This document shows positions 1 to 64,000 of a DNA stretch of 64,000 nt, in pieces (the first letter of the stretch is position 1; every line of letters starts with the position of its first letter). The translations under genes and the position numbers were made by a program. Source of the DNA: Candidatus Woesearchaeota archaeon. GTDB taxonomy: Archaea > Nanobdellota > Nanobdellia > Woesearchaeales > UBA11576. The notes beneath the pieces were generated by a model. The model had not been told where the DNA came from, ran no database searches, and was given only the letters and a program-made list of their open reading frames with translations. The stretch covers positions 17,464-81,463 of the forward strand of contig JABGYH010000006.1 in the NCBI GenBank assembly GCA_018675335.1, read 5' to 3'.

Positions 1-229
1 TACGAGTCTATCACTACTAGTAGCTCTACTACTACGAGTCATCTCGACTGAATAAATACCCCCTTAATATTTATAAATACAAAATATTTTAATATATAAA
101 GGTTTTGGTTAAATTATTAAAAAAGAAATATGACTCGCACAATAATAAACACATAAAAAAACATAAAAAATCATTCAATTTTTGAAAACAAATACGGGAA
201 ATAACCATCTCAAACATAATTTAAAAAAA

Positions 230-2758
230 TTAATTAAATACATTATCAGTAATTACATAATCAACTCCTGAAAATATGAGATCTAGAGTAGTATTAATAT
301 TATTTGACGTATATGTGTGAATTTTAAATCCTTCGTTTTTCAAAATTTTAATAAGTTCAGGATTTAAATTTAAATAATTAAAATCAAATCCCAAAATTCC
401 CAAATTCTTAAGCTGTTTAAGTTTAAACTTATTTAAGTCAAATCTTATATTTTCATTCCAATAAATAAGTTTTATATCTGAATTTAATTCATGAACTTTC
501 AATAAATAATCAAGATTAGTAGATTCTAAAAATATTTTATCAGAAAGCCCATTAATTTCAATTAAGTGTACTAATTTTTTTAAAAAAGTAAGAGGTTGAC
601 AACCAAAATCTTTCAAATCTAAATGATAATTAAGTTTCCTACCCATTTTAATAAATACTTCCTCAAGAAGAGGAATTGACTGATTAGAAATAGTTCCATC
701 AAGATTTTTTATTTTAATTTTTTTCAAATTACTCAAATTCAAATCACAAACATTTCCAGCACTATTTGTCTTATCTTGTAATAAATAATCATGAAATAAA
801 ATTATAGTTCCATCCTGTAAAGAAGTAATATCAATTTCAACATTAATAAATCCACGCTCAAATGCTTTTTCTATTGCAAGTAACGAATTTTCGGGATACA
901 ATGATAATAAACCCCTATGACCAAACAATTTATTTAATAATAACAAATTTTTAAATCGTTTACAAAGATTAGTTTTTAAAAATAAATTTATATTTGATTT
1001 TTTTACCAATACAGGGTTAGATTCTGAAGGATCTTGACGCAAATCAAAAACTAATTCGAGTTTATTTTCAAAACTATAAACTTTTTTAATAGTGTTGTTT
1101 TGATTTATCACCATAAATCCCCCTCCATAAGGTTGCATCAAAACTTGACAAGACTCATATTGATCACTAAACATACTATGATTTTTTTTAATTAAAAAAG
1201 AAAATGAATTAGAAAAATAATTATCACTTAATAAACTTAAAATTGTTGGAATAATATCTAATTGACTATATTTATCAGTTATAATCCTATTTTTAAAAAA
1301 AGTTTCATTTTTTGATTTTGGAGGAACTAATAAAAAACTTGTAACAAACGAATCTTCATAAAAAGAAATTTCATTACTATAAATATTGTGTCGCCCAATA
1401 GGAAATGAATGATCTCCAAATATCATTAAATAACTATTATTTTCATATCTCATAAATCGTTTTTTAAAAACATTCAAATGATTATCTTGAACGACTAACG
1501 AATTAATATATTCTTCATACTTATTTTGTGCAGGATTGAATTTATAAACTGAAGAATATTCAGCTATATTCTTAAACGGGTAATGATGTTCATCTAAAGC
1601 CACATAAACAAATAATTTTTGACCTTCAATATAATTTTGTTCCAAATAATCAAATAATTTATCATATACTACATCATCCGGATATCCCCACTCAGTATTT
1701 TTTTCTTGCCCAGTTAAAAATTTGTCAAACAAAACATAATCAAACCCTATTTTTTTCATAAAAATTCCCGTTTTTTGAAAATTTAAATCATCTGCACTAA
1801 AAAAATAAGTAGTATAACCTGCATCCTTCAATATTTGAGGCAAACAAATTTTATTAAATTCAGATAATCTATCAACATAAAATGCGGCATTATTACTATA
1901 AATTCCACAAAGTATATTTTCTTGAGCACGTAACGTTTGAATACTATTGCTATAAAATTGAGGAAAAAATACTCCTTCTTTTGAAATATTAGTCATAACA
2001 GGAACATAATTTCCCACATATGTTTTATCAAACATGGTAACATTAGGCATGATATCCAACCCGTTAAGAGATTCTAATTGCACAAAAAAAATATGTTCAT
2101 TATGTTTTTGAGAAAAATTAAAATTACCAAAAACCTCCAAGTAATTTAAATTATATAATTCTTCTTTATTGGCTAAATTTTGCAAATAATCTCTACTAGA
2201 AACCACCAAAGGAACTGGGAAAAAAAAGATTGAACTTATTAAATTTACAAAAATTAAAAAAACAAATAAAATTATAATTAAATTTTTCTTTTTAAATATC
2301 TGAATCAAATATTTTTCTTTTAACAAATTTTTAATAAGTTTAATTCCTGATCGAAAAGTAAAATAAATTAAAAAAAATAATCCTAAAATAAAAATAATCA
2401 AATATGAAGTACCAACAGTATTTTTTAATGTTAACAGTGAATAAAAACCACTATCAAAAACAAAAGATAAGTCAATTAAATTCCCCGTATATAAATAATA
2501 AAAAAGAAATAATATTGACAGTACCCAATATGACAAATATAATCCCCATAAAAAAAAAGTTAAAAATTTAAATTTAGTTCCAAACAACAAACAACTTAGT
2601 AAAATAAATATAAATAAAAAAAGATGAAACAAAGTTGATAAAAATATATCTAAAATTATAAATTCCAACATATTTTGTATTAGTGGTAAAAAAACAAACA
2701 ATATAATTAACGGAAATAACTCCCCCCAATTATGTTTTAACATTTGCATAAATTTCAT
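230..2758 (-). CDS. Membrane-anchored LtaS-like (sulfatase/alkaline-phosphatase superfamily) phosphoglycerol-transferase domain fused to a C-terminal glycerophosphodiester phosphodiesterase (GDPD) domain
   Basis: About 185 aa of N-terminal TM helices. Then an LtaS-like core with 'FFVQLESLNG' (the metal-binding Glu motif of LtaS 'IQLESF') and the 'FGDHSFP' Asp/His metal motif. C-terminal 'FGHRGLLSLYPENSLLAIEKAFERGFINVEIDITSLQDGTIILFHD' is a canonical GDPD HRG...PEN...E.D...HD signature. Confidence 0.6.
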   Translation of the reverse strand: MKFMQMLKHNWGELFPLIILFVFLPLIQNMLEFIILDIFLSTLFHLFLFIFILLSCLLFGTKFKFLTFFLWGLYLSYWVLSILFLFYYLYTGNLIDLSFVFDSGFYSLLTLKNTVGTSYLIIFILGLFFLIYFTFRSGIKLIKNLLKEKYLIQIFKKKNLIIILFVFLIFVNLISSIFFFPVPLVVSSRDYLQNLANKEELYNLNYLEVFGNFNFSQKHNEHIFFVQLESLNGLDIMPNVTMFDKTYVGNYVPVMTNISKEGVFFPQFYSNSIQTLRAQENILCGIYSNNAAFYVDRLSEFNKICLPQILKDAGYTTYFFSADDLNFQKTGIFMKKIGFDYVLFDKFLTGQEKNTEWGYPDDVVYDKLFDYLEQNYIEGQKLFVYVALDEHHYPFKNIAEYSSVYKFNPAQNKYEEYINSLVVQDNHLNVFKKRFMRYENNSYLMIFGDHSFPIGRHNIYSNEISFYEDSFVTSFLLVPPKSKNETFFKNRIITDKYSQLDIIPTILSLLSDNYFSNSFSFLIKKNHSMFSDQYESCQVLMQPYGGGFMVINQNNTIKKVYSFENKLELVFDLRQDPSESNPVLVKKSNINLFLKTNLCKRFKNLLLLNKLFGHRGLLSLYPENSLLAIEKAFERGFINVEIDITSLQDGTIILFHDYLLQDKTNSAGNVCDLNLSNLKKIKIKNLDGTISNQSIPLLEEVFIKMGRKLNYHLDLKDFGCQPLTFLKKLVHLIEINGLSDKIFLESTNLDYLLKVHELNSDIKLIYWNENIRFDLNKFKLKQLKNLGILGFDFNYLNLNPELIKILKNEGFKIHTYTSNNINTTLDLIFSGVDYVITDNVFN

Positions 2759-5028
2759 TTTTTAATCAATTCACCAAGTTTTTTTCTAAAAATAAATACC
2801 AAAATAAACGAAAATAAACTAAAAAAAAACAATCCAATTCTTAATGCTCTTAATTTATATTCAAAATAAACTTTGTAAACTCCTGGAGTGTCAACTTTTA
2901 CAGACATAAAACTTGGACTAATTTCGTAAATTTCAGATTCAGTTCCATTAACATACGCGCGCCATTCAGGATGCGCACTAACTTTTAACATAATAAAACA
3001 ACTAGAATCAGTTACATTAACTAAAGTTTCATAATATCCTCGCCTAACAACTTCAGTTCCACCAATAACAGATCCACAATTTTTAGGAACTGATTTAAAT
3101 GTTTGAAAAAAATGGAGTGCATCTACTGTTGTTAATTCATGTGTTTTTAAATTTTTAACATCAATATTAAAACTATTATCAGTTATAACAACTCGTTTTC
3201 TATCCTCACTTAACAATGATTGATAATTTTTCATCAAAACAGATCGTTCAGGGGGAATAATTAAAAAGTTCAAATCAATATGTTCAGTTATACTAGTTAA
3301 TTCATTCAACAAACGAGGTTTTAAAATTAGGATATGTTCATTAGTCGAAGGAAGTACACTAAAATACCACATAAGAAAAATAGGCCTGGAATCACCTAAA
3401 GAAGAATCAATCGCAATAGAACTTTGAACTAAATCAAAATAAGAAGAAGACGTTTTATTAAAAATAACATAGTTTTTATTTTTAAAATAAAAATCAGTCA
3501 AATTAGTTCTATTAGAATTTGAAATAAAATAGCCTAAATTAAATAAATTATACAGATCAGTTTTATTTGAGAATGAAATAAATGGTTTATTCACATAAAA
3601 AATACTCAAAGAATCATGTCCTCCTATTCCACCACTAAAAAAAGACGGTTTATTAGAATAAATTGGAATGCTATTAGGAATCATAGAATATGAACTAAAA
3701 TTTTCAAAAATTACTCGAGAATTAGGCATTAAATTTAACTCATTCATGATTTGATTAAGATCCGGTTCAGACCCCACATCATGAAAAGTAACAACGTTTC
3801 CCACATAATTAGCAGATGTATCTATAACAACAGGTGCCAAAAAAAAAACACAAACTAATAATACAATCAATAAATTAATTTGTTCATACCGGTGAAGCCT
3901 AAATTTAGAAGAAATCAAATCAATCAAAAAACCAAATGCGACTCCGATAAGAATTATTGAAAAAAAATGAAGCAAACTAATAAACCTAAATAATGGAATT
4001 GCACTAACACCAGGAATAAAATTAATTAAATTTCCAAATAATGCACGACCAATTAAAAAAAAGAAAGATAAACAAAACCCTGCCAAAATAAATTTATGTC
4101 TATCTTCTTGACGAAAATGAAAAGAAATCAAAATTCCCAAAACAGCAAAAAAAGTTAAAAAAGGCAATCTCCCAAAATCTAAAAAATTACCTGAAAAAAA
4201 ATGAAAAAATGATGAAACCCCATAACCATCAATACGATCAAAAGATTTATGTGAAAATTTACCATCATTCATATAATCCCCATAAAAATATATTGGAATC
4301 AAAAGAAATGCCACAAAACAGAAAGTACAAAAAGCTAAAAAAAGAATTTTCTTTAATTTTAGTTTATTAAATTTCAAAAAAAGAGCAGGCACAGCAGTTA
4401 AAGCAGCCATAAACCCAGATAAAAAATGGGTTAAAAAAGTAAGAGATAAAAAAACAGATACTTTAAAAAAAGTAATTTCATTTTTACAATTTTTAATAAA
4501 AAAAAATCGGTAAATAAACGCAATTGTAAGTGGAAAAAAAATTAACACCATCACTTGAGAGTATATACCATATTTAAAAAAAGCTACAATCTCTAATCCA
4601 AATCCCTGATAAGAAGAAAGCATTGTTGAGACCAATGCACTAAATAATGAACTAATTTGAGAAAATTCCATCAACCTCATACTTTTATAAATAACTAAAG
4701 GGAATAACCCAAAAGATAAAAAGATCGATAACTTAAATAAAAATAACAAATCTAAATGAGTGAATACATATATTAAACCAATAAAAAAATAAGATAATGG
4801 TGCATAAAAATTAAACAAAGGAAACCCCAAATTATAATCTGGACTCCACCAATTAAGAGTATGAGTTTGAATTAAATCTACCGTATTAATAACTAAATTA
4901 AAATGACTTACTCCATCGCCCCCCGGAGGAAGCCCTCGCTGCAATAAAGGAGATAAAAAAAATAAATTAAAAAAAATAATAATTCCTAAAATAATATACA
5001 GCGATGTTTTGTGTAATTCTTTCATCAA
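2755..5028 (-). CDS. Large polytopic membrane protein with C-terminal extracytoplasmic domain; GT-C-like glycosyltransferase candidate (YfhO/ArnT/PMT-like architecture). Not AglB: no WWDYG motif
   Basis: At least 12 predicted TM helices across the first ~400 aa, then a ~350 aa soluble domain. Its start overlaps the stop of the LtaS-GDPD gene by 4 nt, indicating an operon. Assignment is by architecture only. Confidence 0.35.
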   Translation of the reverse strand: MMKELHKTSLYIILGIIIFFNLFFLSPLLQRGLPPGGDGVSHFNLVINTVDLIQTHTLNWWSPDYNLGFPLFNFYAPLSYFFIGLIYVFTHLDLLFLFKLSIFLSFGLFPLVIYKSMRLMEFSQISSLFSALVSTMLSSYQGFGLEIVAFFKYGIYSQVMVLIFFPLTIAFIYRFFFIKNCKNEITFFKVSVFLSLTFLTHFLSGFMAALTAVPALFLKFNKLKLKKILFLAFCTFCFVAFLLIPIYFYGDYMNDGKFSHKSFDRIDGYGVSSFFHFFSGNFLDFGRLPFLTFFAVLGILISFHFRQEDRHKFILAGFCLSFFFLIGRALFGNLINFIPGVSAIPLFRFISLLHFFSIILIGVAFGFLIDLISSKFRLHRYEQINLLIVLLVCVFFLAPVVIDTSANYVGNVVTFHDVGSEPDLNQIMNELNLMPNSRVIFENFSSYSMIPNSIPIYSNKPSFFSGGIGGHDSLSIFYVNKPFISFSNKTDLYNLFNLGYFISNSNRTNLTDFYFKNKNYVIFNKTSSSYFDLVQSSIAIDSSLGDSRPIFLMWYFSVLPSTNEHILILKPRLLNELTSITEHIDLNFLIIPPERSVLMKNYQSLLSEDRKRVVITDNSFNIDVKNLKTHELTTVDALHFFQTFKSVPKNCGSVIGGTEVVRRGYYETLVNVTDSSCFIMLKVSAHPEWRAYVNGTESEIYEISPSFMSVKVDTPGVYKVYFEYKLRALRIGLFFFSLFSFILVFIFRKKLGELIKK

Positions 5029-5098
5029 AAATTTAAAAATAAAAGATATTTAAATAGTTTTAGAATCATTTAAATAGGAAAACAAGTATATCCAAATT

Positions 5099-5812
5099 AT
5101 GAAAATATCCATAGTAATTCCCGCATATAATGAAGAAAAAAGAATAGGAAATTCATTAAAAAAAATAATCAAATTTTGCAATAAAAATTTGACAGATTAT
5201 GAATTAATCATAGTGAATGACTTCTCAAAAGACAATACATTAGAAATAATAAACAAAAACAAAAACAAAAAAACAAAAGTTCTAAAAAATAAAAAAAATA
5301 AAGGAAAAGGTTATACTGTGAAAAGAGGTATTTTAAATGCAAAATACCCTCTAGTCCTATTTTCAGATAGTGATCTTGCAACACCTATTGAAGAAATTTT
5401 AAAAATGCTCAAATACATCCCAAAATATGATATTATTATTGCATCCAGAAACCTAAAAAAGTCCGATGTAAGAGTCAAACAATCTTGGTATCGTCAAATA
5501 ATGGGTAAAACATTTCCAATTATTGTTAATATGCTAGCAGTTCCAGGAATTCGTGATACTCAATGTGGATTTAAATTATTCAAAACAGATCTAGCAAAAA
5601 AAATTGTATCAAAGCAAACAATTAATAGATGGGCTTTTGATGTAGAATTATTATTTATCGCAAGAAAAATGAATCTAAAAATAAAAGAAGTCCCAATTAT
5701 TTGGATCGATAAAGAAGGAAGCACAATAACCAACCCCCTCCGAGACGCAACAAAAATGCTAAAAGATGTTATAAAAATCCAATTAAATAATTTCAAAGGA
5801 AAATATGATTAA
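5099..5812 (+). CDS. GT2 family polyprenyl-phosphate sugar synthase (Dpm1/GtrB/CsbB-like)
   Basis: 'ISIVIPAYNEE...IVNDFSKDNT...FSDSDLATP...TQCGFKLF' gives GT2 DxD/DAD-type motifs. Length 237 aa. Confidence 0.7.
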   Translation: MKISIVIPAYNEEKRIGNSLKKIIKFCNKNLTDYELIIVNDFSKDNTLEIINKNKNKKTKVLKNKKNKGKGYTVKRGILNAKYPLVLFSDSDLATPIEEILKMLKYIPKYDIIIASRNLKKSDVRVKQSWYRQIMGKTFPIIVNMLAVPGIRDTQCGFKLFKTDLAKKIVSKQTINRWAFDVELLFIARKMNLKIKEVPIIWIDKEGSTITNPLRDATKMLKDVIKIQLNNFKGKYD

Positions 5813-6522
5813 AAAAATTTAAAAATAAAATAATTCCATAAATTATACAAATAAAGATAATATTCTTTAAAATTTGCTTTACTTTTTCCTTTAACGCGAT
5901 CAGTAAAAGTTATTGGTACTTCTTTAACGATTTTCCAATTTGATTTAACCAACAGCTCTAAACAAATTTTAAATCCTTTTGCATTAAATCGTTTTCCTTC
6001 TATACATTTTTTTTTAATTAAAAAAAAACCAGACATGGGATCCTTCGCTTTAGTAAATGGACGAGATAAAAATGTTGCTCCTTTTGAAACAATTCTTCGA
6101 AATAAAGGCCACCCAACAATTTTACCTCCCTTAACATACCTGCTTCCAATAACAAAATCAGGAAATCGCTTATCATATCCAACAGGAGTAATAATTGCAT
6201 TATAAAGTTGAGGAATTAATTGGGGAGGATGACTCATATCAGCATCCATAACGCCTAAAATTTCTCCTTTTGCACAATCAAATCCTGCTAATACTGCAGA
6301 ACTTAAACCAGTTTTAGCAGTTCTACTTAACAAATGAAGTTTAGAAAATTTATTTTTAAGTTTTTTAACCATTTCACTCGTTCCATCAGGAGAATTATCA
6401 TCAACAACAATAATCTCCGCAGAAATTTTATATTGACTAAATAATTCAAACAAATTTTTAATTAAAATAGAAATATTTTCTTTTTCATTATAAGTTGGAA
6501 TTATTAAACTAAGAACTACCAT
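5809..6522 (-). CDS. GT2 family dolichyl-phosphate hexose synthase (Dpm1-like), paralog of the convergent neighbour
   Basis: 'LSLIIPTYNEKENI...IVVDDNSPDGT...GVMDADMSHPP'. Exactly 237 aa. Converges on the previous GT2 with overlapping stop codons. Confidence 0.7.
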   Translation of the reverse strand: MVVLSLIIPTYNEKENISILIKNLFELFSQYKISAEIIVVDDNSPDGTSEMVKKLKNKFSKLHLLSRTAKTGLSSAVLAGFDCAKGEILGVMDADMSHPPQLIPQLYNAIITPVGYDKRFPDFVIGSRYVKGGKIVGWPLFRRIVSKGATFLSRPFTKAKDPMSGFFLIKKKCIEGKRFNAKGFKICLELLVKSNWKIVKEVPITFTDRVKGKSKANFKEYYLYLYNLWNYFIFKFF

Positions 6523-8422
6523 TGTTTACTCCTCGCATCTTTTGTTTTGTTAATAAAATAAGTTTATAAACTGATTGATCGGGTTTCATTTGTAACGCAA
6601 AATTAAATGCAAATAATGCCTCCTCATATTCACCTAAATAAAAATTAGCAATTCCTAAGTTATTCCACGACTCAAATGAAGAATTATCTAATTTAATTGC
6701 TTGATGAAAAAAATATTTAGCTGAGTTATAATCACCCATTTTCAATTTGTTTATTCCTAAAAATGATTTAGAATTAGAAAAATCTCTTTTAAGAACTAAA
6801 TATACAGGATCTTTTGATTCATTATGACTTATCAAATAATTAGCACTATAATATTCATAATCTAAATCAACATTCAAAGTAGACAAATTATTAATTTGAA
6901 AAATAATGCCCCTAATAGAATAAGTTTTATTTTCAACAGATAAATTATTAAAAGTGGAAAACAAAACATAATTAGTATCTAATTTAGCAATTAAATTATT
7001 AAATATATCATCAACACTCAAATAGTTTTCATTTGATAAAATAATATTAAATTTAGATTCAAGTTGTTTTAAATAAACCTTTGATCCAAACATATTTATA
7101 TGAATGATCTCAGTATTAACAAATTTATTATCAACATACTTTAAATACCAAAAAATGGGCAAAGTTACATCACTATCGGTAAACAAAACATTTTTTTCAG
7201 ACGTAATACTATAAATAGTATTATCAACATCTAATCCATACCAATAAGGCAAATAATTATCAGATTCATTATTAATTTGAAAATTACTATAAAATTGAAA
7301 ACATATCAAACAAAAAACAATTAAAAAAATAAAACCTTTAATTAATTTATTTAACTTATAATTTAATAAAAAATAAAAGCCATAAAGTATAATAAATAAA
7401 ACAAAAAAATAAGAGCTTAAAAAAAATATATCAATTCCTTTAATTTCAGTACCTATTTTATAAGTTATATTAAATAACAAATTAACTAAAAGAACTAATA
7501 AAAAAAAAATTCCTAATTTTATATCTTTTCTTTTAAAAAATAAATAAAAAACACCTAAAAAAATAAATAAACTTAACAAACCAAATTGAAAAAACAAATC
7601 ATTTACAAAAAAGGATATATAAGACGAAACTTGAGAATAATCTGCAGACCCCATCAACGGCCTAAATTGTTTTGCAGTTACATGATCTAAAAAATTACTA
7701 AATAATTCTGGATTACCCCAATCCATTTCAGGATTCATTGAAGATCTAATTGACAAATATAAATAGGGAGTAAGGCCAATAAGAAAAATTAAAAAACAAA
7801 TAATAATTATTTTAATATTAAACATTTTTTTATTTATTTTTAAATTAAAAATATTAAATCCTTGTTTTTTAATAAATATAAAATATAAAAATCCAGGAGC
7901 AAACAAAACATAAGTAAGATGATTTGTTAAACAAAGACCGTAGGTAAAACAAAAAAAATATAACCATTTATTATCTCCTAATTTTTCAAATTTTAACAAA
8001 AAATAAAAAGATACACTCAATAAAAAAATACCTAAAGTATGAACCTCGGCAATCACTGCTTGACTCCAAAATGTTTTAGAAAAAGAAAAAAGAAAAACTG
8101 CTAATAACGAAATTAATTTATTTTTAGATAAAATTAAAGCAGATAAAAATATGAAAATAGCAGCTAAACTTCCAAAAAATGCAGACATTAAATTAATCCT
8201 AAATCCCTGAGTTCCTAAAGGAATATAAGAAAACACATGCCCTAACATAGTATGCAAAGGATATCCTGTTGGGTGCGCTATTCCCAAAGTTATTGCAGCA
8301 GTTGAAAGTTCAACTGAATCTTCCCATTCAATAATTGGATTTAAAGTAATAAAATAAATTGAAAAGGTTAAAAAAAAAACAAATACAACCATAAAATAAG
8401 TATTTAAATATTTATTAACCAT
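6509..8422 (-). CDS. DUF2723/TMEM260-like GT-C membrane glycosyltransferase candidate with C-terminal TPR repeats
   Basis: N-terminal 'LGIAHPTGYPLHTMLGHVF' resembles the DUF2723 signature. About 11 TM helices. C-terminal 'YNSAKYFFHQAIKLDNSSFESWNNLGIANFYLGEYEEALFAFNFALQMKP' is TPR-like. Overlaps the upstream GT2 by 14 nt. Confidence 0.45.
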   Translation of the reverse strand: MVNKYLNTYFMVVFVFFLTFSIYFITLNPIIEWEDSVELSTAAITLGIAHPTGYPLHTMLGHVFSYIPLGTQGFRINLMSAFFGSLAAIFIFLSALILSKNKLISLLAVFLFSFSKTFWSQAVIAEVHTLGIFLLSVSFYFLLKFEKLGDNKWLYFFCFTYGLCLTNHLTYVLFAPGFLYFIFIKKQGFNIFNLKINKKMFNIKIIIICFLIFLIGLTPYLYLSIRSSMNPEMDWGNPELFSNFLDHVTAKQFRPLMGSADYSQVSSYISFFVNDLFFQFGLLSLFIFLGVFYLFFKRKDIKLGIFFLLVLLVNLLFNITYKIGTEIKGIDIFFLSSYFFVLFIILYGFYFLLNYKLNKLIKGFIFLIVFCLICFQFYSNFQINNESDNYLPYWYGLDVDNTIYSITSEKNVLFTDSDVTLPIFWYLKYVDNKFVNTEIIHINMFGSKVYLKQLESKFNIILSNENYLSVDDIFNNLIAKLDTNYVLFSTFNNLSVENKTYSIRGIIFQINNLSTLNVDLDYEYYSANYLISHNESKDPVYLVLKRDFSNSKSFLGINKLKMGDYNSAKYFFHQAIKLDNSSFESWNNLGIANFYLGEYEEALFAFNFALQMKPDQSVYKLILLTKQKMRGVNNGSS

Positions 8423-8508
8423 TTAGTTATTCAATATTAAACATTTTAAAAAGATTTAGGTAATATAATAATTATGTCTCATAACAATCAAGTAAAATAT
8501 TATAACTT

Positions 8509-9468
8509 CTAGTTATTATTTTTGTTCTTTCTAAAATATTTTGTTAACAAAAAGTAAAATACTAAGAAATATACAACAAACAGAATCCACCCAATATTAT
8601 TATGAAACAAATTTATTGCAAATTGCCTATCTATTTCAATTGCAACAATAGTTAATAAAAAAATTCTAAAAGAAGTAAGAACAAAATCACCAATTAATGC
8701 CAATCCAAATGCAGTAAATAGCTTCCAATCTTTTTTCAATTTGTCATCATATAAAAGAACTACAAGAAACAAAAATAGAAATAAAGAACTTGACTCAATA
8801 CCTGAACAATCTTTGCTTATTCCTGCTAGAAATCCTTTAGCAACTAATCCCATTCCTTGCTCATAAGGAACTACTGTCGCAATATTACCATAAACTAAAT
8901 TCAACATCCCTGCAGTTAAATTTGCAACCAAACTTGAAAAATAAACCCAATTTAAGTTCAAAAATTCTTTAATAGCAACATATATGACAATAAGAAGAAT
9001 TAGAGAAATAAATGTTTTTTTGTATTTAAAAAAAACTTTTTTGAAATAATTCAACCCAAAAATTGCGCAAAAAAAAGTAATTGTACCCAACCCATATAAA
9101 ACGGAAGATACATAAAAAATAGTCCATGCAAAATCATAATTACTTTTTGGATGAATAAAATACCTAAGTACAAAAAAAAGGAAAAATAAAATAAGCGAAC
9201 TTACTGAAAAAACAATTAGTTGAAATAAATCAGTTTTGGGTTTTAATTTCATTAATTCTTCTTCATTTAAAATAAAAAAAAGAACTAATAACACAAAAAA
9301 AAGAATATGTAATCTATGAAGAATTATATTAAATCCAATAACTAACTCAAATATATTCGCTAAAAAACTAAATAATAAAGGAAGTAACATAAAAACAGAA
9401 GTAAAAAAAATAAAATAATTAATTCTAAAAAAATTATATTTAGACAAATTCATTTTATTTCCTTTCAA
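8509..9468 (-). CDS. Exosortase/archaeosortase family transpeptidase (ArtA-like)
   Basis: About 8 TM helices over 319 aa. 'AGISKDCSGIESSS' matches the exosortase active-site CSG(I/L)xS motif. A downstream conserved Arg lies in 'LTSFRIFLL'. Overlaps the upstream secreted-protein gene by 14 nt. Confidence 0.55.
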   Translation of the reverse strand: MKGNKMNLSKYNFFRINYFIFFTSVFMLLPLLFSFLANIFELVIGFNIILHRLHILFFVLLVLFFILNEEELMKLKPKTDLFQLIVFSVSSLILFFLFFVLRYFIHPKSNYDFAWTIFYVSSVLYGLGTITFFCAIFGLNYFKKVFFKYKKTFISLILLIVIYVAIKEFLNLNWVYFSSLVANLTAGMLNLVYGNIATVVPYEQGMGLVAKGFLAGISKDCSGIESSSLFLFLFLVVLLYDDKLKKDWKLFTAFGLALIGDFVLTSFRIFLLTIVAIEIDRQFAINLFHNNIGWILFVVYFLVFYFLLTKYFRKNKNNN

Positions 9469-9871
9469 AAATTATTATGATTTTTCCAGAATAATAACCA
9501 TCTTCAATACCAATTGGAGGAAATACTCTAAAAAACAAAGGAAATTTTTCCAAAGGTTCTAAACTAAAAGAATTATTACGAGGAATAACTAAATCAGGAT
9601 AATCACCAACTGCATAAATTTTCACATTTACAGGCACATCATGCGAGTTTGTTACAAATACTTTCCGTTCAGAACTAGATCCTCCAGGAACCATCCCAAA
9701 ATGAATAGCGTCTGGATCAACATTAATTCCTACAATCGAACCATTAACTTTAAAATCGTATAACATAGTGCTTTTTTCAACAACTTTATAACTAGAATAC
9801 GCTAAAGAAGTTATACCAATACTAAATAATAAAACTAAAAAAAATAAAATAAAAAGAGTCATTTTTTTCAT
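9455..9871 (-). CDS. Small secreted protein (signal peptide plus ~110 aa beta-rich domain), co-operonic with the archaeosortase
   Basis: N-terminal 'MKKMTLFILFFLVLLFSIGITSLAYSS' signal peptide. Only a 4 nt gap to the upstream gene. Confidence 0.4.
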   Translation of the reverse strand: MKKMTLFILFFLVLLFSIGITSLAYSSYKVVEKSTMLYDFKVNGSIVGINVDPDAIHFGMVPGGSSSERKVFVTNSHDVPVNVKIYAVGDYPDLVIPRNNSFSLEPLEKFPLFFRVFPPIGIEDGYYSGKIIIIFERK

Positions 9872-9875
9872 AATA

Positions 9876-11069
9876 TCACCACTGTGTTTGTTGTTTTTTT
9901 TTCCTCTTTTTCAAAACAATTAATACTAAAATATTAAGTAATACAAGGACAGTTACAGCACCTATCAACATCCAATTAGTATCCCCATCAAAAGTTGAAG
10001 GTTTTTTCTCATCTTGACTTTTTTGAAACTCTTCTTGACTCAGAACAGTCACATTACCCTTATAATTAGAACTGCTCCCATCATAAAACAAAGTTATTCT
10101 TAAATCTTTATTTCCTGATGTTAAGCTTTGAGAATCTAAGTACGTAGACAATGTTCCCATTCCCATTTTATCTAATTTAATTGTAGGTGTCTGAGTAATA
10201 AGGTCATCAATAAATATTTTAGCATATATATTAACATTATTATTCCAATTACTCTTAACACGAACATCAAATGGAGCTATAATACCTGCAATTAATCTAG
10301 TAGTGTGACTCATAACACCTATATTTTTTGTTCCTACAAAAAAAGAATCGCTAAGATTTTCTTCAGGTTGACCATCATAATTAATAATTGCAGTTGCAGT
10401 ATATTTACCAGGGGGAAACCCAGTAGAATCAAAGTCTGCTTCCAAAAAAATCTGTTCAAAATAACCTACTGAAAGCTCATTTGTATAAAGCGTAGTAATA
10501 GAATTTTGTTGATCATCAAATACATTTATTGTTGCACTTATTTTATCAATTAAATTTGTTCCTAAATTTTGAACTGAAATTTGCATTTTTGCAATATCAT
10601 TCTCATTTAAATTAGGCGCATTTAATTCAGAATTAATTTTATACCCTTCATAAGGCATATTAATTATTATTTTTCCCCTCGCACTACCAATTGAACCCGT
10701 TCCTCCACTATTTAAACTAGATGTTGGCACTTCAGTTACCGTAACAAAATTAGTTATTTGTCCTTGTTCAATTAAAGTTTCAGGAAGGTTTACATGAACT
10801 TTAAAATTAAGTATCGCAGGATTTTTAATATTTTTTATATATTTAGGTTCAACAGTTATATACTCCGATAATTTACCAGACACAGTTATGTCATAATCCA
10901 GCACTAAAGGAGGCCTGTTTGCTTTTATACTATAAGTATACGTTTTTTTATCACCTGGTTTAAAATTAATTAATTTTCCAGGTCCTCCAACCGAGCCAAT
11001 ACCAATAGCTAAAATAGAATTAGTAAACATAATTAATATTACTATATATAACACAAATTTTAATTTCAT
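9876..11069 (-). CDS. Secreted surface protein with C-terminal TM helix plus poly-basic tail; candidate archaeosortase substrate
   Basis: N-terminal signal peptide 'MKLKFVLYIVILIMFTNSILAIG'. C-terminus 'NWMLIGAVTVLVLLNILVLIVLKKRKKKQQTQW' is a tripartite-like sorting signal (motif, TM, Lys/Arg cluster). No PGF motif. Confidence 0.45.
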   Translation of the reverse strand: MKLKFVLYIVILIMFTNSILAIGIGSVGGPGKLINFKPGDKKTYTYSIKANRPPLVLDYDITVSGKLSEYITVEPKYIKNIKNPAILNFKVHVNLPETLIEQGQITNFVTVTEVPTSSLNSGGTGSIGSARGKIIINMPYEGYKINSELNAPNLNENDIAKMQISVQNLGTNLIDKISATINVFDDQQNSITTLYTNELSVGYFEQIFLEADFDSTGFPPGKYTATAIINYDGQPEENLSDSFFVGTKNIGVMSHTTRLIAGIIAPFDVRVKSNWNNNVNIYAKIFIDDLITQTPTIKLDKMGMGTLSTYLDSQSLTSGNKDLRITLFYDGSSSNYKGNVTVLSQEEFQKSQDEKKPSTFDGDTNWMLIGAVTVLVLLNILVLIVLKKRKKKQQTQW

Positions 11070-11099
11070 TTTATAATAAATCCCCCTTTACAATAAAAG

Positions 11100-11118
11100 A
11101 AAAAAAAAAAAAAAAAAA
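11100..11118 (-). terminator. Oligo-T tract (T19 on the coding strand) 2 nt after the stop of the upstream surface-protein gene: archaeal-type intrinsic terminator
   Basis: 19 consecutive A on the + strand at 11100-11118, directly downstream of the TAA stop at 11120-11122 of the minus-strand gene. Confidence 0.5.
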
Positions 11119-11119
11119 C

Positions 11120-11797
11120 TTAGTCTGGATCCGCATCACAAGGAGTTTCAGAACATTCTGCTACAAAAGTCCAAGTTGCTGTCTGTCCACCTTTGTTTGC
11201 TCCTTTTGGAATTTTAACATATGATGATACACTTGTATCTTCTGCTACATCCAAGTCAGTACAAACTACTTGTGAACTTCCAGTAATTTCAGCATACGTT
11301 GGTATATCCCCATCAGCACACTCATTAACATAACTTCCTCCAGCTAAATTTGAAGCATACTTAAATGATGGCGCTACATCATTACACTGATCACAAATAA
11401 ATGATGTACTAACTAAACTTGAAGTAAAGTTAATTGACAAGTCAAAACTTCCATCATTGTGAATTTGAACTGCATCTGTAGGACAAACTAAATCAGGGAA
11501 TAAAGCATCGTTAGTTTCAGTTCCATTTCCAGACCAACACTCATAATATGTTGAATCATCACTACCATTTAATGTTGCACTACCAAACGCGATAGCAGAA
11601 TCAATAAATTCGAAACTTGAATACGCTGTAATGTTCAATGTAACTTCTCCATCTTGAGTTGTGTTTGTTCCGGACGCAAATCCAGTCACAACTGTAACTT
11701 TACCTAATTTATTCATACTTAATACTACGCCCCCTAAACTAACAACGATTGCTGCTACTAATAGGATAGCTAATGTTTTGTTTGAAACTTCTTCCAT
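11120..11797 (-). CDS. Cys-rich secreted/surface protein with N-terminal signal anchor; compositionally atypical (GC-rich)
   Basis: N-terminus 'MEEVSNKTLAILLVAAIVVSLGGVVLS'. About 10 Cys residues. Strong SD 'GAGGAGGT' upstream. Codon usage and GC are clearly above the window average. Confidence 0.45.
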   Translation of the reverse strand: MEEVSNKTLAILLVAAIVVSLGGVVLSMNKLGKVTVVTGFASGTNTTQDGEVTLNITAYSSFEFIDSAIAFGSATLNGSDDSTYYECWSGNGTETNDALFPDLVCPTDAVQIHNDGSFDLSINFTSSLVSTSFICDQCNDVAPSFKYASNLAGGSYVNECADGDIPTYAEITGSSQVVCTDLDVAEDTSVSSYVKIPKGANKGGQTATWTFVAECSETPCDADPD

Positions 11798-11817
11798 ATT
11801 ATATCAAACCTCCTCTT

Positions 11818-12147
11818 TTATTCTGTAGGATTTTCAGTTCCTTCAACTGCTTCTGGTTCTACTGGTGCAGGTTCTAAAACCGCTTCAGCTTCTACAGGTT
11901 GTTCTGCTGGTAATATCTCTAAACTTACTTCTGCATCTTTAGGCTCTACTGGTGCAGGCTCTGGCGCAGGTTGAATTATTTCTAATGAAACCTTTGCATC
12001 ACCTTTATCAGACGGACCTACGATATTAACATCAGTAGGTGCCTTACTAGCCATCTCTAATACTGTCACTGTACCAACAACTGAAACAACAAGTGTAAGA
12101 ACCAGCAAAATCAAAATAGTTTTTTTCGAAACGTCATCTTTTGCCAT
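11818..12147 (-). CDS. Small Pro/Glu/Ala/Val-rich repeat surface protein with N-terminal TM, paralogous N-terminus to the neighbour
   Basis: 'MAKDDVSKKTILILLVLTLVVSVVG' resembles the neighbour's 'EEVSNKTLAILLVAAIVVSLGG'. Internal repeat 'DAKVSLEIIQPAPEPAPVEP' / 'DAEVSLEILPAEQPVEAEA'. Perfect SD 'AAAGGAGGTAAGTAAT ATG'. GC-rich. Confidence 0.4.
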   Translation of the reverse strand: MAKDDVSKKTILILLVLTLVVSVVGTVTVLEMASKAPTDVNIVGPSDKGDAKVSLEIIQPAPEPAPVEPKDAEVSLEILPAEQPVEAEAVLEPAPVEPEAVEGTENPTE

Positions 12148-12415
12148 ATTACTTACCTCCTTTTAAGAAACTTTGTTTTTAAAAAAACTCCATTTCTTCA
12201 CCTTAAAAATTAAATTATTGTACTGAATACAAAAAATTATATTTAAAGCTTTCTATTTTTTGGCCTTTTTTCCATACCAGGACCCAAATAACGCCACTGA
12301 AACGACCAAGAAGTAGTAAACATAAAAAACAACTAAAAAACCAATAAATTTCACTACTTAATCATAGTTAAATAACCAAAAGATATTTAAATGATTAAAT
12401 TCTTTACCAACTAAA

Positions 12416-12937
12416 ATGTGGGCCGACTTACTACATAAAATTTGTATTTTCTTAATAATTATAATTTTAATAACATTAGGTTGGACTGCAAATGATATCA
12501 TCAGTGAAAGCCTAGAAATAAAATATGAAAAACCATTCGCATTTTCAATTAAAGAAATAACTAAAAGTACAGAAATTAGTTCTCCCTCAAATCACATTAA
12601 AGAAAACCAAATTCATGTTTACCAAGATTTAATCATTTTAGATATAAAAAACGCTAGTTGGGGTAGTTTTACAGATACTAATAGCATGGATCCATTCTTA
12701 GATCAAGGCTCAAATAGCATCGAAATCAAACCAACAAAACAATCACAAATTCAAGTAGGAGATATTATTTCTTATGAAAACTCTAAAAAAGAAATCATAA
12801 TTCACAGAGTAATAGAAAAAGGACTTGATTCAGAAGGTACTTATTATATACTTAAAGGAGATAATAATCAAGGTAAAGATCATCAAAAAGTACGGTTCAA
12901 TCAAATCAAAGGAATTTTAGTTGGAATAATTTACTAA
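12416..12937 (+). CDS. Signal peptidase I (S26B, Sec11-like archaeal type)
   Basis: N-terminal TM. 'TNSMDPFL' (Ser box), 'IIHRVIE' (His box) and 'LKGDNNQ' (GDNN box). Confidence 0.6.
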   Translation: MWADLLHKICIFLIIIILITLGWTANDIISESLEIKYEKPFAFSIKEITKSTEISSPSNHIKENQIHVYQDLIILDIKNASWGSFTDTNSMDPFLDQGSNSIEIKPTKQSQIQVGDIISYENSKKEIIIHRVIEKGLDSEGTYYILKGDNNQGKDHQKVRFNQIKGILVGIIY

Positions 12938-12947
12938 TCAAACCAAA

Positions 12948-13799
12948 ATGGTTTTTCAAGAAGAAGCTAAATATTTAAGAGAATGCCAAACAAGGGTCAT
13001 AATCCCTGTTCCAACTAGGTCAGGAATTGAAAAATTTCTATTTCACCAAGATAAAAATTCTCAAACAGGACAAGAATCTCACATTAAATCAATTGGGGGA
13101 ATAGTTGACTTAGGTGATTTAAGCATTACTGAAAGATTATCTTTAGAAGTTTCTCAAGAATTAGGTGCAGAATTAGTTTATGTTGAACCATTTTATGTTG
13201 CAATTGATTCAAGAACAGATTCTACAACTGGCTCAACAGTTCATTCAGTTATTCATTATTATTGGGGAAAATTAAAAAGAACGCCCCCTGAAGGAATCAT
13301 AACTCCTGATAAAACATTAATTACTCCCTCAGGTGCAAAAATACATCTCCCTAACATAACTCCTGATGAAAATGGAGATATCACACACAGAATTAAACAT
13401 TTAACAAGGGATGATGTTCAAACAATGTGTTATGATGGCACTCGAAGAGCAGTAGATCAATTAAATGATTTAAGTTTAAATGAACGCGCAAAATCTAGAG
13501 ACTATACTCTTTCACAAGAATATGTTAGTTTAGTTCAACAAATGACTGGTAAAAAAATTTCTCAAAAATGCCAACTTATTCTCAGACCATATAAAAAGCA
13601 TGCAATCAAAGGATTAAAAGAAGCTCAATTATTAATTATGACTGATTTATTTTGGCACAATACAAGACTTACTTGGAATAGAAGAAAACATGCTAGTTTA
13701 AAAAAACAAGTGAAAACTTATGCGCGATCTAAAAAATTCAAAACAGAGATTCAAAAACTATTTGAAGGAGGCCAATTATACTTAAAATATTTTCAATAA
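12948..13799 (+). CDS. Hypothetical protein
   Basis: 283 aa ORF with no motif I can assign. Coding-like composition. Confidence 0.3.
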   Translation: MVFQEEAKYLRECQTRVIIPVPTRSGIEKFLFHQDKNSQTGQESHIKSIGGIVDLGDLSITERLSLEVSQELGAELVYVEPFYVAIDSRTDSTTGSTVHSVIHYYWGKLKRTPPEGIITPDKTLITPSGAKIHLPNITPDENGDITHRIKHLTRDDVQTMCYDGTRRAVDQLNDLSLNERAKSRDYTLSQEYVSLVQQMTGKKISQKCQLILRPYKKHAIKGLKEAQLLIMTDLFWHNTRLTWNRRKHASLKKQVKTYARSKKFKTEIQKLFEGGQLYLKYFQ

Positions 13800-13928
13800 T
13801 AAAAAATAATCTAACATATTATACTCCCATCATATAGTGCACTCTCAATCATAAGTAACCAAATCCACATATAAAAAAAATTATTTCTTCAACAAATTAT
13901 TTAAACACTTAGTTCTTATTCTTAATTT

Positions 13929-14849
13929 ATGACCCAAAATATACCCTACCATGTTCTTGCAGATCCAGAAAAAATAAAAAAAATCGAACAAGCAGGAAAA
14001 ATTGCAGCAGAAGCATTACAATATGGCAAATCACTCATAAAACCAGGAGTTTTACTACTAGATGTTGCAACCAAAGTAGAAAAAAAAATATTTGATATGG
14101 GTGGAAAGCTAGCATTCCCAGTTAACATCTCACTAAATCAAACCGCAGCACATTACACTCCCATCCCTCAAGATAAATCAGTTTTTACTGATGAAATTAT
14201 TAAATTAGATGTTGGAGCACACGTTGATGGATTTATTGGAGACAATGCACTTACAGTTGACTTATCAAATCAACATTCTGATTTAGTTAAAGCTTCACGC
14301 GATGCACTTAATGCAGCAATTAAAACAATTCGAGTCGGAGTAACATTAGGTGAAATTGGAAAAGCAATACAAGAAACAATTGAAAGTTCAGGATTTAAAC
14401 CAATTAAAAATCTTAGCGGTCATGGACTCGGAGAATACGAACAACATAGCGGAATTAGCATTCCAAATTACAATACAGGAGATACAACTGAATTAAATGA
14501 AGGGCAACACATCGCAATTGAACCTTTTGCCACAAATGGAATAGGACTCATTGTTGAAAAAGGAAATCCATTCATTTATTCCCAAGTAATCAAAAAACCA
14601 GTTAGAAGTCAAATAACCCGCGAAGTTCTTAAATTAATTGAATCATACAAAGGACTACCTTTCGCAACTAGATGGATCACAGATAAATATCCTTTGTTCA
14701 AAGCAAATTTTGCAATAAGAGAATTAACACAAATTAATTTAATTAGGGGTTACGCACCATTAGTTGAAAAACGAGATGGACTCGTTAGTCAAGCAGAACA
14801 TAGTCTTATCGTCGGAGATAAACCTAAAATTACAACAAAAATAGATTAA
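13929..14849 (+). CDS. map: Methionine aminopeptidase, type 2 (archaeal/eukaryotic-type)
   Basis: 'AHYTPIP', 'DVGAHVDGFIGDNALT' and 'GHGLGEYEQHSG' metal-ligand motifs. About 300 aa, typical of archaeal MetAP2. Confidence 0.9.
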   Translation: MTQNIPYHVLADPEKIKKIEQAGKIAAEALQYGKSLIKPGVLLLDVATKVEKKIFDMGGKLAFPVNISLNQTAAHYTPIPQDKSVFTDEIIKLDVGAHVDGFIGDNALTVDLSNQHSDLVKASRDALNAAIKTIRVGVTLGEIGKAIQETIESSGFKPIKNLSGHGLGEYEQHSGISIPNYNTGDTTELNEGQHIAIEPFATNGIGLIVEKGNPFIYSQVIKKPVRSQITREVLKLIESYKGLPFATRWITDKYPLFKANFAIRELTQINLIRGYAPLVEKRDGLVSQAEHSLIVGDKPKITTKID

Positions 14850-14865
14850 ATAACCAAAACACAAC

Positions 14866-14935
14866 TAAGTGTTGCCTTGGCAATCCAGCATAAAAAAGTT
14901 CGATTCATGCAGAACTTTTTATTGTTTATGTGACA
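14866..14935. terminator. Candidate bidirectional terminator region between convergent map and hisS (two short hairpins plus T-tracts)
   Basis: Hairpin TTGCC-tt-GGCAA at 14872-14883. GCAT...ATGC stem at 14888-14910, followed by TTTTTATTGTTT. Confidence 0.3.
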
Positions 14936-15008
14936 CACAGTATCAAAAAAAATGCCGCAACACTTCACCTAAACACCCAATTTAATAACAAAAAAAAGAA
15001 AAAAAACT

Positions 15009-16325
15009 TTATTTAAGTTTTTCACAAACTTCTTTTATACTAAGTAAACTTTCTTCACCCGAACTCATATCTCTTAATTTTACTTTATCTTGATCAAGTT
15101 CATCTTGACCTACAAAGATCACAAAAGGAATATTAAATGAGTTTGCATAATTTAAATTTTTTGATATGCTTCTATTCACTAAATCAATATCACAATTTAT
15201 TCCTGAGTCTCTTAATTTTTCAGCAATCTTATTTGATTCAGTAAATGTTTTAATTGGAATAACATATGCTTTCACAGTTGTTTTTTTCAGTTCTATTTTT
15301 TTTGAGAGTTTCATTACTTCAACAATAGGTTCAAGTCCAAAACTTATCCCAACTGCAGGAAATTCTTTTTTAGATTCAAGATAATCTCCAATCATATTAT
15401 CATATCTCCCCCCAGCAGACAATGATGAAGTAAATTTAATTTTCTTACCATTTTCATCCTCAAAGTCTTGATTTTTTAAAACTACTTCAAACACCGTTCC
15501 AGTATAATAACTCAATCCCCTTGCAAGTGAAGGTCTAAATACGACATCATCACCACTAACATAGGTAAATAATTCAATTAATTTATTAAGCGCTAGTTTT
15601 GTTTCTTCTTTTTGTGCTACTAATTTAATTTTATCAATTTTTTCTTTATTTGTGCCTGATACTGTCAATAAATCTAATAATTCAGAAATCTTTGATGCGT
15701 CAAGCGAACTACTAATGTTTAAAATTGCTTCTTTTACGGCTATTATTCCAATTTTTTTTAGTTTATCAATTTCAAGAATTACGTCAACCAACAAATCATC
15801 AGAAATCTCAAATTCTCGAAGTATTGCTTCCAATAAATCTCTGCTATTAATTTCGATTTTCACTTCCAAATCTAATTGTTTGAACACTTTTTGAGCTATT
15901 TGAACGCATTGAGCATCAGAACTAATGGATTTAGCTCCAACAATATCTACATCACATTGCCAAAATTCTCTATATCTTCCAAGTTTAATAGGTCCATCTC
16001 GAAATACTCTTCCAATTTGATATCGTTTGAACGGCATTTTCATTGTTGGATTCATGCCCACAAATCGAGAAAATGGAACAGTTAAGTCATATCTTAAGCC
16101 TAATTCTCTATCTCCTTGGTCTTTAAATTGAAATGTTTCCTTAAGAATTTCTGATCCTCCAGCATATTTTGCAGCTAAAATATCCATTCTTTCAATTAAT
16201 GGCGTTTCAATAGGTACAAATCCATATAATTCAAAAACAGTTTTGAGTTTTTCAACAATTTCCTGTCTAGGTATTTTTTCTTCAGGTACAAAATCTCTTA
16301 CTCCGCGAGCATTCATTAAATTCAT
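15009..16325 (-). CDS. hisS: Histidyl-tRNA synthetase
   Basis: 'ARGVRDFVPEE', 'GLRYDLTVPFSRF' and 'FKRYQIGRVFRDGP..GRYREFWQCDVDIVG' class II HisRS motifs. The hydrophobic 26 aa N-terminal extension in the ORF track is probably spurious. Start is taken at 'MNLMNARG', which has a GGTGA RBS. Confidence 0.9.
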   Translation of the reverse strand: MNLMNARGVRDFVPEEKIPRQEIVEKLKTVFELYGFVPIETPLIERMDILAAKYAGGSEILKETFQFKDQGDRELGLRYDLTVPFSRFVGMNPTMKMPFKRYQIGRVFRDGPIKLGRYREFWQCDVDIVGAKSISSDAQCVQIAQKVFKQLDLEVKIEINSRDLLEAILREFEISDDLLVDVILEIDKLKKIGIIAVKEAILNISSSLDASKISELLDLLTVSGTNKEKIDKIKLVAQKEETKLALNKLIELFTYVSGDDVVFRPSLARGLSYYTGTVFEVVLKNQDFEDENGKKIKFTSSLSAGGRYDNMIGDYLESKKEFPAVGISFGLEPIVEVMKLSKKIELKKTTVKAYVIPIKTFTESNKIAEKLRDSGINCDIDLVNRSISKNLNYANSFNIPFVIFVGQDELDQDKVKLRDMSSGEESLLSIKEVCEKLK

Positions 16326-16532
16326 AATTATCACCATAATTAAACATTTTTCAATAATTAAACATTTTAAAGTAAATATCAAAAACATTAAAATTAAAAA
16401 CAAAAAAATATTAAAAAAAACATTAAAAAAACATTAAAAGGAAGATGATTTCTTTTCTTTTAAATAATTTATGAAATAAAACCCCTAAAACCCAAAATTA
16501 ACTCTAAAGTATTTTAACCATAAAATTTATAA

Positions 16533-17840
16533 ATGCCAGCACCATTATTGAATTGTGGTGCTTTCATGAAGAACCGTTCTAACAATGACCTTAGCGTACA
16601 TGCTATGTTGCAGTCTCAACTTCAAGTAGATCCAAATCAATTTTATTCACTCATGCTAGAACAACAACCTCAATTTGTAGTTCGCGAACTTATCAAAAGT
16701 GGACTGAAATTAACTCCTGACAACATCAAAAAATTTCTTGTTTTTTCTGCATTCGGAATTCATCGAATCGATTTTATCAAAAATATCCAATTACAATCTG
16801 ATTATAAAGAAAGAATAATTCGAGTAAATGGCAGCTCAATTGATACAAATGATGCATTTGAATATTTATTTAAAGAAGTGGATCTAAGTCTTACAGGAGT
16901 AAGCGAAGAATTATTAAAAAAATGCAGATATGGCTGTTCAAAAATTTTTAAATATGCACACGACAAACATTTAGAAACAGGAAAAAAAAGACAAGGTGCA
17001 AATTTTTATTTTATCCACGTTATTCGCGCGTGGGAATTGCTCGATAGCAAATTAATTAACATTTCTCAAAATAAAACAGAATTAATCAGAAATACTATTT
17101 TTCTTCATGATGTTGTAGAAGAAATGCAAAGCTATCGTGAAAAACAATTTAGCAATTTACTTTTAACTAAAATGAGTAGTAAAGTACATTCTGTTCCAAA
17201 TTCAGATGTTACTAATTTAATTAGTTCAAAAATTATTTCTAAACAAGAACAAAAATTAACAACTGAAATTATGTCTGATGAAACATTAAAAACATTATAT
17301 GAAGAAATTCTTAATCCCCCTGAATATCAAGAAATTATGGAACTTATGAATACTCCTTTAATCGCAAAACAAGTTGTATCCTTTGTATGGGCAGTAACTA
17401 AACAAGCAGAAAGCATAGATGCTTCATTAAATAGGCTTGTTGACGTTTCAAAAAAGATGTTTATTGAACATAACGAAAATTATGATGTTCCAGTCCTAGT
17501 AAAGTTAGGAGATTCTTTAGATAACACATCAACACTTCCTGAAAGTGGAGCTTCAGCACAACTTAATCGGTTCAAAAAAAATCTTTATTTTTTAAAAGCA
17601 CTTGATGAAAATTTAATTATACCTCATAAAATTCAAAATGAAAATATTATTAGACTACGCCAAGACTTAATTGAATGTAGCACAGAATCCATTAAACGAC
17701 TTTTTGACAAATATGCAATAGAAAAAGATTGTAATCGCAAAACATATACCAATGTCGAAAAAAGAGATTATGCAGTCATTCTAAAAAAACTCACATTCTA
17801 TAATAATCAATTTAAAATATTAAATAAAAGAAAATTCTAA
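16533..17840 (+). CDS. Hypothetical protein with possible RelA/SpoT-type HD (HD_4) metal-dependent phosphohydrolase motif
   Basis: 'FIHVIRAWELLDS...TIFLHDVVEE' fits the H...(30 aa)...HD spacing of HD domains. The rest is unassigned. Confidence 0.3.
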   Translation: MPAPLLNCGAFMKNRSNNDLSVHAMLQSQLQVDPNQFYSLMLEQQPQFVVRELIKSGLKLTPDNIKKFLVFSAFGIHRIDFIKNIQLQSDYKERIIRVNGSSIDTNDAFEYLFKEVDLSLTGVSEELLKKCRYGCSKIFKYAHDKHLETGKKRQGANFYFIHVIRAWELLDSKLINISQNKTELIRNTIFLHDVVEEMQSYREKQFSNLLLTKMSSKVHSVPNSDVTNLISSKIISKQEQKLTTEIMSDETLKTLYEEILNPPEYQEIMELMNTPLIAKQVVSFVWAVTKQAESIDASLNRLVDVSKKMFIEHNENYDVPVLVKLGDSLDNTSTLPESGASAQLNRFKKNLYFLKALDENLIIPHKIQNENIIRLRQDLIECSTESIKRLFDKYAIEKDCNRKTYTNVEKRDYAVILKKLTFYNNQFKILNKRKF

Positions 17841-17883
17841 AAACTCACTAAATTAATAAAAATCAACTAACAAATATAAATTA

Positions 17884-18564
17884 CTAATTTGACTTTTCTT
17901 TCTTATTTTTTTTCATTTTATATCTTCCACGAAGTTCTACTTGATCGAGTCTCTTAATAACTTCGCATCCAATATCATAATGCTCAGAATAGCTTTCAAG
18001 CAAAAACTCATATGCTTTTTCAAATATTTTATAATGTTTTGATTCTAATGCTTGTTTTATTAAATGTAAATCTACTGCTCTATCTTCTATTTTATCTGAA
18101 AAAAAACTAAGTCCGAAATCAATAAAATAAATTTTATTTTCAGAATCACCCAAAATCATATTAGAAGTTGTTAAATCACCATGCATAATTCCATTTTTAT
18201 GCATTAATGCAATATTTTTTCCAATTTCGATGCTAAACTTTTCAAAATTAGTTTCAAAAACATCTCGTAACTTAGACCCTTTTACAAAACTCATCTGAAT
18301 AACCATATTTTTTTCATCAACACGTTCCAATTTAGGTCCAAGAACTCCAGTTGATCTTAATTTGTCCATAACTTTGGCTTCTCTTTTTGTTCTAAATTTT
18401 CGAAGTTTTAAATCAAGATCGAAATGTCTAAATTTTTTTTCAAATCTATATTTAAACACATATTCTTTAGACTCATCAACATAAATTATAGCTTCAGCAC
18501 CTTGAGCTATAGGTTCTCCTAATAAAGACCCATCAAAAGGTTCATTAATTAAATTTGCACTCAT
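17884..18564 (-). CDS. Bud32/PRPK-type serine/threonine kinase (KEOPS subunit)
   Basis: 'AQGAEAIIY' Gly-loop variant, 'HGDLTTSNMIL' catalytic loop and 'IDFGLS'. 226 aa, typical Bud32 size. Confidence 0.75.
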   Translation of the reverse strand: MSANLINEPFDGSLLGEPIAQGAEAIIYVDESKEYVFKYRFEKKFRHFDLDLKLRKFRTKREAKVMDKLRSTGVLGPKLERVDEKNMVIQMSFVKGSKLRDVFETNFEKFSIEIGKNIALMHKNGIMHGDLTTSNMILGDSENKIYFIDFGLSFFSDKIEDRAVDLHLIKQALESKHYKIFEKAYEFLLESYSEHYDIGCEVIKRLDQVELRGRYKMKKNKKEKSN

Positions 18565-18740
18565 AATTTTTATTTTACCCTAACTTTTTATAAGTTTTAT
18601 GGAAATCTTAGATATATATCACCCTCTCGCCCAAAATCACCACACAACTCGAATATTATATTATAGACAATCATCACATTTTAACCAAATAAAATATCTT
18701 AGATAAATTTATAAGGAAAAACACAACTCACTTTAATTCT

Positions 18741-19313
18741 ATGACTAAAGTATTTTTAATTCATGGAGCGTATGGAACTCCTACCGAAAACTGGTTTCCT
18801 TGGCTAAAAAAAGAATTAGAAAAACTTAATTGTCAAGTTTTTGTTCCTAAATTTCCAACACCACAAAACCAAACACTTCAAAATTGGTTTTTTGCATTTA
18901 ATTCTTATTTATCAAAACTTGATGAAAATTCAATTGTTATCGGACATAGTTTAGGTCCTGCATTTTTAATGAGAGTCTTAGAAACAACTAATTCAACCAC
19001 TCTTTCAAAACCCATCAAATCTGCATTTTTTATTGCACCATTTATTGATTTTTTAGATAATCCCGAATTTGACGAAATTAATAGAACGTTTATTGAAAAT
19101 AATTTTGATTGGAAAAAAATAAAATCAAATTGTAAAAAATTCGTTATTTATCATTCAGATAATGATCCTTATGTGAATTTAAAATATGCAAAATATGTTG
19201 CAACTAAACTTAATGTGGATATAAATATAATTCCTAACGCAGGACACTTCAATCAAGCTTCAGGCTATTTACAATTTACAAAACTTTTAGAAGACATTAA
19301 AAAAGAATTATAA
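18741..19313 (+). CDS. Alpha/beta hydrolase, RBBP9/YdeN family serine hydrolase
   Basis: 'VIGHSLGP' nucleophile elbow and 'YHSDNDPYV'. About 190 aa. Confidence 0.55.
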   Translation: MTKVFLIHGAYGTPTENWFPWLKKELEKLNCQVFVPKFPTPQNQTLQNWFFAFNSYLSKLDENSIVIGHSLGPAFLMRVLETTNSTTLSKPIKSAFFIAPFIDFLDNPEFDEINRTFIENNFDWKKIKSNCKKFVIYHSDNDPYVNLKYAKYVATKLNVDINIIPNAGHFNQASGYLQFTKLLEDIKKEL

Positions 19314-19342
19314 CAAATCAAAAAACGCACAAAAAAACAAAT

Positions 19343-19771
19343 TTAAAAATTTCCTGTATGCCCAAATTTTCCATCTCCCCTATCAGTTTGCTCAAGAGTT
19401 TCGGTGTCTACTAGTGTTGCGCTAACAACTGGTTGTATCAGCATTTGTGCAATTCTCATTCCGATTTCAACTTTAAAATCTTCTTTACTTAAATTATACA
19501 AAATTACTCCTATTTCTCCACGATAACTTGAATCAATTACCCCACCCATTGATTTTATTGAATATTTTGCAGCCATCCCAGATCGATCCCAAATTAAACC
19601 AACATAACCTTCAGGTATTGCAAGTTTTATTCCAGTTTTTATAATTTCTTTTTGTCCTGCAAGAATAATTTTTTCTTCGGTACTTCGAAGATCAAATCCC
19701 GCATCACCCGGACGAGCATAAACTGGACTGGGATGATCTTTAGAAAGTTTATTAATTTTAACCTCAACCAT
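19343..19771 (-). CDS. dut: dUTP diphosphatase (trimeric dUTPase)
   Basis: 'DRSGMAAKYSI', 'GVIDSSYRGEIGVILYN' and 'RIAQMLIQPV' dUTPase motifs. Start is taken at 'MVEVKINK', which has an AAGAGGT RBS. Confidence 0.8.
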   Translation of the reverse strand: MVEVKINKLSKDHPSPVYARPGDAGFDLRSTEEKIILAGQKEIIKTGIKLAIPEGYVGLIWDRSGMAAKYSIKSMGGVIDSSYRGEIGVILYNLSKEDFKVEIGMRIAQMLIQPVVSATLVDTETLEQTDRGDGKFGHTGNF

Positions 19772-19804
19772 TTTTACCTCTTTTTTTAAAAAAAAACTCA
19801 ATAA

Positions 19805-20530
19805 TTAAATGCCTCGAATTAAAACTTCATCAAAAAACTCTTTTATTGAATTTGACATTGATTCTAATTCTTCAGGAGTATAAGGACAACTTTTTTTGTA
19901 TTCTTCATTTAAAACTTTTGCATCAAAATTAAATTGTTGCAACACATATCGTTTAGATCCAGATAACCATTCACCAATCTTAATAATATCTTCTTTATTT
20001 ATGAACTCTTTAACAACTGTTGTTCTAAATTCATATGGTAGATTACTTTGACGTATTATTTCAACACTTTCAATAATTGCATCTTTTCGAAGTGTTGTAT
20101 TTACTACCAATTCATATTTTTCAATTGGTGCTTTAATATCCATTGCGATAAAATCAATCAATCTTGAGTCTATCAAGTCTTTTAACATTTCAGGATTAGT
20201 TCCATTAGTATCTAATTTTACTAAAAGCCCTAAATTCTTAATTTTTCGAATAAGCGCAGGTAATTGAGGGTATAATGTTGGCTCTCCACCAGTTATACAA
20301 ACTCCATCAACATATTTTTTGTGTTTTTCCATAATTTCCAAAAAGTCTTCTTCAGTTAAATCTGCGGCATTTGAAACTAACTCAGGCAATACTAGTTCAG
20401 GATTATGACAATAATGGCACCTAAAATTGCACCCCCCCAAAAATATTGTTGAAACAAGCTTTCCAGGGTAATCGATTAATGAAGTTTTTTGAATTCCTTT
20501 TATCATTTTTTTATCACAAAATATATTCAA
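19805..20530 (-). CDS. nrdG: Anaerobic ribonucleoside-triphosphate reductase activating protein (radical SAM)
   Basis: 'GGCNFRCHYCHNPE' CxxxCxxC radical-SAM motif. NrdG-like length. Adjacent to nrdD. Confidence 0.85.
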   Translation of the reverse strand: MNIFCDKKMIKGIQKTSLIDYPGKLVSTIFLGGCNFRCHYCHNPELVLPELVSNAADLTEEDFLEIMEKHKKYVDGVCITGGEPTLYPQLPALIRKIKNLGLLVKLDTNGTNPEMLKDLIDSRLIDFIAMDIKAPIEKYELVVNTTLRKDAIIESVEIIRQSNLPYEFRTTVVKEFINKEDIIKIGEWLSGSKRYVLQQFNFDAKVLNEEYKKSCPYTPEELESMSNSIKEFFDEVLIRGI

Positions 20531-20772
20531 AGTAGATTTGTTTTTATGTATTTCGGGTCTGTGATTTATATTTCAACAACAAACCACCCAAATCAATAAT
20601 TAAAACCACACTACAAAATAATAACGCAAACAATTTATACAAACCAAGCATATCCAAATACTAAGAATATACCTAAATCAAATAACACCCATCAAAAATA
20701 AATAAAATATAAAAAAAATAGAAAGAAAATATAAAAAAAGTTAATAGAAAAAAATTTTAAATTATTTCAAAT

Positions 20773-20985
20773 TTATTGTGTCGTAATCAAATTTGCTCTT
20801 TCGAATTGTGTTGCAGGCAAACCACGATTTCCATGTTTACTACAAACACTGCAACTCTCATCAAATTCAACACGTGCTTTAAATTCTTCTTTTTTACCCA
20901 CATTCCAATTAGCAATAGGTCTATGATATCCAACTACTCTACTGTACACTTCACATCTTCTGCCACACTTAGCCATTTTATTCAC
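20773..20985 (-). CDS. Stand-alone glycyl-radical domain peptide of class III RNR, encoded separately from the NrdD catalytic subunit
   Basis: 'KCGRRCEVYSRVVGYHRPIANWNVGKKEEFKARVEF' matches the NrdD C-terminal motif CxxC...RV(C/V)GY..RP...WN.GK..E...R. Own RBS 'AGAGGTGAATAAA ATG' before the second Met (probable start at 20976). Separated from nrdD by 190 bp of non-coding sequence. Confidence 0.6.
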   Translation of the reverse strand: MNKMAKCGRRCEVYSRVVGYHRPIANWNVGKKEEFKARVEFDESCSVCSKHGNRGLPATQFERANLITTQ

Positions 20986-21176
20986 CTCTTTTTTTTCAAC
21001 TAAACTCTTTTTTTTATCTCTGTAATTTGTCTCACATGATATATTAAATATATATCAAAAATCATTTAAAAAGTTAACTGCTTTGAAATATAACATCAAA
21101 CCAATTAAAAAATAATTAAAAAATTTTTCCGTCGATGACAACTAATAATTGTAAATAGTTATTACTTTAAAGCAGT

Positions 21177-23231
21177 CTATTCTGGACCATGTTCATTAAC
21201 AAAATTAACTCCTGCACTTTCAACACTTATTGGTGCTTGTTCCACAACTTCCGAAGCTTCACTTTCTTGCATTTCATAAGGGCAAGTTTCATGTTTGCCA
21301 GGAATATATCCATGATCAGGACATACACTAAATGTAGGAGTTATCGTAAAGTATGGCAACCTAAAATTATACGCAATTCTTTTTACTAATTGTTTACAAG
21401 TTTCCGCATCACTAACTCGCTCGCCCAGGAATGCATGAAAAACAGTTCCCCCAGTATACGCGGCTTGCAAATCATCTTGCATTTCTAATGCTTCAAAAAT
21501 ATCTCGCGTATAATCTACAGGCAATTGAGTTGAATTAGTATAATATGGTGTATCTTCTCCAGCACTAAGAATATCTGGAAATCGCTTCTTATCTGCTTTT
21601 GCCAATCTATAACTGGTACCTTCTGCAGGAGTTGCTTCTAAATTGTATAAATTTCCGGTTTCTTCTTGAAATTCAGATAATTTTGACTTCATAAAATGAA
21701 TTATTTCTTTAGCCATAATTACTCCTTCTTTACTAGCAATATTTTTACCAATAAAGTTTAACAAAGATTCATTCATCCCATTAAGACCAATTGTTGCAAA
21801 GTGATTATTAAACGTGCCTAAATATCTTTTAGTGAATGGAAATAAACCTTTATCCAAACTACTTGAAACTACTTTTCTTTTAATTTCTAAAGATTCCTTT
21901 GCCAGTTCCATAAGTCGCGCAAGTCTTTCAAAATAATCTTCTTTTGAACTTGCAAGATAACCTACTCGAGCAAGATTCATAGTAACAACGCCAATACTCC
22001 CAGTCATTTCTGCAGCACCAAAAAGTCCACCACCTTTATTTCTCAAATCTCTCAGATCCATTTGTAATCTACAACACATACTGCGCACATCACCAGGATT
22101 TAATTCAGAATTAATAAAGTTTTGAAAATAAGGAATCCCATACTTTGCAGTCATTTCAAAAAGAAGAGTTGCATTTTCACTATCCCAATCAAAATCTTCA
22201 GTTATGTTATATGTTGGAATTGGAAATGTAAATATTCTCCCACTAGCATCCCCTTCAATCATACACTCCATAAATGCTTTGTTAATCAAATCCATTTCTT
22301 TTTGGCAATCACCAAAAGTAAAATCTGCTTCTTTTCCACCAATAATTGCAGGATTATTTTTTAAGTCAGGAGGACAAACCCAATCAAGTGTTAAATTAAT
22401 AAATGGAGTTTGTGTTCCCCATCTGCTAGGTGTTGCAATATTAAATAAGAATCTCTGCATTTGTTGTTTAACTTGTTTATAAGTTAAGTTATCAACTTTA
22501 ATAAATGGTGCAAGATATGTATCAAACGAAGAAAATGCTTGTGCACCCGCCCACTCATTTTGTAACGTACCTAAGAAATTTACCATCTGACCAATAATTG
22601 TATCAAAATGTTTTGGAGGAACTGTTTGCAATTTTCCCGCAACACCACCAAATCCTTCTGCAATTAATTGTCTTAAACTCCAACCAGCACAATATCCACT
22701 AAACATGGATAAGTCATGAATATGAAAATCACCCTCAATATGTGAGTCTCGAATTTCTTTTGGATAAATATGATTCAACCAATAATTTGCAGTTATTTTT
22801 CCTGAAATATTAAGAATAAGGCCGCCAATCGAATATCCAACATTAGCATTTTCATTTACTCTCCAATCACTTCGACTCAAATATTCATTCATTGTTTCTT
22901 CAACATTAATCAAAACTTCACTATCTTCACGAGATAATCTTCGTTTTTCTCTGTACAAAATAAATGACTTTGAAACATCCGCATGACCTTCTTCAATTAG
23001 AACTTTTTCAATTAAATCTTGAATATTTTCAACTGTCGGCAGGGACCCACCTTTAAAAAAAATATTAAGAATCGCAGTAACTCTTTTTGTTAAAGCTTTT
23101 GCTAAATCATAATTATCTAGATTATTAGCCTTCATAGATTTAAAAATAGCACCAGTTATCTTTTCCTCATCAAATAGAACTAATTCACCATCTCTTTTTC
23201 TTACTCGTCGAATTTCTTTTAGATAATCCAT
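21177..23231 (-). CDS. nrdD: Anaerobic ribonucleoside-triphosphate reductase catalytic subunit (class III), C-terminally truncated relative to canonical NrdD: lacks the glycyl-radical motif
   Basis: N-terminal ATP-cone ('VRKRDGELVLFDEEKITGAIFKSM'). Long NrdD core. C-terminus has half a Zn-ribbon 'CPDHGY...CPY' then an acidic tail, with no RVxGY motif. Confidence 0.9.
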   Translation of the reverse strand: MDYLKEIRRVRKRDGELVLFDEEKITGAIFKSMKANNLDNYDLAKALTKRVTAILNIFFKGGSLPTVENIQDLIEKVLIEEGHADVSKSFILYREKRRLSREDSEVLINVEETMNEYLSRSDWRVNENANVGYSIGGLILNISGKITANYWLNHIYPKEIRDSHIEGDFHIHDLSMFSGYCAGWSLRQLIAEGFGGVAGKLQTVPPKHFDTIIGQMVNFLGTLQNEWAGAQAFSSFDTYLAPFIKVDNLTYKQVKQQMQRFLFNIATPSRWGTQTPFINLTLDWVCPPDLKNNPAIIGGKEADFTFGDCQKEMDLINKAFMECMIEGDASGRIFTFPIPTYNITEDFDWDSENATLLFEMTAKYGIPYFQNFINSELNPGDVRSMCCRLQMDLRDLRNKGGGLFGAAEMTGSIGVVTMNLARVGYLASSKEDYFERLARLMELAKESLEIKRKVVSSSLDKGLFPFTKRYLGTFNNHFATIGLNGMNESLLNFIGKNIASKEGVIMAKEIIHFMKSKLSEFQEETGNLYNLEATPAEGTSYRLAKADKKRFPDILSAGEDTPYYTNSTQLPVDYTRDIFEALEMQDDLQAAYTGGTVFHAFLGERVSDAETCKQLVKRIAYNFRLPYFTITPTFSVCPDHGYIPGKHETCPYEMQESEASEVVEQAPISVESAGVNFVNEHGPE

Positions 23232-23320
23232 ACTAACAAACCTCTTTTCATCACCTTAATTAATTTTAAATCTTTGAGCACTTAAAACTTGAGCTCAATT
23301 AACAAAAACTCGCCTTAAAT

Positions 23321-23761
23321 TCAAGAGAGTTTATTCAATTCCTTCTCAAAATCATCAATATTTGCAAACTCAAGATAAATTGATGCAAATCGCATATATC
23401 CAACTTTATCAATTTTCTTTAGTCGCTTTAAAACTGCTCGCCCGATGATTTTTGAAGCAATTTCATTCGCATCTTTTTTACGTATCTCAGATTCAATCTC
23501 CAAAGCAGCCTTTTCCAAAACTTCTGTTGAAACAGATCTTTTTTCACAAGCTGTTTGAAATCCTTTGAGTACTTTGTTGCGATCAAACTCTTCGCGAGTT
23601 CCGTCACGTTTTATTACCATTAATGTTGCAAGTTCTGCCCGTTCATAACTCGTAAATCGTCTTTCACATTTAAGACACTCCCGTCTTCTTCGAGTGTAGT
23701 CTTCATTATCTCTTTTATCAACAACTTTTGTATCTGATTGATTACAATACGGACATAACAT
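23321..23761 (-). CDS. nrdR: Transcriptional repressor NrdR (Zn-ribbon plus ATP-cone)
   Basis: 'MLCPYCNQSDTKVVDKRDNEDYTRRRRECLKCERRFTSYE' is the canonical NrdR N-terminal Zn-ribbon. An ATP-cone follows. Confidence 0.85.
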   Translation of the reverse strand: MLCPYCNQSDTKVVDKRDNEDYTRRRRECLKCERRFTSYERAELATLMVIKRDGTREEFDRNKVLKGFQTACEKRSVSTEVLEKAALEIESEIRKKDANEIASKIIGRAVLKRLKKIDKVGYMRFASIYLEFANIDDFEKELNKLS

Positions 23762-23873
23762 AATTTTTTACCAACATATTTTTTACACAAAAAAAGCTCA
23801 CAAAAATCAGCTAATTTTGAATAATTTTTAATTCTCAGCCCGCCTTAACCACTTTTATGGAAAAGACTTAAAC

Positions 23874-23921
23874 ACACAACATCTTGTGATGCCATTTTGA
23901 AGTAAACACAACATCTTGTGC
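23874..23921 (-). promoter_or_regulatory. Tandem NrdR-box-like palindromes (two 16-mers, 32 bp apart) upstream of nrdR
   Basis: 'ACACAACATCTTGTGA' at 23874-23889 and 'ACACAACATCTTGTGC' at 23906-23921. CACAA/TTGTG arms fit the ACAC...GTGT NrdR-box arms. Spacing is 32 bp, about 3 helical turns. Confidence 0.5.
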
Positions 23922-24295
23922 ATTAACCAAATAAGTAAAAATGATGATATTTAAACTTTTTTGTTTTTTAACAATAAAATTTTGTCATATATTTTAGAAA
24001 GAATATACTAGAGAAAGACACCATTTTACAATAGTTCAAAACAAAAAAAGGGCAAAATTCACTAAAAAAACCCTAAAATAAACAGAACAATAAAATAAAA
24101 TGGTAAAAGAACTTTTTAACCAAAAAAGGAGCGTAAAACAATCTTAAAAATGAATTTAATCAACCAATTTACTTATAAAAAAATACAAATAGAAACACAA
24201 AAAAAACACACACAAAAACACAAAAAAAATAAAATAAAATAAAATAACCACAACAGAAAAATATCAAAAATAAAACGCAAATTTAAACTTAGTAC

Positions 24296-24601
24296 TTATT
24301 TTAAATTTTTAGAAGTATTCAACTTATCTTTTTTTTGAATTTGTTGAATTTTATAAACTAAATCATTAAGCTCTGCAACTAATTTATCAGAATCAACCCC
24401 ATGCATTTCAGCTCCTTGTTCAAGAGTTTCAAATGCAGCACCCGCACAACCAACACAATGAAGACCATGTTCAAAAAAAACATTAATAGTTTCAGGAAAT
24501 TTGGAAATAATTTCACCAATAGTCATAGTTTTAGTTATTGCAGAATCAGATTTATTAGAATTTGTCAACTTATCTTGTTTAGATGTGTTATCATCACTCA
24601 T
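24296..24601 (-). CDS. DUF1858-type redox disulfide protein (hybrid-cluster-protein-associated domain)
   Basis: 'MTIGEIISKFPETINVFFEHGLHCVGCAGAAFETLEQGAEMHGVD' matches the DUF1858 CxGC pattern. Confidence 0.5.
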   Translation of the reverse strand: MSDDNTSKQDKLTNSNKSDSAITKTMTIGEIISKFPETINVFFEHGLHCVGCAGAAFETLEQGAEMHGVDSDKLVAELNDLVYKIQQIQKKDKLNTSKNLK

Positions 24602-24789
24602 TTTTCTTCTATTTTAATACATTGAGCACTACATTGTGCTTCACAAGCTCGACAACCAATACACTCTTTTGGTTTAACAACTTTGCTTTTATTATTTTCC
24701 ATAACAAATACGTCCATCGGACAAACATCTATACAAGTTTTACATCCAACGCATTTGGATTCATCTACAATAGGAATTGGTTGAGTCAT
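24598..24789 (-). CDS. 2x[4Fe-4S] ferredoxin
   Basis: 'CVGCKTCIDVCP' and 'CIGCRACEAQC' cluster motifs. 63 aa. Stop overlaps the downstream DUF1858 start by 4 nt. Confidence 0.75.
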   Translation of the reverse strand: MTQPIPIVDESKCVGCKTCIDVCPMDVFVMENNKSKVVKPKECIGCRACEAQCSAQCIKIEEK

Positions 24790-24834
24790 TTAATATACCT
24801 CCAGAATAAAAAAATAATATTTTGAAAAAAAAGT

Positions 24835-25695
24835 CTATTCCTCTTTTTTTTCAGGTTCAGCTTCTACGGAAACATCAGTTGTTGTTTCTGCACTAACTTC
24901 TTTAACTTCAGGAACTGCTTTAGCTTCAGTTGTTTCTTTAGCTTCAGGACTTGCTTTAGCTTCAGTTGCTTCTTTAGCTTCAGGAACTGCCTTAGGTTCT
25001 GAAACTACTTTAGTTTCAGGAGCAACTGCAGGCCTAACTGGTTTTGGCTTTGCAGGTTTTTTAGAGATAATTTTTGTTAATTTTTCTGCAAGATCTTTAG
25101 CTTTTTTAGGATCGTCTTTTAATCTAGCCATAACTCTAATTTCAGTCATTCGAATAGGATGTGTTTTTTTAAGCGTATTTCTTAATGCTTTTTGAAACTT
25201 AGTACTAACTAAATCCATAACTAATGTTCTATAGTCGAGTGTTCGTACTAAAGCAAGCACGCTTGCAACAGCCATTTTTCTTAATGCTGTTTTAACTTGA
25301 GAAGTTGTTTTTGAATTTGTAATCAGTAATGGTTTAATTCTAATAAGAACGTCATCTTTTGTTAAACAAATAAATGAAATTTCTAATTTATCTTTTTGCC
25401 TTCTTACTTTTCGTTTAATCGCAGCAGAAGTTACTTCAAACTTTTTTACTTGAGTATATGCAGTTTCACCTTTAACTTGATCAACTTCGAATACAACATT
25501 AGTATTCTGTTTTTGCATATTACCCGTTAATGTCATCAAACTGGTTTTTAAAGTTTTACCAATAATTAAACTAGGATCATTAGTTGGCGTTTCCCCAAGT
25601 AAGTACTCGTTGAACTCCTTAGAAGCTAATACTTTAAACCACTTCTTCTTTTTCCATTTATCGACTGTTTTTGTAACCTTTTTGCCTTTTGCCAT
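24835..25695 (-). CDS. rps3ae: Ribosomal protein S3Ae (eS1) with ~80 aa Lys/Ala/Glu/Pro-rich C-terminal extension
   Basis: 'MAKGKKVTKTVDKWKKKKWFKVLASKEFN' is the S3Ae N-terminus. Tail has 'PEAKEATEAKASPEAKETTEAKAVPEVKE' repeats. Confidence 0.8.
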   Translation of the reverse strand: MAKGKKVTKTVDKWKKKKWFKVLASKEFNEYLLGETPTNDPSLIIGKTLKTSLMTLTGNMQKQNTNVVFEVDQVKGETAYTQVKKFEVTSAAIKRKVRRQKDKLEISFICLTKDDVLIRIKPLLITNSKTTSQVKTALRKMAVASVLALVRTLDYRTLVMDLVSTKFQKALRNTLKKTHPIRMTEIRVMARLKDDPKKAKDLAEKLTKIISKKPAKPKPVRPAVAPETKVVSEPKAVPEAKEATEAKASPEAKETTEAKAVPEVKEVSAETTTDVSVEAEPEKKEE

Positions 25696-25826
25696 TTGAA
25701 TTGACCGAATTATCTATTTATTTATAAGGTTTTTGGAGAAGATGGGGGTATTTAAAGTTTATTGTTAAGACCCAAAAAACAACCCAAATTAGAACCATAA
25801 ACTCGAAAAATCAACTAAAAACACAA

Positions 25827-26408
25827 TCAAGTCAAACGAAGACTCGCAGAAACTCCAAATGGTTTTAGTTTAACAGAACATATTTTATCATCATATTGTT
25901 GATTAAGTTCACTTAATTCTCGCTCAAATTTAGCCTGAACTCGACCATATGCCCTATTCTTAATAATTGAATTACTTATTCTTTGTACGGGTTTTATCAA
26001 CAACTCAAAAGCAATTCCTCCCAAACCTAAATTAACTGCAACATTCGCTGAGTACTCCAAATTAGAACTTACCACATAGCTCACAACACCCCCAACAAGC
26101 GCAGTTAACCCTCCAGCAACAATCAAACCACCAATTCTAGTTAAATTACCATAATTTGATTGCGCCCCATTAACAGAATCACCATATTCAGACTTAGTCT
26201 TCATCATCAACCCAACATATGAACGAATATAATCCCCAAAAACTGCACGCAATGGGCTTTTTTGAAGATCCATACGATTTAACATATCATCAACCTGTTC
26301 ACTAAAAGAATATTCAGACCTAGACACAATATCATCCAAAGAAACTGCTTGTTTACGAAATAACGACTGATGAACTTGTCTCCTCGCAGCACTTAACGTT
26401 TTCTCCAT
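25827..26408 (-). CDS. Hypothetical protein with Gly-rich membrane segments
   Basis: 'GGLIVAGGLTALVGGVVSYVVS' and 'LGLGGIAFELLIKP'. Start uncertain; probably 'MEKTLSAARRQ'. Confidence 0.3.
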   Translation of the reverse strand: MEKTLSAARRQVHQSLFRKQAVSLDDIVSRSEYSFSEQVDDMLNRMDLQKSPLRAVFGDYIRSYVGLMMKTKSEYGDSVNGAQSNYGNLTRIGGLIVAGGLTALVGGVVSYVVSSNLEYSANVAVNLGLGGIAFELLIKPVQRISNSIIKNRAYGRVQAKFERELSELNQQYDDKICSVKLKPFGVSASLRLT

Positions 26409-26899
26409 AAAATAAGTATCCAGCAAGTAATTTATAAATATAATTATACTCCAGTAAAGACAATAACATCCAAAAAACAAAAAAATTAACCCATTTAAAA
26501 TTAAAATTTTTCATTAAAATCACGCAATATTATAAACAAACATTTTTAAACATCAAAATCAATAAAGAACCTGGGTGGAAAAATGGTTAGACCTAATCTA
26601 GAATGGGAACGGTATAGATATAGGCTACCAAAATCTGGCGCAGAAGTTGAAATTATTCGCGAAATAGTAATGAACGATGACGACTTGAATTTTATGGATT
26701 TATCTCGCAAAAATTAAAAAATAATTAAACTTCGATAACTACGACAAAAATTTACAGCAAAATTTAAGCAATTCTAACCACTTTTGGTAACAAATATAGC
26801 GTTAGCCTTAAAAAAAATAAATTCTAACCCCTTTTAACGCAAATTCCATTAAAATAGTTTAAAATCTAGTTCTACTAACTAACTATTGGGGCAAAGAAT

Positions 26900-28153
26900 A
26901 TGAATTTTATAGATAAAGCAACTCTATTAGATGGAATCAAACAAGAATTTGGATTAGTACCAGCAATAGATGAATCAATAACTGAATTTGAGAAAAGAGT
27001 ATCAGAAACAGTTTCTAAAAAACAAGATCCACTAGAACACATAGTATTAAAATCATTAAAAAGCGCAGGAGTAGTAGCCAATAGAAACACAACACATGAA
27101 GTTCAAGATTTATTATACAAATATTTAGGAATACATTCAGGACCATTAGATGCTTTTGAAACAAAACACATGCCTGACGCATTAAACATGGGTGGATTTA
27201 CAACCGAACAAGAGGATGGAAGTGCAATAATTGTTACACGAGAATTACCAGATAATTCATTCGCAATAGAAGTTAGTAGCACAATCGGACTAGCTTACGT
27301 ACTGCGAGATACTCTTCCAGAAATTTCTTTTGATCCACTCCAATCGGGAATCGGAAAAGCAATTATTTCTGCAGATTTAAGTTTTTCAGATGATCCTCTC
27401 GAAGCTAGATTAAAAAATTATTATTGCATGATTATCGACGAGCTATTCAAAAATAGTGATTTCATAATGTTCCACGAAGGAATACATGCAATTCATCTTA
27501 ACAATCATAACTACGGTCGTAGAAAAAAAACAAAAAATAAAAAACCAACCAATCCCGAATCAAAATTAAAAAGATTAGCATTAAGTTATAGATTGCCAAT
27601 AATTGGTTCAATAACCAGAGCTAAAAGATTTAATTTTACAGTAGAAACCGAAGCATTCGCATACAAAGTAGGACTAGATGTTTTTGTTACAGAAATATTA
27701 AAAACTGCCACTCAAAATCTAAAAGAAAAATTTGGAATTGAAATTCACCCCGGAGAATTAGATACTGTTGAAAAATTATTAAAACAATATAATAGTAAAT
27801 TCACTAAAGCAATTATTCGAGAAGGATACCTAAATACATTTAGAGGGTATGGTTTTGCACACAAAAATTATGGAAGTGCCTTGCTCAATGGAATGTATGG
27901 CGGAATACTTTTAGGAACTGGAGTTTTACCTCTGCAAATAGTAGGAGGATTAATGCTCATAAAAGGCGCAAATCAAACTTCCAAAATTCCTTTTGCAGCT
28001 TATTTTGAAAGAAAAATTGAAAAGTTCGTCGACACACTAGATAGATTATCAGAAGAATATGGTGGAGCCAATAAAGCATTTTATGAAACATTAGGAATGA
28101 ATTATAGCGAAATAAAAAAACTAGAAAAAACAATTCGATCATCCAAAGTTTAA
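26900..28153 (+). CDS. Hypothetical protein with HExxH motif (possible zincin-like metallopeptidase)
   Basis: 'IMFHEGIHAIH' contains HEGIH. 417 aa, otherwise unassigned. Confidence 0.3.
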   Translation: MNFIDKATLLDGIKQEFGLVPAIDESITEFEKRVSETVSKKQDPLEHIVLKSLKSAGVVANRNTTHEVQDLLYKYLGIHSGPLDAFETKHMPDALNMGGFTTEQEDGSAIIVTRELPDNSFAIEVSSTIGLAYVLRDTLPEISFDPLQSGIGKAIISADLSFSDDPLEARLKNYYCMIIDELFKNSDFIMFHEGIHAIHLNNHNYGRRKKTKNKKPTNPESKLKRLALSYRLPIIGSITRAKRFNFTVETEAFAYKVGLDVFVTEILKTATQNLKEKFGIEIHPGELDTVEKLLKQYNSKFTKAIIREGYLNTFRGYGFAHKNYGSALLNGMYGGILLGTGVLPLQIVGGLMLIKGANQTSKIPFAAYFERKIEKFVDTLDRLSEEYGGANKAFYETLGMNYSEIKKLEKTIRSSKV

Positions 28154-28233
28154 AACAAAACGTGAAAATAGTAAAAACAACAAAAAATAAAACAAAAGAA
28201 ATAAAAAAAAATAAATTAATAAAAAAATAAATT

Positions 28234-29484
28234 TTAATTTGAACTATTAGAAATCTCGCTTAATCTAAAAACCTTATCATTTGTTCTTGCTTCACGTTCA
28301 AGTAAAATTCCTACGCTTTGACCCTTAGATCCTATTTTAACAGATGTCCCATTAAATTGAATTGATTTAATTTTTTGTTCAAAAACTCCTGATTTATTTC
28401 CTTGAATCATTATAGTATCACCAATTTTCAATTCTTCAGCCAATATTTTAATTTCTGCCACTTGAATTTTTTTATAATAATTTTTAACAAATCCAATAAA
28501 CTCTTTTTTAATTGTAGATTCACTACCATAATTTTTTGTCCACTCATTTAATGGTTTACCAAGATAAAAACCAGTAGAAAATCCCCTATTATAAACAGTT
28601 TTTAATTTACCAACTAATTCTTCTTTTAATTCACCAGAATATTTTCCTTGTGAAATAGCGTCAAGCGCAGATCTATAACAACTAGTAACTAATTTAACAT
28701 ATTCAGGACTTCGACCGCGGCCCTCTATTTTCATAACATCAATAGGTCCAACTAATTTTTCTAAAAATTCAATCGCACATAAATCTTTTGGACTCATAAT
28801 ATAATCTTTTCCTAAAACTAATTCGAATTCTCGATCAATATCTTTAACCAAATATTCTCGTCTACAAGGCTGCAAACAATCTCCCCTATTCGCACTCCGA
28901 TTAAAAATATCTTGAGATAAAAAACATCTCCCACTCACAGAAACACACATCGCGCCATGAACAAAACATTCAACCTCAACATCCAAATTAGATTCAACAA
29001 TTTTTTCTTTAATTTGTTTAATCTGTTCAAAACTAAGTTCTCTTGCGAGAATAACTCTTGTCGCACCTAATTTTACAAATTGTTTTACCGATTCAAAATT
29101 ACTTATTGATGCTTGCGTTGAAACGTGAAAAGGCAATTTAAGTTCAAAACATTTACTTATAACTGAAAAATCCCAACAAATTATTGCATCAATTAAAGCA
29201 TTTTTTGCACAAAGAAGCACTTGATCTAATTTTTTCAATTCCGAATCATAAATTATCGTATTTACACAAAGATTTGCGCGAACATCATGTTCATGACAAA
29301 AACTAACAATTTTGGATAATTCACTTAATTCAAAATTATTCGCATTAACTCGCATATTCAATTCTTTAGTTCCAAAATATACTTCATCACAACCAGATTC
29401 TACTGCGGCCCGCAACATTGGCCAATTAGATACAGGACATAACAATTTAGGAATTCTAATTTTTTTAAGATTTTTTACAACCAT
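28234..29484 (-). CDS. Peptidase U32 family protein (collagenase-like/RlhA/UbiU family)
   Basis: 'GCDEVYFGTKELNMRV', 'ANLCVNTIIYDSEL' and a conserved Cys cluster 'CVSVSGRC...GDCLQPCRREY'. 416 aa. Confidence 0.75.
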   Translation of the reverse strand: MVVKNLKKIRIPKLLCPVSNWPMLRAAVESGCDEVYFGTKELNMRVNANNFELSELSKIVSFCHEHDVRANLCVNTIIYDSELKKLDQVLLCAKNALIDAIICWDFSVISKCFELKLPFHVSTQASISNFESVKQFVKLGATRVILARELSFEQIKQIKEKIVESNLDVEVECFVHGAMCVSVSGRCFLSQDIFNRSANRGDCLQPCRREYLVKDIDREFELVLGKDYIMSPKDLCAIEFLEKLVGPIDVMKIEGRGRSPEYVKLVTSCYRSALDAISQGKYSGELKEELVGKLKTVYNRGFSTGFYLGKPLNEWTKNYGSESTIKKEFIGFVKNYYKKIQVAEIKILAEELKIGDTIMIQGNKSGVFEQKIKSIQFNGTSVKIGSKGQSVGILLEREARTNDKVFRLSEISNSSN

Positions 29485-29636
29485 TCTTAATTTTCCATTT
29501 AGCCCAACTCATTTTTAAACTTTTTTAAATAAAACCTCGACCCGAACTCAAAAATCAACTAAAATAAATAAAAATCAACCAAATTTTAACAAAATTTATA
29601 TACTAAATTGTCATTTTTTATACACAATTTAGACAA

Positions 29637-30608
29637 ATGATAGAAATTAGCACAAAAATTCACAAAGAATTAGCTAAAAATTGTAGAATTTCAGTCTCAA
29701 AACTAGCTCGCGCACTCAATATAAGTCGCGACAAAGCAGAAAATGAAATTAAAAAATTAGAAAAAGAAGAAATAATAAAACAATACACAATAAATCTAAA
29801 TTATAACAAATTAGGATTTGAAACCCACACAATTCTATTAAAATTTAAAAATAGCATAATTGAAAAAGAAATAAACACCGCAGAAAAATTTCTAAAAACA
29901 ACTCAATACATAACAAAAACTCAAAAGCTCAATGGAGAATGGGATTTATTATTACACATAGTATCAAAAAATTCATCAGATTTACACCAAGCAATAAAAC
30001 AAATAAAACAAAATATACCCTTAACTAAATTTAAACTATTAACTATAGTATCCGAATACGAATCAAATTTAGAAACAACTCCCTCAAAAACTCAAACAAA
30101 AAAAACTCAAATTGATTTAAACTTTGCTCAAAAAAAATTCGAATGCGAAAACTATGAATTAGATCAAATTGATTTAAAATTAATCAAAGCATTAAAAGAA
30201 AATTCAAGAGCAAGTATCACCCAAATTTCTAAAACCACCACTCTTAGTCCAAGAATAATAAGTTATCGAATTTCCGAATTAGAAAAAAAACAAATAATAA
30301 ATTATGAAATTAAACTTAATAAAAAACTAAATCCTCAAAAATATTTATTATTTTTTAATTCAAATACTCTTTCTCAAAATACAATTACAGCTCAAATCGC
30401 AATTTCTAAACTATTAAATTTTAACAAAATCACAAAAATTCAAAGCACGATCGGAGATTCAGAATTTATTATAGACATAACTGCAACTGAGTTCTCAGAA
30501 ATAATCAAACTTAACCAACAAATTAATCAAATCACAAATACAGAGAATCTTCAAATTCTCTTAAAATCTGAAAATAAAAATTTCATCAGAACAATCAAAT
30601 CAAAATAA
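29637..30608 (+). CDS. Tandem-duplicated Lrp/AsnC-family transcription regulator (two HTH-RAM units fused)
   Basis: Unit 1: 'KELAKNCRISVSKLARALNISRDKAENEIKKLEKEEIIKQYTINLNYNKLGFE'. Unit 2: 'IKALKENSRASITQISKTTTLSPRIISYRISELEKKQIINYEIKLN'. Confidence 0.55.
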   Translation: MIEISTKIHKELAKNCRISVSKLARALNISRDKAENEIKKLEKEEIIKQYTINLNYNKLGFETHTILLKFKNSIIEKEINTAEKFLKTTQYITKTQKLNGEWDLLLHIVSKNSSDLHQAIKQIKQNIPLTKFKLLTIVSEYESNLETTPSKTQTKKTQIDLNFAQKKFECENYELDQIDLKLIKALKENSRASITQISKTTTLSPRIISYRISELEKKQIINYEIKLNKKLNPQKYLLFFNSNTLSQNTITAQIAISKLLNFNKITKIQSTIGDSEFIIDITATEFSEIIKLNQQINQITNTENLQILLKSENKNFIRTIKSK

Positions 30609-30620
30609 TCAAGATATAAA

Positions 30621-33017
30621 ATGATAACTTTTGAAACATACGGGGCATTTTTAGGAAGTGAAGGACACGTAATGAATCTCCTAAATAGTTTCATCCCCGA
30701 AGAATACAAATTATCTTGGTTAATAATTGCATTCTGCGTAATACTAGCACTATTCGGATTTGAAATTACCAAAAAACATGGATTTTCTAGAGGAGTAATA
30801 TATTTTGTAATATCTTTATTTTTAATCAACTTTTTACTTCCATATTTTCAAGATTACATAATATATGCCTGCGCATTTGGAATTACTCTACACTTAGTAC
30901 TTAATTTTAGATATATGCGTAAAACAAATGTGATCATACATTTTATTTTTTTATGGATACTTAGCGCATCATTATTCGGCAATGTACTCGTTTTAGCAAT
31001 TAGTGCAGTAATCTTTTTTATTTTAGGTTGGATTTTAAGCAAGACTCACGGATCAAAAATGTGGGGGTCACCAAATGAACTTGCAATGATTAAACGACAT
31101 GGCTTTGATTATAATGATGCAATGATTGCTGCAAAAAAACAAATTGGAATTTTAAGAGATGCAGACGCACGAAGCCATAACTCACTCAAACCTGGATTTG
31201 AAAAAGATGTCATTAACGATACAGAAAAAGGATTTCAGAATTTAGGTCGGTTTGAACTTGATGAAATATCAACTCAAATTCACACAATGGCACTTGCTGC
31301 AAGTGGAGAAGATATTGCAAACTCAGAAGCTAGAATGATGAATGCAGAGGCGCAATTAGAAAAAAAAGAATTAGGAATTGAAGGTTCACTTGATCAAACA
31401 TCTCAATCAATAATATCCCAAGCAAAAAAAATATTAAATGCAACTTCTCGTTCTGAAGCAATCGAACTTACAAAAAATGTTTTAGTTCAAGGCATAAAAA
31501 AATTATTATCAAACTTATACGATTTAGTAGCAAATCAAGATCATATGGAAAAATATAGAGAAGATGGATTAAAAAATCTTCAAAGTGCAAATTCAGTAAT
31601 TAAAGAAAGTGCACAAAATACAAGACAATTACAACGCGAAGCAGATAAAATTAATGATAGATTAAGTAAAGTTGGCCTTAAAGAAATTTGGAAAGTCAGA
31701 CATGAAGTTAGAAAAAGATTAGCTAAATTCATATTAAATTTTATTTTGACAGTGTTTTGGGGCATAACTTTTGCACTTGGATCGATATTAAGACTCATCG
31801 GTTTGACTGAAGTTCCATTCAGACTTTTAGGGCGAGGAATAATGAGCTTAGGCAGATTAATATACATACCAGTAGTCGCATTAGTTGTTGCAATAATAGG
31901 GTTAATTGCAGCAGGAATAGGACTATATTTTTATTTATCTAGCGGCACTGGTTGGATGTCGTTTATTGGCGCAATTATTGTTTTTGGATTATTTTTATTA
32001 GTTCCTATTGGCGGAATAATTATGGGAATTTCATATCCTATGAAAATCATAAGAACTATTGGAGAGAAAATATTTAATAAAGCAAAAACTAAAGTAGCTG
32101 AAAAATCAAAACTAGCAAAACAATATGGTAAAGAATATGCTCAGATGAGAATAGAATTAACCAAAATTAACATGATGAAACATGCGTTATGGTTAGTTAA
32201 AAGAAAACAAAAAAAACTCATTCATTGGATAGAAAATAAAGCAAAAGAAATAATTACAATTGAAAAAGAATCTGAAAAATTACAACACACCTTATATGCA
32301 AATGAAAAACACTACCAGCAAGATTTGAAAAAAGCTCATGAAGCAACAACTGGATTTCAAAGATTTTATAGCTGGGTCATTTCAAAAGCAGATCAAACAC
32401 TCCCTCAAGAAATTATGAATGAAACTAATGGCCACATAAATAATATATTTACAAGCATTACTCAAATTTGTGAAAGAGCAATTGATGAAAATAAAAATAT
32501 AATTTTTCCTTTCATTAAAAATACTGCAAAGATTTTAAAGGATGCGTGGGGAATTGAAAGTGCAAAAAAATATTGTGATCGCGCAGTACAAAAATTAGAA
32601 CAAGGATATTCTCAATTAGATCAGATGTGTCTTGCAGTTGCAGGAGGAGGAAAAGCACAAAAAGTTATTAATTTTCAAGATTTTATTGCAAAAGAAGGAG
32701 AAATTAGCAATAAATTTGCAGCAAGAGCAAATAAAGGCGTGGATAATCATTTCAATCGCGCACACAAAGATGTCATGAAAGCAGTTGAAGCAACAAAAGA
32801 ACAGACTGCTTATTTAGAAAAAGAAAAACAAGGAATGGACTTACGACGCCAAACAGTATTAAACTCAATAGCGCATGTATCAGACGTATTAGTCAAACAT
32901 GAGACAAAGATCCATAAAGAGTTTACAAAAGATATGGCTAGTGCAATGAAAGGCGTTACAAAAGCAAGTCAAGGAGTTTCAAGAGCTCAAAAAATGGCTA
33001 GCGCAAGAGCAGCTTAA
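30621..33017 (+). CDS. Large membrane protein with two TM clusters separated by long coiled-coil regions; function unknown
   Basis: N-terminal TM block, then about 200 aa of coiled-coil. A second TM block at residues ~360-470. A C-terminal ~330 aa helical domain. Confidence 0.4.
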   Translation: MITFETYGAFLGSEGHVMNLLNSFIPEEYKLSWLIIAFCVILALFGFEITKKHGFSRGVIYFVISLFLINFLLPYFQDYIIYACAFGITLHLVLNFRYMRKTNVIIHFIFLWILSASLFGNVLVLAISAVIFFILGWILSKTHGSKMWGSPNELAMIKRHGFDYNDAMIAAKKQIGILRDADARSHNSLKPGFEKDVINDTEKGFQNLGRFELDEISTQIHTMALAASGEDIANSEARMMNAEAQLEKKELGIEGSLDQTSQSIISQAKKILNATSRSEAIELTKNVLVQGIKKLLSNLYDLVANQDHMEKYREDGLKNLQSANSVIKESAQNTRQLQREADKINDRLSKVGLKEIWKVRHEVRKRLAKFILNFILTVFWGITFALGSILRLIGLTEVPFRLLGRGIMSLGRLIYIPVVALVVAIIGLIAAGIGLYFYLSSGTGWMSFIGAIIVFGLFLLVPIGGIIMGISYPMKIIRTIGEKIFNKAKTKVAEKSKLAKQYGKEYAQMRIELTKINMMKHALWLVKRKQKKLIHWIENKAKEIITIEKESEKLQHTLYANEKHYQQDLKKAHEATTGFQRFYSWVISKADQTLPQEIMNETNGHINNIFTSITQICERAIDENKNIIFPFIKNTAKILKDAWGIESAKKYCDRAVQKLEQGYSQLDQMCLAVAGGGKAQKVINFQDFIAKEGEISNKFAARANKGVDNHFNRAHKDVMKAVEATKEQTAYLEKEKQGMDLRRQTVLNSIAHVSDVLVKHETKIHKEFTKDMASAMKGVTKASQGVSRAQKMASARAA

Positions 33018-33174
33018 TAAAACAAAATAATAGTGCCAAAATCATAAAAACAAAAAAATAACAACCAAATACCCAAGAAAAACAAATTAGTTACAAAAGA
33101 AAAACAAACAATTACAAAATAAGAACAAAAAAATAACAACAATAATAAAATACAAAAAACAAACAAGAATTTAA

Positions 33175-34107
33175 TTATTCTAAAAATTCTATGTCATCAA
33201 CTATTCCATCACTATCTAAATCTACACCTTCAACTACTTTTGCTAAAATTTTACGTTTGTAAATATTGCCTGCACGCACTTCTTTAAAATTTTTCAAAAA
33301 AGCGATTATTGCAGCGCGAGTTCCAGAGTATCTTTTTCCAGCAACAACCAATATTTTTTTATCATTAGCAAATGGATTATCACATTTCACAATAATTCCC
33401 GTTTCATCACTAACATATTCTTTTTTAGATATTTTTGAAAAAACTACCTTTTCTTTAAACCGAACTGGCAAATAATCATTAAATTTAGCCATAGTTTTAT
33501 TGACTATTGGACCGCCAATAATTATTAAATTTTGTTTTAAATCAACTTCGCGCGTTTCAGTATCTAATTTAACATTATAACCAGGCACATAATTTAGAAA
33601 TGTTCCTAAAAATAATGCTAAATCCATCCCATAATATCCATCTCTACTCCTAGCTTTATCAGGACCATGCGGATCAGGACTTCCAACAATAATTAACGCA
33701 TCAAGTTTACCATCAACGATAAATGGTTCTAAAAAAGAATGTGCATCACTACTAATTTTAGAAAATTTTTGAGTTTCATCAAATTCTTTAAATCTCAAAA
33801 CAAATGCAGGTTCAGATAATTGATAATATCTTGCAGTAGCCCCTTGTTTATTTTCTTCAAAAACAACCTTAACAAAACCATTTTGTTCGAGCTTTCTGAT
33901 ATGATAATATATTTTCTGTTCATGCTGTTTTAATTTTTTTGCAATTTGTGCAGGATACAAAGGAGTGATCGCAATAGTTTTCATTATATCTAAAGCTAAT
34001 TGAGAGATATTTTTAGCACCTTCAATACTTATTTCCTTAACAGGAAGAGAATACAACATTTCTTTCTTTTGATTCACTAAAAACATACAACCCCCTAACA
34101 AAACCAC
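33175..34107 (-). CDS. Winged-HTH DNA-binding protein with C-terminal uncharacterised domain
   Basis: 'IAKKLKQHEQKIYYHIRKLEQNGFVKVVFEENKQGATARYYQLSEP' is a wHTH. Start may be the internal Met 'MLYSLPV'. Confidence 0.4.
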   Translation of the reverse strand: MVLLGGCMFLVNQKKEMLYSLPVKEISIEGAKNISQLALDIMKTIAITPLYPAQIAKKLKQHEQKIYYHIRKLEQNGFVKVVFEENKQGATARYYQLSEPAFVLRFKEFDETQKFSKISSDAHSFLEPFIVDGKLDALIIVGSPDPHGPDKARSRDGYYGMDLALFLGTFLNYVPGYNVKLDTETREVDLKQNLIIIGGPIVNKTMAKFNDYLPVRFKEKVVFSKISKKEYVSDETGIIVKCDNPFANDKKILVVAGKRYSGTRAAIIAFLKNFKEVRAGNIYKRKILAKVVEGVDLDSDGIVDDIEFLE

Positions 34108-34200
34108 TAAAAATATTTTTTTAGCAATACAAAGACTATTTTAATAACACTTATATATAAAACTTTCTCAAACAAACACTTCACAAAAAAATCAACATAA

Positions 34201-34240
34201 CAAACAAAACACAACACAAACACAACACAAACACAACAAC
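34201..34240. repeat. Simple sequence repeat (CACAACACAAA)n in a divergent promoter region
   Basis: 'caaacaaaacacaacacaaacacaacacaaacacaacaac'. Confidence 0.4.
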
Positions 34241-34270
34241 AAAAAATAAAAATAACTAACGGTGATAGAA

Positions 34271-36019
34271 ATGTGCGGAATAATAGGGTATATGGGCGAA
34301 GAAGCTGCACTCCCAATAATAATAGAAGGTTTACAAAAATTAGAATATAGAGGATATGATTCTTTTGGATTTGCAATAGAAAACGATTTACATATTCAAA
34401 CTCAAAAATTTATTGGATCCATAACTGAAAATAAAAGTTTAATTTCAAACATAACTGGTAACACAGGTATAGGTCATACAAGATGGGCGACACATGGACC
34501 AGTTTGTAAAAAAAATGCACACCCACACCTAAGTTCAAATAAAAAATTTATAATTGTCCACAATGGAATAATTGAAAATTTCGAAGAAATTAAATCAAAT
34601 CTTAACAAAAAAGGATTCGAATTTTATGGAGATACAGACACAGAAGTAATAGCAAAATTAATAGAAGAAAAATATAACCAATGTCAAAATGTCAAACAAG
34701 CAATTCAACAATCATTAGATTTAATTAAAGGTGCTTATGCAATTGCAGTAGTTAATGAAATAAATCCCAACAACATTTTTTTAGCTTGTAAAGATGCACC
34801 GTTAAAATTAGGGATATCTGATACTGGAATATATTTTGCTTCAGATCCAATAGGATTTTTACGCCACACAAATCAAGTAATAACTTTAGAAGACAATGAT
34901 TTCGTCGAGATCAATAATAAAACTTACACAATAACCAATAATGGAGAAGTTATTCAACGAAATATAAATAATATAGAATGGCAACAAAAAACCGCTGAAA
35001 AAAATGATTTTAATCATTTTATGTTAAAAGAAATTCATGAACAATCAAAAAATTTAAAAAATGTTTTTCAAAATTCAAATACCACAATTAATAATATTAA
35101 ACAACTACTAAAAAACGCAAGAAGAGTTTTAATAATTGGTTGTGGAACTGCATATCATGCAGGACTTGTTCTAAAAAATAAGTTACTCTCAAAAGGAATT
35201 ATTGCAGAATCAATAATTGCATCAGAGTTTGAACAATATAAAACGCTAACAAAAGATGATGTTATTGTTACTTTTTCTCAGAGTGGCGAAACTGCAGATC
35301 TTTTAGAAGTCCTAAAAAATATTAAAAAAGAAAAAAAGTGCAAAGTAATCACAATAACTAATGTAGTGCAATCAACAATAACTAGATTTAGTGATGAAGT
35401 TATATACCTCAATCAAGGACCTGAAATTGGCGTTGCATCAACAAAAGCATACACAGGAATGATTGCAGCAATCGAATTACTAATTTGTGAAAATCCTCTT
35501 GATTTCCAAACACAAATAATCAAGCAACAAGAAATAATAGCCCAAATAATTTCAAAGCAAAAAAAACAACTCAAAATTATTAGTGAAAAATTAGTCGCCG
35601 CACAAGATATTTATCTTATTGGTAGAGGGAAAAATTTAGTTACTGCTCTTGAAGGCGCGCTAAAAATCAAAGAAATTTCTTATATTCATTCTGAAGGAAT
35701 GGCTGCAGGAGAACTTAAACATGGAACGCTTGCATTAATTGAAAAAGGAGTTCCCGTAATAGTTATAGCCCCAACAGATGAGAAATTTGCAGAAACAATT
35801 TCAAATGCACTTGAAATAAAAAGCAGAGGTGGAAAAATTATTGGAATTAGTGACAAACCAAACAATGCATTTGATGAATTCATAGAAATTCCAAAAACTA
35901 AATTTCAAGAAATAACTACAATTATTCCATTGCAAATGATTGCATACAATCTTGCGATTAAAAAAGGATTCAATCCAGATAAACCAAGAAATCTTGCAAA
36001 AAGTGTAACAGTAAAATAA
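34271..36019 (+). CDS. glmS: Glutamine--fructose-6-phosphate aminotransferase (isomerising)
   Basis: 'MCGIIGY' N-terminal Cys nucleophile plus SIS domains. Start is taken at the ATG giving Met-Cys (GGTGA RBS), not the upstream GTG of the ORF track. Confidence 0.9.
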   Translation: MCGIIGYMGEEAALPIIIEGLQKLEYRGYDSFGFAIENDLHIQTQKFIGSITENKSLISNITGNTGIGHTRWATHGPVCKKNAHPHLSSNKKFIIVHNGIIENFEEIKSNLNKKGFEFYGDTDTEVIAKLIEEKYNQCQNVKQAIQQSLDLIKGAYAIAVVNEINPNNIFLACKDAPLKLGISDTGIYFASDPIGFLRHTNQVITLEDNDFVEINNKTYTITNNGEVIQRNINNIEWQQKTAEKNDFNHFMLKEIHEQSKNLKNVFQNSNTTINNIKQLLKNARRVLIIGCGTAYHAGLVLKNKLLSKGIIAESIIASEFEQYKTLTKDDVIVTFSQSGETADLLEVLKNIKKEKKCKVITITNVVQSTITRFSDEVIYLNQGPEIGVASTKAYTGMIAAIELLICENPLDFQTQIIKQQEIIAQIISKQKKQLKIISEKLVAAQDIYLIGRGKNLVTALEGALKIKEISYIHSEGMAAGELKHGTLALIEKGVPVIVIAPTDEKFAETISNALEIKSRGGKIIGISDKPNNAFDEFIEIPKTKFQEITTIIPLQMIAYNLAIKKGFNPDKPRNLAKSVTVK

Positions 36020-36084
36020 AAACCAACTAAACAATCAATAAAAATAAAAAAGCAACATATTATTTTAAATTATTAATTTTTGTA

Positions 36085-37182
36085 TTATTTAAATTTTTTA
36101 TTATCTTCTTTTTTTAATCTTAAAACCGAAACATGTTTTTCTATTTTTTGTAACGCAATCAATACATCATCCTCAAACAATACCAAATCAAAGTTTTTAT
36201 CCTTAAAAAAATGTTCATATTTGATATCATAATAATCTTTTAATAAAATTTTCAATCCGGCAGTAATTTTATCAGGTTCATACGAAGAAATTAAAGAAAT
36301 TATTTCTAAAACTTTATTTTTACCCATTATTTTTACAAATAACTGGGAATTTTTAGTAATTTCAACAAATTCATTAATTTTATTTTTATTGTCACAATAA
36401 TCATCTAAAAATCTTTGAGCTCGTCTGTCAAGAGACGCATCAAGTCTTATTTGAACTCCAGATTTAAATAGTGCATAAAAAAAATCAGGAATTACAACTC
36501 GCCCAATACGCTTACTTTCTCCTTCAACTAAAATATAATCCACATCTTTTAATTCTTCAATTTTGTCAAGAAATATTGCTTCAAATAATTTTTGAGATCT
36601 TGGTTTAAAACCGAGTGCACCATAAACACTACTTCTATGTTGAGCAATGCCTTCTAAATCAATCATATGGAGATTAGTTTTGTTTAACAATTCAGTTTTC
36701 CCACTCAATCCCATCCCATAAATAATGATAAGTCTGGGTTTCAACTTATAAGAACTAATTTTTTTTCTTACAAAATGACGATATGCCTTAACTCCTTTTT
36801 CTAATTGAAAAACATCAAATCCATTCATTTCAAGAAATTGTACAACTGATTTTGAACGAAGACCTCCTCTCCAACAATAAATAATTATTTTTTTTTGTTT
36901 AAATTTAGAAAAAGTTAATAACAAATCATCCAATTTAGGTTCTACAAATTCAAGTCCTTTCTCAATAGCAAGATTAAGTCCACTTTTAGTAAATATTGTG
37001 CCAACTTCTGCACGTTCCAAATCATCTAAAATAGGTATGTTTATTGATCCTGGAATTCTATCTAATTCCCATTCAGAGGGACTCCTTACATCAACTAAAA
37101 CATAATCATCTTGTTTTTTAACCTCAAAAACAAAACTTGCTTTAATTGTTTTAAATTTTTTATTTATTTTAAAAAAATGCAT
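36085..37182 (-). CDS. selU: tRNA 2-selenouridine/geranyl-2-thiouridine synthase (SelU/MnmH family: rhodanese plus P-loop)
   Basis: Rhodanese active site 'IIYCWRGGLRSKS' matches the SelU CxRGGxRS motif. Walker A 'IIYGMGLSGKTELL'. Confidence 0.65.
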   Translation of the reverse strand: MHFFKINKKFKTIKASFVFEVKKQDDYVLVDVRSPSEWELDRIPGSINIPILDDLERAEVGTIFTKSGLNLAIEKGLEFVEPKLDDLLLTFSKFKQKKIIIYCWRGGLRSKSVVQFLEMNGFDVFQLEKGVKAYRHFVRKKISSYKLKPRLIIIYGMGLSGKTELLNKTNLHMIDLEGIAQHRSSVYGALGFKPRSQKLFEAIFLDKIEELKDVDYILVEGESKRIGRVVIPDFFYALFKSGVQIRLDASLDRRAQRFLDDYCDNKNKINEFVEITKNSQLFVKIMGKNKVLEIISLISSYEPDKITAGLKILLKDYYDIKYEHFFKDKNFDLVLFEDDVLIALQKIEKHVSVLRLKKEDNKKFK

Positions 37183-37210
37183 AATAAAGAAATAAACTCT
37201 TCACTCAAGA

Positions 37211-38917
37211 TTACATTTCTTCTGGCGCTTCAATAGCTAACAGATGTAATCCTTCTTTTAATATTATTTTTGTTGATTCAACTAAACGGATTCTTGCAGC
37301 AGTTAATTTTTTATCATCACTAATCACTTGACATTTATGATAAAACTCATTAAACATTTGTGACAATTGTATCAAAAACTGCGCCATCATACTAGGTTTA
37401 TGACTTTTTGCAGCATCGAGTATTACTTGAGGAAATGTGCCTAATTGTTTTACCAAATTAAATGCAGACTCTGATTCTAAAAGGGAATAATCAATATCAG
37501 TTTCAACCGCACAATCATATTTTCGCAAAATAGAACAACATCGTGCGTATGCATATTGAACATAAGGCCCAGTTTCTCCTTCAAAACTTATTGATTCTTT
37601 CGGATCATATACCATGTCTTTATGTGAATCAATTTTTAGTATAAAAAATCGCAAAGCTCCTTGAGCAATTTTTATGGCGCGAGAATTAATTTCTTCTTCA
37701 CTTAATTCTTTATGTCGCTTAACAATTTCAGTTCGAGCCATCTGTTCTAATTGATCAAGTAATTCATCTGCATCAACTACTGTTCCTTCTCGAGATTTCA
37801 TCTTACCATCAGGTAAATTAACCATCCCATATGCCATATGATACAAATTTTTTGCAAATTTAAACCCAATTTTTTCAAGAACTTCAAATAAAACTTTAAA
37901 ATGATAATTTTGTTCGGTTGCAACAACATAAATTATTTTATCCATATCATAATCTTCATATCTTGCTTTTGCAGTAGAAATATCTTGAGTTACGTAAACA
38001 GACGTTCCATCTGCTCTTAATAGTACTTTTTCACCATATCCCTCTTTGGTTAAATCAATAATAATGCAACCGTCGGAATTTTTAGTAAACAAGCCATTTT
38101 CAAACCCTTCAATCACAATCTGTTTTCCTCGCTCGTATTGATCGCTTTCAAAATATGATTTTTCTGCAACAAAATTTAATCTCGCGTAAGTTTGATTCAT
38201 TCCATCTAATGACCATTTTTTCATTTTTGCCCATAATGCTCTAACTTCCGGATCGCCAGCTTCCCATTTTCTTAGCATTTCTCTTGCTTCCTCTTCAAGT
38301 TCAGGCATTTCTTTTAATTTTTGGGAATACAAAACATAATATTTCCCAACAAAATGATCTGTTTTAACATCTGGTTCTTGATTGTTCCCAAATTTTTGAT
38401 ATGCAAGCATAGATTTACAAATATGAATTCCACGATCATTAACAATATCTACGTGAGTAACAGAATTTCCTGATTTTTTTAAAATATTAATAATACTCGC
38501 ACCCAAGAATACATTTCTTAAATGTCCCAAATGTAGAGGTTTATTGGTATTTGGTCCAGGACTCTCAACTAAAATTTTACTTGATAAATTTCCAGTACCA
38601 AAATTTTCTTTTTGATCCTGTATTTTTTTAATTAATGAATTTATAAGTTGAGTTTTATTAACGAAGAAATTTAAATATGGCCCGACATTTTTCACACTAG
38701 ATAATAATTCATTTTTTTCAAGATTAATTTTTTTAACTAATTCTTCTGAAATAGCTTGTGGTGCTTTTTTAAATTTTGCAGCCAAAGAAAAACATGGAAC
38801 TGCATAATCACCCAGTTTAGTATCAGGAGGTATTTCTATTAAACTTAATTCTACGCAAATCTCATTTTGTTTCAATATTTTCTGTATCTCTTGTTTGAAT
38901 AAGTCCATTTGAATCAC
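37211..38917 (-). CDS. argS: Arginyl-tRNA synthetase
   Basis: 'PNTNKPLHLGHLRN' HIGH motif, 'KMKSREG' KMSK-like motif and DALR anticodon-binding C-terminus. 568 aa. Confidence 0.9.
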   Translation of the reverse strand: MIQMDLFKQEIQKILKQNEICVELSLIEIPPDTKLGDYAVPCFSLAAKFKKAPQAISEELVKKINLEKNELLSSVKNVGPYLNFFVNKTQLINSLIKKIQDQKENFGTGNLSSKILVESPGPNTNKPLHLGHLRNVFLGASIINILKKSGNSVTHVDIVNDRGIHICKSMLAYQKFGNNQEPDVKTDHFVGKYYVLYSQKLKEMPELEEEAREMLRKWEAGDPEVRALWAKMKKWSLDGMNQTYARLNFVAEKSYFESDQYERGKQIVIEGFENGLFTKNSDGCIIIDLTKEGYGEKVLLRADGTSVYVTQDISTAKARYEDYDMDKIIYVVATEQNYHFKVLFEVLEKIGFKFAKNLYHMAYGMVNLPDGKMKSREGTVVDADELLDQLEQMARTEIVKRHKELSEEEINSRAIKIAQGALRFFILKIDSHKDMVYDPKESISFEGETGPYVQYAYARCCSILRKYDCAVETDIDYSLLESESAFNLVKQLGTFPQVILDAAKSHKPSMMAQFLIQLSQMFNEFYHKCQVISDDKKLTAARIRLVESTKIILKEGLHLLAIEAPEEM

Positions 38918-38950
38918 TAGTCTTAATTAAAATAAAATTAAATTTTTAAA

Positions 38951-39247
38951 TTATTGTTTTTTCTTTGTATGTTTTGGTACGTGCGCAGCAGAATGTGTTT
39001 GGTGCGCAGGATGTGTTGAATGAATTTGATGATTAGGAGATTGCATTTTATCATTTACTTGTTTTAATTCATGTTTAATTTCCACAAGTAATTGAGTAAG
39101 TTGTTTATATTCTTTAAATCTTAAATATAACAAAATTAAGTATACTCCAAAGATTCCCCCAATTAACCCACTTAGTACTTTAGTAAAAAGTCCTATAGTT
39201 CTTGTTAACGGCTCAAACATTGCACCAAAAATTCCTGATGGATCCAT
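38951..39247 (-). CDS. Small membrane protein with His-rich C-terminus
   Basis: One TM ('LIGGIFGVYLILLYL'). C-terminus 'HQIHSTHPAHQTHSAAHVPKHTKKKQ'. Confidence 0.35.
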   Translation of the reverse strand: MDPSGIFGAMFEPLTRTIGLFTKVLSGLIGGIFGVYLILLYLRFKEYKQLTQLLVEIKHELKQVNDKMQSPNHQIHSTHPAHQTHSAAHVPKHTKKKQ

Positions 39248-39471
39248 CTTATTTACCTCTTTTTTAAATTAAACAAATTTGAATCAATTATTAATAAATT
39301 ATAATATCAATCTAATAAACTAAACTAATTCTAGAGTATTTATTAAGTTTTTGCCTAAATAATCATAAATCAAACTAATTAATCGAAGGATATCAAAACT
39401 AGTGTACAAAATAATATACACCTAAAAAAAACAACCAACATTTATAAATTAAAACATTTCTTTCAAATATT

Positions 39472-40011
39472 ATGATTATAACAATAACCGGAGCACTAGG
39501 ATCTGGAAAATCCACAGTTGCAAAACTCATTGCAAAAAAACTTAATCTCAATCATTATTCTACTGGAGACTTCATGCGAGAAATTGCAACAAAAAGAAAT
39601 CTAACAATTTTAGGTTTAAATCAACAAGCAGAAACTGATAAAACTATTGACAAAGAACTTGATGATAGACAAATAAATTTGGGAAAAACAGAAGATAATT
39701 TCATTATTGATGCGCGCATCGGTTGGTTTTTCATCCCCCATTCAATAAAAATTTTCTTAGATGTTACCGATAACGAAGCTGCTAGAAGAATTTTTGAAGC
39801 AAATCGCAATGAAAAAAAATATAATACCAGCATTAACGAAACATTAGAAAACATAAAAAAAAGAAAAGAATCAGAAGTTAAAAGATTTAAAGAATTTTAT
39901 AATATCGACTATTACACTAAATCAAACTATGATTTGGTAATTGACACAACAAAAATATCCCCAGAACAAGTTGTTGAAAAAATATTAAATTTTATTAAAC
40001 AACAAAAATAA
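39472..40011 (+). CDS. cmk: Cytidylate kinase, archaeal type
   Basis: 'MIITITGALGSGKSTVAKLIAKKLNLNHYSTGDFMRE' P-loop. About 180 aa. Confidence 0.7.
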   Translation: MIITITGALGSGKSTVAKLIAKKLNLNHYSTGDFMREIATKRNLTILGLNQQAETDKTIDKELDDRQINLGKTEDNFIIDARIGWFFIPHSIKIFLDVTDNEAARRIFEANRNEKKYNTSINETLENIKKRKESEVKRFKEFYNIDYYTKSNYDLVIDTTKISPEQVVEKILNFIKQQK

Positions 40012-40069
40012 TTACAACCAACAATAACTATAAGTATGAACAACAATAAATAATTACGAACTGCAATAC

Positions 40070-41011
40070 TCATCTCCTGCGTTTTCTAGACCTTGATTTA
40101 ACTTGACTATCCCTCGATTTAACTTGACCCAATTCTCGTTTAATTATAGTATCAGCTAACTCATCAAGAGATGGACTTGTTTGAGGAATGGGTGCAAAAA
40201 CAGTTTGAACTCCCACGTCTTCTAATTGCGAAAAAATTTCTAAAGGTTTGGGTTTTATCATAGGAGGTTTATGTCTAAAATCAAATAACGTTTGAGGATA
40301 TGCTAAAACAAAATAAACCAGTTTATGTTGAGGAAATAATTCTTGTAATGGACGAAAAACTCTTTCAATTGCAGTCCCAGTAGAATGCTCATTATCCCAC
40401 GCATTAATTCTAAAACGAGCTTTTGCAGATGCCTCCCCAATTAATAAATACTTTTGATTTTCAACATGGAGATATGCAAGCCCATCAAGTTCTGTTGTTT
40501 GAACACTATATGATTCTTGCAAATAAAATTCTGCAGGACTAGAACCATTACTTCTCAAAATAACAAATGATGTTGGACCATTATGTTTTAAAATAAATTG
40601 ACCATTAGACCTACAAACATAACCTCTTCCTCTTCCTTTTTTTAATTCAGAAATTACTCCTTTTTTAATTTCAGCAGATTCAGCACCTAATTGTTGTTGC
40701 ACATTAACAACTTCACCTAATGCATATTGCATCATAATTGATAAAACCCGCTCTCCTAAAAAGCCTTTCAAATTAGATTTAAATTCATCACCGCTAATAC
40801 CATTAAGCTCTTTTTTTCTTTGCCAAAGAATTAAATCTGACCTCCCATATAATAATGCAGAAATAGGTCCCATATGCGCATAACGAGAATAACCCCCATC
40901 TAAATTGGCAATTCTCAAGTCAGGATTTAAAACAACCTGAACTCCATGATAATATTTTCGAGAACGACTATGTCTAAAAACTCCTGGCGTAAACGCATCA
41001 AATGGATCCAT
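40070..41011 (-). CDS. Hypothetical protein with Ser/Arg/Lys-rich C-terminal tail
   Basis: 313 aa ending 'QVKSRDSQVKSRSRKRRR'. No motif assigned. Confidence 0.3.
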   Translation of the reverse strand: MDPFDAFTPGVFRHSRSRKYYHGVQVVLNPDLRIANLDGGYSRYAHMGPISALLYGRSDLILWQRKKELNGISGDEFKSNLKGFLGERVLSIMMQYALGEVVNVQQQLGAESAEIKKGVISELKKGRGRGYVCRSNGQFILKHNGPTSFVILRSNGSSPAEFYLQESYSVQTTELDGLAYLHVENQKYLLIGEASAKARFRINAWDNEHSTGTAIERVFRPLQELFPQHKLVYFVLAYPQTLFDFRHKPPMIKPKPLEIFSQLEDVGVQTVFAPIPQTSPSLDELADTIIKRELGQVKSRDSQVKSRSRKRRR

Positions 41012-41190
41012 AAAAAAATTTAACTCAGAACTTTATTTAAAGGTTATTGACCACTCAATTAAACGAAAATATTTTTATTTCTAAACTGATCATAATTTCT
41101 TTCCAAAACGTTTATAAGATACCATAAATTTAATTACAATAATATTCTTATTACTAAATACTATTTAATTAAGTTTATGAGGGATTCAAT

Positions 41191-41871
41191 ATGAGTGAAA
41201 AAGTGAAAAAAGGAGATTTCGTGGAGATTGAATATACTGGAAGCATCAAAGAAGGTGGTTTAGTTTTTGACAGTACTAGTGAAGAAGAATCAAAGAATGC
41301 TGGAACTTATAATCCTAAAATGATTTATGGCCCAGTTAAAATTTGTATTGGTCAAAAACAAGTAATTCCTGGATTAGATGAAGTTTTAGATGGCGCAGAT
41401 GAAAATCAAGAATCACAAATTACAATTAAAGCAGAAAATGCATTTGGTAAAAAAGACTCTAAACTTCTTAAACTCATGCCCGCGAGTAAATTTAAGTCTC
41501 AACAAATAAATCCTATGCCCGGACTGCAATTGAACATTGATGGCATGATGGCAACTATTAGAAGTGTTAGTGGTGGCAGAGTTGTCGTAGATTTTAATCA
41601 TCCCTTATCAGGGAAGGAAGTATTTTACAAATATAAAATTCTAAAAAAAATTACAGATCCAAAAGAAAAAGTTAAAGGTTACTTAGCTTTAATTTTAAGC
41701 GCTAAAGAGAACCAAATTCAAGTTTCAATTACAGATTCAAAAGCAGAAATAACGCTTACAAAAGAAATTCCACAAGAATTTTTAACTGAACAAAAAAATA
41801 AAATTATTGAATTAATTCCAGAAATTAAAGAAATTGAGTTTAAAATTAATAAAGTAACAGAATCTAAATAA
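41191..41871 (+). CDS. FKBP-type peptidyl-prolyl cis-trans isomerase (archaeal FKBP/SlyD-like with IF insert)
   Basis: 'KKGDFVEIEYTGSIKEGGLVFDST...GLDEVLDG' is the FKBP fold signature. Confidence 0.8.
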   Translation: MSEKVKKGDFVEIEYTGSIKEGGLVFDSTSEEESKNAGTYNPKMIYGPVKICIGQKQVIPGLDEVLDGADENQESQITIKAENAFGKKDSKLLKLMPASKFKSQQINPMPGLQLNIDGMMATIRSVSGGRVVVDFNHPLSGKEVFYKYKILKKITDPKEKVKGYLALILSAKENQIQVSITDSKAEITLTKEIPQEFLTEQKNKIIELIPEIKEIEFKINKVTESK

Positions 41872-42040
41872 AAATAAATTATTTAATTAAAATTTTTTAA
41901 AATAATATTTCATTTATATATTTTTTAAATGCTTTTTTCTAGTATAAAAAGCAATTTAACAAATTTTATAAACTTCAAGAAAATCATTTTTGAATGAAAA
42001 AGAGGCAATGTATATTAACTTCCTAAAGGGGGTGGGGTAA

Positions 42041-43162
42041 GTGGATAGTTTTATTCGTGAAGTAACGCAAAGGAATCCTGAAAATTCTCAAATTAGAAAA
42101 GAATCCTCAATCAAAAATAGTGTTGATGATGAGTTAGAGGAATTTATAAAAAAACAACCTGCACGTATCAAAGTAATTGGATGCGGTGGCGGTGGAAACA
42201 ACACGATTAATCGTATGAGTGAAGTTGGTATTCATGGTGCCGAAACAATTGCGATTAACACAGATGCTCAAGATCTACTTTATACTACAGCAGATAAAAA
42301 ACTTCTTGTAGGAAAAGAAGTTACTGCAGGACTGGGTGCAGGATCTCAACCAAAACTGGGTGAAGAAGCAGCCAAAGAAAATGAATCTGAAATCAAAAAA
42401 TTAGTTTCTGGTTCAGATATGGTTTTTGTAACTTGCGGTCTTGGAGGAGGAACTGGTACAGGTTCAGCTCCCGTTATTGCAGAAATTGCAAAAAAATTAG
42501 GAATCTTAACTGTTGCAATTGTCACAATGCCATTCTCAATGGAAGGGCAACGAAGATATGAAAACGCAGTTATTGGTTTAGAAAAACTTGAAAACATTGT
42601 GGATACATTAATTGTTATTCCTAACGACAAATTAATTGAGTTAGCTCCAGACCTGCCTTTAAAAACAGCATTTAAAGTTGCAGATGAAATTCTGACAAAC
42701 GCAGTTAAAGGAATTGCAGAACTTGTTACACGAACGGGTCTTGTTAACTTAGACTTCGCAGACATTCGAGCAATCATGGGTAATGGAGGAGTTGCATTAA
42801 TTGGTGTTGGAGAATCTGATACTGAAAATAGAGCAGTAGAAGCTGTTCAAAAAGCAATTACTAATCCACTACTAGATGTTGATATTGGTGGCGCTAATGG
42901 TGCTTTGATTAACATCCAAGGCGGACCTGACATGACTCTTGATGAAGCAAGAAAGATTGTTGAAGAAATTTCTGAAAAACTTGATGAAAATGCTAAGATT
43001 ATTTGGGGAGCTCAAATTTATGACGACTTAAAAGATATTGTAAGAGCAATGCTTATTATTACAGGAGTTAAGTCAAATCAAATTTTTGGACCTGGTAGAA
43101 GTATTTCATCTAAAAAGCGTAAAGAAATTGAAAATGAATTAGGAATTGAATTTGTGGATTAA
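42041..43162 (+). CDS. ftsZ: Cell division GTPase FtsZ
   Basis: '[13 protein letters not shown]' tubulin signature and '[16 protein letters not shown]'. GTG start preceded by a 'GGGGGTGGGG' RBS. Confidence 0.9.
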
Positions 43163-43509
43163 ACCAAAACAAACCACACTCAGAATTCAAACAAAAATCT
43201 AATAATTCATTAATTTTTTTTATTTATTATCTTATTTAATTAATAAATCTAAATTTTAGTTATTAACTCTGAATTTCAAACATTTAAACACCAATTAATC
43301 AAAATTTGCTCTTTTTGATCTTAATTTGATAAAATAGGCTACAAATCCTTTTTTCTGGCCCAAACATTTAAAAACTAGATCAAAATATCTGAAAAAAAGG
43401 TTTAAAAAGGGAAAAAAATAAAAACCCTTATAAAAAAATCAGTTAATCATCATAATATAATAATAAAGATAAATATAATACTTTAAACAATTTATCATTG
43501 AGGTTTACT

Positions 43510-43695
43510 ATGGCAATTAAGGATTGGGGTCCAAAAATCAAAGAATTTTTAAAAGAGAATCGTAGAGTGCTTAAAATCACTAAAAAACCAGGTAAAGAGG
43601 AATTTAAAACCATCGTAAAGGTTTCTGGTCTTGGAATGATTCTTATTGGCCTTATTGGGTTTATCATTGTTATAGTTAAACAATTATTGTTTTAA
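43510..43695 (+). CDS. secE: Preprotein translocase subunit SecE/Sec61-gamma
   Basis: Single C-terminal TM 'GLGMILIGLIGFIIVIV' and 'EFLKENRRVLKITKKPGKEE'. Gene order secE-nusG-rplK. ATG with a GAGGT RBS is preferred over the upstream TTG. Confidence 0.75.
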   Translation: MAIKDWGPKIKEFLKENRRVLKITKKPGKEEFKTIVKVSGLGMILIGLIGFIIVIVKQLLF

Positions 43696-43705
43696 GGGGT
43701 ACAAA

Positions 43706-44176
43706 ATGTCTGATACTGAAATGCAAACACTAATTTTCGCTTTAAGAACTACTGCAAATCGTGAAGATCAAGTAATGGACTTCGTTTCTGCTAACTGCAG
43801 TAAGAAAAAATTAGAAGTTTACTCAATTATAAGACCTCACGGTATGAGAGGATATGTCTTTGTAGAAGCTAGAAGCAAAACTGATGCGGAACAAGCAGCA
43901 CATAACATTCCATATGCTAGAGGAATATTACCAAAAGAAATTAATTATGCTGAAATTGAACACATGCTTGAACAAGTTAAAAGAGATCTAAATATCAAAA
44001 AACATGATATTGTTGAAATTATCTCAGGACCGTTCAAACGTGAAACTGCAAAAATTACAAGAATTGATGAGTCTAAAGAAGAAGTAGTAGTAGAACTTAT
44101 TGAAGCAGCAGTTCCAATTCCAATTACTCTTAAAACTGATGCAATTAAAGTTATCAGAAGAGAGTCAGATGAATAA
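43706..44176 (+). CDS. nusG: Transcription elongation factor Spt5/NusG
   Basis: NGN domain plus KOW ('DIVEIISGPFKRETAKITRID'). Confidence 0.85.
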   Translation: MSDTEMQTLIFALRTTANREDQVMDFVSANCSKKKLEVYSIIRPHGMRGYVFVEARSKTDAEQAAHNIPYARGILPKEINYAEIEHMLEQVKRDLNIKKHDIVEIISGPFKRETAKITRIDESKEEVVVELIEAAVPIPITLKTDAIKVIRRESDE

Positions 44177-44206
44177 AATATAGATCATAAATAATGAGGA
44201 TAGAAA

Positions 44207-44923
44207 ATGGCTAAAGAGACTGTAGAAATTTTAATTGAAGGTGGTAAAGCTACAGCTGCTCCTCCACTAGGACCAGCTTTGGGACCTATGGGTGTTAATA
44301 TTGGGCAAGTTGTTGCAGACATTAACAAAAAGACAGCTAGCTTTAAAGGAATGCAAGTTCCAGTAAAAGTTAATATTGATAAAGATACTAAAGAGTACAC
44401 AATCACAATTGGTACTCCTCCAGCGTCCGCACTTGTTAAACAAGAATGTGGAATTAAAAAAGCAGCATCCAATCCTAAAGTTGAGCAAGTTGCAGATCTT
44501 AGAATTGAACAGGTCATTAAAATTGCTAAAATGAAAGAAGATGCACTTCTTGGAAAAGATCTTAAAGAAAAAATGAAAGAAATTCTTGGTACTTGTCGTA
44601 GTATGGGAGTTTATGTTGAAGGAGTTAGAGCTCAAGAAGCAATTGAATTAGTTAATAGTGGAAAATTTGATAAAGAAATCAAAGAAGAAAAAACTGATTT
44701 AAGTGTTGAAGAACAAAAAGAGTACGAAGAAGAACAAAAACAACTTCAAGACGACATTAAAAACAAGCGTGCTGAATATACACTTAAAGCTAAAAATATT
44801 TTAGCAACTATGAAAGGTAAATCTAATAAGGAAATTGAAGCTAAAATGAAAGAATCATTAATTCCTGACCCTATAATTAAGGAAAATTTACCTGACGAAG
44901 ATGCTAAAGCTAAGAAAAAATAA
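44207..44923 (+). CDS. rplK: Ribosomal protein L11 (uL11) with ~80 aa charged C-terminal extension
   Basis: 'PPLGPALGPMGVNIGQVV'. Extension 'EEQKEYEEEQKQLQDD...DEDAKAKKK'. Confidence 0.9.
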   Translation: MAKETVEILIEGGKATAAPPLGPALGPMGVNIGQVVADINKKTASFKGMQVPVKVNIDKDTKEYTITIGTPPASALVKQECGIKKAASNPKVEQVADLRIEQVIKIAKMKEDALLGKDLKEKMKEILGTCRSMGVYVEGVRAQEAIELVNSGKFDKEIKEEKTDLSVEEQKEYEEEQKQLQDDIKNKRAEYTLKAKNILATMKGKSNKEIEAKMKESLIPDPIIKENLPDEDAKAKKK

Positions 44924-45185
44924 TTAGCAAATATTTATGCTAATTAAAAATTTTTTAAATTAAAATTTTTTCATTATTTCTTATTTTTTTATTATAATAA
45001 CTTAATTCTAAAAAAAAACTCACTTATCTAAAATTTATTAGTTTACACTAGATTAGATGCTAACATCATCAGTAATACAATTAATCAACTTTGTTAATCA
45101 AACAAATTTGCATCAATACAAATATAATAATTAGAAATAACTTGAAAACAAAATAAATAAACTAAAATAAATATTGCTTGATAGT

Positions 45186-45308
45186 TTAATAATTGTATTC
45201 ATCGCTTTCTTTAAGATCAGTACCACATTCAGCACAGTACGCATCCACATCTGAAACATCAATACCGCAAAAGGGACATTCTTTTGGATCCTCTTTTTGT
45301 GTTGGCAT
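45186..45308 (-). CDS. Unlisted small zinc-ribbon protein (40 aa)
   Basis: Hand translation of the minus strand gives 'MPTQKEDPKECPFCGIDVSDVDAYCAECGTDLKESDEYNY': two CxxC knuckles. Absent from the ORF track because of its length. Confidence 0.4.
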   Translation of the reverse strand: MPTQKEDPKECPFCGIDVSDVDAYCAECGTDLKESDEYNY

Positions 45309-45529
45309 TTTTAAATTAACCTCTATTTTTCAAATAATATCTGATATTTAATTATTTTTTATTAATAAATCAAATTCAGTTGAATAACCAAAATACTAGA
45401 CTTCTATGTTTTTAAAAGTTTGTATTGTTTTAAAAACAAAACTCAATATTTAATGATACAAAAACATACTAACTTGAAACAACTCATTATCTATAGAATA
45501 TGAGTATTTATGCTTTTATCGCACTAATT

Positions 45530-46300
45530 TTACCTTTTAGGCTTAGCCCCATCTGAACTCATAGACTCAGATTCTAAAGAATCAACATCCACAGATTCAG
45601 TTTTGGCTTTTGCTTTCTCTTTAAGTTCTTTGAATTTTTGCTTACTCTTTTTGAATAGTTCAGATCCGAGTGACTTTCCTTCTTCTTCTAATACTTCTTT
45701 AGCAGTTATAATTTGTTTTCTAACAACTTCGCTCCATTCTTGTAAAACTAAATCAACATTAGAAATTTTACCTCCCCAACCATCTAAAAATACCATATCA
45801 ACTAAACGATATTTACCTGGTTTTTTTGCGTGTACTCCTTCACCCGAATATCCTATTGTTAGAATAACTTGAGGTCGTGCATATTTGGGAATATTCAAAA
45901 GTTTGGTTATTTTATCTTCATCAAAAGCCCCAACCCATGCAGTTGAAAGTCCTTGATCAGTTGCTGCAACAATCATATTTTCTGATGCTGCCGCAATATT
46001 TTGTATTGAATATAATTTTTCTCCACGTATACCATAAAATCTTTCTGATTTTTTAGGTTCCGCACAAATAATAATATGAACTGGTGCTTCTTCCATCCAA
46101 AATTGTTTCATGCAAGCTTCAGCAACCGCTCTTCTTTTTTGTTTATTAGTAACTACAATAAATTTCCAATCTTGCAAATTTCCTGCAGACGGAGCCATAG
46201 AACCTGCCAATAAAATATTACCAACTTTTTCCCATTCAATTGGAGAATTAAGATATTTTCTACAAGTACGTCTCTTTTCTATTGCTTCAAATGTTTCCAT
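45530..46300 (-). CDS. Nitroreductase-family (NADH/FMN) oxidoreductase with charged C-terminal tail
   Basis: 'IEKRRTCRKYLNSPIEWEKVGNILLAGSMAPSAGNLQDWKFIVV' is the nitroreductase fold signature. About 60 aa Lys/Glu/Ser tail. Confidence 0.75.
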   Translation of the reverse strand: METFEAIEKRRTCRKYLNSPIEWEKVGNILLAGSMAPSAGNLQDWKFIVVTNKQKRRAVAEACMKQFWMEEAPVHIIICAEPKKSERFYGIRGEKLYSIQNIAAASENMIVAATDQGLSTAWVGAFDEDKITKLLNIPKYARPQVILTIGYSGEGVHAKKPGKYRLVDMVFLDGWGGKISNVDLVLQEWSEVVRKQIITAKEVLEEEGKSLGSELFKKSKQKFKELKEKAKAKTESVDVDSLESESMSSDGAKPKR

Positions 46301-46521
46301 TATATTAAATCAGGATTATTTTGTTTATAAATGTTTTTAAAAAGATTATAGAAAATATTACTCAATTGTAAAAATTGTAAATAAACTAACCCCTCCTCCA
46401 ACATTTACAACTAATTTAATTTACAACTAATTTAAATTGCCAATTTCATCAACTAGATTAATATCAACCAAATTAATATCTAAAAAGATATTTAAATAAC
46501 TCTGATTTATCACTTTTTATT

Positions 46522-48324
46522 ATGGATTATTCAGAGCTTGCAAATCTTTATGAAAAAGTAGAACAAACTAGCAAAAGATTAGAGAAAACTTTTCTAGTCT
46601 CAAAACTATTAAAACACACAAATATTGACGAACTTGCAATGATTCTGTTACTTATTCAAGGGAAAATTTTTCCTCCCTGGGATGAACGAAAATTAGGAAT
46701 ATCAACAAAATTAGTTATCAAATCAATTAACAAAAGCACAGGAATTCCAAGTAACGAAATTGAAAATCAATGGAGAATACTTGGAGATTTAGGAAAGACT
46801 GCCGCAGAATTAGTAGAACACAAAAAACAAGTTACGCTTTTCCAACAAAAAAATACAGTAAAAAAAGTTTTTGATAACTTAAGAAAACTTCCAACTCTTG
46901 AAGGTTCAGGTTCTGTTGATAGAAAAATTGGTTTAATTTCTGAACTTCTTACAAGTGCAAGTCCAAAAGAAGCAACATTCATAGTTAGAAATGTTTTAGA
47001 AGATCTTAGAGTGGGAATTGGTGAAGGAGTACTACGCGATGCAATTACTTGGACTTATTTTGAAAACGAAATTAAAGCAAATTATGATCCAGAAACAAAA
47101 GCAATTACTCCTGATAATCGAGAAGAATATAACAAATATGTGGGCGCAGTCCAAGAAGCATTTGATATTACTAATGATTTTAGTAAGGTTGCAAAGATTG
47201 CAAAAGAACAAGGAATCGAGGGATTAAAAAATATTCAGTTAATACCAAAAAATCCAATTAAAGTAATGTTATATCAAAAAGCTAAAGATATTGAAGATGC
47301 ATTTGAACGTGTTGGAAGACCTGCAGCAATTGAATTTAAGTATGATGGATTCAGAATGCAAATTCATAAATCACTTTCGTCAGATACAACTGAGAGTAAA
47401 ATCACAATTTTTACAAGAAGACTTGAAGATGTAACTCCTCAATTTCCTGAAGTTAAAGAATATGTAAAAGAAAATATTACTGCAGATCAATTTATTATTG
47501 ATTGTGAAGCAGTTGGTTTTAATTCAGATATTTCAACTCAAAATCCAGAAAAAATAGAATATTTACCATTTCAAAAAGTGTCTCAAAGAATTAAAAGAAA
47601 ATATGACATTCAAAAAATGGCAAAAGAGTTTCCAATAGAACTAAACATTTTCGATATCATAAGCTATGACGGAGCTAACTTAACTAAAGAACATTTTACT
47701 AAACGTAGAGAAATTCTTGAAAAAATAACTAACCAAATACCTAAAAAAATTGTTCTTTCAAAAAAGATCATAACTGATAATAATCAAGTTGCTCAAGAGT
47801 TTTATGATAGTGCGCTAAAACAAGGTCAAGAAGGAGTAATGTTCAAAAATTTAGATGGAATATACAAACCAGGTAGTAGAGTTGGTTTTGGAGTTAAAGT
47901 AAAACCAGTAATGGAAAGTCTTGATTTAGTAATTGTGGGTGCCGAGTGGGGAACTGGAAAACGTAGTGGCTGGCTTACAAGTTTTACTCTTGCATGCATT
48001 GATCCTGATACTGGAGACTTTTTAGAAATGGGTAAAGTTGGAACTGGAATTAAAGAATTAAAAGAAGAAGGAATAAGTTTTAATGAAATAACTGAACTTC
48101 TAAAACCTCACATCATTCAAGAGAAAGGAAGAGATGTTAAAATAAAACCAGTTGTGATAATCGAAGTAAATTATGAAGAAATCCAAAAGAGTATTAATTA
48201 TAATTCTGGATTTGCATTGCGATTTCCAAGATTTACAAGACTTCGAGATGAAAGAGGAGCAAATGAAATAAGTTCAATAGAAGACATTGAAGAATTATTT
48301 CACTCTCAGCGAAGTAGAGGATAA
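46522..48324 (+). CDS. lig: ATP-dependent DNA ligase (archaeal/eukaryotic type)
   Basis: 'EFKYDGFRMQIH' adenylation Lys motif I. DBD, adenylation and OB domains present. 600 aa. Confidence 0.9.
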   Translation: MDYSELANLYEKVEQTSKRLEKTFLVSKLLKHTNIDELAMILLLIQGKIFPPWDERKLGISTKLVIKSINKSTGIPSNEIENQWRILGDLGKTAAELVEHKKQVTLFQQKNTVKKVFDNLRKLPTLEGSGSVDRKIGLISELLTSASPKEATFIVRNVLEDLRVGIGEGVLRDAITWTYFENEIKANYDPETKAITPDNREEYNKYVGAVQEAFDITNDFSKVAKIAKEQGIEGLKNIQLIPKNPIKVMLYQKAKDIEDAFERVGRPAAIEFKYDGFRMQIHKSLSSDTTESKITIFTRRLEDVTPQFPEVKEYVKENITADQFIIDCEAVGFNSDISTQNPEKIEYLPFQKVSQRIKRKYDIQKMAKEFPIELNIFDIISYDGANLTKEHFTKRREILEKITNQIPKKIVLSKKIITDNNQVAQEFYDSALKQGQEGVMFKNLDGIYKPGSRVGFGVKVKPVMESLDLVIVGAEWGTGKRSGWLTSFTLACIDPDTGDFLEMGKVGTGIKELKEEGISFNEITELLKPHIIQEKGRDVKIKPVVIIEVNYEEIQKSINYNSGFALRFPRFTRLRDERGANEISSIEDIEELFHSQRSRG

Positions 48325-48478
48325 AAAAATATAATTCTTAATAAAATAAACACAATAATTAAAATAATAAAAACAAAAATATAAAAAAAATATGGTAAAA
48401 ACGAATAATAAATATAATAAAAAAAATAATGATATCCTGCTAAAAGATTTTAAACAAACTTAAAAATGAGGTGTTGAG

Positions 48479-49075
48479 ATGATAAATAAAATAAAAGGTG
48501 TATTCGAAGTTGAAAAAAAACTTGATGAAATAACAAAAAAAGTAGAAGAACATACAAATACGGTTGAGTCTCATTCTAAATCAACTACTGATTTGATTAA
48601 TGAAATACAAAAATTAAAATCAGAAATTACAGAATTAAAAGATGAGCATAAAACAACTAATGATGAAATGAAACAGTCCCTAACACAAATAAATGAAACT
48701 AATGAAAATATGAAAAAAGAGTTATATGATCTTAAACTCATCAAGGGACAAATCAAAACAAATTTAGTTCAAGAATTAACTCAAACATTTAGATCAGATT
48801 TACAAGAAAGAACGCAAAAAATTGACGTCGAAATAAAAAATTATCAAGATGCAAAAGAAGAATTACAAAAAGTCTTATCACAAATTAATTCAGTTAACTC
48901 AGATATTACTAAGTTTACAAATATTTCAAAAAAAATTAGTGAAACTGATTTTAATTTAACTAATTACACAAAAGAAATTGTCAAAACTGATCAAGAAAAG
49001 CTTAGATTAATGTCAGAAATTGATAAACTTAAAACTTTATTATCTAAAGAACGCAGAAACAGACCAAGACATTAA
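48479..49075 (+). CDS. Coiled-coil protein, unknown function
   Basis: 198 aa almost entirely predicted coiled coil. Basic end 'KERRNRPRH'. Confidence 0.35.
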   Translation: MINKIKGVFEVEKKLDEITKKVEEHTNTVESHSKSTTDLINEIQKLKSEITELKDEHKTTNDEMKQSLTQINETNENMKKELYDLKLIKGQIKTNLVQELTQTFRSDLQERTQKIDVEIKNYQDAKEELQKVLSQINSVNSDITKFTNISKKISETDFNLTNYTKEIVKTDQEKLRLMSEIDKLKTLLSKERRNRPRH

Positions 49076-49108
49076 TATATGCATACACATATACAATACT
49101 AAATTTTT

Positions 49109-49906
49109 TTACTTTTTATTTAATCGTATTCTAGTTTTTTTTCTAACCAACTCAACACCCAAAAATCCTTTTTTAAAAAATAGCAGGAAACTAATCACAA
49201 TTAAAATTAATAACACAATAATTCCAAAAATAAACAAATATTCAATAACTCCTAAATTAAAACTAGCTCCAAATTTATTTGAAAGATTATCCGAATCAAA
49301 ATAAACAGATAAATTTTCTGCATCTAAATCAGATTCAACCATCAACAAATTATCAAAAACTTCTTCTGATACTAAAAAACTAGTGTTAATTAAACTGAAA
49401 TTATTACCCTTAACATCCGCATCGCCAACAGTAATGCCCTCAAAAACATTATCACTTGCAATTTGAACTCCCTCACTCACAACAATTTTTACTTTAACTC
49501 CTAAACTTGGAATTAAACCAACCAATTGTTGGGTAGAACTAGGTTTAATAATTAAAACACTTTCATATAATCCAAATTTCAAATCTGTTGGAATTGTGCA
49601 AGTTATCAAAACTTTTTGAGTACTATTTGCTTCAATAATTCCTTTTCGTGGAAAAAAATCATAACAATCAAAACCAGTAACAAGTATTTCATAACTTAAT
49701 TCAAACTCATTAGAATTAATCAAGACTATTTCTCGACCATAAGTTCTATTAATTACACTTTCTTCAAAAAATAATTTATTTGGACTTACGCCAATACTCA
49801 TCGCAAAAACAAAACTACTATTTAATAAAATTAAAACAAAAAAAGCCAACCAAAAAATAAATAAAAAATTAAAAAATTTTAAAATTTTATAACCCAACAA
49901 ATTCAT
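49109..49906 (-). CDS. Surface protein with N-terminal and C-terminal TM helices
   Basis: N-terminal 'FLFIFWLAFFVLILL'. C-terminal 'IEYLFIFGIIVLLILIVISFLLFF' plus 'KKGFLGVELVRKKTRIR'. Overlaps the upstream LTD gene by 4 nt. Confidence 0.35.
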   Translation of the reverse strand: MNLLGYKILKFFNFLFIFWLAFFVLILLNSSFVFAMSIGVSPNKLFFEESVINRTYGREIVLINSNEFELSYEILVTGFDCYDFFPRKGIIEANSTQKVLITCTIPTDLKFGLYESVLIIKPSSTQQLVGLIPSLGVKVKIVVSEGVQIASDNVFEGITVGDADVKGNNFSLINTSFLVSEEVFDNLLMVESDLDAENLSVYFDSDNLSNKFGASFNLGVIEYLFIFGIIVLLILIVISFLLFFKKGFLGVELVRKKTRIRLNKK

Positions 49907-51441
49907 TCTGAAACTCCTACCACCAATGCAGTTCCTTGATATGTCCCACTCATTGCTTGACTTGGCACAAATAATCTAAAACTCAATGGTATAAATTGAT
50001 TGAGCCCACACTCTAAAATTTTTGAAGAAACAACAAAAGAATCAAGCGTTCCATCAATACCTAAATTAAAATCATTTCCAAGCACGAATTCTAAATTTTT
50101 TGAAGAAATTTCAGTTATAATACTTCCATCACCATCCAAATCAGAATCAATATCAGAACCACCATCCGAACCACCATCTGATTCACTACCTGAATTAATT
50201 GTTAAATTAGTTCCAATCAAACCAACACTTAAATTAGTATTGCCTATATTTTGAATGGTGGGATTATTAGTTTCAAAATTTGAGTCTCCAAGTATTTCAA
50301 CATAGGTTCCAAGTATTGCTTGTTCAAATAATAAATAATTAACATCCAAACTTAATGCAGACAAAGATAATATTTCAATTGAATAATTAACATAATTAAC
50401 TGAATAATTATCTTCACAAAAAATGCTCAAATTATATGTTCCTTCCGACAAGTAATAGTCCAAATTAAATTCTCCGCCAGCAACAAATGAAGAAGAATTC
50501 AACTCTTCTAAAAAAATCAATTCAGAATAAATATTTAATTTCTCATTTTCAACAAAACACGAGTCCACATCCAAAAAACCATTCAAATCAGTAACGGTTA
50601 AATTCAAACCTATTACTTTTTCTCCCCCTGGATTAAGAAGTATTTCAGCATTTTCAATTAATTCTTCATAATCAAACAAAATTAAATTAGACAATATTGG
50701 TTCTGAATTTAATATTTCCAATTCAATTTCAATTTCAACACTAGAATTATATAATGAAGAATTTGAAGAATTTGAAGGAATTATGGGTTCAGTTAGATTA
50801 GTTGAGTTAGATTGATTAAAAAAGAAACTAGAGTTTAACAAATTCGGATAACTACCAAAAAAGTCTGCAGAATTATTATTTGAATCATTAAATAAACTAG
50901 TTCTTTGTAAACTAAATCCCTCCGAAACACCAATGGAAGAATTCCCCTCAAAAAGCCCTTCACCAATTTCAGTTTCAAGACCCCAACCAACAGAATCAAT
51001 AATTATCCCATCTAAAACTAGAGCAACCCCTGCATCAGAGTTAGAAAGAGTAAATGATTCTTCATAATTAGAAGTTGACCAGGAAATATTATCTTTATTT
51101 TCATCCCAGCCTAAATCAGTTAAAAGTAAAAATTGATTTGGCAACAATAACAAATCCACATCTGAATTATCAAATACTAAATCTTCATTTGAACTTTCTG
51201 TTTTAATAACATATCCTGACAAATTCACAACTTCGTTGGTTGGATTAAATAATTCTATTGCCTCGCCGCCAGTCTCTGAACTTATCGGGTTGTAGTATAC
51301 TTCACTAATAACAATGTAATCTAACGCGGCAAAGGCGATAGGGGTAAGAGAAGAGGCAATAAAGAAAAATAGAATTAGAGTAACAAATTTTTTTATTAGT
51401 TTGGTTAGCAACACATCAAACATTTTTTTCACCTCAAACAA
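49903..51441 (-). CDS. Secreted Lamin-Tail-Domain (LTD) protein with Asn/Ser-rich linker and beta-rich C-terminal domains
   Basis: Signal peptide, then 'DYIVISEVYYNPISSETGGEAIELFNPTNEVVNLSGYVIKTE' as a canonical LTD motif. A 'GSESDGGSDGGSDIDSDLDGDGS' acidic repeat. Confidence 0.5.
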   Translation of the reverse strand: MFEVKKMFDVLLTKLIKKFVTLILFFFIASSLTPIAFAALDYIVISEVYYNPISSETGGEAIELFNPTNEVVNLSGYVIKTESSNEDLVFDNSDVDLLLLPNQFLLLTDLGWDENKDNISWSTSNYEESFTLSNSDAGVALVLDGIIIDSVGWGLETEIGEGLFEGNSSIGVSEGFSLQRTSLFNDSNNNSADFFGSYPNLLNSSFFFNQSNSTNLTEPIIPSNSSNSSLYNSSVEIEIELEILNSEPILSNLILFDYEELIENAEILLNPGGEKVIGLNLTVTDLNGFLDVDSCFVENEKLNIYSELIFLEELNSSSFVAGGEFNLDYYLSEGTYNLSIFCEDNYSVNYVNYSIEILSLSALSLDVNYLLFEQAILGTYVEILGDSNFETNNPTIQNIGNTNLSVGLIGTNLTINSGSESDGGSDGGSDIDSDLDGDGSIITEISSKNLEFVLGNDFNLGIDGTLDSFVVSSKILECGLNQFIPLSFRLFVPSQAMSGTYQGTALVVGVSE

Positions 51442-51856
51442 ATTTTAATTTTTTAATTTTCACTTATTAAATTTGTATTAACTCTTCCCCCGCGACAAAA
51501 AGAGACATATGTTTAGTAGTCATACGTCTTAAAATAGTTTCAGTAGAAAAATCCAGAAAAAATATTAAACAAACCGAAAAATATTCAAATAACAATTAGC
51601 TAAATCACCCCATCTAACTTAGTCTTTAAAAAAAATTCAATTTAATAATATAATTATAATACTAATCCTATAAATTTTCAAAAAATATCTAAAAAATATA
51701 ATGTCAAAAACTATGCATTTTATATATCACCTCTTTTTTCCACAGTGAGCTTCCAAAGAGAAAACAAAAATAAAAAAAATAAATTTAACCTGAATCTAGA
51801 CGAGAAAAAAATAATAAATCATCAAAAAGTCTAAGATTTCATGGAGGGCGAAGAAA

Positions 51857-52168
51857 ATGAATCCATTTACAAAATATATAGCATTACCTGCAGCAGCAAT
51901 TGCATTAGCCGCTACAGCTTATTTAACACAAGAAAGAACTGCAATGGCGCATGCACCAAAAAACCCAACTGCAACATATCAAGCAAAAGGTCCTGAATAT
52001 AAAAATTCACAAGAAATTAGTTTTGGACCAACCTTAGTAACTAGAACTGGCTTAATCCCCCTTCAAGAATCAATTCATTTTGAACCAACATTAGTAACTC
52101 GAAATGGATTAGTTGAAATTACAGAAGCAGAAGTTGCAAAAATCGAAGCGAGTAGTAGAGATATTTAA
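51857..52168 (+). CDS. Small secreted protein with internal repeat
   Basis: Signal peptide 'MNPFTKYIALPAAAIALAATAYL'. Repeat 'GPTLVTRTGLIPLQE' / 'EPTLVTRNGLVEITE'. RBS GGAGGG. Confidence 0.35.
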   Translation: MNPFTKYIALPAAAIALAATAYLTQERTAMAHAPKNPTATYQAKGPEYKNSQEISFGPTLVTRTGLIPLQESIHFEPTLVTRNGLVEITEAEVAKIEASSRDI

Positions 52169-52260
52169 ATTTTAAATTTATTTAATTTTTTAAAATATTA
52201 AATAATTTTTTATTTTTTTTAAATTTTTCTAAATTAACTAAACTCTAACAAAAAATAAAT

Positions 52261-52407
52261 GCCCCTGCCGGGAAAATCGACAAACAACCAATTCTAGTTA
52301 TTATATTTTCGAACCCGGGTTACAAGATGTTTACAAAATAAATCAAACAAACATTTAATTCATATTGCCGCAATCTCGCGTCCTATCCAGGCTAGACTAC
52401 AGGGGCA
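52261..52407 (-). tRNA. tRNA, probably tRNA-Arg(GCG), apparently with two introns (canonical 37/38 intron ~39 nt; second ~34 nt intron in or just 3' of the T-loop)
   Basis: Hand-folded minus strand. Acceptor GCCCCUG/CAGGGGC (7/7). D-stem GUCU/GGAC with AGCCUGGAUA loop. Anticodon stem CGAGA/UCUUG with loop UUGCGG. T-stem CCGGG/CCCGG (5/5) with UUCGAAA, interrupted by an insert before the 3' T-stem strand. Discriminator A. No encoded CCA. Confidence 0.45.
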
Positions 52408-52608
52408 ATTTTATTAATTATCAAATCAAATAAATTAATTATTTAAAAACCTTCTCCCCTGCATTAAACAAATTAAAATAGCCAAAATCTAAAAAAAATA
52501 ACTCATTTAAGCAAAATATTCAAAATAATCACTAAAAAAGTAAAAAATTCTCCAATTAATCATATAACCCCCTAAACCATACCTCTAACTTGTTTGGAGG
52601 GCAAAAAA

Positions 52609-52863
52609 ATGGCAAAAAACCTAGAAAAAAAAGTAGAAGAAACTGTCACCTCAAGAGGAAGCACACGTTATCCAGATGATGACCGAAGAGTTCCAGATGC
52701 AGAACCATTTGAAGCAATAACATACACAGGACCTAGTTATCCTGACGACGATAGAAGAACGCCCAACAGAACTGTGTTTAAACAAGGAGCACATATTTAC
52801 TCAGAGGGAAATTGGTATAGCTCAGGAGAAGAATACTGCGGACCTAAATACCCCGATGACTAA
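52609..52863 (+). CDS. Small protein with YPDDDRR repeats
   Basis: 'STRYPDDDRRVPD', 'PSYPDDDRRTPN' and C-terminal 'KYPDD'. GGAGGG RBS 8 nt upstream of the ATG (the ORF track used an upstream TTG). Confidence 0.3.
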   Translation: MAKNLEKKVEETVTSRGSTRYPDDDRRVPDAEPFEAITYTGPSYPDDDRRTPNRTVFKQGAHIYSEGNWYSSGEEYCGPKYPDD

Positions 52864-52926
52864 CAAAATATAACAACTACAAATAAAGAACCAGGCATAA
52901 AGAAAACAATACTAAAAAATTATTTT

Positions 52927-53595
52927 TTATTTCTTTATAGCAATAGTACTAGGACTTCTTCTACCAACGCAAGGACCATCAATTACTTCAAAACCAACAG
53001 TTTTTAATCCTTTGCGAACAGCACTAGCGCAACTATAAGTCATTAATCGTCCGCCTTTTTTTAATACGCGATACACTTGAGAAAAAACTTCTTCAGTCCA
53101 AAGTTCGGGACATTTTTTTGGCGAAAACGGATCAAAATATACTAAATCAAAACTATTTTTTTCTAAATCAATAATACTTTTACAAGCATCATCAACAATT
53201 AATTTTATTTTGCAATTTTCAAATGTAACAACTCGTTCTCGATCAGAAAGAGTTACCAATTTTTTAAAAAATGAATAGCACTTAAAATTACTTTCAACAT
53301 TTAAAATTTCATTTAAAATTTTTTCATCATTTTCAAGTCCAACAATCTCAATTTTTGCACCTTTAAAATAATCTATTGCACATGCAGAATTATAACCTAA
53401 ACCAAAACAAAAGTCAAGAATTTTAACTTCAGAAAATCCCTCAAGTTTTGATGGTTCAACAAACTTTTTTAACGCTTCTTCTTCTGCACCAGTATTACTA
53501 TGATATGTTTCATCATACTCAGAATTATGAAAAGTTATTGACCCATCATTTGTTTTTATTTTTTTAAGATCCATTTTATAATCAAATATATTCAA
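52927..53595 (-). CDS. MnmC2-like (DUF752) SAM-dependent methyltransferase, stand-alone
   Basis: 'VYFDPFSPKKCPELWTEEVF' matches the MnmC methyltransferase-domain DxFxPxxNPxLW motif. Gly-rich 'LDFCFGLGYN' SAM loop. Confidence 0.55.
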   Translation of the reverse strand: MNIFDYKMDLKKIKTNDGSITFHNSEYDETYHSNTGAEEEALKKFVEPSKLEGFSEVKILDFCFGLGYNSACAIDYFKGAKIEIVGLENDEKILNEILNVESNFKCYSFFKKLVTLSDRERVVTFENCKIKLIVDDACKSIIDLEKNSFDLVYFDPFSPKKCPELWTEEVFSQVYRVLKKGGRLMTYSCASAVRKGLKTVGFEVIDGPCVGRRSPSTIAIKK

Positions 53596-53601
53596 ACTAT
53601 T

Positions 53602-54543
53602 CTATTCTTTTCTAATTTTTGCAATAAAAAATCCTTCAGTATCATTATCTTGAGGCCATATTCTTAAACATTTTTTAACTTCATCACTGTAAACTGCACC
53701 TTCAAATTCAACAATTGCAGGAGATCGATTAATATCTAACTCAATTTCTTCAACGCGAGCATTGTCAAACTTTTTAAGTAAAAAATCTACGACCTCCTCA
53801 TTTTCTTCAGGTTCAAGCGTACACGTACTATAAACTAAAACTCCTCCTGGTTTTAAAATATTAAAACCATGTTCCATTAACTCTTTTTGAATTTTTGATA
53901 TTTTTTGTATTGTTTTAGGATTCCAGGTAATAACAGGTGACGCACTTTTTCTAATTGTGCCTGATGCAGAACAAGGTGCATCAATTAAAACTTTATCAAA
54001 TTCTAAATTAGGAATTTTTTGTCCTTTCATATTTGTTATTGAATAATTTGTAAGCCCACATCTTTGAACATTAAGTCCTAACGCCATAATTCTTTGCCAA
54101 GTTAATTCATTTGCAACTATGAATCCTTTATTTCTCATCTGACATCCTATTTGGGTAGTTTTTGATCCTGGTGCAGCACACATATCAAGTACTAACTCGC
54201 CTGGTTTTGGATCAAGTACTACAGGAGGAATCATCGACGCTGCTTCTTGAATATAAACATAACCTAAAGTGTGTTCGAGTAAATTTCCCAAATCAGTTCT
54301 TTCCCCATAAACCCAAAAACCCTCTTTACAAAAGGGAATTGGTTCTAATTTAAAATTTTTTTCAAGTCTCTCTTTAATTTCAGCAACTGATTTTTTTAGA
54401 GTATTAACTCTTAATGACTTTCGCAAATATGAACAACTATATTTTTTAAAAACTTCTATATCAGTTAATTTAGAATACCGTTCTATCATTTTTGGTTTCC
54501 ATTCAAGTTTTGCAATGTTTGGATTTTCTACTAATTCTACCAT
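53602..54543 (-). CDS. NOL1/NOP2/Sun (NSun) family RNA cytosine-C5 methyltransferase
   Basis: 'VLDMCAAPGSKTTQ' motif I, 'DAPCSASGTIRK' motif IV catalytic Cys and 'STCTLEPEENEEVV' motif VI Cys. Confidence 0.8.
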   Translation of the reverse strand: MVELVENPNIAKLEWKPKMIERYSKLTDIEVFKKYSCSYLRKSLRVNTLKKSVAEIKERLEKNFKLEPIPFCKEGFWVYGERTDLGNLLEHTLGYVYIQEAASMIPPVVLDPKPGELVLDMCAAPGSKTTQIGCQMRNKGFIVANELTWQRIMALGLNVQRCGLTNYSITNMKGQKIPNLEFDKVLIDAPCSASGTIRKSASPVITWNPKTIQKISKIQKELMEHGFNILKPGGVLVYSTCTLEPEENEEVVDFLLKKFDNARVEEIELDINRSPAIVEFEGAVYSDEVKKCLRIWPQDNDTEGFFIAKIRKE

Positions 54544-54549
54544 TTTTAT

Positions 54550-55443
54550 TTACTCTACATTTAATTTAATCATTTTACGAGTCAAAAAATAAAAAAGTTC
54601 ATTTTCATATTCTCGAGCAACGTATTCGAATCCTAGTCGATTAAACATTCTTTGAAAGCCTCCCCTTCGTTTAACTTTCATATTTTGATTTTTTAGCGTT
54701 TTTGTTGAAAAACTTATTACTAATTTAGCACAATTCAAATTATTAATTATTTGCTCTGCTTGTTTTTTATCAATTAAATCAAATGTTTTCCAGATTAGTA
54801 CCAAATCATACTTTTGTTTAAATAATTTATGACTCACAGAATCAAAATCAGATATGTCTAAAACATGAGCCTGACCTTTAAATTTTTTATTCTTTGAAGA
54901 AAATACATCAAAAAAATCATTTAAATTTGAAACATCAGTTTTATTTAATTCACAAGCAGAATAATCTAAACTTTTAACTCCACAATCAAAATAAAAAATA
55001 GAAGATAATGGATTATATCCACTCGCAAGATCCAATAATTTAATATCAGATTTAGAAACAAAATCAACTAACTCAGAAATTAAAGAATCATAAAATTTAA
55101 TTCGTTCTTTTGTTGATAAATGTAATTTCATTAAATCTTTAACGGAGGAGTTAGTGAAATCAAAAGACAATAATTGTTCTGAAAAATTTGTCTTAAAAAA
55201 TGCAGGAACAAAAAACTGACCATAAATTCGATTTAAATCATTTCTAACCAACTTAACAATTTGTTTGAATAATTTAGATTTACTAATTTTATCAATATTT
55301 GCAGATTCGATAAACTGAATTAATTTTTTATCTGAATTAATTACTAACTTAACTTTTTCAAGGACAATAGAATCATCTAATTTTGATAATTGTTTTTTCT
55401 TTTTGATTTCAACTACAATTAAATTTAAAATTTCAAAGTTCAT
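54550..55443 (-). CDS. Hypothetical protein, possible Rossmann-fold methyltransferase
   Basis: Weak motif-I-like 'KLLDLASGYNPLS'. Otherwise unassigned. Confidence 0.25.
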   Translation of the reverse strand: MNFEILNLIVVEIKKKKQLSKLDDSIVLEKVKLVINSDKKLIQFIESANIDKISKSKLFKQIVKLVRNDLNRIYGQFFVPAFFKTNFSEQLLSFDFTNSSVKDLMKLHLSTKERIKFYDSLISELVDFVSKSDIKLLDLASGYNPLSSIFYFDCGVKSLDYSACELNKTDVSNLNDFFDVFSSKNKKFKGQAHVLDISDFDSVSHKLFKQKYDLVLIWKTFDLIDKKQAEQIINNLNCAKLVISFSTKTLKNQNMKVKRRGGFQRMFNRLGFEYVAREYENELFYFLTRKMIKLNVE

Positions 55444-57165
55444 TTAAATCACAATTTTTTTAACCATATAAGGTCCTTCTTTTTTATATCCTATTTTTCG
55501 ATAGTATTCACGAACACCAATTCCCGAAATTACCACAAGTTTATGTCTGCCTTCTTTAAGTGCAATCTCTTCTGCTTTATTCATAAGCTTCTTGCCAAGA
55601 CCTTTATGTTGTGATTCTTTTTTAGTGGAATCACCAACTGCAACAGCAGATCCATAAACATGAAGTTCTCGAATGAGCGCAGAATCAAGAGTTATTTCTT
55701 TTCTCATACTTTTTTGAGGAATTCTTAATCTACAAAATCCAGAAATAACATCATGTGTTACATCTTCAATTGAAATAAAATATTCTTTACCACCGTTAGC
55801 TACATATTCTCTAACAACAAGTTGTAATTTATCAATTTGTTTTGCACGTCCAACTTCTCGGCAACGAATACACTTACATTTTATTTTTTTGTTCGCACAG
55901 TACTCATGAACATATTGTCTTAAATTAGATTTATCAACTCCTCCAACAGATCTGTTAGGAGGTATATCTCTTTGAACTCTCATAACTCGACAATACTCAG
56001 GAATGTATCGTTTAAATTCACCTATTAATTCAATTGCTTGATCAGTATTTATTGGTTTAAACTTTTTTTGTTTCATTAAATTTTCAAGTTTCGTACCTGG
56101 CATCACCATACAAGGATATATTTTTATCATATCAGGCTTAAAATCTTCTGAATCAAATAATTGTTTAAATCCATTTAAATCTTTTATACTGCTTGACCCT
56201 GGAAGTCCAATCATATAATGAAAATTTAATTTAAATCCTAAGTCACGTAATTCTTGTATTGATTTAATCGAATCAGAAACACTATGTCCCCTATTCATTT
56301 TTTCTAAGACATCATCATATACTGATTGTATCCCTATTTCAACTCTTGTTGCACCCAATTCTAACATTTGATTTCCATACTCTAATGTGCCATAATCAGG
56401 TCTAGTTTCAATAGTGAGTCCCACACACCTTATTTTTGTTTTTTCATTTCTTTTTTGTTCGGTTTTAAGTTCAACTGTTCGAGCCAATTGCAATTTATTA
56501 ATTTTAAAATGAATTTTCTTTAATCGATCAGAAGACCCTACATCTCCTGGAAGTTCAAAAAACTCTTTAAATTTTTCAAGTTTTAATTCTCCCCCTCTAA
56601 AAAACATACTTGAAAAATCATTCATTGCTTGAAAGCAGGAAGTAATAAATTCTTTTTGATATTTTTTTGAAACAGATATAAATGTTCCACCCATCACAAT
56701 TAGTTCAACTTTGTCAGGAACATGTCCTTGAACAATATATTGTTCTAATCGATTAAATACTTGAATGTATGAATTAAATCCACCACGAACTCCCCTCATC
56801 GTTGCAGGTTCATGCCCAGTATAACTTTGAGGAACATCTCCAAAAATTGAGTCTACACCTCCCGGACAAATAGAACACTTCCCATGGGGACATTTATGCG
56901 GTTTAGACATCACTGCAACCACTGCAACTCCGCTTATTGTTCTTGTAGGTTTTGATTGAATAAATTTTTTTATTTTATTTAATTTAGAACGAGGAGTGTT
57001 AAGTATAACTTCAATATCAGTAGGTATTTTTTTCTTTTTATATTTTTGACAAAGTTTTATTTTTAATTTAGCGATTTTATCTTTAGATAAGCTTCCTTTT
57101 CCTATTTCTTCCACTAATTCTGCATAATACTGTAAGTCTTTATCCATACGTCTTAAAAACGCCAT
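55444..57165 (-). CDS. elp3: Elongator protein 3 homologue (radical SAM plus GNAT; tRNA U34 cm5 modification)
   Basis: Radical-SAM/Fe-S Cys cluster 'KPHKCPHGKCSICPGG'. C-terminal GNAT 'SQHKGLGKKLMNKAEEIA'. 573 aa. Confidence 0.85.
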   Translation of the reverse strand: MAFLRRMDKDLQYYAELVEEIGKGSLSKDKIAKLKIKLCQKYKKKKIPTDIEVILNTPRSKLNKIKKFIQSKPTRTISGVAVVAVMSKPHKCPHGKCSICPGGVDSIFGDVPQSYTGHEPATMRGVRGGFNSYIQVFNRLEQYIVQGHVPDKVELIVMGGTFISVSKKYQKEFITSCFQAMNDFSSMFFRGGELKLEKFKEFFELPGDVGSSDRLKKIHFKINKLQLARTVELKTEQKRNEKTKIRCVGLTIETRPDYGTLEYGNQMLELGATRVEIGIQSVYDDVLEKMNRGHSVSDSIKSIQELRDLGFKLNFHYMIGLPGSSSIKDLNGFKQLFDSEDFKPDMIKIYPCMVMPGTKLENLMKQKKFKPINTDQAIELIGEFKRYIPEYCRVMRVQRDIPPNRSVGGVDKSNLRQYVHEYCANKKIKCKCIRCREVGRAKQIDKLQLVVREYVANGGKEYFISIEDVTHDVISGFCRLRIPQKSMRKEITLDSALIRELHVYGSAVAVGDSTKKESQHKGLGKKLMNKAEEIALKEGRHKLVVISGIGVREYYRKIGYKKEGPYMVKKIVI

Positions 57166-57313
57166 CTAATTTATAAGCTTTTCTTGCTTAAAAAGTCAAT
57201 AATACTACAAAAATATAAGAGAAAAAAACATAAAAAAAAATTAATATGTATTACTCACCACATATAACTCACAATATAACACGCATAATATACTGCACAC
57301 CACACTCAATAAA

Positions 57314-59986
57314 TTAAACTTCGGATCGGCCACTTAATTTCCAAATAAATTTAATTAATTCGCCGAATATGAATACGCTCGAAGTAACTCCCACAATAAT
57401 TACCCAATCAAAAACACCTAAACTTACTGTTTTAAATAAAGCACTTAATGGAGTATAAATTACAACTAGTTGCAATACAATTGATATTACAACAGCATAA
57501 ATTAATTTCATATTTGAAAAGATTCCAACCTTGAACAAAGATGATTCTTCTGCTTTTGAGTTAAATACATTCCACATCTGAAACATCATAAGCGCACAAA
57601 AAGCAACAGTTCTAGCATAATCCATCCCATACTTAAAATTATAATAAGTAAACAATGCTAATGTTCCAACCATCATTATAAGTCCCACAAAAACCATGAA
57701 TACTGCTCGAGGTTTATCAATAATTCCTGACTCAACTTTTCTTGGTTTTCTTTTCATAATATCTGGACTTGGAGGATCAACACCTAAAGCTAACGCAGGC
57801 AATCCATCAGTTGTTAAATTAACCCATAAAATTTGAAGAGCAATTAATGGTAAAGGAAGCCCTAATAATATTGCAACAAATATTGTTAACACTTCACCAA
57901 GATTACAAGATAATAAATATTCAACAAATTTACGAATATTATCAAATATATTTCTTCCTTCTTCAACCGCACTTACAATCGATGTAAAATTATCATCCAA
58001 AAGAATCATCTCACTTGCTTCTTTTGCAACATCAGTCCCACTTATGCCCATAGCAATTCCTATATCTGCTTTTTTAAGAGCGGGAGCATCATTTACTCCA
58101 TCCCCAGTCATTGCAACAATATGTCCTTTCTTTTGTAATGCTTCTACAATCTGTAATTTATGTTCCGGATTAACTCGAGCATATATTGAAATTTCATCTA
58201 CTTGTTTTAATAATTCTTCAGAACTCATATCATTTAATTCTGAACCCATTATTGCTTTACCTTCTATTCCTAAAGCTTTTCCAATTGCAACTGCAGTCTT
58301 CAAATAATCTCCAGTAATCATCACAACTTTAATTCCCGCAGTTCTACATTTGGCAATAGATTCTTTTACTTCTTTTCTTGGAGGATCAATCATACATTGC
58401 ATCCCAACAAAAACAAGATCTTTTTCATAATCTTCTTTTTTTGTATTATCAGTTATTTCTTTAAATGCAAATCCCAAAACTCTTAATGCTTGTGAAGAAA
58501 ATTCATCATTTTTTAAAAGTAATTTCTTTTTCATCTCTCGAGTAATTCTTTGTCTTTTTTCACCAATCCAAATATACTCACAATTATCAAGTATTACATC
58601 AACCGCTCCTTTGACATAAACTACTTTGCCATTATCAGTTTTATGAACTGTAGTCATTCGTTTTCGCTCACTTGAAAAGCCTACTTCATCAACACGAGGA
58701 TATTTTTTATTTAATTCAGAATAATCAAGTCCTGCTTTTAACGCTGCGGTTAATAAACAACCTTCTGTGGGATCACCCATACATTCCCATTTTTCTCGAT
58801 TTAATTTTGCATCATTATTTTGTGCACCTATTTTTAAAATAAGTTTTAATTTTTCTGAAGCTATACTAAATTCACCTTCAGGCTGATATCCATCACCCGA
58901 AACAGAAATTTCGCGATCATCATAAAATATTTTTTTTACAGTCATTTGATTATGTGTCAAAGTTCCTGTCTTATCACTACAAATTACAGTTGTGGCTCCT
59001 AGCGTTTCTACACTTGGAAGATGTCTCATTAAAGCGTTTCGTTTTAACATTCTTTGAACGCCTAATGCCAAAGCGATTGTGACTACTGCAGGTAATCCTT
59101 CAGGTATTGCTGCTACTGCAAGAGATATTGCTGCAAGTAACATTTCAACTGCACCTTCACCTTTCAAAAAACCAGTAATGAATGTGATTATTGCAATTAC
59201 CACAACTAAAATACCGAGTGTTTTTCCAAGCTTTTGTAATTTTAACTGAAGAGGTGTAAGATTTTTTTCTGCATGTTGAATTAAATGTGCGATATGTCCA
59301 ATTTCAGTTCGCATTCCAGTTTCACAAACTATTGCTTTTCCACGACCATTAGTAATTACAGTTCCAGAAAAAATCATATTTTTTCGATCACCAATAGTAA
59401 CTTCTTTATCAATTACAAATATTTTTTTAGTCACAGGAACTGATTCTCCAGTAAGTGCTGCTTCTTCAATATTCAAATCAACTGCCTCTATTAATCTACA
59501 ATCTGCAGGCACTTTTTCTCCTGTTTCAAGAATTAATATGTCTCCAGGAACGAGTTCTTTTGCATCAATTTTCACATGATGGCCATCCCTAAAAACTGTC
59601 GCTCTTAAACTAGACATCTTTTTTAATGCTTCAATTGATTTTTCCGCTTTAAATTCTTGTACAAATCCTAAAACAGTATTTAACAATAAAATTATTGCAA
59701 TTACAACTGCATCCACTACTTCAGAAACTAACAATGAAATTATTACTGCTCCAATGAGTATCCAAACAATAGGTGAATTAAATTGAGATAATAAAATATG
59801 CACCCAATTTTCTTTTGATCCTTCTTCAAGTTCATTTGTTCCAAATTCATCTAACCTATTGGTTGCATCTTTAGATGATATTCCTTTTGGAGAACTAGTC
59901 AATTTTAAAAAAACTTCCTGTAAAGGTAATTTATACCAATCAGTTTTAGGCGTTGAATTTTGTTTGGATTTTGTTTTCGGAGACAT
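57314..59986 (-). CDS. P-type ATPase, type IIA Ca2+-transporting (SERCA/PMR1-like)
   Basis: 'CSDKTGTLT' phosphorylation motif, 'MITGDYLKTAVAIG' and 'TGDGVNDAPALKKADIGIAMG'. 10 TM helices. 890 aa. Confidence 0.9.
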   Translation of the reverse strand: MSPKTKSKQNSTPKTDWYKLPLQEVFLKLTSSPKGISSKDATNRLDEFGTNELEEGSKENWVHILLSQFNSPIVWILIGAVIISLLVSEVVDAVVIAIILLLNTVLGFVQEFKAEKSIEALKKMSSLRATVFRDGHHVKIDAKELVPGDILILETGEKVPADCRLIEAVDLNIEEAALTGESVPVTKKIFVIDKEVTIGDRKNMIFSGTVITNGRGKAIVCETGMRTEIGHIAHLIQHAEKNLTPLQLKLQKLGKTLGILVVVIAIITFITGFLKGEGAVEMLLAAISLAVAAIPEGLPAVVTIALALGVQRMLKRNALMRHLPSVETLGATTVICSDKTGTLTHNQMTVKKIFYDDREISVSGDGYQPEGEFSIASEKLKLILKIGAQNNDAKLNREKWECMGDPTEGCLLTAALKAGLDYSELNKKYPRVDEVGFSSERKRMTTVHKTDNGKVVYVKGAVDVILDNCEYIWIGEKRQRITREMKKKLLLKNDEFSSQALRVLGFAFKEITDNTKKEDYEKDLVFVGMQCMIDPPRKEVKESIAKCRTAGIKVVMITGDYLKTAVAIGKALGIEGKAIMGSELNDMSSEELLKQVDEISIYARVNPEHKLQIVEALQKKGHIVAMTGDGVNDAPALKKADIGIAMGISGTDVAKEASEMILLDDNFTSIVSAVEEGRNIFDNIRKFVEYLLSCNLGEVLTIFVAILLGLPLPLIALQILWVNLTTDGLPALALGVDPPSPDIMKRKPRKVESGIIDKPRAVFMVFVGLIMMVGTLALFTYYNFKYGMDYARTVAFCALMMFQMWNVFNSKAEESSLFKVGIFSNMKLIYAVVISIVLQLVVIYTPLSALFKTVSLGVFDWVIIVGVTSSVFIFGELIKFIWKLSGRSEV

Positions 59987-60145
59987 TTTAATTTCCTCAG
60001 ATAATTTTAAAAAATAAAATCAATAAAAAAAGTCAATAAATAAAATAAATAACTAAAATCAATAAAAAACGCGATAAAAAAAACGCACAAATATTAAAAA
60101 AAAATAATAGTAATAAAAATAATAATAAAAAGAAAAATTTAAAAA

Positions 60146-61789
60146 TTAGACAATTAATTTTTCTACTTGTTTTTCTTCCAAATGATTTACCCAATCATTA
60201 ATTAAAGAATACCTAACCAGTCTACTCATTAACGATTCACCAATATCTCTCCTTTCATAAAGCATGTTTATTGAATTATCATCTTCTTCTTCAACTACTT
60301 CATATACTGCAACTTTAAAAATAAATCTTGCAGATTCTTTATACAATTGAGAATGTGACATTAATTCGTAAAGTCCTTTTTTGAATGGAACTTCAAAATT
60401 AATTAATCTTGGTAAACCAACTGCCTGTCTAAAAAAAGATCCCTGAAAAATAACATCAGCATCTGATTTTAAATCTAAATAATTAGTTTTTGGATCATCT
60501 AACTTAAGAAGTAATTGTTCTAATTCAGAATCAAATTTATATGGCACATAACGAGCATCCACTCTTTGACGTAAATAAACCAATCTTTCTTCAAGTGTGC
60601 TGCTGCCATCATCAAACGTTTTATTATTATCCACTGTATTTTTAATTGATCTATAATTTAAAACCATTTGTTCCCTTAAATTCATTAATTGTACTCCCCT
60701 AACAGAATATTTAACTAATTGTAATTGTTGTTCACCAATTTGTCTGAAGAATCTATCTTGCACAATATCTTTAAAGCCTACATCATGATCCAGAGATTGT
60801 TGTAAGTCATTTTCCATATCAATTCTAAGGTTGCCCTCCATTCGATATAATTCCTGATACACAACTAAATCTTTTACTTCTTTTGCTTCTTGATCAAGTG
60901 CATCTTCTAAAGATTCTAAACCATCAATATTTTGTTCTAATTGTTCAATATATAAGTCATTTTGTAAATTAGAAAAGTGTATTGCAAAAAAAGAATAAAC
61001 TGAAATAAGTACTACTGCAAAAATAACTGTATACACAATTGAATGTGATAAACTTTTTGTAGCATCTTTAAATGGATGTTTTGGATCAAAAAAGTAAACA
61101 TAATAATATTTACTGAAGAAAAAATACAAAAATACTGCCGGCAATAAATACCAAACAATCACACTAATAAATCCCATAAAATTTGCTGAAGGAATTAATG
61201 CAATTAAAAACAATAGTATTAACGCAAGTGCTAATGCCAGGGTATGCGAGTATATCATTCTCCACGATATCTCAACTAAATCATATTTTTTATCATGTTT
61301 AAAATATATTAAAACTGAAGTTATAAATGACACTAAAAATAATGCAAATACCACCCAACTCCAAATATCATTAAATATTAACAGAGTTATTATTAATGGC
61401 AAAAATAATACTGAAATTATCATCACACAATCATACGTCCTATGCCCATGAAAATGAAGTCCATGAACAATCAATAGCACAGCAGATAATGAAATAAAAT
61501 AACCAATCAGTGCTGGCGAAAAGAAAATTAATGATAGAGCAAATAATGAAAGCATAAAAATTATAATATGCATTCTTTCTTCGCCAAAACTTCTAGTAAA
61601 ATATTGATCAAAACTTTTTTTAGCTTTTTCCTGATTAGAATTTTCAGGAGCACTTACGCGAATCTCAGTTTTTCTTGCTCTTCCTTTTGGCTTCACAGGT
61701 TTTTTCAAAGATTTTTGTTTAGAACTTGCTTGTTTAGTAGCAGTTTTTGATTTTACTTTGGTAGATTTTTTTTTGACTTTGGATTTCAT
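60146..61789 (-). CDS. Polytopic membrane protein with Lys-rich N-terminal tail and C-terminal soluble domain
   Basis: N-terminal 'MKSKVKKKSTKVKSKTATKQASSKQKSLKKPVKPKGRARK'. About 8 TM helices, then a ~290 aa soluble domain. Confidence 0.35.
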   Translation of the reverse strand: MKSKVKKKSTKVKSKTATKQASSKQKSLKKPVKPKGRARKTEIRVSAPENSNQEKAKKSFDQYFTRSFGEERMHIIIFMLSLFALSLIFFSPALIGYFISLSAVLLIVHGLHFHGHRTYDCVMIISVLFLPLIITLLIFNDIWSWVVFALFLVSFITSVLIYFKHDKKYDLVEISWRMIYSHTLALALALILLFLIALIPSANFMGFISVIVWYLLPAVFLYFFFSKYYYVYFFDPKHPFKDATKSLSHSIVYTVIFAVVLISVYSFFAIHFSNLQNDLYIEQLEQNIDGLESLEDALDQEAKEVKDLVVYQELYRMEGNLRIDMENDLQQSLDHDVGFKDIVQDRFFRQIGEQQLQLVKYSVRGVQLMNLREQMVLNYRSIKNTVDNNKTFDDGSSTLEERLVYLRQRVDARYVPYKFDSELEQLLLKLDDPKTNYLDLKSDADVIFQGSFFRQAVGLPRLINFEVPFKKGLYELMSHSQLYKESARFIFKVAVYEVVEEEDDNSINMLYERRDIGESLMSRLVRYSLINDWVNHLEEKQVEKLIV

Positions 61790-61867
61790 TTTTTAAACCT
61801 CTTTTTCAATGAATAATTTTAATAAATAAACAAAATACTTCAATAAATTAATTAAATAAAATTTTAT

Positions 61868-63175
61868 TTAATCACCTAAATCTATTGTTTCACCTAAGCT
61901 CGGAGCACAAACATCATATTCTTTTACTTTAGCCCATTCTAAAATCTCATTTAACGCCTCAGGATCACCATGCATTAAGATAAGTTTTTTTGGATTAATA
62001 TTTCTTATCAAATCTTTTATTTCTGCTTGATCAGAATGTGCTGAAAAATCAAATTTATCTAATTGACAATTAACTTTTTTTCTGTGCCCATCAATATATA
62101 CGCAACCTTCTTCCATCAGTAATCTACCATTAGTAGCTTCTGCTTGATAACCCGTTAGAAGTATTGAATCTCGATTATTTTTATACGTTTCTTTCAAATA
62201 AGAAAGTATTGCACCACCAGTAAGCATTCCTGACGTTGTTACAATTATTGATTGACGTCTAAGAACTTTTTTTCTCATCTTACCATCAACTTTTATTGCT
62301 TTATTAAACATTTTTTGTAATTTTTTTGAATCTTTTAATGTTTCAGGACACGCAAGCATTATTTCTGTTGCTTTTTTAGCCATACCATCTAAATATATGT
62401 TTATTCCCATTTTATCATAATCAGAAACATTTTCAGCAAGCATCAATAAAATTTCTTGTGCACGTCCAACTGCAAAAACAGGAATTAATACATTCCCTCC
62501 TCGAGCTAAAGTAGTAGATATTACTTTCAAAAATCTATTAACTTCAGTTCTTCTAGGAGAATGAATTCTATTACCATATGTTGTTTCAGTTATTAATACA
62601 TCAACATCACTTAAATCCCTCTTAACATCAACACTCGGAGGATTTAGTAAACAAGTTTCACTTGCTTTTATGTCCCCCGTATAAAAAATTTTTTTATATT
62701 TTGAATGACTTGTTTCAACTAAAATAGACGTACTTCCAGGAATATGCCCTGCATCATAAAAAGTAAAATCCAAATCACCAATAGTTCCTTCTTCTCTTAA
62801 TTTTACTCGACGCATAAAATCAAGTGCTTTGTAAATATCATTTTTTTCATAACCTAAATCTTGAAATGATAATTTCCCTACTTTAAATGAGTCTGTTAAT
62901 AATAATCTACAAATATTTTTTGTAACTTTAGTGCAAAAAATTGGACAATTAAGTCCATTGTGATCCAAATAAGGTAACGCCCCACTATGATCTACGTGTG
63001 CGTGAGATAAAAAAACTGCATCAATCTGATCAAGATTATTCAAGTTTATCGGATATGCAGTTCCTTCAGGTTCAATCATGATTCCACTATCAAATAAAAC
63101 TTTTGTTCGACCAGTGTCTAGTTCTACACAACTTCGCCCTACTTCTCTCGCACCACCATGGAATGTTAATTTCAT
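61868..63175 (-). CDS. Metallo-beta-lactamase/beta-CASP ribonuclease (aCPSF2-like, KH-less)
   Basis: 'VFLSHAHVDHSGALP' MBL motif 2, 'DAGHIPGS' and C-terminal 'HGD' beta-CASP motif C. 435 aa. Confidence 0.75.
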   Translation of the reverse strand: MKLTFHGGAREVGRSCVELDTGRTKVLFDSGIMIEPEGTAYPINLNNLDQIDAVFLSHAHVDHSGALPYLDHNGLNCPIFCTKVTKNICRLLLTDSFKVGKLSFQDLGYEKNDIYKALDFMRRVKLREEGTIGDLDFTFYDAGHIPGSTSILVETSHSKYKKIFYTGDIKASETCLLNPPSVDVKRDLSDVDVLITETTYGNRIHSPRRTEVNRFLKVISTTLARGGNVLIPVFAVGRAQEILLMLAENVSDYDKMGINIYLDGMAKKATEIMLACPETLKDSKKLQKMFNKAIKVDGKMRKKVLRRQSIIVTTSGMLTGGAILSYLKETYKNNRDSILLTGYQAEATNGRLLMEEGCVYIDGHRKKVNCQLDKFDFSAHSDQAEIKDLIRNINPKKLILMHGDPEALNEILEWAKVKEYDVCAPSLGETIDLGD

Positions 63176-63178
63176 TTT

Positions 63179-64000
63179 TTATTCACCATTTAATTGTTTT
63201 CTAATTTCTTGAGCATATAATGTCCTATTTATTTCAGCTTTTGAAACTTTTCCACCAAATAAATTCATAAGTTTAGTTCTAAATCTTGGATCATCATATC
63301 GATTTCCAGTTAAACTTGCAGCCAATTTTAAGTATTGAACTGAAGAATTAGCATTAGGTAATGCCGTCGAAACAGGTGCTGTATGAGCTAATGATTCCAA
63401 AACTTTTAAATCATCAGGAATTACTGCAAGTATAGGAACTTCAGTTGATTTTTCAATTTCTGATAAATTTAATTCAAAGTTTTTTCTTCGATGTTTATTT
63501 ACGATTAATCCACTAATGGGAGTTTTTTTATCTTTTGCAATTTGTATTGCTTTCATAGTACAACTCAAAGTTGGATAATCAGGAGAAGTTACAACCAATA
63601 TCTCATCAGCAGCCATTATCGCAGATAATGTTTCTTCATTCATTGCAGGCGAAGAATCAACTATAATAAAATCATACTGACTTTTCAAATCAATTATTCT
63701 ATTTCTTAATTTATACGGATTTATTCGTTTATCTTTTAATGATGCAGTTAAAATATGCATGCCTGACGAATGTGCAACTAATGCTTGAGAAACAGGAACT
63801 TCATCTGCTAAAACTTCATTAAGAGTATATTCTGGGTCAACAATACCTACATGAAGTCCTAAATTAGGCGCAGAAAAATTTGCATCAACAACTAAAACAT
63901 TTTGTCCAAAATGTTGACTAAGTGCTGCCCCAAGATTCAAAGTAGTAGTGGTTTTTCCAACTCCCCCTTTTACAGATATTACACTAATAATCTTTCCTTG
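63179..64000 (-). CDS. MinD/ParA/Mrp-family P-loop ATPase (N-terminus lies beyond the window end)
   Basis: The window-end nucleotides, reverse-translated, give a 'VSVKGGVGKTTT' deviant Walker A. This continues into 'LNLGAALSQHFGQNVLVVDANF'. Confidence 0.7.
   Translation of the reverse strand, partial: QGKIISVISVKGGVGKTTTTLNLGAALSQHFGQNVLVVDANFSAPNLGLHVGIVDPEYTLNEVLADEVPVSQALVAHSSGMHILTASLKDKRINPYKLRNRIIDLKSQYDFIIVDSSPAMNEETLSAIMAADEILVVTSPDYPTLSCTMKAIQIAKDKKTPISGLIVNKHRRKNFELNLSEIEKSTEVPILAVIPDDLKVLESLAHTAPVSTALPNANSSVQYLKLAASLTGNRYDDPRFRTKLMNLFGGKVSKAEINRTLYAQEIRKQLNGE

Follow-up and report, generated by a model that had tools for sequence, protein, structure and literature searches.

Archaeal tRNA genes can carry one to three introns each, and position 59/60, within the T-loop, is an already documented intron site (PMC3239211). 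In ARMAN-2 (Candidatus Micrarchaeum), for example, pre-tRNA-Cys(GCA) bears a 59/60 intron and pre-tRNA-Pro(GGG) bears introns at both 53/54 and 59/60 (Fujishima et al. 2011, PMC3239211). The splicing endonuclease (EndA) of ARMAN-2, which is of the epsilon2 type, excises a 59/60 intron in vitro (PMC3239211). Multi-intron tRNA genes are likewise described from Thermoproteales and other Crenarchaeota (Sugahara et al. 2007, 2008, as cited in PMC4090602 and PMC3239211), where one to three bulge-helix-bulge (BHB) introns occupy canonical and non-canonical positions of a gene and intron content varies between related genomes. Among DPANN archaea, an alpha4-type EndA with an L3 loop is associated with increased tRNA gene disruption, and incomplete predicted tRNA sets have been attributed to disrupted genes that escape detection (Kaneta et al. 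2018, PMC5829648). That survey took in one Woesearchaeota genome, and the open-access literature that we searched yielded no other treatment of disrupted tRNAs in Woesearchaeota.

We examined a 64-kb stretch of DNA, hereafter the window, which contains a 147-nt locus on its minus strand. Judging from the sequence, this locus is very probably a functional two-intron tRNA-Arg(GCG) gene that is spliced at 37/38 (39 nt) and 59/60 (34 nt). The ARMAN-2 genes are similar in several respects: a DPANN host, an intron exactly at 59/60 with a BHB formed from T-loop nucleotides, multiple introns per gene, and genes that default tRNA finders miss. The present gene differs in belonging to Woesearchaeota rather than Micrarchaeota and in pairing the T-loop intron with a canonical 37/38 intron. 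Relative to ARMAN-2 tRNA-Cys, its 59/60 intron is also longer (34 versus 13 nt) and adopts a near-strict hBHBh' arrangement instead of a relaxed hBH. The mixture of canonical and non-canonical BHB introns recalls Crenarchaeota; those are TACK hosts with an (alpha-beta)2 EndA carrying a Crenarchaea-specific loop, whereas the gene described here lies in an AT-rich DPANN genome. Intron 1 by itself is indistinguishable from canonical archaeal 37/38 introns, with anticodon pairing in a 4-bp helix, bulges of 3 nt, and G37|N and N|A38 as the cleavage sites; the second intron is what sets the gene as a whole apart from them. Split and permuted tRNA genes (Nanoarchaeum equitans, Caldivirga, Thermofilum; PMC3218864) join their pieces by the same BHB and EndA logic, but the pieces here are colinear within one 147-nt transcription unit, and neither trans-splicing nor permutation is needed. 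Multi-intron tRNAs and the 59/60 site are thus established, and what is modestly new is an orthologous series with intron turnover at one Woesearchaeota locus.

Host, anatomy and detection of the gene

The gene belongs to a marine archaeon of Candidatus Woesearchaeota (DPANN), represented by a MAG. A 222-aa ORF adjoining the tRNA encodes an MnmC-family methyltransferase that is identical over 215 aa, the extent of the database entry, to a Candidatus Woesearchaeota MAG protein (NCBI tag HN587_04275); the next relatives share 57% identity or less. The gene context is archaeal and includes an ATP-dependent DNA ligase, Elp3, RsmB/NOL1, FmrO, L11, Spt5, and FtsZ, with ArgRS and HisRS farther off. 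This host, together with the 59/60 introns documented in ARMAN-2 (PMC3239211), agrees with the expectation in the original prediction that such introns occur in DPANN lineages. The locus is present in a JGI assembly from Saanich Inlet (200 m) and in two Logan assemblies, each built from a different SRA run. Because the tRNA region is 100% identical in these three independent assemblies, it is not an assembly artefact. Elsewhere in the window (21177-23761, minus strand), a gene for an NrdR-like repressor (Zn-ribbon and ATP-cone, 146 aa) lies directly upstream of one for the anaerobic ribonucleotide reductase NrdD. NrdR is typically bacterial, and the two genes may form a regulatory pair of bacterial type within this DPANN genome.

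The minus strand encodes tRNA-Arg(GCG) as a 147-nt precursor at 52260-52406, discriminator included, with G1 at 52406, C72 at 52261, and A73 at 52260. These limits follow from ARAGORN runs on spliced constructs. The original prediction had found the right locus in placing the gene at 52261-52407; its coordinates were shifted by one base, and the gene occupies the minus strand. The plus strand of 52261-52407 reads GCCCCTG...CAGGGGCA, and its reverse complement reads GCCCCTGTAGTCTAGCCTGGATAGGACGCGAGATTGCGG..., the sequence of an ordinary 5' half of a tRNA; this assigns the gene to the minus strand. The two strands look alike at the termini because the acceptor ends are palindrome-like. As predicted, a 7-bp acceptor stem (GCCCCTG/CAGGGGC) and a 5-bp T-stem (CCGGG/CCCGG) bracket the locus. 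No CCA is encoded at the 3' end of the gene.

Exon 1 (52368-52406) comprises the 5' strand of the acceptor stem, the D-arm, the 5' strand of the anticodon stem, and the loop as far as G37, with the anticodon GCG at 52369-52371. Intron 1 (52329-52367) spans 39 nt at the canonical 37/38 position, as delimited by an ARAGORN call in intron mode (-i), BHB measurement, and folding. Exon 2 (52308-52328) holds A38, the 3' strand of the anticodon stem, a 4-nt variable loop, the 5' strand of the T-stem, and U54-A59. Intron 2 (52274-52307) spans 34 nt at the non-canonical 59/60 position, and exon 3 (52261-52273) supplies U60 and the 3' strands of the T-stem and acceptor stem. All three exons were delimited with the ARAGORN constructs; the BHB enumeration adds support for exon 2, and the compensatory changes seen in the T-stem and in the acceptor stem do so for exon 3. 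The exons are colinear and contiguous within the 147 nt, which rules out a split or permuted gene. GC content is 61% in the exons and 18% and 24% in the two introns, against 23-32% in the DNA around the gene and about 29% in the surrounding genome. Directly 3' of the discriminator, the minus strand carries a T-rich run, TTTATTTTTT (52250-52259), which is a probable archaeal oligo-T termination signal; T-rich stretches likewise follow two related genes described below (L075 and L030). Nothing in the inserts points to a group I or group II self-splicing intron, since they measure 39 and 34 nt, against the hundreds of nucleotides of a ribozyme core, and Rfam returned no intron match at E ≤ 5 or E ≤ 10.

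Standard tools return nothing for this gene. ARAGORN found no tRNA gene in the whole 64-kb window in default or intron (-i) mode, and Rfam gave no tRNA match at the gathering threshold, at E ≤ 5 for the whole window, or at E ≤ 10 for a 271-nt slice. Such blanks are uninformative for multi-intron genes and are not evidence against one. When the 34-nt T-loop insert alone was deleted, the ARAGORN intron search, blank on the raw window, called tRNA-Arg(GCG) with a 39-nt intron at 37/38. Deletion of both inserts gave a 74-nt cloverleaf, again called tRNA-Arg(GCG), with a 7-bp acceptor stem, a 4-bp D-stem, a 5-bp anticodon stem, a 4-nt variable loop, and a 5-bp T-stem. A cloverleaf was obtained only with both the 39 nt after position 37 and the 34 nt in the T-loop taken out, which is what the original prediction had derived by hand folding. 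With ARAGORN and Rfam silent at the locus, a CGY-decoding tRNA would be scored as missing in analyses of MAG completeness or codon usage. The locus can thus serve as a worked example of the undetected disrupted tRNA genes proposed for DPANN by Kaneta et al. 2018 (PMC5829648). Other GC islands in the window were considered as hidden RNA genes, and none looks like one: those at 38980-39010 and 11937-11975 are intergenic and, read by eye, appear to be parts of short unannotated minus-strand ORFs, and that at 26087-26118 lies inside a 217-aa ORF (25827-26480, minus strand).

Predicted splice junctions

BHB motifs were assessed against the 3-4-3 geometry, a 4-bp helix (H) between two 3-nt bulges. 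In the canonical case, bases 1 and 2 of the anticodon take part in this helix, paired with the intron (PMC4090602). Intron 1 forms a strict hBHBh' in which all four pairs of H (UUGC/GUAA) are present, the bulges are GG|C and AC|A, h is 6 bp, and h' is 2 bp followed by a U.U mismatch and an 11-bp hairpin. Intron 2 retains three of four pairs in H (UUCG/CGAU, one U.U), has bulges AA|A and UU|U, uses the 5-bp T-stem as h, and has an h' of 3 bp followed by an 8-bp hairpin. The motif at 59/60 is therefore nearly strict, not strongly relaxed. The two junctions of the original prediction, one canonical and one in the T-loop, thus both carry a BHB. Among 20,000 shuffled introns, the observed BHB quality was matched by 0.24% for intron 1 and 2.0% for intron 2, so that the intron 2 control taken alone corresponds to a p value of about 0.02. 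Inspection of the introns revealed no RUGAUGA or CUGA boxes of a C/D-box sRNA. As to intron mobility, the one notable match to either intron in the window (19/20 to the intron 2 hairpin, at 26124-26143) falls in a Gly/Ala-rich membrane segment of the 25827-26480 ORF and was judged to be chance.

The position of the second junction was approached from two directions. Of eight registers scanned for intron 2, 59/60 alone combines a BHB with a T-loop of 7 nt (UUCGAAU). Position 59/60 is presumably also a split point in N. equitans. In an unbiased enumeration, we listed 114 candidate 3-4-3 BHBs in the precursor, removed one or two at a time to generate 2,032 constructs, and passed these through ARAGORN and a product-length filter. 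The enumeration without the length filter was rejected as too permissive, as ARAGORN accepted long variable arms. With the filter, three constructs of the 2,032 yielded a tRNA of standard length, and all three use the 34-nt 59/60 intron. Two of them tie for the top score of 11.0: one is tRNA-Arg(GCG), obtained by removal of the 39-nt 37/38 intron (H 4/4), and the other is a tRNA-Ala call that uses a shifted, 41-nt variant of that intron (H 3/4). In a nearest-neighbor model, the double-BHB fold is predicted at -40.0 kcal/mol, about 10.7 kcal/mol above the minimum free energy (MFE) fold at -50.7 kcal/mol. As modeled, thermodynamics alone does not favor the BHB folds, and for this reason the 59/60 assignment rests mainly on comparative data.

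We infer the maturation pathway, including its enzymes, from established archaeal tRNA-splicing biology. The 147-nt precursor would be transcribed, with termination probably at the oligo-T run downstream of the gene. The central helix of each junction, 4 bp long, would arise from base pairing between four exon nucleotides (U32-C35 for intron 1, U54-G57 for intron 2) and the intron's 3' end, and would lie between two 3-nt bulges. EndA would then cut past the second nucleotide of each bulge. Ligation of all three exons by an RtcB-type enzyme would yield a 74-nt tRNA with the T-loop UUCGAAU, to which CCA would afterwards be added. Neither EndA (PF01974, PF02778) nor RtcB was matched among 40 window ORFs (direct Pfam search) or among the remaining genes of L072 (precomputed Pfam). 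A broad-specificity endonuclease, which the original prediction had drawn from introns of this kind, would be plausible.

Orthologous genes and the variable island

When a 19-mer of exon 1 was used to scan a genome collection, most matches were intronless tRNA-Arg(GCG) genes of CPR bacteria; only two archaeal loci (L016 and L030) were retrieved, neither of which is syntenic with the window. The L016 gene is intronless and differs from the spliced product by 1 nt, in the variable loop; it shares the T-loop UUCGAAU, is identical to exon 1 over all 39 nt, and scores 62.9 bits on Rfam RF00005. The L030 gene, from a Nanobdellati MAG, has the canonical intron only (29 nt) and scores 50.0 bits on the same model. 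A metagenome scan with a 34-mer of exon 1 gave no matches, and a second with an anticodon-arm pattern that required an intron gave 13, all of them chance matches in GC-rich coding DNA. As a separate observation, the contig of L016 (CAZPXC010000020.1) is labelled Methanosarcinales, yet has a GC content of 44% and a tRNA-Arg(GCG) 1 nt away from the Woesearchaeota gene; the bin may be mis-assigned.

Syntenic orthologues were found by walking the contigs of MnmC homologues, all of which are Woesearchaeota-like and keep the synteny ATPase-Elp3-FmrO-RsmB-MnmC...LTD. In these Woesearchaeota, an orthologous tRNA-Arg(GCG) gene sits a short way downstream of MnmC with zero, one, or two introns. It is intronless in L078 (9563-9638) and L088 (7349-7422), has a 21-nt canonical intron in L082 (6830-6923), and has a single 26-nt D-loop intron in L085 (about 2177-2277). 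Two further types combine a D-loop intron with a 59/60 intron, of 27 and 43 nt in L075-77 (L075, 7717-7860, MAG GCA_018659545.1) and of 15 and 45 nt in L089/90 (L089, about 4990-5125, MAG GCA_013331125.1), alongside the window with its 39-nt 37/38 and 34-nt 59/60 introns. The D-loop introns (26, 27, and 15 nt) lie at three different positions. The series suggests that introns have turned over rapidly at this single locus. At 2177-2277 of L085/L086, ARAGORN in intron mode reports a tRNA-Pro(CGG) containing an intron of 24 nt; when the BHB is used as the guide and the 26-nt D-loop intron is removed instead, the product is tRNA-Arg(GCG), and the tRNA-Pro call is a mis-annotation caused by the non-canonical intron.

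What the orthologous introns keep is geometry, not sequence, as is characteristic of BHB introns. No sequence relationship links the three 59/60 introns (34 nt in the window, 43 nt in L075, and 45 nt in L089); in each, the exon UUCG pairs with the intron (CGAU, CGUA, and CGGA, respectively), the bulges are AA|N and NN|U, and the outer helix is the T-stem. The canonical introns end in GUAAAC|A in the window and GCAAAC|A in L082 and L030, for a consensus of GYAAAC|A. After splicing, ARAGORN called all nine genes tRNA-Arg(GCG). When these spliced sequences are aligned, pairing holds in 98.4% of stem cells, and double-sided (compensatory) changes occur in 12 of the 21 pairs, including T-stem and acceptor pairs that straddle introns. 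None of 500 shuffles reached the observed covariation, and slid controls paired at 58% or less. This pattern indicates that the spliced product is probably under purifying selection, in which case the interrupted genes would be functional.

The tRNA gene lies in the region from MnmC to the gene for an LTD-domain protein (about 51450-52930), a variable island whose content differs from relative to relative. Its counterparts contain Fumble and TrmB in L075, Bro-N and two NTase/HEPN pairs in L078, GGDEF in L082, and RHH/PIN in L088; toxin-antitoxin pairs are among the genes found there. The island may represent a tRNA-adjacent integration hotspot. In the window, the tRNA gene is flanked by two plus-strand ORFs, one of 103 aa (51857-52168) with a repeated PTLVTR-NGL motif and one of 84 aa (52609-52863) with a repeated YPDDDRR motif. 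The two share the ribosome-binding context GGAGGGC(G/A)AA(G/A)AAAATG, with an A-rich spacer of 6-7 nt (51843-51859 and 52596-52611); GGAGGGC occurs three times in the window, counting both strands. The original prediction had noted this near-identical context, which stands, and had read into it a history of local duplication or integration, of which the duplication is not supported: the translations, compared by eye, have no apparent similarity, neither ORF has a Pfam match, and the RBS motif alone is shared.

Competing readings and wider implications

The reading nearest to our own retains the two-intron tRNA-Arg gene and moves the cut within the T-loop region, to 60/61 (leaving UUCGAAA), to 58/59, or to a shifted U55-A58/UCGA helix with a relaxed 4-nt bulge. 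The MFE fold does use this 4-bp UCGA/UCGA helix, which at a predicted -41.9 kcal/mol is 1.9 kcal/mol better than the 59/60 register, and removal of the 34 nt at 60/61 likewise leaves a cloverleaf that ARAGORN accepts. Neither of the adjacent registers, however, supports a central helix (0 of 4 pairs at 60/61 and 1 of 4 at 58/59). Position 60, moreover, is U in all nine orthologues, three of them intronless, and this invariance speaks against a cut at 60/61. The shifted helix, if cut strictly, would leave a 9-nt T-loop, and hand inspection of L075 finds no UCGA partner, so only the 59/60 register fits that orthologue. We therefore consider a cut at another T-loop junction improbable. The original prediction had allowed the second intron to lie inside or after the T-loop; the register scan and the invariant U60 place it inside, at 59/60, and speak against the latter option.

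Still less probable, to our minds, is a decaying tRNA pseudogene, in which the two AT-rich inserts would be unremoved insertions or integration scars. The silence of standard tools and the position of the gene in a variable island speak for it, but the exons are intact, with exon 1 matching that of a distant archaeon at 39 of 39 nt, and every stem pairs. Both inserts, moreover, sit in proper BHB geometry, which orthologues with introns at the same sites keep despite complete sequence turnover, and the compensatory stem changes across introns suggest purifying selection on the spliced product. A third reading takes the locus for a GC-rich palindrome that arose by chance in AT-rich surroundings, or for some element other than a tRNA gene (a terminator, attachment site, or split-tRNA piece, for example). 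The ends of the locus do form an inverted repeat that looks alike on both strands. Against this reading, the four cloverleaf arms, the anticodon loop, the D-loop GG, and UUCGAAU are all present in order, the product is nearly identical to bona fide tRNA-Arg genes, and the exons are colinear at one locus, which leaves no room for a split or permuted gene. Such a chance or non-tRNA origin is effectively refuted. A tRNA-Arg(GCG) gene with one canonical and one T-loop intron, as originally predicted, best accounts for the ARAGORN constructs, the BHB at both junctions, and the orthologues with T-loop introns at the same site.

This two-intron gene reveals no new mechanism and is of use chiefly for annotation and for DPANN tRNA biology. 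With introns at 37/38, at 59/60, and at three D-loop sites, the orthologue series suggests that intron turnover of the kind described in Thermoproteales also operates in Woesearchaeota, and it offers a compact natural substrate set for exploring the specificity of DPANN splicing endonucleases. A bolder and rather doubtful extension would treat the tRNA-Arg(GCG) gene beside MnmC as a natural experiment in the gain and loss of DPANN BHB introns, in which the 59/60 intron has been retained or repeatedly re-acquired. The MnmC neighbors of the Woesearchaeota orthologues that bear a 59/60 intron are only 52-57% identical to that of the window, and second introns have appeared at 37/38 and at three different D-loop sites. 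If such genomes encode only a homotetrameric alpha4-type EndA, enzymes of this kind would routinely process D-loop and T-loop introns. Were the natural-experiment reading true, it would suggest a selected role for the T-loop intron, for example in protecting a tRNA gene that borders an integration-prone variable island.

Two observations concern the bacterial genes retrieved with exon 1. Bacteria normally decode CGY with tRNA-Arg(ACG->ICG). More than 50 CPR/Patescibacteria genomes (L001-L058) nevertheless carry an intronless tRNA-Arg with a GCG anticodon, whose D-stem and anticodon arm (ATAGGACGCGAGATTGCGG) are identical to those of the archaeal gene. In one of the CPR loci (L026, about 1470-1600, minus strand), a tRNA-Arg truncated in the T-arm is followed about 45 nt later by a second copy that is complete and slightly divergent, an arrangement that might reflect tandem duplication or the scar of an integration.
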